DNA from: Octopus sinensis | Lineage: Eukaryota | Length of the DNA: 64,000 nucleotides | Reading direction: 5' to 3' | Assembly (NCBI RefSeq): GCF_006345805.1 | Contig: NC_042999.1 | Coordinates: 152,086,001-152,150,000 of the forward strand | Shown: piece by piece, positions 1 through 64,000 of the stretch | Position numbering within the stretch: position 1 is the stretch's first letter | How the letters are laid out: every line of letters begins with the position of its first letter | Position numbers and translations under genes: made by a program | The notes under the pieces: generated by a model | What the model was told of the DNA's origin: nothing | The model's input: only the letters and a program-made list of their open reading frames with translations | Databases searched by the model: none

Positions 1-306
1 ACTACAGCAGCATGAGTTTTGTGAATCAATTAAAATACAGGAAATGGAAAGGTTTGATATTTTAATAATTGAAGAATTACGAGAAAGAATTTTTTAAAAA
101 TTACATTTTAGATGGGTGGTAGCATACGTGTAGCCAGATAAGGTATGCTTGGGATCAGTTTTGCTATATATTTTCATGTAAGTTTTAGGAATCTGTGTAC
201 ATATGATAATAACTAGCACTCTGTCAGTTATGATGATGAGTATTCCAGTTAATTTGATCAATAGAACAGCCTCCTTGTTAAATTAACATGCAAGTAGCTG
301 AGCACT

Positions 307-620
307 GTGGCTCAGTGGTTAGGCTATTTGACTCCTGATAGTGAGGTTGTGAGTTCAATTCCTGGCAGTAAATTGTGTCCTTGAGCAAGACACTTAATTT
401 CACGATACTCCAGTCAACTCAGTGGGCAAAAATGAGTTGTACCTGTAATTTCAAAGGGCTGGCCTTGTCCCATTCTGTGTCATGTTGAATCTCCTTGCAA
501 ACTACATTAAGAATATGTGTATCTGTGTAGTGCTCAGCCACTTGCTCATTAATTTTATAAGTAGGCTGTTCCATTGATTGGATTGACTGGAACCTCTGTC
601 GTCATAACCGACAGAGTTCC
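307..620 (+). mobile_element. tRNA-derived SINE, family E (Pol III head + CORE-like segment)
   Basis: Box A TGGCTCAGTGG (308-318), box B GAGTTCAATTCC (351-362), then tgtgtccttgagcaagacactt. Related copies at 622-868 (-), 20590-20903 (-), 35670-35990 and 7600-7880. Confidence 0.85.
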
Positions 621-621
621 A

Positions 622-868
622 GTTAGCTGAGCACTCCACAGACAGTCATACCCTTAAATATAGCTCTCAGGGAGATTCACCATGCCACACTGAATAGACA
701 GGGCTGGTCCTTTTGAATTACATGTAAAACCCATTTTTGCCAGCTAAATGGATTGGAGCAACATGAAATAAAGTGTCTTACCCAAGAATATGATGCGCCA
801 CTGGGTATTGAAACCGTGACCATACGATCATGAGACAAATATTCTAGCCACTAAACCATACACCTTCA
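622..868 (-). mobile_element. SINE family E, inverted relative to 307-620
   Basis: Reverse complement of the same body and head (ctgagcactccacagac...aagtgtcttacccaag...ccactaaaccatacaccttc). Confidence 0.8.
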
Positions 869-875
869 CAGATAA

Positions 876-1088
876 TCCTTTCTATTACAGGCACAGGGCC
901 AGAAATTTGAGGGAGGGGGATACTTGATTACATCAATCCCAGTGTTTCACTGGTACTTAATTTATCAACCCCGAAAGGATGACAGGCAAAGTCGACCTCG
1001 GCGGAATTTAAACTCAGAATGGAGCGATGGGTGAAATACCACTAAGCACTTCGTCCAGCATGCCATTGATTCTGCCAGCTTGCTGCCT
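876..1088 (-). mobile_element. SINE family B (aaggc-gagctggcagaa head; gactttgcctttcatcctttcggggtcgataaattaagtacc core)
   Basis: Reverse complement of the copy at 1167-1382. Further copies at 16177-16400, 21120-21530, 37250-37465, 47590-47790, 48635-48838 and 55735-55887. Confidence 0.85.
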
Positions 1089-1166
1089 CCTCCTTTACAA
1101 ATAATGCTATCATGATTTAGTATATCAAAACTGTTTTATTTGCTTTATATTATCTGTTTATTACTA

Positions 1167-1382
1167 AGGCAGTGAGCTGGCAGAAATGTTAGTATGCTGG
1201 GCAAAAAGCTTAGCGGTATTTCGTCTGTCTTTATGTTCTGAGTGCAAATTCCACCGAGCTCGACTTTGCCTTTTATTCTTTCAGGGTTGATAAATTAAGT
1301 ACCAGTTGCGTACTGGAGTCGATGTAATCGACTGGCCCCCTCCCCAAAAATTTCAGGCCTTGTGCCTAGAGTAGAAAAGATC
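1167..1382 (+). mobile_element. SINE family B, near full length
   Basis: aaggcagtgagctggcagaaatgttag...ttctgagtgcaaattcc (box B-like)...ataaattaagtaccagttgcgtactggagtcgat...gccttgtgcctagagtagaaaaga; many homologous copies in the window. Confidence 0.85.
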
Positions 1383-2140
1383 TGTTTATTACCTCCACCT
1401 TATCGAAGGCGGAGGTATTGTTTCAGTTGTATTTGTTTGTTTGTCTGTGGACAAGATATCTCAAGAACCAATGGATGGATTCAGGTGAAACTTTCAGGGA
1501 TATTTATTTGGCCTCATGACTGGCACAAACTGATTAGATTTTGGAATTGATCCAGTTCCAGAGAAGGATTCTAGATAATTTTTCCTGTTTTTTTTACTTA
1601 ATTTTTGAGAGTGGTCGGGTTCATTTTTAGTATTCTCATTTGTAAGAGCAATCAAGTTTATTTTAGAGATTCTCATTTTAAAAATCATCTATGGCTAATT
1701 GTTGAAAGGACATTGGTGTTGCCTTGGTAGAGGTTTGTACTCTCTGTGTGCTCTTGTTATTATTAAAAACGTTTTGTTCCAAAGTGATTACAAATGCTTT
1801 CTGCTGAAGAGATAGGAATGGAATCAGAAAATTTATGAAAATTTGCAATAGATCAAGCAGAATGAAATTTGTGTTGACAAGTACTAGCTCTGATGGTTAC
1901 AAACATACATGACAACATAGAAATAATGGAAGAATAGGTGAAAAGTGACATGGAGTGCTTGGAATAGCTTGAACAGATATTTGACAAGAATACTGAAAGT
2001 AAGAGACATGCTTCAAATTGTCCTTTAAAAGTATTAGATATGGAAAAACAACCTATAAAATATATGCACACACACACACACACAGATACACACACACACA
2101 CACACATGCACACACACATGCGCACACACACACACATATA

Positions 2141-2526
2141 TCTTTTATCTGTTACTTTTATCAGTCATTAGACTATGGCCATGCTGGGGCACAACCTTGA
2201 AAATTTTTAATCAAAAAATATTAATCCCAGTACTTTTTCCTTAAGCCTGGTTCTCATTCTGTTGGTCTCTTTTGCTGAACCGTTGGTCTTTCAGAGATGT
2301 AAACACTGTAGTTGTTGTCAAGTGGCAGTGAAAGACAAAAGCACACACACATGCATGCACATACATGCATGTGGGTGGCAAGTTTCTTTTAGTTTCCATC
2401 TACCAAATCCACTCATAAGGCTTTAGCCAGTCCAAGATTATAGTGTAAGACATTTGCCCAAGGTGCCATGCTGTGGGACTGAACCCGGAGTCATGTGGTT
2501 GGGAAGCACACTTCTTACCACACAGC
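2141..2526 (-). mobile_element. SINE family A (ggctgtgtggtaagaag head), diverged copy
   Basis: Reverse complement of the intact copies at 43165-43563 and 54951-55342. Confidence 0.8.
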
Positions 2527-2554
2527 TTGAGAGAGATAGGGGAGAGACAGAGAC

Positions 2555-2621
<67 letters not shown>

Positions 2622-3293
2622 TGTATGTATACACAAAACACTGTGGTGTTGTTTTCAAACCAAGGTTGATTGTCTTGAATTTTTTTTTATTAAAAATTGT
2701 TCTTTAATTTGTATAAAATTTATTATTCAAAGTTTTTTAAGTGTATTTTAGTATTAGAATGTTACTATTTCCTGTAAATTAATATCAACCTCATCTGTTT
2801 CTAATTACCTCAAAGAGCAAAAGTAAAAAAAAAAAACGATAAAGTTTCTCTAAAGCTAATAAAGTGTTATCATAGACAATGTGTATTTTTTTCATTGTTG
2901 GTGGGTTTGATAAATTCCTATTTACATTATTTTTTATAAGTTGCCACCACCCTTTAAAAACATTTTTTTGTTATAAGTTTTGGGATTGACATTAATATTA
3001 ACAGTATAATTGTAACTAATGTTAGTTGCAGACAAATTCATTGTACTTGTTAAATATTCCCAATCGGCCCTAATTAGACACACCCACGACACTCCTCTCA
3101 TGAAGGACGCTGCTTGAAATATCACACAGCCCGTCTGCTTCATGACAAGTTAACTCATTCCACTTTGTGAAGTACAGTACTTAGGTTGTTGACTTGATAC
3201 TTAAGAGTAAACTGATAAGTTCAATAATCCAGATATACTGATATAGAAAGTCTGGCGTGTCAACTTAAGGAAAACTGGAGCACTGTATGACTA

Positions 3294-3552
3294 CTGGGTC
3301 ATCCCATAAATCATAAATAATGCAGTTTTTTTAATGCTTCTCTTTGTAACATAGGCACAAAACAATACTAAAATATACTCTCCCTCAGTTTCTACAATGC
3401 TCTTCCATCTATCTGATAGATTTGCAAGGCCCCTCTTCCAATATTCACTTGTCTGTGATGAAAAATACTCCTCCAGTACTGTTCTGACATCGTGTACAGG
3501 ATTCATATTTTTTCCATCCAAATGTTTCTGAAAACTTTGGAATAAATGGTAA
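3294..3552 (-). mobile_element. mariner transposase C-terminal relic with one terminus
   Basis: Minus strand reads YHLFQSFQKHLDGKNMNPVHDVRTVLEEYFSSQTSEYWKRGLANLSDRWKSIVETEGEYI. This matches the mariner C-terminal pattern (D)YHLFRSL..hL.GK.F...FF.S...FY..GI..L..RW.K.V...GEY. TA at 3292-3293 precedes a ctgggtcatcccataa terminus. 5'-truncated. Confidence 0.8.
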
Positions 3553-4032
3553 GTACAAGGTAAAATTACTACCTGCTTTTATAGCAAGTTTATGCAGGTA
3601 GTTTATCCCATCCCCGCTCTGCCTTTTAGTTCATGCAATTGGAAAACACATTATTTATAGGCTGAGGGAAGCAAAAGGAAACCACTCTCCCCAAGCATAT
3701 TTTTCAAAGTTGGACCCTCTTCAATAATTTTTTTATCTCTTCAGTTCGCTTGTGCTATAGATCACTTTGCTTTTGTTAATCGCATGGATTTGGAAGAACT
3801 TTTTAAAGTTATTACTTTATTTGACCAACTTCCTATGTTTTTGAGCTGTTTGCCCAATCTCCTGTGATGTGTTGGTGGTGGCCAGGCATCATAACCTCTG
3901 GACCTAGGATGTCCTCGTGGAATTTCATCTTTTTCACGTCTCACCTATATCAGTAGTTGTAAGTTTCACACATGACATTGTTAATGGAACATGAAATTAA
4001 TGAATGTAGAATACAATTTCATTAGTTATAAC

Positions 4033-4272
4033 CGGAGTCATGGAGTCGGAGTCAGTAAAACTGTACTGACTCCAACTCCGACTCATAATGTCTTTATTCT
4101 TTTATATAAACCAGATATAATATATAGGCCTACTCAATGTGCAAGCACATTCATATGCTTTATGAGGTATGCAGACCACAATCACTTAATTACATAAAGA
4201 GGGGTCAGAGTCAGAGGTGCCAATAGTACAGGAGTCAGAGTCAAAGTTTTTTATTTCAACTCCACAGCCCTG
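4033..4272. mobile_element. hAT-type MITE with perfect 8-bp TSD
   Basis: GTTATAAC flanks both sides (4025-4032, 4273-4280). Imperfect TIRs cggagtcatggagtc / aactccacagccctg; internal ggagtc repeats. Confidence 0.8.
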
Positions 4273-4762
4273 GTTATAACTCATAAAATATTTCGCGTAA
4301 TATCGGAGAAATGAGTTAAAAATTGTTTGGTATGTGTCACAACGTTTTTCCTTATATGCTTGTTCCCTATTACTTTAGAATCTGGCTACACTACTGCACA
4401 CCAGACTTCAAAGATTAGTAATGGAATCAATTCGTATGATGAAATCCTTCAAGAAGGTGCTGCCAGCATGGCTGCAGTCCAATGACTGAGAGAAGTAGAA
4501 AAGAAATGAAAAAAAAAAAGATGAATGGGTATTCTTGTGCGAGAAGTATAAAAGTGTGACTTTTTAGTGAGTTAAAGAAACAAAATAGATTTCATAATTG
4601 AAATGGGTGGGGGGTCTGTTCCGTCTTATTACTTGCTTTTTAATAACCCATGAAGAAATTCCAGATGTTTCTGCTCAAATACCAGTTGAAGCTGAGGTTG
4701 CACTCTCTTGTTCTCTTTGTCAAAAGAGTACTTAAATTACTCAGATATTCCACAGGCACTTT

Positions 4763-5160
4763 AAGGTTGCAAGCTGGCAGAAACGTTAGCGTGCCGGGTG
4801 AAATGCTTAGTGGTGTTTCATCTGCTGCTACGTTCTGAGTTCAAATTCTGCCGAGGTACACTTTGCCTTTCATCCTTTCGGAGTCGATTAAATAAGTACC
4901 AGTTACGCACTGGAGTTGATATAATTGACTTAATCCGTTTGTCCTTGTTTGTCCTCTCTGTGTTTAGCTCCTTGCGGGTAGTAAAGAAATAGGTATTCCG
5001 TCTGTCTTTATGTTCTGGGTTCAAACTCCACTGAGGTCGACTTTACCTTTCATCCTCTTGGGGTTGATAAATTAAGTACCAGTTACGTACTGGGGTTGAT
5101 CTAACTGATTCCCACCTCCCCTCAAAATTTTCAGGCCTTGTGCCTAGAGTAGGAAAGATT
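4763..5160 (+). mobile_element. Two head-to-tail SINE family B copies (second is 5'-truncated)
   Basis: The core ttctg(a/g)gttcaaa...catcct...taagtaccagttacg(c/t)actgg occurs twice (about 4830-4925 and 5005-5100). Confidence 0.8.
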
Positions 5161-5592
5161 CTACAGGCACTTTAATTTTCCAAAAGTAAGCATTAACATT
5201 TTTATGATTCATTTCCTGGTCTTAAACTTGTTTATCTAGATACAAACCGCTTTTGAAAGTGGAATTTAATTTTTTTTCTTCTTAAATTAAATTTATATTT
5301 GAAGAGATGTAGCATGACAAGTGTGTGTATACACTGACATGCACATACACATGTGCACAAATATTTATATCTTACATACATGGTTTTTTTTTCATATTTA
5401 TTTAGTTTTTTTCTGTTTTGTAATTATTGCGAATACACCATGTACTTGATATGTGTGTGTATTATATATACATATATATATGTATATACATATATATATG
5501 TATATACATATATACATACATATATACACATACATATATATATACACACATATATAAATATATATATATATTTTATAAATATATGTACATGC

Positions 5593-5623
<31 letters not shown>

Positions 5624-7234
5624 CACTCATAATATATATATCGTTAATCCTTTTCTTCCTTTGCAAATATTCAGAAATAGCATTTAAATGCAATTAATCC
5701 ATAAATGCTTGTATATAGTTACACAAGCACATCACTAAGCGGTGTGAAGTTACCACTTCATACAATGAACCTATCTTTTGAGATTTAGTATAGAGATTGC
5801 AAGTTAGATTGGAAGGGTGATATTCTTTGATAAGTGGCCTTTCTGAAAAATGCAACGATTTAAACTACTTTGCATCATCATCATCATCATTATCACCATT
5901 GCCACCGCCACTACCACCACCACCACTGGTTTAACATCCACTTCCCATGCTTCTATGGGTCTGACAGAATTTGTTGAGGCAGATTTTTTAGGGCTGGAAA
6001 CGAACAACACTGCTTGTATGCTGGTGATGCTCGTTTACAACCATGATGTGATGTCAAGACAAAGGTACACATGAATATGCACACACACACAAACACACAC
6101 TTTTTTTTCCTTGTTTCTGTCATTAGACTGTAGCCATGTTTGGGTACCACGTTGGAGGGTTTTATATGGGTGTATTGGTTCTGGTACTTATTCTATAGGT
6201 CTCTTTTACCAAATTACTAAGTTACAAACTGACCAAATTCGCTTGCAAGGCTTTGGTTGTCTCAAGGCTATAAGTAGAATACAACTACCCCAAATGCAGT
6301 GGAATTGAACCTGAAACTACACGATTGGGAAGTAAGCTTCTTAACCACACAGCCATGTCCTTACCTATATATATATATACAAAAGTGCGTGCATGTGTGT
6401 GTGAGTGTGTGTGTGTGTGTGTGCGTGCACGCACGTATGTGAGCACACATGTACATGCATGTGAATGAATTGTTAAGATTTGAAAGTGATAAAGCAAGTG
6501 ATGCTGAGAGTTATCACTGACATATCATCATTGCATAGAATGAAGCTTGAAGAGGATGTAGATTAGGATTGTATTAGGCAGGAGAGCCACAGGTGTTATA
6601 TCTCTGCTAAGACAATGGCAGCAGAAGTATCTGCTAAAGAATAAACAAGTTTTTGTTACATTAAACCACTAACACAAAGTTTATTTTAATAAAGTATCAT
6701 GTTCTATAGCCTGATGGGCTGAGAAAATACTAAGTTTGGTATAATAGTTTTTAAGTACATCAGCTGTATTGGAATAACCTGCAAAATAAGTGGTTTTGCT
6801 ACCCATATAATTTGCTGGTAGGAGTAAACAAATTTCTGCCTTGTGGCTAGAATGAACGGAAATGAGGTTGAACTTGCAGTAATTGCTTCTTCTTTTTGAA
6901 ATAAATGGTTCCTACTCCTCTCCGAGCAAAAGCCAAGTTGTATGATGTGTTTATAAAAAGTGTGAAACCTTATCGAAATGAAATATGGGGCTGGGAAAAT
7001 TTAGATCTGCACTCTTTGTAAAAACACAAGCAAGAATAACTAGTAGATTTACAATGTCGAAAATCAGTAACTTTGAAGGAATTATAAAAGCAACAAGGTC
7101 TACACTGTTATATATATGATTGATAATAGAACTGGTTTGTGATGTGAAGAGATGAATGTAAAAGATACTCAGAGCCCATAATTGTAGAGGCAAACCAAAG
7201 AACTGGCCCAACAGTTGGTATGGAACTGTGTAAT

Positions 7235-7341
7235 GTTGTGATGTGTTTGAATAACCTAATTTGCAGAACTGCCCAAATAACGCCAGCATGAAACAACATA
7301 CACATGTTCTGGAAATCAGGTTATTCAAACACATTACAAAC
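7235..7341. other. Near-perfect 35-bp inverted repeat / hairpin with 36-nt loop
   Basis: Arm 7235-7269 gttgtgatgtgtttgaataacctaatttgcagaac; the reverse complement of arm 7306-7341 is gtttgtaatgtgtttgaataacctgatttccagaac. The core 29 nt match at 27/29. Confidence 0.9.
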
Positions 7342-7912
7342 TCAACACCATCCTTGTTCTTGGGTTTGTTCTGAGTGCCTTATTGACACCCAGCATTTTT
7401 TCACTTACCTTATTATCCATTCCTATCACAAACTGTTATAGTTGTCAATCACCGAGGCTCTCTCACTTTGATAATTCATTGACACTTGGTGATTTAAAAA
7501 AGAAAATTAACATTGTACACCCATTGGTTCTTCTTGTCTTTCTTCAGTTATTGTAGATCTACTGTATTCCCACTATGTTAGATGTGTGTGTGTGTATGAA
7601 GGTATGTGGCCTGGTGGTTAAGTGTGTTACACTCACAGTTGTGAGGTTGTGTTTTTGATTCTCAAATTGGTTGCACATTGTGCTTTTGAGCAAAACATTT
7701 CATTTCATATTACTCCAGTTCACTTGGCTGTAAATAGGTAACCCTGAGATGGACTATCCTTTCAATCAAGAGGAATGATGGCCTTCTTGCCTAGCTAGCA
7801 GGGTGGCATCATTTGAAGCTGAAACAATGCACAGTATATTGTGACCAGTGATGCATAACAACTTCTGATAGCTTAGTTGACACTATGATATATATATATA
7901 TATATATATATA

Positions 7913-8340
7913 ATTGAAAATTACAGCTAAACAAAAGTCAAAGACAGGTGTATAAACAACAAGCAGGTGTATTAGTTTGACACTAAGGAAAGTGAGAAAG
8001 TCTTTTACATTTCAAGCCTGCGCTCTTCAATAGAAAGAAACATGAGGAAATAAAAAGAGAGAATAAAAAAAAAAACTTGAGGATTTAGAAATCAATCATG
8101 TTGTTGACTGTGAGCCTTTTGTATCTTATGTTCTCCTGATTCTAAGCTGTCCCTCATTGAAAGTCTAGTTCTGGTTGAGTTACACTTAGGGAGGTCTTGG
8201 TTTCTTAGTTTATGGTGGTTCTGTTGTGTATATATATTATGCAATACAGCAATGCTGTATGATTGCCCTTCATTGGGATTCCAATTTTGGTGAGACTTAT
8301 ACTTGTTTAGGGGTTGGTAGTCTGTGGAGGTTTAGTTCTC
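7913..8340 (-). mobile_element. Penelope-like element relic (RT-to-GIY-YIG linker remnant + terminal repeat with decayed hammerhead)
   Basis: Minus frame 8262-8101 reads SYSIAVLHNIYTQQNHHKLRNQDLPKCNSTRTRLSMRDSLESGEHKIQKAHSQQ, resembling the Penelope motif SYSC.PN...II..HN.K.L...CNC...CPL.G.CL...V.Y.A. A decayed hammerhead lies at 8001-8038 (-), and the element ends at a (TA)n tract. Confidence 0.55.
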
Positions 8341-9062
8341 TTCTGTTTTTAATTATTTAAATTCTTCCTCTAAAGACAAAGCTGGTTTCTAACAATACAA
8401 AGCTCCATCATTGGAATGTAGATAGCCAAAAACTATGTCACATTTGAAACTTGAGAAAAGTCTTGCATATTTTTACTGTTCCATTTATAAATCATATTTG
8501 AAATGTATGAGTTGATTTCCTTTTCTGAAAACCCTAGCTTATCCAAATTGTCACTTAGGCATTTACAAAGCCAAGTGCACCAATTATTTTTGGTATAAAT
8601 ATGAATTTATAATTTAGATATAGAACCTGTAGGTCTCAAAGCAGTTGTCTATAATTATCCTCTTCCTCCTTTTTCAAAAAAGATATTCAAGTCATGTATA
8701 TAAAACCCAGACCAGCTATGATTTAAAGCATTCTGGGCATGGCTGTTTCATCATTTTTCAGACTTTGTGAACACTAGAGTGCTAGAAAAAGCAACACTGT
8801 TTTCTCCAAGCTATACCTAGCCATCTTAAAAAAAGAGAAGGACGCAATGAATGATGTAGCTGTGAATAAATTGTATGAAAATATAATTGGATGATCATAG
8901 GTGAAACGTCTTGATCATAAGGTCTGCCTGGTCAGAACTAACCTTGGGCTACGCAGCAACAACTCCTTTAGATCCAACCGTTTCTTGTTAGATGATTCAT
9001 CCAACAAACCATACTTGACTCATTCTTCCTTTTTTTTTCAAATTCAATTTTTCATGCTCACA

Positions 9063-9600
9063 CTTGTGAAGACCTGTTGAGGCAAGTGAAAATCAAATCA
9101 AAACAAATCAAAATAGATGAACATCAATGGAATTTGTATCTTTGTGGTACCAGTGCCGGTGGCACACAAGAAAATCATCCGAACGTGGCCGTAGCCAGTA
9201 CCGCATAGACTGGCCTCCGTGCTTTGGGGACGTAACAAACACCATCCGATCGTGGCCGTCCGCCAGCCTCATCTGGCACCTGTGTCGGTGGCACATAAAA
9301 ACACCATCCGAGCGTGGCCGTCTGCCAGCCTCGTCTGGCACCTGTGTCGGTGGCACATAAAAACACCATCCGAGCGTGGCCGTTCGCCAGCCTCGTCTGG
9401 CACCTGTGTCGGTGGCACATAAAATCACCCACTACACTCTCGGAGTGGTTGGCGTTAGGAAGGGCATCCAGCTGTAGAAACACTGCCAGATCTGACTGGC
9501 CTGGTGCAGCCTTCGGGCTCCCCAGACCCCAGTTGAACCATCCAACCCATGCTAGCATGGAAAACGGACGCTAAATGATGATGATGATGATGATGATGAC
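9063..9600 (+). mobile_element. (GAT)n-tailed retroposon, family C, with internal 62-bp tandem units
   Basis: Units start at 9237, 9297 and 9359. 3' end gagtggttggcgttaggaagggcatccagctgtagaaa...gcatggaaaacggacgctaaat(gat)n. Other copies at 10680-11050 (-), 14425-14707, 18510-18705, 27600-27778, 28699-29170, 31613-31872, 32760-32960 (-) and 46030-46353. Confidence 0.85.
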
Positions 9601-11374
9601 ATAGGTTGTATGGGTCAGCAAATTTAGACTTGATGTGTGTGTGTGTGTGTGTGTGTGTAGTTAATGATTCAATGAATGCGCTTCCTGATGTCAGCAACTT
9701 TATCATTAACTTATGTTCCTGCTGAGTACACATTGAAATATGTAGAGTAAGGTTATATATATTCACGCACTGAATTGCATAATCTGGTGCTTGTGACATG
9801 GTTTAAAGAACAAAAACAAAATATATGATACATAGAATATATTAATGAATTTACATTTTCTCTATTTTCTTTCTTATCCTTTGTTCTCTCACTCTCCCTT
9901 TTGATTTTTTTTGTATGCATGTGTTTTAGTCAGAGGAAAAGGGAGCAGGGCTTAAGATTGTTCACAGGGCTCTGGAACTGGTGGGCAGAAGTTATTCTTT
10001 GATTGGAAAACCTGGCATTATAATATCATTTTCTTACCTTTGTTTCAATTAACTATGAAAATAACTAAAGTAAAAGCTGGTGTTCAGAACATAAATTAAC
10101 ATGAAATTTTGATGGTAGTTCTTAAATTAGATCACTTTAGAATTAAACCTAGAAGTTTATATTGTAAAACCAGGGGTGGTTTTAGGCCAGTTGGTATCAA
10201 AAGTGTTAATGTCTGTAGTGTACTTTCCTAAAGGATATAAGTGCTTCATACTCAAAGTTTAAGTATTGGGCTTATGATCATATGTTTGCAGATTCAATCC
10301 CTGGACTGAGTGGTGTGTTGTGTCCTTGTTTCAGTCATTAGGCTGGAGCAATGCTTTGAAGAATTTTTTTGTCAACTGAATCAAACCTGGTACTTATTTT
10401 TTTTGCTGAACAGCTAAGTTCTGGGACATAAATGCACCAACACTGGTTGTCAAGTAGTGGTGGGGGACAAACGCAGGCACAAAGACACACACACACATGA
10501 CAGGCTTCATACTGTTTCCATCTGCCAAATCCACTCACAAGGCATTAGTCAGTCTGAGTCTATAGTAGAAGACTAAAGTACCACAAAGAGGAAATGAACC
10601 TGGAACCATGTGGTTCAAAAGCAAGCTTCTTACCACATGGCCACACCTGCACCATGTTGACAAACTTCCATACAGTGTCATCATCATTATAATCATCGTT
10701 TAACGTCCATTTTCCATGCTGGCATGGGTTGGACGGTTTGATTGGGGACTGGCAAGTCAGGAGGCTGCACCAGGTTCCAATGTAATCTGGCAATGTTTCT
10801 ACAGCTGGATACCCTTCCTAACACTAACCACTCCGAGAGTATAGTGGGTGCTTTTTATGTGCCACCGGCATGGGAGCCAGTCAGGTGGCACTGGCATCAA
10901 CCTTGTTTAGATGGTGCTTTTTACATACCACCGGCGCAGAAGCCAGTCGGGGCGATGGGGCTGACATCGACCACATTGGGATGGTGCTTTTTACGTGCCA
11001 CCGGCACAGGGAGCTGGTCAGGCAGCATATGAAACCATTGGTTGGCCTACAGCTCTAGCTGAAGATACCCGCCCAAGGAGCTGTGCAGAGGAAGTGAACT
11101 AGAATCCACCAGGCTGCAAAGCAAACTTCTTAACCATACAGCCATGCCTGTACCTATATTCATTCCACCAGTTATGATGTATGAGCTATTTTACAAATAC
11201 TCTTCACAAACCATGGCTTCGCCTCATGTAACAAGCTAGGTATTGGCCCACTTAGCGAATCAAATCCATATTAATCATTTAGGAAACATGATTATAAATT
11301 TACTTGTTCATTATTATTGAAATCGTTAAACTTTCTGTATTTTGTATGTATGCATTTCTTTCTAGCCTTTTGTT

Positions 11375-11412
<38 letters not shown>

Positions 11413-12624
11413 ACTCTTACTCAACCTTTCTCTCCCTTCCTCTTTCTCTGTGTCTTTTGGCGTGTCTGTATGTCCATCTCCCCCTCCCCCCTCTCTTTCT
11501 GTGTTAGAGTGTGTTTGTGTGTGTTCCTACAGCGATCTTATAATACTAAAAATGAGCAAAATATCTGGTTGGTATGTAGAATATCTTCTACTGTGGTTGA
11601 CACAAAACTTGGAGTGAAGTGTTAAAATGAGGTTTTAATGCGTTATAGCCATAAACAAAAAAGATTACATTTTTTTTTTGTTTCGCAAAGTAGGTCCTTC
11701 TGCTCCTCTGTTTCCCTCCTCACCCCAATCCTCTCTCCCCCTCTGCAACTCTAAACAACTGTTTAGAGTAAAATTTACTGATAACGTTTCTTGTTTCAAC
11801 TTGTCTTACTCATAGATGCATACATACATACATAAATACATACATAATATATAATGTATATATTTATGTATATATATGTATGTATGTATATATGTACTTG
11901 AGTTTTTATTAATGTTTGCTTATGAAAGCAGGTATGTGCAAGCTGTCACCTGTTGCTATCTTGCCATCTCTGGCACTGCGCAATCTACTGTTTTATGAGG
12001 ACAAATGCAATAAATACCTTAACAAATAAATGAATTTGATAGGCAAGTTCTAGCAGCTTTCCCATCCGTTATGTCATGTCGTGTGTATGCATCTGCGTGC
12101 ATCTGTGCATGCGTGTGAGTGTTTTATTGAAAATATGAATATGGAATCAATTTATTGTTTTTGTCATTTTTTACTAATGACCTTACTTATGTGGTTGTGT
12201 TTTTCGTTTATTTATTTTTTTCATGGTGGTGAGTGCAAAATATCAAATCACTGGATTGATTTCCTGATATTTCGAATGGCATTACTAGTCTTATTGATTC
12301 TCTTCATGTACATTTTTTTCCTTTTAAAGCTTAGAATGATGTCAGGGTTTTTCTGTTTTTGTTTTATTTTGTTTTTCCTATTTAGTGGAATGCGTTTTGT
12401 GTGTAAGGAAATTTTGTGTGTTCAATTGAAGTTTACATGTGTTATAGTGTTCACTTTGTTAAATGTAGACATGGTTATGTCATTTGAATGCAGTTATATA
12501 TGCAGGATGAGTATTTGTGTGTGTATGACACAGAGTTATAAAATATACATCTGTAATACATATAGGTATGTGTGTACTATGTAGATAGATATATTTTTCA
12601 TTATATATACATACATGGTAATGG

Positions 12625-13717
12625 TGTCACATAAAAAGCACTGGTGCTGGTGCCACATAAAAAGCACTGGTGCTAGTGTCACATAAAAAGCACTGGTGCT
12701 AGTGTCACATAAAAAGCACTGGTGCTAGTGTCACACAAAAAGCACTGGTGCTAGTGTCACACAAAAAGCACTGGTGCTAGTGTCACATAAAAAGCACTGG
12801 TGCTAGTGTCACACAAAAAGCACTGGTGCTAGTGTCACATAAAAAGCACTGGTGCTAGTGTCACATAAAAAGCACTGGTGCTGGTGTCACACAAAAAGCA
12901 CTGGTGCTAGTGTCACATAAAAAGCACTGGTGCTAGTGTCACACAAAAAGCACTGGTGCTAGTGCCACATAAAAAGCACTGGTGCTGGTGTCACATAAAA
13001 AGCACTGGTACTGGTGTCACATAAAAAAGCACTGGTGCTAGTGTCACATAAAAAGCACTGGTGCTAGTGTCACACAAAAAGCACTGGTGCTAGTGTCACA
13101 TAAAAAGCACTGGTGCTAGTGTCACATAAAAAGCACTGGTGCTGGTGTCACACAAAAAGCACTGGTGCTAGTGTCACATAAAAAGCACTGGTGCTAGTGT
13201 CACACAAAAAGCACTGGTGCTAGTGCCACATAAAAAGCACTGGTGCTGGTGTCACATAAAAAGCACTGGTACTGGTGTCACATAAAAAAGCACTGGTGCT
13301 AGTGTCACATAAAAAGCACTGGTGCTAGTGTCACACAAAAAGCACTGGTGCTAGTGTCACATAAAAAGCACTGGTGCTAGTGTCACATAAAAAGCACTGG
13401 TGCTGGTGTCACACAAAAAGCACTGGTGCTAGTGTCACATAAAAAGCACTGGTGCTAGTGTCACACAAAAAGCACTGGTGCTAGTGCCACATAAAAAGCA
13501 CTGGTGCTAGTGCCACATAAAAAGCACTGGTGCTGGTGTCACATAAAAAGCACTGGTGCTGGTGCCACATAAAAAAGCACTGGTGCTAGTGTCACACAAA
13601 AAGCACTGGTGCTGGTGTCACATAAAAAGCACTGGTGCTGGTGTCACATAAAAAAAGTACTGGATCTGGTTCCACATAAAAAGCACTGGTGCTGGTGCCA
13701 CATAAAAGGCACTGGCC
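12625..13717. repeat. 26-bp minisatellite, 42 units, with 261-bp higher-order repeat
   Basis: Consensus tgtcacataaaaagcactggtgctag. Variant pattern of units 7-16 (12781-13041) is repeated exactly in units 17-26 (13042-13302) and partly in units 27-33. No unique spacers. Confidence 0.95.
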
Positions 13718-16700
13718 TTCCATAAACAACCTTGTTCAGACTTGTTCCTTGGAGGTGACTTTCTATGTGCTGTCACATGGTTATTCATGACCAAAGGGGT
13801 CTTTCCCCTCTAGAGTGTTACCCAATACATGACTGTTAACTTTGGAAAGATGCTTTTGCCATCATGAATAATACCAGGAAATATGGCGCCTATACAATAA
13901 TTATTACCTAACTTTTAATCAAATTTCTTGATTCTTATACAGAACGATGGAATGAATACTAATTTTCAAAAGAAAAAATATTTACCTTAACACAAAACTG
14001 AATTTCTTGTTTGTATATTTGCAGTAAGAATATTATATTAGTTTTCTAAATTTTATCAACATAATTACAATCTACTCCACTGGAAACCTATATCTTCAAA
14101 ATATCATTAAAAATGTATATTTTCCAAAAATATTATAAGACTTCTTGCCTCTTATGTTAACACTTAACCCCACTCTTTTGCTTTCTCCACCCCACTTTCT
14201 CTATATAATGTAAAGTGTGACAACCAAAGTTTATATCTGTTGTTGTTGTTGTTATATATAGATTAATTAACTTCAGATCGTATGCGCACATAATTGACTA
14301 AAAGCTTGAGTTGATTCTCTGAATTGGCTTGGAATATAAACTACAATCCGATTGGTTTTCTTTTCTTGTTGGTTTGCAGGATTCTTTTAGTTCCATTTCC
14401 TATGACTTATTTTTATTTGTGGTAATGCCAGTGCTGCCTGACTGGCTCCTGTGCTGGTGGCACATAAAAAGCACCATTCGAGTGTGGTCGATGCTGGTGT
14501 TGCTTGACTGGTTCCTGTGCTGGTGGCACATGAAAAAGCACCCCTACACTCTTGGAGTAGTTGACATTAGGAAAAGCATCCAGCTGTGTAGAAACCTCAA
14601 TAGATCAGATTGGAGCCTGGTGCAGCCTCCTGGCTTGCCAGTCCTCTTTCAAAACTGTCCAACCCTATGCCAGCATTGAAAACAGACATTAAACGATGAT
14701 GATGATGTAATATTTTATGATCCAGTCACAACTGGTAACAAACATAGTTCAAATTTGAAACCATTATTGTTATTATTAATATTTTCTCTTAAGGCAGCAA
14801 GCTGGCAGAATCATTAGCATGCTGGGTGAAAAGCTTAGCGGCATTATTCAACTTATTCCCTCCCTTAAAATTGCTGGCCTTGTGCCAAAATATAAAACTA
14901 GTATTTCCCCATTGTCAGACATGTTTTTATCGAAGATTGCAAATGAAGGATACTGTGTGCATGATGTTCACACTTCTTTAGAACTATCACATGATTTGAA
15001 GATGCACACAGGCACACACATATGCACACACACACCTATATAGACACAGGTACTCATGTGCTTGCACACATACACACATATGCCTATATAGACACAGATG
15101 TACATGGATGCACACACACGTGCTTACACATTCCACCAGCATGGGTGCCAGTCAGGCGGCACTGGGTTCAACCACACTTGAGTGGTGTTTTTTACATGCC
15201 ACCGGCATGGGTGCCAGTCAGGCAGCACTGGCATCAGCCAGGCTTGAATGATGCTTTTTTATGTGCCACCAGCATGGGTGCCAATCAGGCAGCTCTGGTG
15301 TCGGCCACACTCGAAAGGTGCTTTGTATGTTCCACTGGCACAGGTGCTTTTTATGTACCACCAGCACCTATGCTGGTGGCACATTTTATTCTTTTAAAGT
15401 TAGACATTTCATAATCATGGAAGGAGTAAAATATTTGAGGTGGAGAGGGTCACCTGTTGCTATGAGTTTCAGATAAAATTGTATCTTGCTGTTAGTCAGG
15501 GAAATAGAATATGCTACAGTGAGTTAATTATTCTTCAAATCATATAGCCATTTTCGATATTGAGTAAATGTCTGGTCCAGTGGCTTGTGAGGCTTTTAAC
15601 GAATTTTCATTGTGGTGGTTAATTACTCTTCATTTAACTCCTGTCAATATACATAAGTAGATAAACAAGATCAGCCAGGTTAACGACCTGTCACTTTATA
15701 GTTTAACAATAACTTATTGTATTTTTTTGTACATATGCTATGAAAACTGGCAGCAAAAAGCATAAATTTGTGACTTGTATTTCTTAATAGGAGAGAAAAT
15801 AGCAAAATTCTGTAGGGCATATTTTATTGTGGTTGTGTATTTTATAACTATTAAGAATTTAGGGTTTTTGGTGCCAATATACATGCGATTGTACATTAAC
15901 ATGTGACTATAATATAGTTCATGGGTGTATCTTTCACTTGATCATTGTAATGGTGTTGTTGTTGTTGTTATTATCATTCATGGTATGCACAAAGGCTTTA
16001 CACTCAGAATTGATATCTTTGATACCGGGTCACAACCAGTTTCCTAAGATATCAAGACCTTTCTTACAATACTTGTTATTTCAACAGAGCAGATTTCTGA
16101 ATTTATTATTATTATTATTATTATTATTATCATCATCATCAGTAGAAGTAGTAGTAGCAGCAGCAGTAGTAGTATTAAGGCGGTGAGCTAGCTGAGCTGT
16201 TAGCATGCCAGGCAAAATTTTTAGTGCGTTTTGTCTGTCTTTACATTCTGAGTTCAAAATCCACTGAGGTCGACTTTGCTTTTCATCCTTTCAGGGTCAG
16301 TAAAATAAGTACCTGTTGCATACTGGGGTTGATGTGATCAACTTAACACCTCCCACACCGAAATTGCTGGCCTTGTGCCAAAATTTGAAACCATTATTAT
16401 TATTGTTGTTCTTGACTTGTAAGAGATGACGTGTACTAATTCTGTTTCATCCTGAAAGAATTGTTGATAATTTCAGGAATGCTGTCAATTATTGTGCCTC
16501 AGAAAATAAATAAATAACTAAATATTTTGCTTTCGCATAAGCATAATTACATTAAAATGTCTGTCACAACTGTCATAAGATGATTAATTGCACGTAATAA
16601 ATGTACAAATTGTACACTGAACAATACAAGAAATGAAAATTAAATTATTATTACCACCAGGTAATAATAGTCATCATCATCATCATCATCTAGTGTTTTA

Positions 16701-18779
16701 AATCCTGGTTTTGTCCCCGTTAACAGGGAATGCCGGGATCTACCTCACTGCCATAGCAACTGAAGTAGGCAAGTGCAGTCCACCCCAACCTTTGGGCTGG
16801 CTGGTGCCCATTCTCCCTTGCTATCATGAGGCTTTTTTGGAGCTGGATTTTCTAAGGGGAGTATGCTCTTGCTTACCCCCAGCCTCGGTTTCAAGACATG
16901 AGTGGTCCCAAGACCAAGGCCTCTACCACAATTTTTAAGAAATGTGGTGGAAAACTAGCTCAGGAAGGCAGAGATGGTACTCCTTGAGACCACTTTCAGA
17001 GTCCTCACCTACATTCTCTGCCTTACATCCAATATTCTGCAAGAATATGCCTGGCTATGGGGTAATATTACCTTGTTTGGAAACCCAACACATACAAGCA
17101 TGGAAAAGTGAACTTTAAAAATGATGATTAGAGACAGGCTGAAAATGACAACTGATGATTATATAGTTTTTATTATTTTACTGGTTTAAGGTGGCAAGCT
17201 TGCAGAATTAATAGTATGCTGGTCAAAATGCTTAGTGCATTTCTCAATAATAATTATAACAACAATCACGAAGGCCAGATATTTGGGGCAAGGAAGTATA
17301 GTCAATAACATCAACTCTAGTACTTGACTGGTACTTTCTTGTATTAATCCTGGATAAGTTTCAAATAGTTAAAATGCACTGTTTTTTTTCCCTTTTTTTA
17401 GACTTCATTTGTCCTCTATAATCATATCTGGTCCCTTTGCTTCAGTATTACATTTAGTCTTTATGGGGAAGTCCCATAAAATCCTGTAATTTTTATTCAC
17501 CATTGCAGACTCTTTGTTCCTGTTCATTATAGTGATATTATAATCGTAATGATCTTGATGATGGTTAAAAATTAGACTTAATAGTTCTTTTTTATATTTT
17601 TCTATTTAGAAATTTACTTCCCATTGAAGTTAGCATTTAAAATAATGTTACTACTATTTTGAAGAGGAAAATAACAGCATTGTTGTTCCCATTGTTTGCA
17701 AATAGTTTAAATGTAGATGTATGTGTATGTTGTGTTTGCTTATGTTTATGTCTTTGAAGTAAACAATCAGCTTGCAAGTTTCTCTACTTTGCCTCTCTAA
17801 TTTAATTTTAAACTTAACTCTGCTCCAATAACACAGTGTAAATAGAGTCTTGAGTTTTTATATATGAACCAATTCTCGTTAAATCTTTTGATGTTGTTAT
17901 TCATAGCACATTTGGTAATATAATTATCTTCCTTGATATAATTCTTGGAAGTAATTAGGGTATAAAATAGTTAACTGAATCCGGCAAACTATCCACAGTT
18001 TAACACCATTTAAATTCATTTCCTGTAAATATTATTGAGAAGTTTTAGGGGGCAGTGCTCATGAAGACATATGTACAAGAAGTTCTTGGTTCATGTTATA
18101 TAATTTAATGTTACTGTGATCCTAAAAAAGAGAGTGTATATAGTATGAAAGAAGATAAAAATAACATTAACATACATTTCATGCAAAATTTTATACCCAT
18201 GTATATATATCTGCTAGTCTTCTTTTTCTAACCAGATATATGGTTAAAAAAATGTATACACATAATAAAGACTGTTCTCAGGAATTATTTTATACTGTTT
18301 CTTTGAATGAACAAAAGTTTTAAGTTCAAACCTTTCCAGGATTTTAGTTTACCTCTAGAATCAAAATAACAAACTGAATCGCTTCATTGGATTGTATTTT
18401 ATGTCACTCCTCACAACACTAACACACACATATATAGGAAATATGCTTAGCCTTGAATTCAGGTCATTATGTCTACAATTTTATATTCAGTTGTATTGTA
18501 TGTATGTAAAATGCACTGGTGCTGGTGCCACATAAAGATCACTCAGTACACTCTGTAAAGTGGAAAGTGTTAGGAATGGCATCCAGTCTTAGAAATCAAG
18601 CCAAAAACAGATACAGAAGTCTGGTGCAGGCTCCTGCCTGGCCAGCTCCTGTTGAACTGTCCAACTCATGCCAGCATGGGAAATGGATGTTAAATGATGA
18701 TGGTGGTAATTGTATATATATAATATGTTGCTATTTTTAGTGAACTTGGTAGCCTTTTATTATAAACTGAAATGATTAA

Positions 18780-19100
18780 TGTTGGGGTAACCAGCAAATG
18801 TTGTAGAGTAGGAAATAATAAGTTGGGACAAATGATGAATTCTGAAAGTAGGAAATATATTAGTGATGGTTAATGTTGTACAGTAGAAGATATGTAAGGG
18901 GAAACTGGTAGGAGATGCAGTATAGATGATAGAAGATTCGTTGGGATAATTGGCAAGGGATGGGTTGGGACTGTATTGGGGTAAATGGTGAGTGTCATAT
19001 GGTTGGAAATATGTTGGGGATATTGGTGAGAGAGGGACAGTTGGAAATGAGCTGGTTAGTTTTGATTTCTTGTAGAAGCTACTGTATTTATCCCTATAAT
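18780..19100 (-). mobile_element. Possible very old LINE ORF2 3' end
   Basis: C/A-rich minus strand with HIFYCTTLTITNIFPTFRIHHLSQLII, loosely like the C-terminal H..C zinc-knuckle region of non-LTR ORF2. Weak. Confidence 0.2.
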
Positions 19101-19204
19101 ACTTTTGGAAAGTGCAAGAACATGGCAACATCTCATTTTCCTATCAAACAAATGTGGGCTCTTGCATCTTAGAAAAGAAGCCAAATTTTAAAATGTGGAT
19201 GCAT

Positions 19205-19259
<55 letters not shown>

Positions 19260-20259
19260 CCACACACACACACACACACACACACCACACACACACACAC
19301 ACACTCACACTCACTCACACACACGCCACACACACACGTTAATGTCATAATTCTCCCAAAAGGATTTTATATATGTATATATATAGGCACAGATATGGCT
19401 GTGTGGTGAGAAGTCTGCTGCCCAATCACATGGTTTCGGGTTCAGCCTCACTGCATGGCTCCTTCAAAGTGAACACACCAACACCAGTTGTCAAACGGTG
19501 GTGGACACACACACACACATATATGTATGTATGTATGAAATATGAATGTAACTTTCTTGTCTGAACCAACTCAAATTACTGAAAAAAGTCTGAGTAAAGA
19601 TGCTTAAATGATAAAAAAAAAAATGAAAAAAAAAACAACAATAAACCCCCCCAGAAAAATCTATTTCCTTTCTATTAATCCTATCTGAACTACTTTGTCC
19701 TTCTGCAAACAGATTGATTTCATTTTGTATTTGTTTCCTAAATGTTATTATTACAACTACTAAAACAAATTCATGTGCTCTGTTCCAGAGATTAAACATT
19801 CTTCATATGTAATTATTCTGCAATCAAACTGTCATTTATACAGTATTAGCCAGAGCAGTATACCATCAAGAAGCTAAACCTAACACTCTGATGCCTTCGT
19901 CTTTCTTGTTTTCTACACTATTACAATCAGTATCTAACTTGAACCGTATCTTTCTCCTTTGTGGATTAGACCCATCTTCTATACAAATTAATCACAGAAA
20001 TAAGTGGTTAGTTCAGTTCAGTTCCATCTTCATCTCTTTTATCACCAACGTAGTGCTTCCTTTTACCCATGATCTTTCAAAGTCATAGAGTTACAATATT
20101 CTTCCTGCTTCCCAAAGTTTTTGTGCTATATTATGAAACCTTTAGCTTAGAAAAATTACCTTTTGTCAAAAACAAATTTTCAAGTAGTAGCAACTGTTTT
20201 GACATTACTTTTGACTTTGGTGTCTATTACTGAATTTTGTGTATACAAGTGCACAGGGT

Positions 20260-20300
<41 letters not shown>

Positions 20301-20589
20301 GTATGCAAACTGTGTACTGTGTGTGTGTGTAGGTGCACTCACATGCAATGTGTCAATAAGTGTATGTGTGTGAGCAATGTCGGTATGTGTATGTGGCATG
20401 GCTGTGTACTTAAGAAGCTTGCTTCCCAACCATGTGGTCTTAGGTTCAGTTCCACTGCACAGCACCCTGAACAGATATCTTCTACTATAGCTCTGTGCTA
20501 ACCAAAGCATTGTGAGTAGATTTGGTAAATAGAAACTGAAAGAAGCCTTACACACAGACACACACACACACACATACACACACTGGCAT

Positions 20590-20903
20590 TCCATTGGTCA
20601 TGACGATGAGGGTTCCAGTTGATCCGATCAACAGAGCAACCAGCTCATGAAATTAACATGGAAGTGGTTGAGCACTCCACAAACAGGCACACAGACCCTT
20701 AATGTAGTTCTCAGGGAGATTCAGCATGACACAGAATGTGACAAGGCTGGCCCTTTAAAATACAGGTACAATTCATTTCTACCATCTGAATGAGCTGGAG
20801 CAATGTGAAATAAAGTGTCCTCAAGGGCACAGTGTGCTGTCAGGGATTGAACTCAAAACCTTATGATTGTGAGCCAAATACATTCACCACTATGCCATGC
20901 ACC
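20590..20903 (-). mobile_element. SINE family E, near full-length minus copy
   Basis: Colinear reverse complement of 307-620, including the CORE-like aagtgtcctcaagggcaca and the tRNA-like head. Confidence 0.8.
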
Positions 20904-23900
20904 TACACTAAATACACACACTCACATATACACGCACACACTCACATATACACAATACATACACACTCCCATATACACATGCACTCACATATTCACACAC
21001 ACTCACATATACAAACACACTTGCACACACACACGCGCGCGCGTACACAAATGTATATAATCTTAGTCTTGCACTATAACTCCATTCACATCTAGTATTC
21101 CTTATAGGAGTCTTCTTTTCTACTCTAGGCACAAGGCCCGGAATTTTGGGGTGGGAGGACAGACGATTAGATTGACTCCAGTACGCAACTGGTACTTAAT
21201 TTTATCAGCCCCAAAAGGATGAAAGGCAAAGTTGACCTCAGACTGTAAAGTAGGTCGAAATACTGCTCACCGTTTCACCTGTGCGTGCTAACTTTTCTGC
21301 CAGCTCACCACCTTATCCTTTCTACTATAGACACAAAACCTGAAATTTGGGGGAAGGGGATGAATTGATTACATCGACGCCACTGCATAACTAGTACTTA
21401 ATTTATCAACTCTGTAAGGATGCAAAGCAAAGTTGACCCCAGCGGCAATTGAATTCAGACCGTGAAGACAGAGGAAATACCACTAAATGATTCACCCAGT
21501 GTGCTAACAATTCAGCCAGCTCGCTGCCTTTCCTTATAGGAATATTAAATCTCCATCAGTACTTGACTGGACTTCAATGAATGTTGACCTCAGCAGTATA
21601 TGAACTCTACATTAAAAGTTTGTAGCTAAACACTGCTAGTATTTCAGCCTGTTCTGATGCCTTTAGAATATATTTCACTTTAAAATTTAACTATGCTTTA
21701 TCAGATAAACTTTCCTGATATCTTCCACTTGTTACAGTCATCTACAGCTGTATGCATTTTATTTGTATACTAACATAATACTATAGTACCTGTCAAAAAT
21801 GATTGGGTTTATTTGTTTCCTTTTAGTAATTCTTGATTATTCTCCATTTTGATTATTCTCATTTTCATTCAGTTATTGTCATTAACTTACATGTTTCATT
21901 ATTTCCTCTCTACTCTGTCTATATCCATATTTCCGTAATCTTTTTCTCTTAACTAAAATCTAATCTACTCCTTTTCTCTTCAATCCTTATCATTCCCCAT
22001 CTGTTCCTCACTAATATGACACAACTTTTCTCTCTCCTGCTCCCTCTCCCTCTCTATCATTCTCATTTTCTATGCCTCTTGTATTTTATCACAGCACCTC
22101 TCTAATTCTCTCTATTGCACAGAGAAAGCAAGAGAGAAATTAGAGAAGGACTCACACAGACTCTTTCTCCCATTCCTGCCTATAATTCACTGTCTGCTTC
22201 ACATGACTGTGCATCACACAGACTGCCGACTATTGATGGCGTCTCTCTCTCTCTCTCACTCTCTCCCCCCTCCCCCATCAAGGTCCCACAACTCTTTGTA
22301 ATACTTTCTTTATATCATTTTCCACCTCTCTCATCATGGCTACTGCTTACTTTTTCCAGCATGTCAGAAACACGGAAGCCAACCTACATAAATAACCTGA
22401 CATGTATGGCTTAGCATTTTATACATTAAGATGAAAAAAACAAAAAAAAAACAAAAAAAAAAACATTCATATTGCCACATTCTGACACACTGCAGCTGAA
22501 ACCATTTACATTTTTCTCATCCTTTTGTCTCTTTCAAATGTGTTCAACTTGAAAGAAATATATATAAAAGGGGAAAAAATCCTACATTAAGAAATATAAA
22601 AAATAGAATGTTTTTTCAACAGATGTTCTCATAGTCTAAGCAATTGTTATAAAACACTTCAAAATTACAAGACTAATGACTCCAAGGCAATCAAATCAGG
22701 TTTAACATTCCAATTGTAAATAGAATGAATCATATCGTTATGTTGAACTATTAAACTCTTTCACACTGATTTCTCTCTACCCCACCCCACCTTTTCTCGC
22801 TATTAATTATGGTTATTCATTTATTTAATCAACTCCGGAATATTTCTCTCTTGACTCAAACACTTGAAACTATAAGAATTTAAGGTTTCAATTTGGAAAA
22901 GTAAACAAATAAAACTGATGATAATATATAAATAAAAAATAGAAAATATTAAAAAAAACACACACACACACAAAGAAATAACATGCTTGCTTCTGTTAGG
23001 GTCAGTCTTACAGAAAACAACCTACCTTGGCTGAAGTTAGATGGTCCATCTGCATTGTTGGCACCATTTTTGCTGTGTGTAATATTTTTTTCCTGAGTTA
23101 TTTTTTTGTTCAATTGTAGCAATTTTAAAATCAAATCTTTGTATATAAGTGTAATGGATGAAAGTAGAGGTTGGGTGCCCTAGAAAATTTGCATCAATGA
23201 ATTCCATGGACATTAAAACCATGATGCTGATGATGATTGTCATCGTCATCATCGTGGTGGTGGTAACTTTTGGGTGTGTAATGCTTCTGATAAATTTAAG
23301 AGAAATGTAGGTTAAAAATAAGCTAATTGAATTAACTTTTGTGCTAGAAATCAATTCTTTGATGTTTTAATCTTTATAATCTTTTGAACTTTATTTCCAC
23401 ATTTTCACAACATAGTTTGTGACCTATTTTCCAGATTAGGAGGATGCCAAATCATTTCTACTTATGCTGGAAGGAACAAGGATATAAAGAATCTAAGAAA
23501 CCCCATATTCTATATCATTGATTTATGATGCAGTGATTGATCATAGCTTTAACTGATTGATTGATTGATTGATCATATCTTTAATTTTTATTACATCTTC
23601 TTTGATATGGTAGAAAGTCAAAATGGAGCAATATTTCTTATGAGTTTAGTCAAATATAAAGTACAAGAAGATAACATCTCTGTCCCTAAATAAATCTCCT
23701 AAAAGGTTCTTTAGCAACATCAGTTTTTTGGTGTTTATATGGGATATCTGATAGAGGTTACTATCAATAGAAGGGCCCTCAGATATCCTGCACTATGTGA
23801 TTCTCTATGGAATTTGAACAAAAAAAGAAAGCATGATAATTTATATATTTTCTTTTTTCAAATTGCAAAGACTCAAATTAATTTTCATTCAGTTGCTTTT

Positions 23901-25890
23901 ATTCCATCTGAAATTCTAATGAAAATCCTTGGATTTTATTCCAACCAATCAAATTTTGAGTCATGAGTAAAGGCTTTTTACATGCCACAGGTATGAGAGC
24001 TAGTCAGGTGGTACTGGCATTGACCACTCTTATATGGTGCTTTTTACATGCCACCAGCATGGGAGCCAGTCAAGCGGCACTGGCCATCCAACCCATGCCA
24101 GCATGGAAAGCGGATGTTAGATGATGATGACGATGATATATATTCTGAAGTAAGAATATGTCTTGTACGTACGCCTCCTTGGGGAACAGTACTGTATTGC
24201 TTTCATTGGACTTGATCATGTATTAATCATAACCTCGATATATCAATTTGTCTATCTGTCTTTCTTTCTTTCCTTTAACTTTTTTTCATCACCTCACCAT
24301 AAGCTGTGTTCGTCTGTTCCCCTTTTCATTTGTGTGAATTCTTTAGTCTTGTGAGTGCTCTGAAAAAGTACCCAGTAAACTCTGTAAAGTGGTTGGCCAA
24401 CCATGTAGCGACAACAGAAAGTAGAAAGGACTTTTTAGTCTTGCCAAGAGCAAGACAACCTTTATAGTGCTGGTGCCATGAAAATATGCTTGCTGTATAC
24501 TCTGTAAAGTAGTTAGTGTTAAAAAGAGCATCTGCCTGTAGAAACCATAGCAAAACTGGAATCTTGGAGCAAGATGTTGTTTTCTTACCCATTGGAAACT
24601 GTTGACCGATCCAACCCTTGCCAAGCCAAGTATATGCATGGGCATGTGGTTAATAGGTTTGCATGGCAACTGTCTGGTTTTGAGTTCAGTCCTATTACAC
24701 AGCAAGTTCCTTCTATTAAAATTCTGGGCCAACAATTGCATTGTGTGGGAATTTGGTTGACAGAAACTGTAGAACCCTGTCATATGTGTGTATTTATGTC
24801 TTTGTGTTTGTTCTGCCCCTTCCCCCCCTTGACAACAGGTGTTGGTTTGTTTATATCCTTGTAATGTGGTAGTTTGGTAAAAGAGACTGATAAAAATGAT
24901 TATTAGACTTAAAAATAATTGCTGGACTATCAACTAAAACCTTCATGGCAATGCCCCAGTATGGCCACTGTCCAGTAACTGAAACAAGTAAAAAAAAATA
25001 TTGGATAAGGGAGAGAGATTTATTCTTAAATATTTCTGAGCATCCATTTGTCAGCTTCCTTCATACAATCTAGTTTTACCTTACAGCATGGAATAATCTC
25101 ATAAAAATGGAAATCTTGTGACATGTCATGTTTCTTTCCTATAACTTGGACTGGAAATAGACATAACTGGTTGCACACACACACACACACACACTCTCAT
25201 ATATGCACACAGACGTGTGTGTGCTCACATATATACACACACATGCGTGCACACATACATACACACAGACTCACTCACACATATGCACATACACACACAC
25301 ATACATACACATGCACGCACACACAAATATGCACACGCATTGAAAAATGCACACACATGCATTGGAAAATTGACAGAGAAAATTGTTAAGAGTATCAGCT
25401 TTATCTTGCAGTATTCCCCCCCCCTCTCTCACTCTGTGCTCTCAGTTCAAATCTTAATCTTTTAACCTTTCAGGAATAAAGTAACCAGTCTAGAGTGTTG
25501 GACTAGAAGAATTATCAGTGCATTAGACAAGACACTAGACAAAATCTGTTCCGGTTATTTGCATTCTGAGTTCAGTTCCCACCTAGGTGTCTATGGCCAG
25601 GGCCTCCTGCAGCTGACCAGTTCAGACACAAAAAACCAGCATTGATAAACTGAACTATTACATGCTGAGGCTTCCTCCAGTAGTGAATTAAAAATATCTG
25701 AATGGAATTGATGACTTTTGGTATTTAACTCTTCTTCAGTGACACAACACCACATAAGACTGCACCAGTCAGCTAGTCCTGAAACAAACAATATCACAAG
25801 AATTATTCTAATTTTATTGACATTCATTTCTCTATTGCTTATTTCTGTTCTGTTATGAAATCCTGACAAAACAGAATCTTTGACTTAGAC

Positions 25891-26217
25891 CAGGGCTGGC
25901 CAACCTAAGGCCCATGGTGCACATTCGGCCCGCAGACTTTTATCTTGCGACTCGCTTGATACTTTCTTGAAGTATTTTGTTTAATTTCAAAATAAGACTT
26001 TATGTAAAATATTTGTTTCAAAATAAATTTAAAATTTGTAAGTGGCAATAAAGCAAAGGCCTATGATTTTATAATTTTAAACAAACGAAAAGTTTGAAAA
26101 ATTCTTGACTCTGTAATTTAATTGTTTGACTGTTAGTGCATAAAGTATACAAGTGCTCCTCGAAAAACTTTCTCTGATTAAAGTGGCCCACAATGTAATT
26201 TGAGTTGGCCAGGCCCG
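25891..26217. mobile_element. hAT (Charlie-like) MITE
   Basis: TIRs cagggctggccaac / gttggccaggcccg. 8-bp TSD acttagac (25883-25890) / atttagac (26218-26225), 7/8 match and TAGA-containing as is typical of Charlie targets. Confidence 0.8.
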
Positions 26218-28621
26218 ATTTAGACAATTTTTAACCGGATGCTGGTGTCATGAAGAAGTACCCAGTACACTCTGTAAAGTGACTGGTGCTACAAAGGGCA
26301 TCTAACTGAAGAAACCCTGCCAGAGCAGACATTGGTGCATGATGCAGTCCCCTGTCTCCTCAGATCCTGTCAGAGCATCCAACACCTGCACAGCATGGAA
26401 GCTGAATGTTAAATGAGGATCATGTTAAGAATTAATATTATTTCTTTGGCCAAAAGTCGCTGAGATCGACTTTGCCTTTCATCCTTTTGGGGGTCGATAA
26501 ATTAAGTACCAGTTGTGTACTGGGGTCGATCTAACTGAGTTATTCTTTGTAAGTCCAGCACCTATTCCATCGGCCTCATTTGCAGAATGCCAAGTTGTGG
26601 GGATGCAAACTCACCTAAATCGGTTGTCAAGCGATAGTGGGGAGAGACAAACAGACACACAAACACATACACACACACACACACACACATGACAGGCTTC
26701 TTTCAGTTTCCGTCTACCAAATCTATTCACAAGGCTTTGGTCAGCCTGAGGCTATAGTAGAAGACATTTGCTCAAGGTGCCACACAGTGGGACTGAATCC
26801 GGAACCATGTGGTTGGTAAGCAAGCTACGTACCACACACCAACTCCTGTTTACTTATAAATATGAACTTGAAATATTTTGCAATGTTCAATGTCTACAAC
26901 TTACAGAATTAACTCATAGGCATAACTTAGTAGATAGCAATGGTTTATTGGTTATTAGTTGACCTGTTACGATCAACTTTACTTTTCATCTTTCTGGAGT
27001 TGATAAAATAAATACCAGTCAAATATCATATTCGATTTGATCAACTGCCTTATCCCTCCCTTTCCACCAAATGTCTGGCCATGTACCAATGTAAAAAGAT
27101 ATTTTTAGTTGAAACTGCTCACCTCATTGACAATGGTTTAATGATTTCAAATCAACACAGAATCATAGTTTTTCTGAATTAAGTCTTGTTGGAGAAGGAA
27201 GTTGTGAATACATAAAAATACTACTTAATTTTCTAAAATTGAAAATACTGACAATATAGATAACATTTCAAATACTTTTATTATATGTTTGACTTTTGCT
27301 TTGTATTTGTTCAAGTTGACTCCAAGTCTCACCTAGAGACCTCAAGAGACAACAAGTTAGAAGTTCATGTTGGTGCTATGCCAAGGGTGCCATATATTTG
27401 GTTTTGCACATAGTTTTGTTCCTGAGAATGTTTAAGAAAACATAAGAAAATTACGAGTTTGTTTTAAAATTTGAGATTGCATAGACAGTATTTTACATAG
27501 GATATACCATTTTGGGGTTTCCTGATGTCTGAGCTAGGTAGGAATCAGCCCCTTTTGCTGCTATTACTACTACTACTACTACTACTACTATTTTATATAG
27601 TGGCACGTAAAAAGCACCCACTACACTCACGGAGTGGTTGGCGTTAGGAAGAGCATCCAGCCGTAGAAACACTGCCAAATCTGACTGGGCCTGATGAAGC
27701 CTTCCGGCTTCACAGACCCCAGTTAAACCATCCAACCCATGCTAGCATGGAAAACGGACGCTAAATGATGATGATGATATATATATGTAATAGAGAAAGA
27801 TAGTTTAATAGACATCAAAATACTCTAAGAGCGTTGGTGCTCAATTATATTTCCTTTGGTTTACCTAAAGATTCTTTACATAAGGCAAGATCTATAGAAT
27901 TACAAATAGATTCGTAAATAAGTGTGTATACTAACAGACTGGATCACAGTCTGTAGAAAAGATTTCTGACATGTTGCCTCATATCGGAAATAAATAAAAT
28001 CTTACTTTTGTATTAAAGTCAAAAGCTTTTGGGTTTCAAATTGTTTCCAAAATGTCTCACTTTTGTCTTCTCTTCCATTAGCGTTCATGAAGAAAACGAA
28101 AAACACAAAGAATGAAAAGCAGGAATACATGTGTGCGATCGTGTATATGTTTGTTATATGCAAACATACTTATATATCTGTGTTTGAAAGAAAAATTATG
28201 ATTTCTTGATTACCTTGTTCTGTTCTATATTTACTTTATAATTTAGTACACTTATCTTCTCCTTGTGCATGTATGACAGACTATTTAATCTGAGATTATT
28301 TGTTGAAACTAAAACTGCCAGCAGGTACAGACGTGGCTGTGTGGTAAGAAGTTTGCTTCACAACCATATGGTTCTCGGTTCAGTCCCACTGGATGGCACT
28401 TTGGGCAAGTATCTTCTACAACAGCCTTGGGCTGTTGTTAGAGAGAAACTGAAAGAAGTACACCATGTATAAATATATATATGTGTGTGTGTGTATTTAG
28501 GGATAATCACACATGTATTGAAATTTTTTCTGATTTTTCAGATTTTTTAGATATGCTAGGCTACTGGTTTTAAATTGATATTAATTAAATTAATATTCAA
28601 CTTATCTCCCTCATTATTGAA

Positions 28622-28673
<52 letters not shown>

Positions 28674-28698
28674 GTATATAAATGTATACATATATATA

Positions 28699-29170
28699 GC
28701 ACTATCCGACTCGTGGCCGTGGCACGTAAAATACTACAATGTGACCGTACGACAGGTACCCATGCCAACCCCCTTTGCTTGTGAAGACATGTTGGGGCAA
28801 GCGAAATTGAAATCGAAATCGAATTGAACCAGCCAGGATCCCTGGTCTGGTGGTACGTAAAAAGCACTATCCGACTCGTGGCCGATGCCAGCACCGCCTC
28901 GACTGGCTTCCGTGCCGGTGGCACATAAAATACACCAATCTGACCGTGGCCGTTGCCAGCCTCGCCTGGCACCTGTGCAGGTGGCATGTAAAAAGCACCC
29001 ACTACACTCACGGAGTGGTTGGCGTTAGGAAGGGCATCCAGCTGTAGAAACATTGCCAGATTAGACTGGAGCCTGGTGCAGCCTTCTGGCTTCCCAGAAC
29101 CCCGGTCGAACCGTCCAACCCATGCTAGCATGGAGAACGGACGTTAAACGATGATGATGATGATGATGAT
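28699..29170 (+). mobile_element. Family C retroposon inserted in a (TA)n tract
   Basis: Runs from gcactatccgactcgtggcc to a (gat)n tail and is CpG-rich (little decay). tatataaatgtatacatatatata occurs on both flanks (28675-28698, 29176-29199). Confidence 0.85.
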
Positions 29171-29238
29171 ATATATATATAAATGTATACATATATATAT
29201 ATATATAAGTGTATACATATATATATATAAATGTATAT

Positions 29239-29283
<45 letters not shown>

Positions 29284-29346
29284 TTGTAGAATACCATGAA
29301 TAGCCTTTGGCTATTGTTAGATGGAAACTGAAAGAAGTCCATCATG

Positions 29347-29398
<52 letters not shown>

Positions 29399-31282
29399 TT
29401 GTCTCCCACCATCTGGGAATCAATTCATTGAGTTAAAAATTTCTCAAGGTGGTTCCCCTGTATGGCTGCAGTCTAATGACTGAAAAAAGTAAAAGTAAAA
29501 GATAAGATAGTCTATTATGGTAGAGTCATATCAGCCATTTAAAATACTGAAACGTACCCACACACACACACACACTGTTATTTCCTCTTCAGTTTCATTG
29601 TTATTTTATCATAATTGTTTCAAACTTTGATCCAAGACCAGAAATTTTAGTAGGAGGTTGGGGACGGGTAGTTTGATTATGTTAATCTTAATATCTCTCA
29701 GGTACTTTATTGTATCTACACTGAAAGGACGAAAGGTGAAGTTGAATGCAAAGAGCTGGACAGATGCTGCTAAGCATTTTATCCAACACACGAGTGATTT
29801 TACTAGCTCATTGCCTCATTTTGTAATAATAATACTAGTATCAAAAAAATCTTTAATTGAACATTGATTAATCTACTGTATTTTGTTTCTTTCTTTAATG
29901 ATTTCTTAACTCTTGATGAAGTCGTAGGAACATAGTTGTAGCTTAGTCTGAGTATTTTAATCTGATGAGGTTCATTCTTCTCCAGGTCTGATATATCTGT
30001 TTGAAGTCCATTGCTGGCCAGTTCTTATTTTGGGTCCTGATTGTAACAAACATTATCTCTTTGCAGTTTACATTTTATGCAATGTGCACATGCTTGTAAC
30101 CTTATATATATATGTGTGTGTGTGAGCTATTTTCACCAAAACATTGGCCAGGATTAGCTAAGACTTATATATCATTTGGTTTCCATTGTTAAGTTTATTG
30201 AAGATTATTTTGAATATTAGGGTCCTGACTTCAAATTCCCTTCCAATATGGTTAGCCAGAATACCACTGAGTATCTGAAAAAGATTTAAACCACACTTAA
30301 TGTGAAAACTTGTGAATGCCTTTCTATGCCCCTGAAGTTCAAATGCAACTAATTCCAGATGAAGCTGTTAATAAAGAGTTATGTTGAAGACAAAGAAAAT
30401 CCTGTTGAAAACCATGCAAAGGATTGTATAGAATGAAGAATTAACTGGTAGCTAAGATGAAGATGGAATTTTTCTGCTTTTGAGAGATTTTTGCAAATTT
30501 TTCTATATAGTCTTATTTTTTAAACTTATTTTTGTTTAAATTCTATGATAATTCATATATATATATAAAACATAAACTATCAACTAAAACAGAAAGTTAG
30601 GATCAGAGCTTATAGCACAATGTGAACATTATGAGAATGACATAATTTTATGTATTATATATACTTTAACAATTTCAAAGTTTTTAGAAAATATCCATTT
30701 CAGAAGTATTAAAGATGTGATACTGAGATAAAAGCAATATCTTAATGATAATTGCCATCATTACCACCATCATCATAACTGTCAACACCACTGCCATTAT
30801 CATCATCATTGTCATCATCATCATTATCATCATCATTACCACCCACTCCCACAGCTACCATTTAACGCTTGATTTGAATGCTGGCATGGAAAGTATGGGT
30901 GTGTCTGTCATTCAGCATATTTTCATTCATCTTGATCCTGAGTCATATACAAAAATATTGCTATCATCTGATTTTATAATGAAATAAGATTTGCTATGAA
31001 GTAATATAGCCATGTGTACTGATTTCTTTGAAATAAATAGAACAATGAATAATAGGGTTACACCTTATTTTCATAAATTTAATAATCAACATACTAGAAG
31101 ATGTTTCTCTGAATGCAAATATTGCTGTTTTGCTGTAATATGTAAAGTGGGGGGAAAAAGGAAGAAAACAAACATACAAATCTTGATAAAAATCTTATCA
31201 TATTCACAAATGAGAAATATGACATGTGACAATCAATGAATGCTTGAGCTTTAAATTTAGCTCTTGCCAAGAGATAAAGCTA

Positions 31283-31436
31283 ATCATCATCATCGTAATC
31301 ATCATCATCATCATCATTGTCTTCATTATCATTATCATCATCTTCATCATCACTGTTGCCATCACCATCATCACTTGCTACCACTACCACCATCACCACC
31401 ATCACTGCTGCCACCACCACCACCACCACCACAACC
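31283..31436. repeat. Compound (ATC)n/(CAC)n trinucleotide tract, tail of a minus-strand family D element (31437-31610)
   Basis: Directly visible. Family D body (ttttaatgtc...catgcttgca...ggata/tgcccttcc...ccaacc...tgtttcca) is also at 5935-6075, 45153-45360 and 61530-61670 (opposite strand). Confidence 0.85.
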
Positions 31437-34400
31437 ATTTTAATGTCTACTTTCCCATGCTTGCATGAGTCAAATGGAATTCGTTGAGGCAAGATTTCTA
31501 TGGCTGGATACCCTTCCTGTTGCCAACCCTCACCTGTTTCCATGTAAAGTAATACTCCCCTTGGCTGGACATGTTTATTTTGGAAGACTGGAAGTGAATG
31601 ACACCATCCAATCGTGGTTGACATAAAAACACCATCCAATCATGGTCGATACCAGCTACTCTGGCCCCTGTGCCAGTGGCACGTAAAAAGCACCCACTAC
31701 ACTCTCAGAGTGGTTGGCATTAAGAAAGGCATCCGGCTGTAGAAACACTGCCAGATCAGACTGGGGCTTGGTGCAGCCTCCTGGCTTCCCAGACTCCAGT
31801 CAAACCGTCCAACCCATGCCAACATGGAAAACGGATGTTAAACGATGATGATGATGATGATGATGATGATGATAATGAGGGTTATGAGTGAACAGAACAT
31901 GACTGATTATGTGCCAATTTCATTATGTAAGATAACTAGGAAAGCATGGAGTAGACGATGTTATAGTTTCTCTCTTAAAATATAATGAGTGTATTTTCCA
32001 GCTGACATCTTGCTCCCTCTTTCATAAAGTCTCTAATTGACTAATCGACTGGCCCCTTCCCCCCAAAATTTTGGGCCTTGTGCCTAGAGTAGAGAAAGAA
32101 TTTCATTATTTAAGCCATTCCCTTTTTTATTAATTTCCATAAAAATTTTAACATAGGAGACATTAGTCCACATAAATATCTAAGAGGCACATGATAAATG
32201 GGATGGCAGATAAAGGAAAATATGAACATTAATCACTGTGCAAAATTAGCTTGTAATGGATTAAAATAATCTGCCGTTTTATTTTTATTTTTTATGCTTT
32301 CAAAATATGGCGTGGAGGCATTTTTAAATTGCTATTTGGAGAGGGAAAAGAGGGCACTGAGCTACAGTAGTTGAGAACTCCTGCTAATATAGTTACTAGC
32401 ATGGCTGTGTGGTAAAAAGTCTGCATCGCAACCACATGGTTTTGGGTTCAGTCCCATTGCATGGCATCTTAGGCAAGTGTCTCCTTGGGCTGCCCAAACC
32501 CCTGTGAGTGGATTTCGTAGACATAATCTGGAAGCTGGTCATGTATATATATTGCGTGTGTATGTGTGTGTGTGTGTGTGTGCGTGTGTGTGTGTGTGCA
32601 TGCGCGTGTGTGTGTGCATGCGCGTGTGTGTGTGTGCGTGTGTGCATGTGTGTGTGTATATTTGTCCCCAACACTACTTGAGAACTGGTGTAGGTATGTT
32701 TATATCCCCATAACTTAGTGGTTTGGTAAAAAAGACTGATAGAATAAGTAACACACTTCATCATCATCATCATTTAATGTACGCATTCCATGCTGGCATG
32801 GGTTGGACTGTTTGAGGTCTGGAGAGCCAGCAGCTGCACCAAGCTCTAATCTGATCTGGCAATGTTTCTAAAGCTGGATGTCCTTCCTTACACCAACCAC
32901 TCTGAGAATGTAGTGGGTGCTTTTTGTGTATGACCAGCACAGGAGCCAGTCAGGCAAAAAATAATATCAAGAACTGGGGTCAATTCAGTCAACTAAAAAA
33001 TTCTTTGTGGCAGTGTCCCAGCATGGCTGCTGGACTGGCATGGAAGGTGGATGTTAAGCGATGATGATGATGATGTTGATGCGTGTGTGTGTGTATATAT
33101 ATATGTGTGTATATATATTTATGTATATGTATATATGCATATATGTATGTGCACACATACACACACATAGAAATATGCACACATATATTTGCTAGCAGAG
33201 ACTTTAATATCTTGGGAACTTTGATGTGTTTCTACTATACATCATTCTTACACTGGTAGTAGAGAAACATTCCAAATAGAATTGCCTGGAATTGTAGAAG
33301 AATTAGAGCAAGATATCTTAAGAAATGTTTCTGTCAATCATTTTATTCAGCTGTTATAATATTTATGGTTTATCAATTAAGAAAAAAAAAACAAAAAAGA
33401 AAGAAAATATAAAAAATTACACTTATTTGGTGGTATCATAGAATGGTCACATCTCACTGGATATAACCAATAAAATACTTTCTCCTTAGTTTAGAAACCT
33501 AAGTTCAACCAAGTTATTTAATTTGTCTTTTAGATTTATTTTATAGACACATAGTGGTGTGACTATTGAGTGTTTGAAGTTGTGTGTGTGTGTGTATTAA
33601 TATGCATTTGTAGCTCTGAATGTATCGCCTTATTTTTCATGTGCATCCATGCATTCATATAATAGTATTTACATGAAATTTTTTTTCTGAATATCCACAA
33701 ATATTCTTATATTTAGTATGTGGATGTGCATGTATGTGTGTTAACACAGCCTATCTTAAATACTGTACTCGGTATGATTACTAGAATATGCAGTTTTGTC
33801 TATAGAGATTTATCATTTTTCTTTTCATCAAATAACTTTTCAAAAAGAAACACCCTTCATTTAGTTAATTACCAATTAATTATCTTGATAAAGAAATTAT
33901 TTATTATTTCAAGATTTTAATTTGCCCTATGGTTACACAACCTGATTGCTACTCCTGTACATGTGACCATATAAATACTAACATTCGTTGGTTGTTAAGT
34001 ACTGATAGTATAACGGACTTTATTATTTCCTTGTTCAGATAACATTAAACATTTAATTAACAATTATATAACTCCAGATGCAGTATTAATACCAAACTAA
34101 TTTCTTTCTCCATATAAAAGTGGATGTTGTTAGAACACAAAATACTGCAATCTCTCATATAGGCTTTTTGGTGCCTATGAGCACTCTTGTTTATATCGCT
34201 AGTGGGAGATAGATTTATCTCCATTGCCACTGCTGGCACTTCCAGATCATATGATTTTGGTTTTCCTTGGCCTTGTCATTGCTAGATGCCCGACTGCTGC
34301 AAATAACAGTGATATCTCTGCTTGCAATATTCATAGAATCTCAGTGCCTAATCAGGCACTGATGTTGCAAATACCCAGCAGGGTTACTAAGAAATATTTT

Positions 34401-35572
34401 AATGATGGTGAGAGTTGGTTTTGGGGAGAAAATTCTGCTTCCCTCAAGAGAATTCAAGATGGTTTCATATTTCTTAATCACCTGTGTGAGAAATGCATAG
34501 ATTAGACAAGAGAAAGGCTGTGCCTATAACCTTTGGAAACCCCCAAAGACCTGTAAGACTGAGTTGATTTATATTCAGCTTGAAATGTATCTGAAAGTTG
34601 TCAACTGCAGGAAAAAATGCATAAGAGAGAATTTAGTGTAAGGAAGAAACAGAGATAGAGAGATAAATAGAAAGAGAAGAGATAGGAAGGCAAAAACAAA
34701 GAAGGAAGAATATATGTATTCTTGTGCACCTGTGTGTGTATGTGTGTGAACTAGGTTTTCTTTTTGTTGTTTCATTGGTGGATGTAATGAAAGACATCTG
34801 ACTGTTACATGACCTTTCAGGAGGTGGTCAAACTCTTAAGAAGTGAGGAAATATGCTTGATCTCTGGTGATTGAAGGATAACAACTTGGTGATGAAACAA
34901 TTAAAGGTTACAGTTCTGAGGAAGAATGATTGAGCTAGTGTTTAGTGTGGGGGGCAATGGCTGAGGCAAGATATTGTAGATATGACAAGGACAGACTGGC
35001 CAGTTGAGTGGTAGTAATTGTAGTGGTGTTGCTTTCTGATTGAGCGACACAGTCACTGTTGTAGTAGCTGTGTAAAAGACAAAGGAAAGTACTAGATATT
35101 TTTGAGCGAGGGCTTGTAGTGCATTGGTGTGTGCTTATCAATCTGCCTTGGGATAATTTTGTGATGTTACCCTGGGTTACTCATGTGAATGTGTATGCAT
35201 ATGTACGTACATACATAGATACACACGAAAGAGAATTTGAAAATGCATAGGCCTTTTAAAGATGTTTATTGATTTCACTGGTTTCACTTTAAAAAAAAAA
35301 AAAAAGATTTTCAAAAGTAAAGTGCGAGATTTTGTTTAGCCTTTGTGGTGTTAAAATTAGTTAACATAGTTGTATTAAAATACAGTTATACAGTCTCTGA
35401 TAATGATAAGAATATGTTAAGAAACAGCTTACATAAAAGTGTTCAAAATAGGCAGTAAAATAAGTTCATAATTGTTTATAAGGATTTCAGAGGAATGACC
35501 AACCTTTTTTCTTCATTGCTAGTCTTATATTTATCTGTCTGTCTATCTAAATATCTATATCTATCTGTATAT

Positions 35573-35616
<44 letters not shown>

Positions 35617-36014
35617 ATATATATGTATGTTTGTATGTATAAGAGAAAATAAACAGAGAAAGAATAAAAAAGCTTGTGGGTTTAGCGATCAAGCATGGTG
35701 ACTGTAATTTCAAATTGTACCTGTAATTTCAAAGGACCAGTCTTGTCATATCCTGTATCACTGAATCTCTCTCAGAACAATTTTAAGGATACGCATGTCT
35801 GTGGAGTGCTCAGCCCCTTTCACATTCATGTTACAATCACAAGGGTTCCAGTTGATCCAATCAATGGCACTGCCTGTTTGTGACATTAATGTGCAGGTGT
35901 CTTGCTCAGGGACACAATGCGTCGCTGGGAATTGAACTCACAACTTTACGATCATGAGTCAAATACCCAAACCACTAAGCCATACACCTTCATATATGTA
36001 TGTATGTGTGTTTA

Positions 36015-36066
<52 letters not shown>

Positions 36067-36190
36067 CACACACACACACACACATCCACACACATACCTC
36101 ATATAAGTGTGTGGGTGTGCAATTGTACTCATCAACTTATTGAAAATGATTCATGAGTGCATGTTTTAATATATGTATATAATACATGCA

Positions 36191-36233
<43 letters not shown>

Positions 36234-36774
36234 GTACATGTACATACACATATATATAATACATTATATATATATATCTATATATAATACATTATATATA
36301 TATACATATATATATGATACATTATATATGCACACACACACACACACACATTAGTTGAGTGTAAATGATAATTCTGTGAATTTTCCTGAAATATTGGCAG
36401 TGAGAGCAATTATGAGATTCTGTTGTGGAAGAATATTTAGCAGTTCCTTATCAGAATTGGATTAAATGTTAATAATTTCAAAAGTGAGTCATCCTGGCAA
36501 TATAATGGAATATTGGTGTTTCAGTTCTTTCAGATGGAGCTGAATTCCTGCATATATAGCTGCCAGTAGGATGACTTGTCAGAAATACCCCATCCCTCCT
36601 CTATTTGTCACCATTTTCCTTCCATAGTTTTTTTTTTTTTTCATATTTTCTACTTTCATTTTCTCTTGAATATTTTCCTACATTGCTATGTACATTATTT
36701 CCTTTATTTGCAAAACCTCTCCCTACATTTTGCTTAATACACTCCTATTCAACAATACAGTATTATTTTCTGAA

Positions 36775-36813
<39 letters not shown>

Positions 36814-38210
36814 ATATATATATAATATAATATAATATAATATATAATATAATAAATAAATATATACAAAACCTTACCTTGATGTAATTTGTAATTCCAC
36901 TGAATAGATTAGTTTTAGCTCTCCTTTGTTCAAAGTCACCGATTACTCATAGCATTGACTCTATTTCAACAAGACTCGCACACAATTCATGAAGTTTGCC
37001 AGGTGGAGCTATGGACATTCCATCCAGCAGTTAACATCCAGGATACAATATGGTGTGTGTTGTTGAAATATAAAACCCATATTATTTGGTGGCTTCATGC
37101 ACCTTTCAAAGAATGTTTTTATAGATATATTGAACAATTTCTATTTTTATTTTTTTTAACTGTATTCTTCAAAGTACAGTATTCATAATCCAAAGTAGGT
37201 TTATTTATTTGTTTGTTGCATCCATTTGAAATACCATTTACATATAAGAAATGGTTAACAGAATTGTTAGCACCCTAGGCAAAATGCTGAATGGAATTTC
37301 ATGTCTTTACATTTTGATTTCAAATTCTACTGGGATTGACTTAGCCTTTCATCCTTTTGGGGACAATATAATAAGTAGCAGTTGAGTATTGGGGATGGGG
37401 TCGGTGTAATCAAATTACCCCCGCCCTAAAATTTGCTGGTCTTGTGCCAAAATTTGAAACCAATATAAGAAATCGTTAGAGATCCATTGGATGGAAAGTT
37501 TGGAAACTTTACCCTGAGAGCTGATGAATCAAGCCAAGCCAAGCTGGGGCACTGCCTTGAAGGGTTTCAAGTTGAACAAATCAACCCCAGGGCTTATTTT
37601 TTAAAGTCTGGCAATATTCTATTCATCTCTTTTCCTGAACTGCTGAGTTACTGAGGTGAAGTAGGGGCATAAGCAAGCCAATAGTGACTGTCAAACAGGG
37701 TAGGTGTAAGGGAAAACAAGCACAAAGATACACACACACACACACATACATGGTTGGCTTCCACCATATTTCTGTTCACCAAATCCACTCACAAGACATT
37801 GGTCAGTCTGAGGCTATAGTAGAAGACACTTGCTCAAGGTGCCACACTGTGGGACTGAACCTTAAACCACCACAGAATTTCAAAGTGAGCTTCTTAACCA
37901 CACAGCAATGCTTCCTGCTATGATAACAGCATTATAATTGCAACCCAGACAAACAATTGCTAAATAACAATAAAAACAATAATTGATGATTTATCGTTAG
38001 ACAGTAGGATGTTTTTCTTTTCTATGTTGCATTGTCAAACCTTTTCTCATAAATTTGATTGAAGATTATTTTATTTTCTCTGCATTAGTCTTAGAAAAAT
38101 ACTATATTTCATCTTAATTTTTTGCCTAGACCAAGCATAGGAATGCTTGGATCCATGACAACTCATATGAAGGCTCAAATTAACAGTCGACATGCATGTA
38201 CACATACTTT

Positions 38211-38400
38211 TGTAACAGAAGTTTAATCCACAACATGAAAATTTCACAATATATACTTTGTTTTGTCGAAAAGTCTTGTCAGAGGCTGAAGTAGTAGAAC
38301 TGGCTTGTTGCACAAAACTACTTTAGCCCCTGATAGGACCTTTGGGCAAACAAAGTATATGTTGTCAGATTTTCATGTTGTGGATTAAATTTCTGATACA
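38211..38400. other. 190-nt fold-back (85/84-nt arms, 21-nt loop)
   Basis: Arm 38211-38295 vs reverse complement of 38317-38400: 12 mismatches and 1 gap (about 85% identity). Confidence 0.9.
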
Positions 38401-38619
38401 TCAAGTTATTTTATTCTAAGAAGCCTGGCCATGCTCCTTTAAAGTTGTTAACACAAACGCAGACACACACACAGAATAATAATAAAGTACTAATTATGTT
38501 TTAAGTTATATTTCACTGCCTTTTCCTAAACAAATACAAGTAGTTCTCTTTGAAACATGCATCCCCTTCTCATATGTAAAAAATGCATACATACATACAT
38601 GTGTGTATGTGTGTGTGTA

Positions 38620-39488
38620 TAGGGTGCAATGGGTAAATTGTTGCATTTTATATATTTTAATTTTGTGCATGTACATTGTTTGTTTTTGATTTCTGTCGAC
38701 TACATAGTATAGTAGGGTCAGTTGGGCACTGTCTGAGAAAAACAGTACCATGATGACATTCACTTTGCCAGAAATTTGGAAACAACATGCTGTACTGCTT
38801 GGCATTTGTGCCAGAAACTCTAATAAGAACAAATGGTGAACACACAGAACAATTGTTGGCTTGCTGTGTCCCCAAAACATGTACCAAGAGTGATAAAAAT
38901 CAAACATCCAATCATCATCATGGTGTTCACTAGTGATCACTAGTGATGGTGACGTTATGACTCCATTTAGCTTCTCACACAGCCTCAGGCTCAACATGGA
39001 AGAGATAGTGCTGCCCTGGGTCAAGAGGATAGCTGCTAGAAGATCCTTATGTCTGGCAACAGGACTCTGCACCATGTCACACAAGTGGGAGAACCTAGTC
39101 ATGGCTGTCAGACAATTTCTGTGACCACATCACCCCTAACATCTGACCTCCTAGCTCCCTAAACTGCAACCCCCTTGATTATTATGTTGGATGCACAGTT
39201 GAGCGAGAGACCAACAAAACTCCATGTAACACCAAAGATGAACTGAAGGCAAGGGTTATGGCAGGATTCACCAACTTAAACAAGGAGACCATCCAGAAGA
39301 GTTGCAGGAGATTCTGAAGTCGTCTGGAGGCCATGGTTGAAGCCAATGGTGATTTCATTAAATAAATTTACTCTTTAGTATTTCCAGATATTTTTGTGTT
39401 ATTTTGGTAAATATATCTGTAAAAATGAGACGTCAGTGTTATTTTCATTTTTGTGTAATTTAGACGACAGTTTATTCACTGCACCCTG
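38620..39488 (+). mobile_element. Tc1/mariner DD37D (maT/mori-type) transposon, internally deleted and inactive
   Basis: Imperfect TIRs agggtgcaatgggtaaattgttg vs agggtgcagtgaataaactgtcg (18/23); TA at 38618-38619. Frame 39048-39365 reads YVWQQDSAPCHTSGRT*SWLSDNFCDHITPNI*PPSSLNCNPLDYYVGCTVERETNKTPCNTKDELKARVMAGFTNLNKETIQKSCRRF*SRLEAMVEANGDFIK*, with 37 residues between D (39063) and D (39177). Upstream pieces NTQNNCWLAVSPKHVPRVIKIKHPIIIMVF and VITSDGDVMTPF fit the same family. Confidence 0.85.
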
Positions 39489-39695
39489 TGTGTGTGTATA
39501 TTAATGTTTATTTTTATATCCAGTTTCAGCTTGCTAGCCTTCATTTGACACACGGACACACACACACACACACACACTCACACACACATAAGGGGCAACT
39601 GAAGACTAGACAACAGTTATAAAATTTAATAACATCAGTGTTTTAACATAGACGATATATACATACATATATATGTATATATATATATATATATA

Positions 39696-39902
39696 ATGTG
39701 ACCACGTGTGTACCGTTGGTGATTTTTTTCCCTCCGTCTTCCCTTCATTGGATCTTTCCTCTCCCTATGTTTCTGAGGAAGAGCTCTGCTCGAAACGTTA
39801 AATCCTCCTTCTTTCTTTCCTTTCCTGAGAGTCCAATAACACTATACTTGTTCCATGTCCTCGCGTTGTGTTTTCTCTTTATGTTTTCATGTTTGGATTA
39901 AC
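39696..39902 (+). mobile_element. Solo Penelope-type terminal repeat flanked by (TA)n (copy 1; copy 2 at 41093-41299)
   Basis: About 205-bp pyrimidine-rich unit between (TA)n tracts, carrying a minimal hammerhead core. Same architecture as the terminal part of 7913-8340. Confidence 0.6.
39769..39803 (+). ncRNA. Minimal type I hammerhead ribozyme motif (copy 1)
   Basis: gttt-CTGAGGA-a-GAGC-tct-GCTC-GAAA-cg-T-T-aaat. Core boxes are intact; stem II is GAGC/GCTC; stem I is gttt/aaat (3 WC + 1 GU); stem III is reduced to a self-complementary AACGTT. Confidence 0.6.
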
Positions 39903-40599
39903 TATATATATATAATTTGATAGCATCAACTGTCTGCTTTGTGTGTGTGTGTGTGTGTGTGTGTGTTTCTAAAAGAATTGTATTTCTTTAAAGAAAGTAG
40001 TGAAATATAATGTAAAATTTTGTTATTACTTTATTAAATCATTTTCCCATTGTAGCCTATTTTACGGTGTTTAAGTAGTTTCAGATGAAATTCTACTAGA
40101 ACTTGTGTAAACAAACAAACACCCACCACACTGCGTTTTCAAAATTGTCACATCTGTGATACAAACACGACTTCATACTATTATTTAGCTATGGCGCCCT
40201 GGCTGGGATAAGCTGTATTTTGCACTTAATGACCTTGCAGAATCTTTCCCCTCTCTCTATTAACAAATAAAAATACCACAAAAATTGGGATGAGTCTCTA
40301 TTGAAGTTAGTAACTTTTTACACAATGCTTTGAATATTTGTACCATTTGTCCTTCCCTGGCTTCCGCATCTGAAAATCGTTCACCTAAATCCCAACCTTC
40401 CCCTCATGTTTAACTTAAAAATAGCTCTGTCATAAAGGACCAACAACTCTTTTTATTTTTCTTGTAACCTAATCTTTCTGTCCAGTAATTTCATTGAATA
40501 ATTTCCTCAGTTTCATTAGATTCATTCCTCCAGTTTTTCTTTTTAGATTTTTTTTAATATATATTTATGCTTTATTATTTTTTTCTATCTTAATTTCCT

Positions 40600-40644
40600 C
40601 TTAATGAATTGTTTTTTTTTTATCTTCTCCCATTTCAGGTAAGT
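40600..40644 (+). other. Candidate recursive splice site (3'ss immediately followed by 5'ss), copy 1
   Basis: Branch-like CTTAAT (40600-40605); 23/25 pyrimidines at 40612-40636; AG 40637-40638; GTAAGT 40639-40644; no AG from 40547 to 40636. Confidence 0.5.
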
Positions 40645-41165
40645 TTCGCCATTCATGTTTTGTTTGTGTTCCAACAAAAAGAAAAAAAAAAAAAAGAAAG
40701 AACACACCACTAAAGCCAAGTACAGGAAATCCAAACTGTTTTCATATTTGGTTCCTGATTCCCAATAGTAAGGTATGTATGGTATGAATTCTTTCTGAAA
40801 AAAATAAATACATAAACAAAGGAAAAAGGTTATTGAGGACATTTTAAGAACAAGTGTTTTTGTAATGTTGTGAAAGGTACAGAAGAAGGGAAGCAGAATA
40901 TTAATGTTGTAGTTGGGGCCCTTTATTGTTATTTACACTAAGATTATTTATATTCCTAGTTGGGTTTTTTTGGGTTTTTTTTTTTCAGCAATGATTCATT
41001 TTAACTGTAATATTTAAGTAGATTGAATTAATGGAGACTGGAAAAAGTCCATCTTGTGTGTGTATGTGTGAATATATATATATATATATATAATGTGACC
41101 ACGTGTGTACCGTTGGTGATTTTTTTCCCTCCGTCTTCCCTTCATTGGATCTTTCCTCTCCCTAT

Positions 41166-41200
41166 GTTTCTGAGGAAGAGCTCTGCTCGAAACGTTAAAT
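41166..41200 (+). ncRNA. Minimal type I hammerhead ribozyme motif (copy 2, identical)
   Basis: gtttctgaggaagagctctgctcgaaacgttaaat, identical to 39769-39803. Confidence 0.6.
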
Positions 41201-41992
41201 CCTCCTTCTTTCTTTCCTTTCCTGAGAGTCCAATAACACTATACTTGTTCCATGTCCTCGCGTTGTGTTTTCTCTTTATGTTTTCATGTTTGGATTAACT
41301 ATATATATATATAATTTGATAGCATCAACTGTCTGCTTTGTGTGTGTGTGTGTGTGTGTTTCTAAAAGAATTGTATTTCTTTAAAGAAAGTAGTGAAATA
41401 TAATGTAAAATTTTGTTATTACTTTATTAAATCATTTTCCCATTGTAGCCTATTTTACGGTGTTTAAGTAGTTTCAGATGAAATTCTACTAGAACTTGTG
41501 TAAACAAACAAACACCCACCACACTGCGTTTTCAAAATTGTCACATCTGTGATACAAACACTACTTCATACTATTATTTAGCTATGGCGTCCTGGCTGGG
41601 ATAAGCTGTATTTTGCACTTAATGACCTTGCAGAATCTTTCCCCTCTCTCTATTAACAAATAAAAATACCACAAAAATTGGGATGAGTCTCTATTGAAGT
41701 TAGTAACTTTTTACACAATGCTTTGAATATTTGTACCATTTGTCCTTCCCTGGCTTCCGCATCTGAAAATCGTTCACCTAAATCCCAACCTTCCCCTCAT
41801 GTTTAACTTAAAAATAGCTCTGTCATAAAGGACCAACAACTCTTTTTATTTTTCTTGTAACCTAATCTTTCTGTCCAGTAATTTCATTGAATAATTTCCT
41901 CAGTTTCATTAGATTCATTCCTCCAGTTTTTCTTTTTAGATTTTTTTAAATATATATTTATGCTTTATTATTTTTTTCTTTCTTAATTTCCT

Positions 41993-42037
41993 CTTAATGA
42001 ATTGTTTTTTTTTTATCTTCTCCCATTTCAGGTAAGT
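41993..42037 (+). other. Candidate recursive splice site, copy 2
   Basis: cttaatgaattg(t)n-atcttctcccatttcAG|GTAAGT; AG at 42030-42031. Confidence 0.45.
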
Positions 42038-42683
42038 TTCGCCATTCATGTTTTGTTTGTGTTCCAACAAAAAGAAAAAAAAAAAAAAAAAAGAAAGAAC
42101 ACACCACTAAAGCCAAGTACAGGAAATCCAAACTGTTTTCATATTTGGTTGTGATTCCCAATAGTAAGGTATGTATGGTATGAATTCTTTCTGAAAAAAA
42201 TAAATACATAAACAAAGGAAAAAGGTTATTGAGGACATTTTAAGAACAAGTGTTTTTGTAATGTTGTGAAAGGTACAGAAGAAGGGAAGCAGAATATTAA
42301 TGTTGTAGTTGGGGCCCTTTATTGTTATTTACACTAAGATTATTTATATTCCTAGTTGGGTTTTTTTGGGTTTTTTTTTTTCAGCAATGATTCATTTTAA
42401 CTGTAATATTTAAGTAGATTGAATTAATGGAGACTGGAAAAAGTCCATCTTGTGTGTGTATGTGTGAATATATATATATATATATATATATCACCTTGAT
42501 CACCGTGACCGACCAGGCTAACACATCGCTGGTCACAATGCGCTTCACATTGTTTTAGCCTTGAAATGACGCCACCCCGCTGGCTAAGCGAGCAGGCCAA
42601 TATCTATCTATATATATATATATGTATATATGTAATCATCATCATCATCATTTAACATCTGTTGTCCATACTGGCATGACATT

Positions 42684-42732
<49 letters not shown>

Positions 42733-42742
42733 GTATGTATAT

Positions 42743-43147
42743 CAGGCATGTGCCATCAGTAATTACTCAGGGTAGGCAGTTGGTGAGATTTGTGTAGTAA
42801 AACGCGCAAAAAAATAAGTGAAACACAGGTGCACAACTGAGTTAGAGGCAGAATACTTCTGCCTTTATAGCACGTAAAGGATACGTTCTAGGAATGTATG
42901 CAGCATGTGTACTACAGCAGTGCTATGCTTAGCTTTAATGCTGTGATTGAAAGGCAGGGGCAAATTATGCCCACCTAATCTACAAAAAAAATAAAATATT
43001 TTGCATTTTACGCATAGTAATCAGAGTAATTTTCATAAATTTATTGAATTGGGTGCATATTTTGCCATAAAGGGAAAATGTTACTATCGATTTATTTTAT
43101 TCAAGGTAGGCACTGCCTACCTTGCCTACCCAGGCAGCACATGTCTG
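42743..43147. mobile_element. hAT-type MITE (gggtaggca subterminal motif)
   Basis: TIR caggcatgtgc / gcacatgtctg; subterminal ggtaggcagt / actgcctacc; 8-bp TSD atgtatat (42735-42742) / atgaatat (43148-43155). Confidence 0.75.
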
Positions 43148-43164
43148 ATGAATATGTATGTATA

Positions 43165-43323
43165 GGCGCAGGAGTGGCTGTGTGGTAAGTAGCTTGCTAA
43201 CCAACCACATGGTTCCGGGTTCCCACTGCGTGGCATCTTGGGCAAGTGTCTTCTGCTATAGCCCCGGGCCGACCAATGCCTTGTGAGTGGATTTGGTAGA
43301 CGGAAACTGAAAGAAGCCTGTCG

Positions 43324-43360
<37 letters not shown>

Positions 43361-43563
43361 CTGTGTTTGTCCCCCTAGCATTGCTTGACAACCAATGCTG
43401 GTGTGTTTACGTCCCCGTCACATAGCGGTTCGGCAAAAGAGACCGATAGAATAAGTACTAGGCTTACAAAGAATAAGACCCGGGGTCGATTTGCTCGACT
43501 AAAGGCGGTGCTCCTGCATGGCCGCAGTCAAATGACTGAAACAAGTAAAAGAGTAAAAGAGTA
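43165..43563 (+). mobile_element. SINE family A, full length, young
   Basis: tRNA-like head ggcgcaggagtggctgtgtggtaag...ggttccgggttccc; CORE-like atcttgggcaagtgtcttc; internal (TA)n; tail aaaggcggtgctcctgcatggccgcagtcaaatgactgaaacaagtaaaagagtaaaaga. CpGs are largely retained. Confidence 0.9.
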
Positions 43564-46449
43564 TATATATGTGCACCAGACGTTAAATGATAATGATGAT
43601 GATGATATATATATCATTCAACTATGGTAGTAGTTGAATGATATTCTTAAGGCCACAATTTACTCACAAGCAGCATCTTTCAGAGCTTGTCACTAATTCA
43701 GTTCTTAACCAAGTTGAAAACTGTTAACAGTTTTGAAGAGGACTAGTCCCCAGTTACATTTAGGTATAAAAAAATTGAGATTTGATCCAGTAGAAAAAAG
43801 TATACATCAAAATTTGTAGCAACATTACAGGAGAGTAACACCACCAATCAAGTTTAGATCTAAACTTTTTTAGTTTGAAAGCAAAATATATTTATCTTAG
43901 CTTCAATGATAGAAGAAAGCATGAAAAATTTCATAGTTTTGTTCCCATGCAACAAAAATTTCTATCGAAAAGGTTGAGGTAAAATATCATGAAAAAATAT
44001 AAGTAAGGCAAAAAATTGGATGTAAGTATAATTAACTTTTTTTATTTTAAAAACAACCATGCATGTACATACATATTTATACATGCACACACACATACAC
44101 GATAGAATTTTTTAGTTTCCATCTACCAATATCACACAAGGTTATTATTGGTTGACCCATGGCTATACTATATGATGCTACCCCGATAACATTCATACAT
44201 CATTCATGCAAGGAGATTGAACTGCCACCCACTTGGCTCTGGAGTAAATTTCTCTAATGATATAAGAAATCATTTCCATCTCTTCAATTTAAGAATTAGC
44301 TTAAGTTTGACATATCTGACTTTTCTGTTTTGTAGTAATTTCAGAAACAAATGATATCGTCACATCCTAAACAAAAAAACAAAATATTATAATAATAATA
44401 ATGAATAGAAGACAGGAAAAATGAAGTAGCTGTTACCAGTGTTCAGAAAAGTTTACAGATGATTTCGTATTTTAACACCAATTGTTAGTTTTGTTTTCGT
44501 TTTTGTGTTTTGTTTGTGTGTTTGTGTGTGTTTGCTTTAACAGTAGAAATTGTCAATGTCAGAAAATTGTCTGAATGACAATCGAATTGGATTTTCAAGT
44601 ATTTAATTCTGTTTGGTGTGATATTTTTTTTTTCCTCTTTTACTTCATTTAAGCGATATCTATTCAATTTTGGCAAGTGTAGAAATGTTTAAATTCATTT
44701 CACTGATTCACTAACTTCAATTCTAAATATGCATAAACTCAATTTAGCTGAAATAATAGAAACAGAATTAAGAAGACACTAAATGTTTTTCTTTTTCCTT
44801 TTTCATGTATGCACACACAACTATATATCTCACAAATTGTTGCTTAACCCTAGGTTAGTCCTGATTAAGTACACAGTATGGTAATATACAAAAAGTGGGT
44901 TAAGTGAAATATAAGCAAAAGAACTTTTACATGTTTTAGAAATTAATTTTCTCTCTTCTTAATAATGAAAATCTTACAGTTTGGTAAATGGATTATTGTA
45001 TCACAGATCCACTGACTGGAATAATACATTTGTCTTGGGGTCTATCTCTAATTGAAAGAAGCTGCTTTCATCATCATTATCATCATTGTCATTGCCGTCA
45101 TCATCTTCATCACTGTAATCATCATCATTATCATCATCATCATCATCATTTCTTTTAATGTCCACTTTTCCATGCTTGCAAGAGTCAGATTGAATTCATG
45201 GAGACAGACTTTCTGCAACCGGATGGATGCCCTTCCAGTCACCAACCTTCATTTGTTTCCAAGAAAGAGTAATAATATTTCCCTATGGTTAGATATGTTT
45301 CTATGGAAGATTGGAAACAAATGACACTACTTGTACAACAGTGACACTCATTTACAACTATTATTACATCTTTTTAATAATGATAATTCACATTTATAAA
45401 ATCTCACCAATTTCAGTAGCTAAAACAAAAACTACGGGAAGGTATTCATGAGTTTATTTTAGCTCCTTGAATATTTTTGACTTTGTGTCATTTGTTTTTA
45501 TGTCCATTTTTCCATGTTAGCATGTGATAAATGAATGTTATTGAGGTATTGCCTATATTTCAATTAAGGGATCCTTTATTCACATAGCTTCAAAGGCACC
45601 GAGTGAGTGGTTGATTTATTGGCAAGAGATGTTCCAAGTAGAACACTGTCGTATAAGCAGGTGAAAATGTAAATAATACACTTATATACAAGTGCATGTG
45701 CACACACACACACACACACATTCACATGCACACATTTATATGTGTATATGATAGGCTTTTTCTGTTTCCATCCTACCAAATTGACTCACAAGACATTTGT
45801 TGGCTCAGGGGCTCGTTTAAGGTGTTATGCAGTAGGACTGAACTCCAGACCACATAACTGGGAAGTAACCTTCTTAATTGCAGTGCCAAATCGCTTACTA
45901 AATTAAAAGATGAGAATAAAGAGGAAGAAGTATTTAGTAAACTAAATTTATTTAATGCAACAAGGAGCATCTGTAGAATGAATCTTGTAGGTTCGTTGTT
46001 GAGTTCTTGGAATTTATGCATGTCACCTGACTGGTCCCATGCCAGTGGCACATAAACAGCACCATTCCAGCATGTTTGTTGCCAGTGTCGCCTGACTGGC
46101 TCCCATGCTGGTGGCATGTAAAAAGCATTATCCAAGCATGGTCGATGCCAGTACTGCTTGACTGGCTCTTGTGCCAGTGGCATGTAAAAAGCACCCACTA
46201 CACTCTCATAGTGGTTGGTGTTAGGAGGAGCATCCAGCTGTAGAAACTTTGCCAGATCGGATTGGAGCCTGGTGCAGCCATCTGGCTTGCCAGCCCTCAG
46301 TCAAGCCATCAAACCCATGCCAGCATGGAAAGCGGACGTTAAACAATGATGATGAAACTCAAAATTTGACTTGTTTCTTCACAGTATTCCAATTTCGTTT
46401 CAAATACTTCCTCTTACAAAGGTTTCTTTAGTCAAATCAACTGCATTAA

Positions 46450-46668
46450 CCCTTTTGTTACCATATTTTTGTTGAAATACATTACCTTAATTTCAGTTAA
46501 TTTTTAAAATAATGAAGAATTTATTAAAATAACTCGTTATAAATCTGGTGTTTGAAACATAAACTATCATTAAATTTTGATAGAAGTTTTTAATTCAAAT
46601 CAGTTTAAAACAAGGAATCTCCACCAAAGAACCTTGGACAGTCTCAGGTGGGTTGGCACCAAAGCATT
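46450..46668. mobile_element. piggyBac-type MITE, right end decayed
   Basis: TTAA|cccttttgttacc left end; body homologous to 59352-59544 and 10010-10209. Confidence 0.6.
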
Positions 46669-48838
46669 TACTTACTTTTGAAAGTATGTTTGAAGTATTA
46701 ACCATTCCAATGACTACATAACAATAAAAATCAAGCATTTGTCAGTTCTCAGTTAAATTGTATCTACCTTAGGAATTTATTTTGTGAAGAATTTATTGAG
46801 GTGCTATCAGGGTTGTTCGTTGCTAATTAAGTTCTGTGTTCGCATTGTTAGGTCTGAACAATTTCTTTAACTTAACAAGAATATAATGCAGGAAGTGCCA
46901 GCAACAATAATGAAGGGGTTAGCACGCCAAAAATGAAGGTGCTTGTAGCAGAATCCGTTCTGTTAGAAACAGTTAAATTAGACAGATGGTTAGGAAATCT
47001 CTTGATGATAGGCCAATAAAATGGAATATCTTGTGCTATGTGCGAATGAAGCTTTATCCATTTAGTCATTTGTGACTCCTTAGAATAGTTTCACAATAGA
47101 AAGAATTCTAATAATTCTCTAATTATGTTTGCTGTTTGAATCAGGAAGAAGAGATTTCCCTTATTAAAACATTTATCTTTAGATAATCTGCAGAAGATGC
47201 CTCCTTACAGCTTTTATTCCATCAATAGAATTTGTTAAGCACTTCCTCTGCGATGAAATTACTATTTCACTGCCAGTCATTAAATGTTGCCTTTACAGCA
47301 TGTAATGAATTTGTTTTTTTTTTGGTAATATTTTTGTATAATAATATCATTGATAATGATTGATGGTAGCATGAATACAACTGTCATACTTGAAAATGAT
47401 ATTTGCTACAGCAGAAAACCTTGAAGCACTCAAAAGGCTTTCATTTTTTATATTTAATAACATTGTGTTTTCATGTATTTTTAATGTGTGGGCATATATT
47501 TAACCCAAGACATCCACAAAGATAATGTTTGAAAATGAATATATCTACCCATGACTGAAACTTTTTTAGTTTCTTATTCCTTTATTGCCCACAAGGGGCT
47601 AAACATAGAGGCAACAAACAAGGACAGACAAAGGGATTATGTCGATTACATCAGCCCCAGTGCATAACTGGTACTTAATTTATCGACCCTGAAAGGATGA
47701 AAGGCAAAGTTGACCTTGGTGGAATTTGAACTCAGAACATAACGGCAGACGTTTCGCGCAGCGTGCTAACGTTTCTGTCAGCTCACCACCTTTAAACTAA
47801 ACTAAAACTTTTTTACTTTTAAACTTTTTACTTTTTTACTTTTAAACTTTTAGTTTAAAACTTTTGAACTAAAACTTTTTTAGTTTCTCACAGCATGTTA
47901 GGCAAGTGTCTCCTCCTATAAGCACTGGGCTGACCAAATCCTTACGAGTGGATTTGGTAGAAGCAAAATAAAAGAAGCCCATAGTATAATTGTGTGTGTG
48001 TGTCTATGTGTGTGCGTGCGCACCCTTGTCTAGACATTACATTATAGTTACAAATGTGCTTCATTGTCTTACAAGCAAGCTTGTTTGTTTCCATGAAAAA
48101 TGTGTCTAGCTACGAGAAAACTATTATTTTGCTTGGAAACAGTTGAAGGGTTGGTGACAGAAAGAGCATGTAGCAGAAGAAAGCATGCATGATGATGATG
48201 GATAACGACAACAATGACGAGAACAATCATCATCAGCATCATCATCATCAATTTAAAAATTTCGCTGATCTGTTGATAATGATGTTAATGATGATGATGA
48301 TGATGATGATGAAGGGAATCTTGAATCCGCATTGAAGTTTTAGAGCACTTGACTGTTTTTGTAACTTTAGACTTCACTGTCTTCACAAGGAGGTAAAAAA
48401 TGTTTACTTTTTTACTCTCATTTGTTTTAGTCGTTTGACTGTGGCCATGCTGGAGCACTGCCTATAGTTGAACAAATCAATCCCAGGACTTATTCTTTGA
48501 AAGCCTAGTACTTATTCTATCGGCCTCTTTTGCTGAACTGCTAAGTTAAGGGGGAAGTATATACACCAGCATCAGTTGTCAAGTGATGGGGGGGGGGATA
48601 AACACAGACACACACACACACATATTTTGTTTCTACTCTAGGCACAAGGCCCGAAATTTTGGGGTGGGGGCCAGTCGATTAGATCGACTCCAGTACACAA
48701 TTGGTACTTAATTTATCCACCCCGAAAAGATGAAAGGAAAAGTCAACCTCGGTGGAATTTGAACTCAGAATGTAAAGACAGACAAAATACTGCTAAGCAT
48801 TTCACCCTGCGTGCTAACGTTTCTGCCAGCTTGCTGCC

Positions 48839-48889
<51 letters not shown>

Positions 48890-50191
48890 ACAGACAGACA
48901 GACAGACAGACAGACAGAGAGAGACACACATAAATATACAATGAGCTTCTTTCAGTTTCTATCTACCATATACACTCACAAGGTTTTGGTTGGCCTGAGG
49001 CTATAGTAGAAGACACTTGACCAAGGTGTCATGAAGTGGGACTGAACCCGGAACCATGCGGTTAGTAAGCAAGCTACTTAACATACAATTATCACATGTC
49101 ATTTGTCTTATAATACAAACAAGTAAAGAAGAAATCAATACCTTTAAAAAAAAAACAATAAAAAACTCCTTGTTATACAATATCGCCTCTATTCCGACTG
49201 GAAATCTTAGATAAGAAAGCAAAATGACATTTTCATTGTAAAATTGATATAAAACTCATTTCCCCAAGCCTTGATTTTTTTTTTTTATCAACTTGGTCAT
49301 ATCTCTATGTTGTCTTTTTATTTTATTTTGTTAGTTTACTTTTTTAGTTATTTTATTTTTTTGAAGAAGACAGACGTTTGAATATTTTGTAGGATTTATA
49401 TATTTAATGTTAAGTATTGTTGTTGTCATAGTGTTGTTGTGTATTGTTGGTGTTGGTGTTGTTGTTGTTGTGTATTGTTGGTGTTGTTAGTAAGTGGAAG
49501 ATGAACAACATGTGTTAACTGATGGTAATGAAGCAGATAGGAAAGGTTGATACCATCATCATCTTTTTCTCCTATTTCTCCCCTATTCTCCCTTCCCACT
49601 CTTTTCTCCTCTTCCTCCTCCTCTTCTCTTTATTTGCTCCTCTTACTCTCCTCCTCTTCTCCACTTCTCCCCTTCTATCCTTCTCCTCCTCTTCTATGCC
49701 CCTCTTTTATCTTCCTCTTCTCTCTGCTTCCTCCTCATCACATCACCAATAACAAACAAATATAGCAATATACTATAGCAATAGGACAAGCATAGAACGG
49801 TGTTCCCAGACGTGCTTCAAATCTAGTAGGGGCCAACTTGGGGCTTCCAGGCCAGAATTCTAACATGGCATTCACACGGCAATGTACTACCATCTAAATC
49901 TCTCTCTCCACTCACCAATGTCAGGCTTTGAAATGTGACGAAACTATTACAAATGCTTGGGTATTATACCAAGTGATAACTTTCCTTAAACATCTTTGCA
50001 GATTTCTGTTGTGGGATAAAAGTTAGCAAAGTAAAACAAAATCTGCCAACTGAGATTAAAAACCAGCTTTGAAATCAATTTACCTTATCTATTTGGCTAT
50101 GTATATTGCACACAGAGGAATAGAAAACTTTTTATTACAAGCCAAAATTGAGTCAGCTATTTTTTATTTATTTATTTATATATTTATTATT

Positions 50192-50223
<32 letters not shown>

Positions 50224-51031
50224 GATTATTATTATTTAATTTTTTTTTTTTTGTTAAATTGTTTAGAGTTTCCAGATGTTTCTAAAAAGTATTTTGTTGA
50301 AAAAAAGTTATTTGATTGAGTAAGAATAAGAAGAATGGGAAAGTTTGAAAAAAAAAAAAAATTGTTTTTTTTTTCTTACATACATTATTAGAATGAAATA
50401 TTTTTTATGAGAAAAATGTATTACAAATGTATGAGTGGTAAATACTAAGGAATATCTTAATGCGTTCATAATGTGTGTAATGTATATTAGTTAACCCCCC
50501 ACACACATACATTTAAACCTCTCTCTCTCTCTCTTTTGTCTTTATCGTTTTCTTATTTCAGTCATTAGACTGTGGCCATGCTGTTAAGTTATAGGAATGT
50601 AAACCACACCAATACCAGTTGTCATCAAGCAGTGGTGGGAGACACACAGACACACAAAATATGAAAGAAAATGGAATTCACAACACTCTTTGTTATTCAC
50701 TACGATTGTTTCGACCCTTTGTGCATCGTTGCTTCCAGGCCAGTTGTGGGGCATCATAGATGCAGATGTGTCTCATCCGGTGACTTGTCAAAAGGCACCT
50801 AAGATTTTAATCCCCGATTTGCTTATTTGGATTAGAATACATTTTGGTAGTCATAGTTCGCTACACATCTACACAAGAAGTTTTATATACATCAGTGGTT
50901 CCCAAAGTGGGCAGTGCTGCCTCCTTGGGGGTGGTGGAAAGATCTAGTGGGGGTGTTGAAGGGAAGTGGGATGATAATGGGGTGGCTGTGTGGTAAGTCG
51001 CTTGCTTACCAACCACATGGTTCCAGGTTCA

Positions 51032-51612
51032 ATGCTACTTTTGTTTATAAGTTCCAGGAGGACATCTCCTCCAGCTGGTTAACGACACACTGTATGTGTC
51101 CAATTAGTATTTCCAAAGGGAAATCATCATTCCCATCTCTAGCCTTACATGATACACACGGACCCAGGTTTCTGGGTAGCAACCCATCATCAGCGTGTGA
51201 CAATCACCAGCTAGCAATGCAAACTCATTCCAAACGCAAAATACTATATGCATTTCCAGTTACAAACTGCCACTGATCAAACTGTCCGCCACATTTAGGT
51301 GGCAAATATACTTCACGGTTCCATGCTGCTCAGAGATTTATTATTGCTTGTTTCTCCTTTTTCGAAATCAGCGACAGCTTGTCACTGGTAAAAGCATAAA
51401 GCATTTTGCGTTTGGAATGAGTTTTCATCCCTAGCCAGTGATTGTCACATGCTGATGATGGGGTACTACTCAGAAACCCAGGTCTGTGTGTATCGCATAA
51501 GGCTAGAGATGACAACGATGATTTCCCTTCGCAAATACTAATCGGACACAGACAGTGTGTCATTAGCCAGCTGGAGGAGATGTCCTCCTGGGGCTATAGC
51601 CAACAGTAGCAT
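51032..51612. other. Long inverted repeat (two 246-bp arms, 89-bp spacer)
   Basis: Arm 51032-51277 vs reverse complement of 51367-51612 aligns end to end at roughly 80-85% identity by hand count. ORFs 50914-51276(+) and 51330-51563(-) translate to near-identical peptides for this reason. Confidence 0.95.
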
Positions 51613-52110
51613 CACCCTCTATGGGTCTGCCACGTTTTGGTGGCAAATATCTTAAATGTATATTATTAATTCAGGCCCCCACACACACACTTAAATGCCT
51701 TTCTTTCTCTTTTTTCAATGAATTCAACATCTTCATTGATAAAAGGAATTTAGAATTTAGGCTGTTTGCTGAGTGAGAAACACAATGCGACCCAATACTC
51801 ACAATTCTAATCTGATGATTAGCACAATGATACTTCTAGCTACAAGAATATTATCTGTAAGATTTCCTTTCCTTCAAGTTGAGAAAGAGAGAGAGACAGA
51901 GACAGAGACAGAGACACAGAGACAGAGAAGGAGGTGGTGGGGGAGTTGTATTCATAATTTAGGCATTGTTTCTTCTCCATGAAGGTCACTAAAATAACCC
52001 ATTCTTCATGACTAAGAAAACTTTACAAATGCAAAAAGAGAGGAAGAATGATTCTTTGTTTATTGGTTGGTCGTAGGTCATAAGACTAACTAAACTGAAT
52101 GCTATGAGAA

Positions 52111-52146
52111 GGGTGGGAGTGGGTGGGTGGTTGGGTGGGGTGGGGG
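52111..52146 (+). other. G-quadruplex-competent tract
   Basis: gggtgggagtgggtgggtggttgggtggggtggggg: seven runs of 3 or more G, mostly with 1-3 nt loops. Confidence 0.6.
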
Positions 52147-52843
52147 AGTTTCAGTAAATGTTTTGGTTGTGGTTTAGTTATAGTAAGCAGAATGCTGGGA
52201 TACAAGAAACTTAAGTGCTGAGTTGAACGCTGGGATACGATGATAAAATAAATAACAGAGTGCTTTATGTATTGTCAGTGCCAGTAAGCTAGTGGAATTA
52301 TAATGACAATATATTAACTATTCATCTATTTACTATAAAGAGCACTTAATAAATTTATTTTTAATTTATATATATATTAGCTATTAGTGACAGACGCATA
52401 CATACACACATACATACATACATACATACATACATACATACATACATACACACATACTTATGTGTGTATGTATTTATTTATTTATGTATGTATGTATGTA
52501 TGTGTGTGTATGTATGTATATGTGTATATATGTATATATGTGTAGAGATAGCTTTTCAGTCTTTCTGATTATGAAGCAATTACTGTTTGCATGGTTAAAT
52601 TTCTTATCCTCTGATAACATTGTCCCGATTCATATCAAGACATTCTTGGAATTATTATGTTCTTGTTGAATAGAACTGCTCTTTTATAGAATTAAATATC
52701 ATCATTTACTTAGCGGAAGACAAACATTTTCTCTTCTAAAATGTTCCATAAGCTTAAAAAAAACATCCTATTGACATTATTTATACAATTCTGTTCTGTC
52801 TCTGTCTCCTCTCCTTCTTTCTCTTTCTATGTGCATATATGTG

Positions 52844-52880
<37 letters not shown>

Positions 52881-53140
52881 GTATGTATATATATATTTAT
52901 ATGTATATGTATGTATGTATATATATATTTATATATATATATATGTATGTATGTATGTATATATATATTTATATGTATGTATGTATGTATGTATATATAT
53001 ATTTATATGTATATGTATGTATATATATATTTATATGTATATGTATGTATGTATATATATATTTATATGTATGTATGTATATATATATTTATATGTATAT
53101 GTATGTATGTATGTATATATGTATATATGTGTGTATATAT
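52881..53140. repeat. Compound microsatellite with recurring gtatatatatatttatat unit
   Basis: About seven recurrences of (ta)n-ttta separated by variable (atgt)/(atatgt) blocks. Explains the spurious ORFs 52741-53369. Confidence 0.85.
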
Positions 53141-54950
53141 ATATATGTTTGTGTGTGTGTGTAAACACTACACACACACATACACACACACATATATAGT
53201 AAAAATGCGTAATAGAAATGCTAAATGTGATAAATATCCATTTGGCAAGAAATTTAAACTTTTTTTTAATTGCTTCATTAGAATTTACGTCTCTAAATTT
53301 CTTACTTATTTCTGCACATATAGCAGCTTTTTGTTCTTCACATGAAATTAATTTCATTTTTCTGTTCAACGTTTATGCACATTATTTTAAACAATTGTAA
53401 TTATATATGGATCAATAAGTGAATTGTCTGTCGAGAGATTAGTTTTACACCAATATTATCTTTCTCTGTTGACCGACATCAAAAAGTAAAAATTTAAACG
53501 TCATCTTTTAAGTTTAAAACAATCACTTGAGGAGTCATTTAAGGGGAAATAATTGTCCCATAAAAAAAACATCAATTGACACATTTTGATGGCTTTTAAT
53601 GCTCTCTCTCTCCCTCCTTTCCTGTTTCACACACATGCATATATACACATATACACACCAGATTTTGTACATGTGTTTTTTGTAGCTGTGTGGTAAGAAG
53701 TTTGCTTCCCAACTTCATGGTTCCAGGTTCAGGCCCATTGTGTGGCACCTTGGGTATGTTTCTTCTATTATAGCTTTGGGCTGACCAAGGACTTGTGAGT
53801 CGATTTGGTAGATAGAAACTGAAAGAAGCTGTTGAAAGATACACACTCACACACATGTATGTATACTGCAGTTATTATGCAAATGTGTCCTAAGTCCAAA
53901 ATATTGCTTTTTCAGGAAACGAAAAAATAGTTTCACCATTCCATAGAATCGATTTGCTCAATTAAAGGCGGTGCTCCAGCATGGCCACAGTCAAAGGACT
54001 GAAATAAGTAAAAGAGTAAAAAGAGAGTAAAGAGAGGTCAATTAAAGAAAAAATTATTAAAATTTATAGAGGGAAGTCAGTTAGGAGCTGCGAGAAGGAT
54101 GCTTGAGGGCTACAATCAGTCCTCACATCTGCAGTTGAGAACCACTGATGTAGAGGCTTCTTTGTGGGTTTGTGATCGTTGTCCTTTAGTCACGGTTGCA
54201 GCAGTGTTGGTGGTGTTATGTCTGAATAAAAGTCAGGATGGTCTAAGCAACAATACCATTTACAACAATAAAGGAGCCTCATTTGGTGTAGCTTACTTAA
54301 CCTGCTAAAAATAGCTGTCAGATCTCCCTCAAATAATGCACCTTATCGAGTTACAAAAAAGAAATGACAAATTTGATGTATTATGTCTGAAAACAGTAAG
54401 ACAGGATGCTATTTTTGTAAGCTTCTGTAAAATCATTGATTTTTTTTTTTTGAAGTCTTTATGTCATGGTGATTTGAAATGTTTTAACCTTCATAGGTTT
54501 CAATAATAATTTATTACCAGTAGTTTCTATGGAAATTTCTTGTTTACTTTAAAGACTATAACATTCTTGAAAGTTTATACAAAACCATGGAATGCATAAT
54601 TTCTTTTGAAATTATATTTTTTTCTGAAATGTTTTATATGCGAAATGGTGTAAAATCTGCAAAGTTTGCACTACTGAGTTGCAGTCTTAGACAAGAACAT
54701 CTTTGAAAATTATATTCTCTCTTACCTTTTTTACTTTATCTTTATATCAAAAAATATGATCTAGAGAAAATACTGGTTCACTTTCCTTCGCCTTTCCTTT
54801 ATTTGCTGTTATTAAAATTACTGAAAATGTGTTGAAAGAATCTTGTTTTAATCCTTTAGTGTTTGAACTAGCTAATATTTTCAAACTAGCGATATCAGGC
54901 TTCTCACACCTAACTTGTAATGAGATTATATAAAAAAAAAAAGCAATCAC

Positions 54951-55342
54951 GGAGAGGCTGTGTGGTAAATAGCTTGCTTACAAAGCACATGGTTCTGGGT
55001 TCAGTCCTACTGCGTGGCACCTTGGGCAAGTGTCTTCTACTATAGCCTTGAGCCAACCAAAGCCTTGTGAGTGGACTTGGTAGATGGAAACTGAAAGAAG
55101 CCTGTTGTATATATGTATGTATGTGTGTGTGTATATGTTTGTGTGTCTGTGTTTGTCCCCCCAACATCGCTTGACAGCCGATGCTGGTGTGTTTACATCC
55201 CCGTAACTTAGCGGTTCTGCAAAAGAGACTGATAGAATATGTACTAGGCTTACAAAGAATAAGTCCTGGGGGGTCGATTTGCTTGACTAAAGGTGGTGCT
55301 CCAGCATAGCCGCAGTCAAATGACTGAAACAAGTAAAATAGT
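54951..55342 (+). mobile_element. SINE family A, full length
   Basis: Colinear with 43165-43563; box B-like ggttcagtcc present. Confidence 0.9.
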
Positions 55343-57871
55343 ACATCAACAAGTCTGAAGCCTACAAGATAATGCATGATTAATTCAAGACGATCATGAT
55401 CTTCATCGTTTAATGTCCATCTTCTAATCAGGCATGGGTTGGATGGTTTGACGGTAGCTGGCAAGACAGAGGACTGCACCGAGCTCCACTGCCTGGTTTA
55501 GCATGGTTTCTACATTTGAATGCCTTTCCTAATGCCAATCACATTACAGAGTGAATAAACAAGCATTACATTTGACCAAGTAACTGATTACCCAAGGGTC
55601 AAACAACCTTAAATCTGGAACAAAACTAACAACATAATCATTGAATAAAATGTTTGAAGTATGACTGCATTAGAAAAGTTTTAACAAACTCTAATATGCT
55701 GTGCTGTGTCTTTTTATTTTTTTTTTCATGTAATTACATCGACCCCAGTACGTAACTGGTACTTAATTTATCAACCCTGAAAGGATGAAAGGCAAAGTTG
55801 ACCTCAGCGGAATTTGAACTCAGAACATAAAGACAGACGAAATACTGCTAAGCATTTTGCCCGACATACCAACGTTTCTGCCAGCTAAATAATATGAATG
55901 CTTTGTGTAATATAGATTCTTTGAATTCGTTCTATACATAGATTGGTTTTAATTAAACATCAAAGGAAAAATCTTCATCTGTGACTTTCATCACACACGC
56001 TCATACATAGGCAAACATTTGGTGACTTTTATCACACCCTTAGAATGGTTTCACTGGGAAGTCAGTCACTAGCAGACTGTTTGGCTGGGAAGAAAAATCT
56101 GCTGGGAAAATCCTCCTCATCATTAATATCATCATTATCATCATTCTTTATATCTGCTTTTCCATGTTAAAAAATGGGTTGGGTAAAATGCAGCTGGGAA
56201 ATATCATAGAACTGTTATATATTATGTAACACACATGCATGTGTGTTTGTGTGCGTGTGACCAAGAGAAAAAGACAGAGAAAGAGGGAGAAAGAGTATGG
56301 AATAAAGGAAATAGTTGTGTCTCTTTTCTCTCTCCTCCAATTTTTCAACAAAATGATCAAAAAATTGTTATGCACTTGCAAAATACTTCTGCACAAAATA
56401 TTCATTTATTTTAAGCTTTATTAAATTACCAACTTAATTATAATTATAATTAATATTAGAGAAAGTTTTGTTTCTGCTATATTAAAAAAAAAGCCCTAAA
56501 ACAATATTTCTGTCTCTTGTGTTCTTATTTTTCATTTGAAAATATCTAGAAATCTACAAGAAAAATTTTAATGAAATTTTGTTATTTTAATCTGCTAATA
56601 AGTGTTATCTCAGCATTTACTGAATAAATCAGCTCATGAAGAAATTTATTCAAAAATTTCTTCTTATATTAACAGTATAGCTGCTAATACTATAGTGGTA
56701 CTAAGAACTCCAGTATCAGCAATATTTGAGAACATATATACTTCTTTGTATGTTTGTTATCTTCTGTTTCTCAGCAGTTAGTGAAGTTCTGGAACACATC
56801 TACATTTAGGAAAGACATCACATACACATATACATATGCACCCCCAACACACACACACATATATGAAAAACACATCATTTATATATATATATAGTTGGAA
56901 AAAGCATTACATCATTATCGTCGTTTTATCATCCACTTTTCCATTATGTATGTATGTATGCATGTATATATGTGTGTATGTATGTATTAATGAAAGTAGA
57001 AAATTAAATTAATAATGATACTAGCAGTGGCATCCGGACTGTTTTCTTAAAATTCACACTGTAAAAGTTGTTAGTATGTTTTCTAAGAAGTTGTTTACTT
57101 TGCTCCTTCAAGACTGATTCCACCTCCAAATAAAGAAAGTTCTGTTGACTCATATCTCAACAGAGCTGGAACTCATAGATAAAACCACTAATATGTGAAG
57201 ATATTAAACTAAATATTTCTATGCTCGAAAAGAGATTTTATTTATTTACTTATTTCTTCATTTGCTTATTCTAAATTCTTGTTGAGCCCTTCATTTATCT
57301 TTTAAGCCTTTTGGCACCAGTGTATATAATTCGGCATATCTATATATGTTGCAGTTATCACCTTCAGTACTGTAATTTAAGATGTCAGGGAATAAATGAG
57401 GTGAAAAAGAAGATAGAGACAGAGAGATAGAGCTTGTTGTTAACCTGAAATTTCAACTGATTTGGGTTAATATTTTAGGAAGCAACTGCTAAGTAACTAA
57501 TCCTTCCTGAACCACAGGAATATGTAGTACTATTTGGTGCACAACTGTGGTTTTGTAGCATTAAGTGAATAAGAATTAACATTTCCCTAGATGGAATGCT
57601 GATCTGATATAGAGAGCATTTTTCTTGTGGGTGCCAACTGAAGTTATATTCTGCAACACTTATTTATTACTAGATGAAATGGAGCAGCAGTGAGTTAAGT
57701 ATGTTGGAAATACCCCAGTCCTGGGAAAAGTGTACAAATTTACAGCCCGTCAGCTGGTTATCCAATATTACATTAATTCTGCTATTTGCAGAAATGGTTC
57801 CATATGGTACAGAATTAACCATGAAGTCATGAAGCAAGCAATAACATAAGAAATGTATTAACTTGTTTTAA

Positions 57872-58263
57872 CCCTTCAGCATTTAAACCATCCATATCTA
57901 GCCCAAATATTCTTCCTGTTTTATATTAAAACCTGCCAGATCTGACCTCTCACACCTACCCTACAATGCCATTCTAAAACTAAACAATCACATCAAAATC
58001 TTGAAGCTGCAAGATAAAGCATGATTGTGCTAGTTCCACATAAAAAGCACTGGTGATGGTGCCACATAGAAGCATCCAGTACACCCTGTAAAGTGGTTAG
58101 TGTTTGGAAGGGCATCCAGCTGTAAAAACCAAGCGAAAACAGTCCATGGCACCTGGTGTGGCCCCTTGTCTCGCCAGCTCAGAAAATGGACGTTAACTGA
58201 TGATGATGTTGAATGTGAAAAAATAAGCGTTACCTTTTGCAGAGTAATCTGAATGCTAAAGGG
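57872..58263. mobile_element. piggyBac-type MITE containing a nested family C fragment (58027-58208)
   Basis: TTAA on both sides (57868-57871, 58264-58267); TIR cccttcagcattta / tgaatgctaaaggg. Confidence 0.75.
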
Positions 58264-58646
58264 TTAAGAGAAGTGATGTACTCTTCCCTTGTAAAGGAGA
58301 AACTCTAATGCTGTCTTCTTTATTCATTTTCATTTTGTACAAAGTATCTACAGCTAACTGTCACTCATGGTGTACCAAACTTTTGCTAATTGTTTTAGAT
58401 GCCTATACAGGCATGAGCAGATGTGGACATTCTCTCAACCCTCTCATCCTTGACCAAGTGGTGCCACACCTATGATGTGACCAGTGGAGAGAGAGCAGGG
58501 AGAGAGAGAGGTACATCAGCAACTAGTTGTGTAAACTGGAGCAGCATGTGTCCTTGGTGTGCTCAAGGACACAATATACTGCTTTGACCAGGAGTTGAAC
58601 CCTTGTCTTTACAATTGTGTGTCAAACATTCTAGGATGAGTTTTAA

Positions 58647-58866
58647 CCCTTTTGTTACTGTATTTATTTTGAGATGCTCTGTGTTTCTTTCAATTACTTT
58701 AAATATAACAAAGAATTTAGAAAAATAACTTAGTTATCATTAAGCTAGTGTTAGGAACATAAATTCTGACTAAAGTTTGGTGGAAGATCTTAATTTAAAA
58801 CTTATGAAAACAAGACATTTGTACTCAGAGCCAGAGCCGGTTTCAGCCGGGTTGGTAACGAAAGTG
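58647..58866. mobile_element. piggyBac-type MITE
   Basis: TTAA|cccttttgttac ... gtaacgaaagtg|TTAA; closely similar to 62345-62566. Confidence 0.8.
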
Positions 58867-59351
58867 TTAACTTCAAAAATTTTTAACCAGATTATCTCTG
58901 CTTTGGTGAATTGAACCTTAGTCTCTTACATAGCATGAGAAGAATAGTTATCACAGCTTTCACTTGTATCAAGTGCGAAATTGTTGATACATTAAATGTT
59001 CACATCATTACAGAATGAGTAGACGTTTGTCTCTGAAGGATTTCTTCATGAAACCTGACTAGATGAGAGAATATATATATATATTAGCTTTAACTAGAAC
59101 ATAATAATATATGTCTGAAGAGGATCTGACAATAAAATCAGTGGTTATAATTCATCCTTCAGTTCTTGTTGTAAGATCTTACATTACTCTGGTGTTTGAT
59201 CAACCATTTCCCATGATATTTATTAAAGCTAAAATTGGAGGAATGATAACTGAGATCTACCAATATAGCGCAATTAAGAAATCTAATGACTAACTTTCCA
59301 TTTTTTCACTGCAGTAAATAACAGACTCGTTAGAATATATTAATGCTTTAA

Positions 59352-59544
59352 CCCTTTTGCTAATACATTTCAGTTAATTAATTTTTTTTAATAATGAAGA
59401 ATTTAGTAAAATAATTATGTCCTAATTAATCTGGTGTTTAGAACATAAATTAACATAGTGGATGGTTTTAATTAAGTTCACTTTAAAACAGGAAGCTTGT
59501 TTCATACAATCAGGGTGGTCTCAGGTGGGTTGGTATGAAAAGGG
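59352..59544. mobile_element. piggyBac-type MITE
   Basis: TTAA|cccttttgcta ... ggtatgaaaaggg|TTAA. Confidence 0.75.
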
Positions 59545-60399
59545 TTAATAATATGAAGTAACTAGTTTTAATCATGAAAAACTTTAAATTAAGTTTGAAA
59601 TAGTCACCACCATAAAGCAGCAACATACTTGTCAAGGAATTGGTTCAGTACTAAATCATTGATCATTTTCTTGATATTGATTCTCATTATAGTTAATTGA
59701 AGCCAGACCAGCTCAGAGACTTTATGAAAGAGGGAGCAGGATGTCAGCTGGAAAACACACTCATTATATTTTAAGAGAGAAACTATCACCTCGGCTACTC
59801 CATGCTTTCCTAGTTATCTTTCTTTGCTTTGTTCCATTATTTAGTCAGTCTTGTGAAATCATTGAGGTTGCGGTTCAGCTTGAAGATTAGCAGGATGATG
59901 TCTGTAGGGAAATCATGGGTTGGAAGGAAAGAATTTCAGAAGTCTGCTGTTTTTGTAGGAGGAATCATTATTTAGTATTGTGTATGGCATGTGAGGCACA
60001 ATAAAGATGGTGATAAGAAGTGAGTTAGATGGAGCTGGGTGGAGATAATACACATCTTGCTAGTTTAGGCTGTTGTTGTAGTAGTTAAACAGACAGACAA
60101 ATAACAATGTGGTGTGTTGCAGACATTTATTTTAAGTAATCTACAATTTTGTATATGTAACAAAAGCACTGTCCCAGATATCTAAGTCGGTAGTATGGTA
60201 ATTGTAACATTCTGAGATGCACTGCAGGTTTTATAGACAGAGAGTTATCTCCCTTGCTGGACATTGTTAACAGATCATGGTAAGAACTGGGAGACGATAT
60301 AAATGGTGGTTTCCTGAAATGTGTGGGGAGGAATCTTTGCCATGAGATTCCTTGTGCTATGGCAGAAGTCAGACGCTGATACGCAATGTTCATTGTTGT

Positions 60400-60560
60400 A
60401 TCTTTTCTTCTATGGATGAAGTTACCCAGACAACAGTCTAGTCGGTCATTACTCATTGACATGCTTCCACTCCTTCCAGCTCTTCAGAAGTTTCAGTAAT
60501 AACGATTGTACTTGAGTTTTGTAGAGAATTGGTGCCTTCATTACCCCTTCTGTTATCATA
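60400..60560 (-). mobile_element. Possible decayed hAT transposase dimerisation domain
   Basis: Two frames joined by a frameshift give LLKLLKSWKEWK / MSMSNDRLDCCLGNFIHRRK, loosely like hAT L..LK.WLRS.MS.DRL..L....IHR. No TIRs found. Confidence 0.3.
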
Positions 60561-61824
60561 TTTTTGTTGAAATACACTGTCTCTGTTTCAGTTAAGTTTG
60601 AAAGTAATGAAAACTTGAGTAGAATAACTGTTGTCATTTAGCAGATGTTTAGAATATGAATTAACATGAAATCTTGAAAGGAGATTATAATTTAAACTAG
60701 CTGGCCCTGTGCTGTCAAAAATGATGGCTAATTGTAGTATTTTATATATAAATATGGATGGTAAATCAAATTAGTAGAGATTGTCTTGTGAGATACGATA
60801 TTGATCATCATTTGTTACTGAAACAACTCTGGTTCACACAAATATTCACATATTTCCCTTGTACATGCACACACATACACACATATACTCACACAAAGTT
60901 GAAACGCTATTTGATTTTTCTTATCAGCATTGAATGTTCACCATCCCACTTCTCATTGCACACACACACACACAAACACTCACAGACTTCCCTTTTACAT
61001 ACACACACACACTCACACATATACTTACAGAGTTGAAACACTGTTTGATCTTTTTTTCACCGTAGAATTTCCATCATCCCACTATCAAGTTTGTTATTAC
61101 CCCTTCCTTTGTCATTCATATGTTGTGACAGAGAAAAACACGAGTATTATTATAGTCGACTACTTCAAAAGGCGATATTTGCATCGTAGAACTAAGTGCA
61201 GTTTTAGGTACATTGGCATCAAAAAGGTTTGGAGCAAAATATTTCCTGTCCTCAAAGACAAAATTTAATCTTTGGGATGCAGTTTTGATAATGTTATATA
61301 TGTGAGGTTACTATAAATGTTAGCCTCATTGTCTATTATGATCTCTCATAGTGATCTTATCAAAAACTGCATAAAAAAGCTAAATCTCCTTGTGTGTCTG
61401 CGGAGTGCTCAACCACTTGTATGTTAATGTTATGAGCTGGCTGTTCTGTTGATCGGATCAGTTAGAACCTCCATTGTTGTCCAACCGAGTGCCAGTTTGG
61501 TTTTTATAAAAGTCTGGTTATGGTAAAACTATCTTTTGCTTGGAAATAGGTGAGGGTTGATGACAGGAAAGGCACCTGGTTGCAAAATATCTGCTTCAAC
61601 AAGTTCTGTGTCACCCATGCGAGTATGGAGATGTGGACATTAAAACAATGATGATGATGATGGTGGTGTTTTATATATACTAAAAATAACTAACATTGGT
61701 GCTCTAGTATGGCTGCAGTTCTTGAGGTGAAACTAGTTAAAGAGTGTACCACTTAAGTAACACATTCCTGGAAAAAAAAACCCCTGTATTATGATGAACT
61801 AGGAAGATAGAGAGTGAGAGAGAT

Positions 61825-61864
<40 letters not shown>

Positions 61865-62344
61865 ACACAAACACACACATACAGAAAGACAGAGAGGGAA
61901 GGAGGGTGGGAAAGATTCCTAAATCCACAGAGTTTCTTTTTACTGCAAGATTCTCTGTAAGAAAATGGAAAGAATCTGTTTGCAGTGTAGTATCAAAGAG
62001 TTCTTAGGCATAACACTACTGTATTTTGTAGGTACTCTAACAGATTAGAATTTTCTCAGGAGAGGGATAGACATTAAAGAAGAAAAAATACCATCATCCC
62101 ATGAAGCAATACAAACAGAATGACCTTGCTAACAGGACAACCTTGGAAAGTTCTTATCAGATGAAAAAAATAAGAAAGTCAGATATTTATGGTACACAAT
62201 GAGAATCCTATGACATGCTTTGATGATATTTCTATTTCAGTGAAGGGATATCGTCAGCTAAGGAAAAAAATCATAGAAATAGTTGACATGGGAAGTCATT
62301 TCAGCAAGTGAGATTACTAGCTATTATTATTGAAATAAGTTCAA

Positions 62345-62566
62345 CCCATTTGTTACTGTATTTATTTTGAGATGCTCTGTGTTTCTTTCAATTAATTTTA
62401 AATGTAACAAAGAATTTAGTAAAATAACTTAGTTATCATTAAGCTAATGTTGGGAACATAAATTGTGACTAAGGTTTGGTGGAAGATTTTAATTCAAAAC
62501 TTATGGAAACAAAACATTTGTACTACAGAGCCAGAGGCAGTTTCAGCCGAGTTAGTATTGTAAGGG
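62345..62566. mobile_element. piggyBac-type MITE (same subfamily as 58647-58866)
   Basis: tcaa|cccatttgttactgtatttattttgagatgctc ... gtattgtaaggg|TTAA. Confidence 0.8.
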
Positions 62567-64000
62567 TTAACCAGGGTTAACCTTTTGATAGTAGTCTGTC
62601 TGAAACTGCCTCTCACTCAAAGATTCAAAACCTTTTGTTTTAAAGGACTTTCTATCTATATTAAAAGCTTCCAATATAACAAAAGACTCATGCTCTCAAC
62701 TACTACCCTCATATAACAATCTATCTGTACCTCATCATACTTTGCCTTCTGTCATCATCTCACATGAACTCATCTCACTCTCTCCCAATCTCCTTTCAGT
62801 CATGAGAACTCATTTGTCTTTCTTGCAAGTTACAAGGTAACCTCATGAGTGCTGGTGCCATAGAAAAAGTATTTGCCAGACTTTGTAAAGTGGTTGGCAT
62901 TAGGATAGGCATTACAGTTGTGGAAACTTTGCGAAAACCGAGATACTGGAGTCCTGCACCTTGTCAGACCTTGTTGAGTGTCCAACCTATGCCAGCATGT
63001 TAACTGGATAAATGGTGGTGGTGGTGGTAGTGGCAGTAGCAGCTATTGTACCAATTCCAGTTGAAGTACGAGGTTGTTAGTTCTTTTACTAAACAGTTTT
63101 AAAATGTTGTTTATTTTTTCCAGTTAACTGAAATATGGTCATAGAAGGGTTGAATATCCCCTATAATGACAAGTTACCAACTCTTACTGGATTGTGACAT
63201 TATAAAGGGGAAAATTGAAACCTTACATCAGAAATGAAAATTCTTGAATTCTAACCTAGATTATTGACAATTAGAAAATATACCATTGTAACCATATTAC
63301 TACTTCATAATATAATGTTAATAGATTTAAATAATCAAATTATACTAAAATATTTTCTAATATTATCACTTTTAGATTTCTCTCGTGGACAGATGTGAGA
63401 AAGATATGAACATTGAAACTTTGGAATAGGTCATTAGGGAGACGTTGAGAGAGGAACATGTTCTAAACCAATTCTTAACTTCTTTACTTTAAATAGCATA
63501 AATTATATTGCATCCAGAAATAATGAGCTAACCTCTGTTCAGTTTGTTAAAGAAAGTAGCAGCTGACTATTCTGCAAACCACACTCTCTTGACTAAGATA
63601 AAGAAAGATGTATTGTCCATTGGACAAAGTATAATTTTTGATATTTCAAAAACTGACATGGTCGTGTCTGGAATATTTTGCTTCTCCTGAGCTGACCTGG
63701 GGCTAAACAACATCAACAGCAACAACATAAATATGACAATGTAGAAAAGTTATTGGATAGAGCTTATGAACTTATGCAGTGTGTTATGTTTGTTGAATTC
63801 TAATTTCCAGTTAATAGTTGCTTAAACTTTGTAAAATCAATGATTCTGGTTAAGTAACTTTTATCGGTCTCACTGAAGCAGCAAAAATACAGGTTAGAGC
63901 TTTCATATGACCTCTATTATGTAACAACCACATCTCTCGATTAGCTTACAACTAACTAATTGTTGGAAACCACATGTGACATTATTTAAAGCCTAGGGCA

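What the first reader, a model, noticed from the sequence alone, without database searches (positions are those of the whole stretch)
40547..40778. Textbook recursive-splicing ratchet point with a cryptic RS-exon
Seen: a 90-nt AG-free zone (40547-40636), branch-like CTTAAT 35 nt upstream, 23/25 pyrimidines, then CAG directly abutting a perfect GTAAGT donor. Downstream sit two more donors, GTAAGG (40768) and AG|GTATGT (40773), defining a 129-134-nt segment with a stop in frame 0 and a poly-A run whose length differs between the duplicated copies, so it is unlikely to code. It was the only such AG|GT junction (with its duplicate) I found on either strand by eye. Established: zero-nucleotide AG|GT ratchet points, defined through a cryptic RS-exon, subdivide long introns in Drosophila and in long vertebrate neuronal genes. 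Inference: this window is part of a giant + strand intron removed in steps. I know of no characterisation of this in cephalopods, but cannot check.
Basis: partly seen in the sequence, partly recalled or inferred. Interest (0 to 1): 0.75.

Follow-up and report, generated by a model that had tools for sequence, protein, structure and literature searches.

The report
Candidate recursive splice site in octopus
A near-perfect back-to-back splice acceptor and donor sits, in two recently duplicated copies, in exon-free octopus DNA whose + strand looks transcribed, so it is a credible but unproven recursive splice site.

Summary
The sequence is as described. A 90-nt AG-free zone, TTAAT branch candidates, 23/25 pyrimidines, then CAG|GTAAGT at 40638/40639, with weaker donors 129 and 134 nt downstream. 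A second copy lies at 42032, inside a 1.4-kb tandem duplication with 5 substitutions between copies.

It is by far the best joined acceptor/donor among 333 AGGT sites in the window (12.4 bits; next best 6.1). A site this good still arises by chance in about 0.5-4% of 64-kb windows, which means hundreds per octopus genome. The motif alone therefore proves nothing.

Context is favourable:
- SINE matches identify the DNA as octopus.
- No coding exon was found in the window.
- The + strand shows the T>A skew, G>C skew and AATAAA depletion that I measured on the sense strand of three annotated Octopus vulgaris genes.

No orthologous sequence or RNA data could be reached, so conservation and usage are untested.

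My estimates:
- About 0.38 that it is used as a recursive splice site.
- About 0.47 that it is an unused motif, either untranscribed or ignored by the spliceosome.
- About 0.10 that it is an ordinary exon edge.

If real, it is a new member of a known kind. Interest is modest.

The parts
40547..40636 (+). AG-exclusion zone (90 nt) upstream of the acceptor. Contains the branch candidates and the pyrimidine tract.
   Evidence: Direct reading. An AG count of 1 in 40547-40638, which is the terminal AG itself.
40601..40605 (+). TTAAT branch-point candidate (YTNAY). Branch A at 40604, 34 nt before the acceptor G. A second TTAAT lies at 40590-40594 (A at 40593, 45 nt).
   Evidence: Direct reading. Consensus match only; no lariat data.
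40612..40636 (+). Polypyrimidine tract, 23 of 25 pyrimidines, with TT at -5/-6.
   Evidence: count. Only 4 YAG sites on both strands reach 23/25, and 2 of them are this site and its copy.
40636..40644 (+). Core CAG|GTAAGT, with the junction between 40638 and 40639. Proposed ratchet point, copy 1.
   Evidence: It is the best donor on the + strand (8.6 bits) and among the top-10 acceptors of 3,509 AG. Joint score is 12.4 bits against 6.1 for the next best.
40639..40772 (+). Putative cryptic RS-exon, 134 nt (129 nt if the GTAAGG donor is used). Contains an A-rich run at 40676-40700.
   Evidence: stops in 2 of 3 frames and a length that is not a multiple of 3. No protein homolog.
40768..40778 (+). 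Two overlapping downstream donors: ATA|GTAAGG (GT at 40768, 0.9 bits) and AAG|GTATGT (GT at 40773, 4.8 bits). Both are weaker than the ratchet donor.
42029..42037 (+). Core CAG|GTAAGT of copy 2, with GT at 42032.
42032..42168 (+). Putative RS-exon of copy 2, 137 nt. Donors at 42164 (GTAAGG) and 42169 (GTATGT).
   Evidence: It differs from copy 1 by +4 A, a 1-nt deletion and 1 substitution.
39676..42488 (.). Two-copy tandem duplication of a 1,397-bp unit (39676-41092 and 41073-42488). The borders lie in (TA)n microsatellite.
   Evidence: 98.7% identity over 1,423 columns, with 5 substitutions. The other differences are microsatellite/homopolymer indels and one 1-nt deletion. The unit has no match in 61.7 kb of other octopus loci.

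Best explanation
The site is a recursive splice site of the zero-nucleotide 'ratchet point' type, lying in a long + strand intron of an octopus gene whose exons are outside the window.

Proposed steps:
1. The strong acceptor (branch A near 40604 or 40593, T-rich tract, CAG) and the weaker donor 134 nt downstream (AAG|GTATGT) are recognised together as a cryptic exon. This step is inferred.
2. The upstream exon is spliced to 40639. This places GTAAGT directly after the exon and regenerates a near-optimal 5' splice site.
3. That donor outcompetes the weaker RS-exon donor. The 134-nt segment and the rest of the intron are then removed in the next step, so nothing of the site remains in mRNA.
4. 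The recent tandem duplication would add a second, identical ratchet point 1,393 nt downstream, splitting off one extra short segment.

What is shown: the motif anatomy, its uniqueness in the window, the absence of detectable exons, and a sense-strand-like asymmetry of the + strand.

What is inferred: that the + strand is transcribed as an intron, that the spliceosome uses the site, and that use is selected rather than incidental. I put a selected, constitutive ratchet point at only about 0.25. Any detectable recursive use is about 0.38.
For: - Anatomy: a 90-nt AG-free zone, YTNAY branch candidates at 34 and 45 nt, 23/25 pyrimidines, TT at -5/-6, and CAG|GTAAGT. Of 197 Drosophila ratchet points, 196 have TT at -5/-6.
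- Ranking: the site is the best donor on the + strand and a top-10 acceptor. Its joint score is 12.4 bits, against 6.1 for the next best of 333 AGGT sites. No site above 8.0 bits exists in 61.7 kb of other octopus loci.
- RS-exon: the downstream donor exists and is weaker (4.8 vs 8.6 bits). The RS-exon is out of frame with stops. Both fit the cryptic RS-exon and donor-competition model.
- No exon: the locus ORFs and the 60 longest non-repeat ORFs have no homologs. There is no significant Pfam hit among 377 ORFs. Only 5 ORFs have even weak acceptor/donor pairs.
- + strand signature: AATAAA occurs 56 times on + and 102 on -, or 47 vs 85 in the part not repeated within the window. + is lower in 7 of 8 bins, and this is the most skewed of the A5T1 hexamers. 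In the non-repeated part, T>A is 4.6%, G>C is 2.0%, and AGGTRAG occurs 0 times on + and 8 on -.
- Calibration: the same signature appears on the sense strand of three annotated O. vulgaris gene segments (T>A 4.2-5.6%; AATAAA:TTTATT 15:33). It is absent from 14 kb of non-genic flank (17:17; T>A 0.8%).
- Human precedent: 60% of conserved, strong-acceptor AGGT sites in long introns have recursive junction reads in deep data.
Against: - There is no RNA evidence of any kind and no orthologous sequence, so the two strongest criteria for known ratchet points (junction/sawtooth reads and ultraconservation) are untested.
- The host gene is not identified.
- The strand-asymmetry calibration rests on only 21 kb from three genes. 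Intergenic DNA can also be skewed.
- Sites of equal matrix score arise in 1.5-4.1% of simulated windows, i.e. hundreds per genome.
- The RS-exon is 134 nt against ~50 nt in flies, and its best donor is only moderate.
- The acceptor tract is low-complexity T-rich sequence, which is common in this AT-rich genome.
- Two of the five substitutions between the duplicated copies fall inside the 90-nt acceptor zone (40555, 40587). That shows no sign of special constraint there, although five events are far too few to test.
- Recursive splicing has not been reported in cephalopods in the searched literature.
Confidence: 0.38

Rival explanations
1. Inert chance motif. The window is not transcribed on the + strand (it is intergenic or inside a - strand gene). 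The juxtaposed acceptor/donor is then a fortuitous product of T-rich, AT-rich neutral sequence with no role.
For: - The chance expectation is not negligible. 1.5-4.1% of simulated 64-kb windows carry a site at least as good, and the empirical-marginal estimate is about 0.005 per window. That means hundreds per 2-3 Gb genome.
- No gene, exon or transcript could be tied to the window.
- The site sits in a very young tandem duplication bordered by microsatellites, among SINEs and a transposon remnant. This is typical of neutrally evolving DNA.
Against: - The + strand carries the same T>A, G>C and AATAAA-depletion signature as the sense strand of annotated O. vulgaris genes. A non-genic flank does not.
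- AATAAA is lower on + in 7 of 8 bins.
- A - strand gene is strongly disfavoured by the same data.
Confidence: 0.25
2. Ignored decoy. The window is a + strand intron, but the spliceosome does not use the site at a meaningful level. Possible reasons are no exon-definition support, a weak downstream donor, or silencers. It would be one of many pseudo splice sites in long introns.
For: - The downstream donor is only moderate (4.8 bits) and lies 134 nt away. The other donor is very weak (0.9 bits).
- The putative RS-exon is A-rich low complexity.
- In human, of 36,870 putative sites only 342 were candidates in nascent RNA data and 16 showed a sawtooth pattern. Strong use is therefore rare even among conserved motif matches.
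Against: - Both halves of the motif are near-optimal, and the acceptor has a long AG-free zone with branch candidates.
- 60% of human putative sites have at least some recursive junction reads in deep data.
- AGGTRAG is otherwise absent from the part of the + strand not repeated within the window (0 vs 8 on the - strand). A strong donor-like site here is therefore unusual.
Confidence: 0.22
3. Ordinary exon edge. Either 40638 is the donor end of an unannotated T-rich non-coding or UTR exon, or 40639-40772 is a real, sometimes-included non-coding, poison or lncRNA exon whose first bases happen to read GTAAGT (an 'expressed RS-exon').
For: - CAG|GTAAGT is also the plain optimal 5' splice site, and the acceptor plus a donor 134 nt downstream is the plain anatomy of a cassette exon.
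- Mammals have thousands of expressed exons that begin with a donor-like sequence.
Against: - No homolog or annotated protein covers the segment.
- It has stops in 2 of 3 frames, and a 4-nt poly-A length difference plus a 1-nt deletion between the two copies.
- The sequence upstream of 40638 is very T-rich and has no recognisable promoter or acceptor context of its own.
- With a perfect donor at its own 5' end, the segment would be expected to be skipped by donor competition.
Confidence: 0.1
4. The second copy is an assembly artefact: two haplotypes laid in tandem. Only one site would then exist. This concerns copy number, not function, and is compatible with any of the explanations above.
For: The copies differ by 5 substitutions in about 1.4 kb (about 0.35%) plus microsatellite-length changes, and the borders lie in (TA)n repeats. 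I judge that level to be of the order of allelic difference. This is an inference, since no heterozygosity figure was retrieved.
Against: Microsatellite-mediated unequal exchange gives the same picture in real genomes. No reads are available to test it.
Confidence: 0.15

Closest known systems
Drosophila intronic ratchet points (zero-nucleotide recursive splice sites with cryptic RS-exons; Hatton 1998, Burnette 2005, Duff 2015, Joseph 2018/2021, Pai 2018)
   Same: - Juxtaposed strong acceptor and GTAAGT donor at AG|GT, a prominent pyrimidine tract and TT at -5/-6.
- A downstream weaker donor defines a short, out-of-frame, non-coding cryptic exon.
- The apparent location is exon-free DNA of a long transcription unit.
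   Different: - The RS-exon is 134-137 nt rather than ~50 nt.
- There is no evidence of conservation, junction reads, sawtooth pattern or lariats.
- The host intron is not identified.
- The genome is about 20 times larger, so chance matches are far more numerous.
Vertebrate recursive splice sites in long neuronal genes (Sibley 2015; Blazquez 2018; Zhang 2018)
   Same: - An AGGT motif with a strong 3' splice site in a very long, repeat-rich intron-like region of a large genome.
- RS-exon definition by a downstream 5' splice site that is weaker than the reconstituted one.
- The RS-exon carries stop codons.
   Different: Vertebrate sites were defined by junction reads, sawtooth coverage and PhastCons conservation, none of which is available here. 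Only a handful of fully suppressed intronic sites are well established in vertebrates.
Pseudo (decoy) splice sites and pseudoexons in long introns
   Same: A consensus-quality acceptor/donor pair in non-coding DNA with no annotated exon. Its frequency is compatible with chance at genome scale.
   Different: Decoys rarely combine a top-ranked acceptor with a perfect donor at the same phosphodiester bond. This is the single outlier among 333 AGGT sites in the window.

Membership tests
Intronic ratchet point / recursive splice site | Juxtaposed consensus 3' splice site (pyrimidine tract, YAG) and 5' splice site (GTRAGT) around AG|GT | tested here: met
   23/25 pyrimidines followed by CAG|GTAAGT. 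Joint weight-matrix score is 12.4 bits, the best of 333 AGGT sites by more than 6 bits.
Intronic ratchet point / recursive splice site | TT at positions -5 and -6 of the acceptor (196 of 197 Drosophila ratchet points) | tested here: met
   The sequence ...ccaTTtcag|gt has T at -5 and -6.
Intronic ratchet point / recursive splice site | Lies on the sense strand inside a long intron of an expressed gene | tested here: inconclusive
   - No exon was found in the 64 kb.
- The + strand shows the sense-strand signature calibrated on three O. vulgaris genes.
- The host gene and intron ends are not identified.
Intronic ratchet point / recursive splice site | Downstream 5' splice site defining a cryptic RS-exon, weaker than the ratchet donor. 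The exon is non-coding or out of frame. | tested here: met
   - AAG|GTATGT lies at +134 nt (4.8 bits) and GTAAGG at +129 nt (0.9 bits), against 8.6 bits for the ratchet donor.
- There are stops in 2 of 3 frames, and the length is 134/137 nt.
- The length exceeds the ~50 nt typical in flies.
Intronic ratchet point / recursive splice site | Strong evolutionary conservation of the SA|SD motif against diverged flanks | not testable with these tools
   - No orthologous locus was reachable. Exact-protein look-ups failed.
- The locus ORFs have no homologs.
- The metagenome scan for the core 21-mer found nothing.
- The in-window duplicate is too young to inform.
Intronic ratchet point / recursive splice site | RNA evidence: junction reads from the upstream exon to the site, sawtooth intronic coverage, and lariats to and from the site | not testable with these tools
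Ordinary coding cassette exon | Open reading frame conserved in homologous proteins | tested here: not met
   There are stops in 2 of 3 frames. The open frame is shifted between the two copies by the poly-A indel. It has no homolog at E<=0.001.
Dispersed repeat / transposable-element-borne motif | The motif-bearing unit recurs elsewhere in the window or in other octopus DNA | tested here: not met
   The 1.4-kb unit matches only its tandem copy in the window. It matches nothing significant in 61.7 kb of other octopus loci, although 22.5% of the window does match repeats there. The sample is small.

The most novel reading that the evidence does not exclude
Octopuses remove giant introns with fly-type zero-nucleotide ratchet points. 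This locus would also have caught one in the act of being tandemly duplicated, giving two identical ratchet points 1.4 kb apart. That would be a natural experiment on how recursive sites are born, duplicated and tolerated. It would also be the first recursive splicing described in a lophotrochozoan.
Probability: 0.25. Interest if true: 0.55.

Novelty: new member of a known kind. Interest (0 to 1): 0.35.

Why it matters
Recursive splicing is documented in flies and vertebrates. I found no paper that describes it in cephalopods. Octopus neuronal genes are nevertheless among the longest in invertebrates (PMC7222433).

A validated site would extend the mechanism to a third bilaterian branch. It would also give a handle on how very long introns are processed in a large invertebrate brain.

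A single motif does not establish that. The practical value of this finding is as a seed for a genome-wide, strand-aware census and an RNA-seq check.

Tried and rejected
1. Exact-protein look-ups of two ORFs at the locus, to fetch other assemblies or transcripts. Neither is on record.
2. Homology search with 1,093 aa of ORFs from the duplicated unit, to find orthologous loci or transcripts. No hit.
3. Scan of JGI metagenome contigs for the 21-nt core, in case of host contamination. No hit.
4. Exon hunt:
   - Pfam on 377 non-repeated ORFs of at least 40 aa gave only chance-level hits (best E about 0.003 per ORF, across 377 ORFs).
   - A 4,899-aa concatenate of the 60 longest ORFs had no homolog. 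Sensitivity of a concatenated query is uncertain. It also missed transposase fragments, one of which a shorter query then matched.
   - A splice-site pair scan found only 5 weak candidates.
6. Rfam and tRNA scans found nothing.
7. I considered that the motif belongs to a SINE, to the Tc1/mariner remnant at 38750-39362, or to an element bounded by the inverted repeat 37769-37854 / 43221-43306.
   - The transposase match ends about 1.3 kb upstream of the site.
   - The translated inverted-repeat arms look like oppositely oriented SINE copies (read by eye).
   - The unit is not repeated elsewhere.
8. I considered SINE orientation bias as a strand indicator. I dropped it because the polarity and independence of the copies could not be established.
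9. The first Markov simulation timed out. I redid it in vectorised form.
10. A look-up of the O. bimaculoides protein P0018 for more calibration sequence found nothing on record.

Full report
**Observation**

- After the AG at 40545-46 there is no AG for 90 nt (40547-40636).
- Two CTTAAT motifs lie in this zone, at 40589-94 and 40600-05. TTAAT fits the YTNAY branch consensus, with branch adenosines at 40593 and 40604, which are 45 and 34 nt before the acceptor G.
- The 25 nt ending at the C of CAG are 23/25 pyrimidines, with TT at -5/-6.
- CAG (40636-38) abuts GTAAGT (40639-44).
- Downstream donors are ATA|GTAAGG (GT at 40768) and AAG|GTATGT (GT at 40773), giving segments of 129 and 134 nt.
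- The segment has stops in two frames. The third frame is open, but a 4-A length difference and a 1-nt deletion between the copies shift what it encodes. Lengths are 134 and 137 nt, neither a multiple of three.

**The two copies are one event**

The site and its twin at 42032 lie in a two-copy tandem duplication of a 1,397-bp unit (39676-41092 and 41073-42488). The borders fall in (TA)n microsatellite. The copies differ by five substitutions (40169, 40197, 40555, 40587, 40755). The rest is microsatellite or homopolymer length changes and one 1-nt deletion.

The duplication is therefore very recent, or an assembly artefact. Identity of the motif in both copies says nothing about constraint. The unit is not a dispersed repeat. 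It matches only its twin in the window and nothing significant in 61.7 kb of other octopus loci, although 22.5% of the window matches repeats there.

**Is it more than chance?**

- CAGGTAAGT occurs nowhere else on either strand.
- Only 4 of 7,293 AG dinucleotides are YAG with at least 23/25 upstream pyrimidines, and two of those are this site and its twin. Only 3 AG are followed by GTAAGT, and two of those are again this site and its twin.
- I scored sites with a simple matrix that joins the intronic halves of a 3' and a 5' splice-site profile. The profile values are approximate, taken from memory of published tables, and were used only for ranking. The site scores 12.4 bits. The next best of 333 AGGT sites scores 6.1 on the - strand and 4.2 on the + strand. 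Nothing exceeds 8.0 bits in three other octopus or octopus-like loci.
- The product of empirical marginals gives about 0.001 to 0.005 expected sites per window.
- Markov simulations give at least one site of at least 12.4 bits in 1.5% (order 3) and 4.1% (order 5, overfitted) of 64-kb windows.

The site is a clear outlier in this window. In a genome of roughly 2.7 Gb, though, several hundred equally good sites are expected by chance. The motif alone cannot carry the interpretation.

**What organism and what context**

A SINE-derived reading frame from the window matches 'Hypothetical predicted protein [Octopus vulgaris]' at 77% identity, and also an O. bimaculoides entry. At least a dozen copies of this element are in the window.

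I found no coding exon:
- ORFs of the duplicated unit have no homolog.
- The 60 longest non-repeated ORFs have none. A concatenated query may lose sensitivity.
- The 377 non-repeated ORFs give only chance-level Pfam hits.
- Only five ORFs contain even a weak acceptor/donor pair.
- There are no Rfam families and no tRNAs.

A Tc1/mariner-type transposase remnant lies at 38750-39362 on the + strand. It ends about 1.3 kb upstream of the site and is not part of the duplicated unit.

**Is the + strand transcribed?**

| Measure | + strand | - strand | Source |
|---|---|---|---|
| AATAAA, second tandem copy removed | 56 | 102 | |
| AATAAA, part not repeated within the window | 47 | 85 | |
| AGGTRAG, part not repeated within the window | 0 | 8 | |

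- AATAAA is lower on + in 7 of 8 bins. It is the most skewed of the six A5T1 hexamers, and the most skewed hexamer that is not obviously repeat-derived.
- The part not repeated within the window has T>A by 4.6% and G>C by 2.0% on the + strand.

To learn what these measures look like in octopus, I used two O. vulgaris chromosome loci that the SINE hits happened to bring in.

| Sequence | T>A | G>C | AATAAA:TTTATT |
|---|---|---|---|
| Three annotated gene segments, sense strand, 21 kb in all | 4.2-5.6% | 0.1-5.6% | 15:33 |
| Non-genic flank, 14 kb | 0.8% | -1.2% | 17:17 |

The window's + strand therefore looks like the sense strand of an octopus transcription unit, and a - strand gene is disfavoured. 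The calibration is small and intergenic DNA can be skewed for other reasons. I put + strand transcription at about 0.7.

**Comparison with known recursive sites**

- The motif matches the fly ratchet-point consensus, down to the TT at -5/-6 that 196 of 197 fly sites have.
- The current model requires a cryptic RS-exon bounded by a downstream donor that is weaker than the regenerated one. The exon content is poorly conserved and usually out of frame. Here the donors score 8.6 against 4.8 bits, and the segment is out of frame with stops.
- The 134-nt length is larger than the ~50 nt typical of flies.
- In human, 36,870 conserved strong-acceptor AGGT sites in long introns were called putative sites. 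Of these, 60% have some recursive junction reads in 70 billion ENCODE reads, 342 were candidates in nascent RNA data, and 16 show a sawtooth pattern. So low-level use of strong sites is common, and dominant use is rare.
- The two criteria that actually define known sites are conservation and RNA intermediates. Neither could be tested here.

**Weighing**

If the + strand is a long intron (about 0.7), I estimate a site this strong is used recursively at a detectable level slightly more often than not. That gives about 0.38 for recursive use, and about 0.25 for a selected, constitutive ratchet point.

The alternatives:
- Inert motif in DNA that is not transcribed on the + strand: about 0.25.
- Decoy in a real intron that the spliceosome ignores: about 0.22.
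- Ordinary non-coding exon edge: about 0.10.

Recursive splicing is the single most likely mechanism. The 'not used' alternatives together are somewhat more likely than use.

**Novelty**

In the searched library, no paper combines recursive splicing with octopus. One paper mentions cephalopods incidentally. If confirmed, this would be a new member of a known kind in a new clade, which would be welcome but not surprising to specialists.

The decisive tests are simple and are listed under next steps.

Noticed in passing
window 39676-42488: A two-copy tandem duplication of a 1,397-bp unit with its borders in (TA)n microsatellite. The copies differ by 5 substitutions plus microsatellite and homopolymer indels. 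It is either a very recent unequal-exchange event or two haplotypes assembled in tandem.
   Followed up: partly
window 38750-39362 (+): Fragmented Tc1/mariner-type transposase remnant. The C-terminal 118 aa are 72% identical to a 349-aa HTH_23-domain protein from a Logan contig (P0002). Earlier parts are broken into frame-shifted pieces.
   Followed up: partly
window 3294-3578 (-): An ORF that reads by eye like the C-terminal end of a mariner-type transposase (...NGKNMNP...YWKRGLANLSDRWKSIVETEGEYI). Neither Pfam nor the concatenated homology search confirmed it.
   Followed up: partly
whole window, e.g. 9131-9574 (-), 10685-11084 (+), 28878-29150 (-), 46067-46357 (-): At least a dozen copies of a SINE-like element. 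Its translated frames match 'hypothetical proteins' of Octopus vulgaris and O. bimaculoides, which identifies the taxon. Some copies carry a 66-bp tandem repeat (46021-46195, 2.7 copies).
   Followed up: partly
whole window, + versus - strand: Strand asymmetry is typical of a sense strand. AATAAA occurs 56 times on + and 102 on -. T>A is 4.6% and G>C is 2.0% in the part not repeated within the window. AGGTRAG occurs 0 times on + and 8 on -. Three annotated O. vulgaris gene segments show the same pattern (21 kb only).
   Followed up: partly
window 38211-38263 and 38348-38400: An inverted repeat with 53-nt arms, 91% complementary, separated by 84 nt. It could be a small foldback or MITE-like element, or a long hairpin.
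   Followed up: no
window 37769-37854 and 43221-43306: An 86-nt inverted repeat pair, 85% complementary, bracketing 5.4 kb that includes the transposon remnant and the duplication. By translated content, the arms look like two SINE copies in opposite orientation rather than the ends of one element.
   Followed up: partly
L003 12904-15840 (ENA assembly ERZ21867824, contig ctg122869l): The ENA 'metagenome' collection holds long contigs (up to 466 kb) that carry octopus-like SINE frames and an intact-looking 978-aa LINE ORF (endonuclease plus reverse transcriptase). This is apparently a cephalopod-like genome assembly filed there.
   Followed up: no
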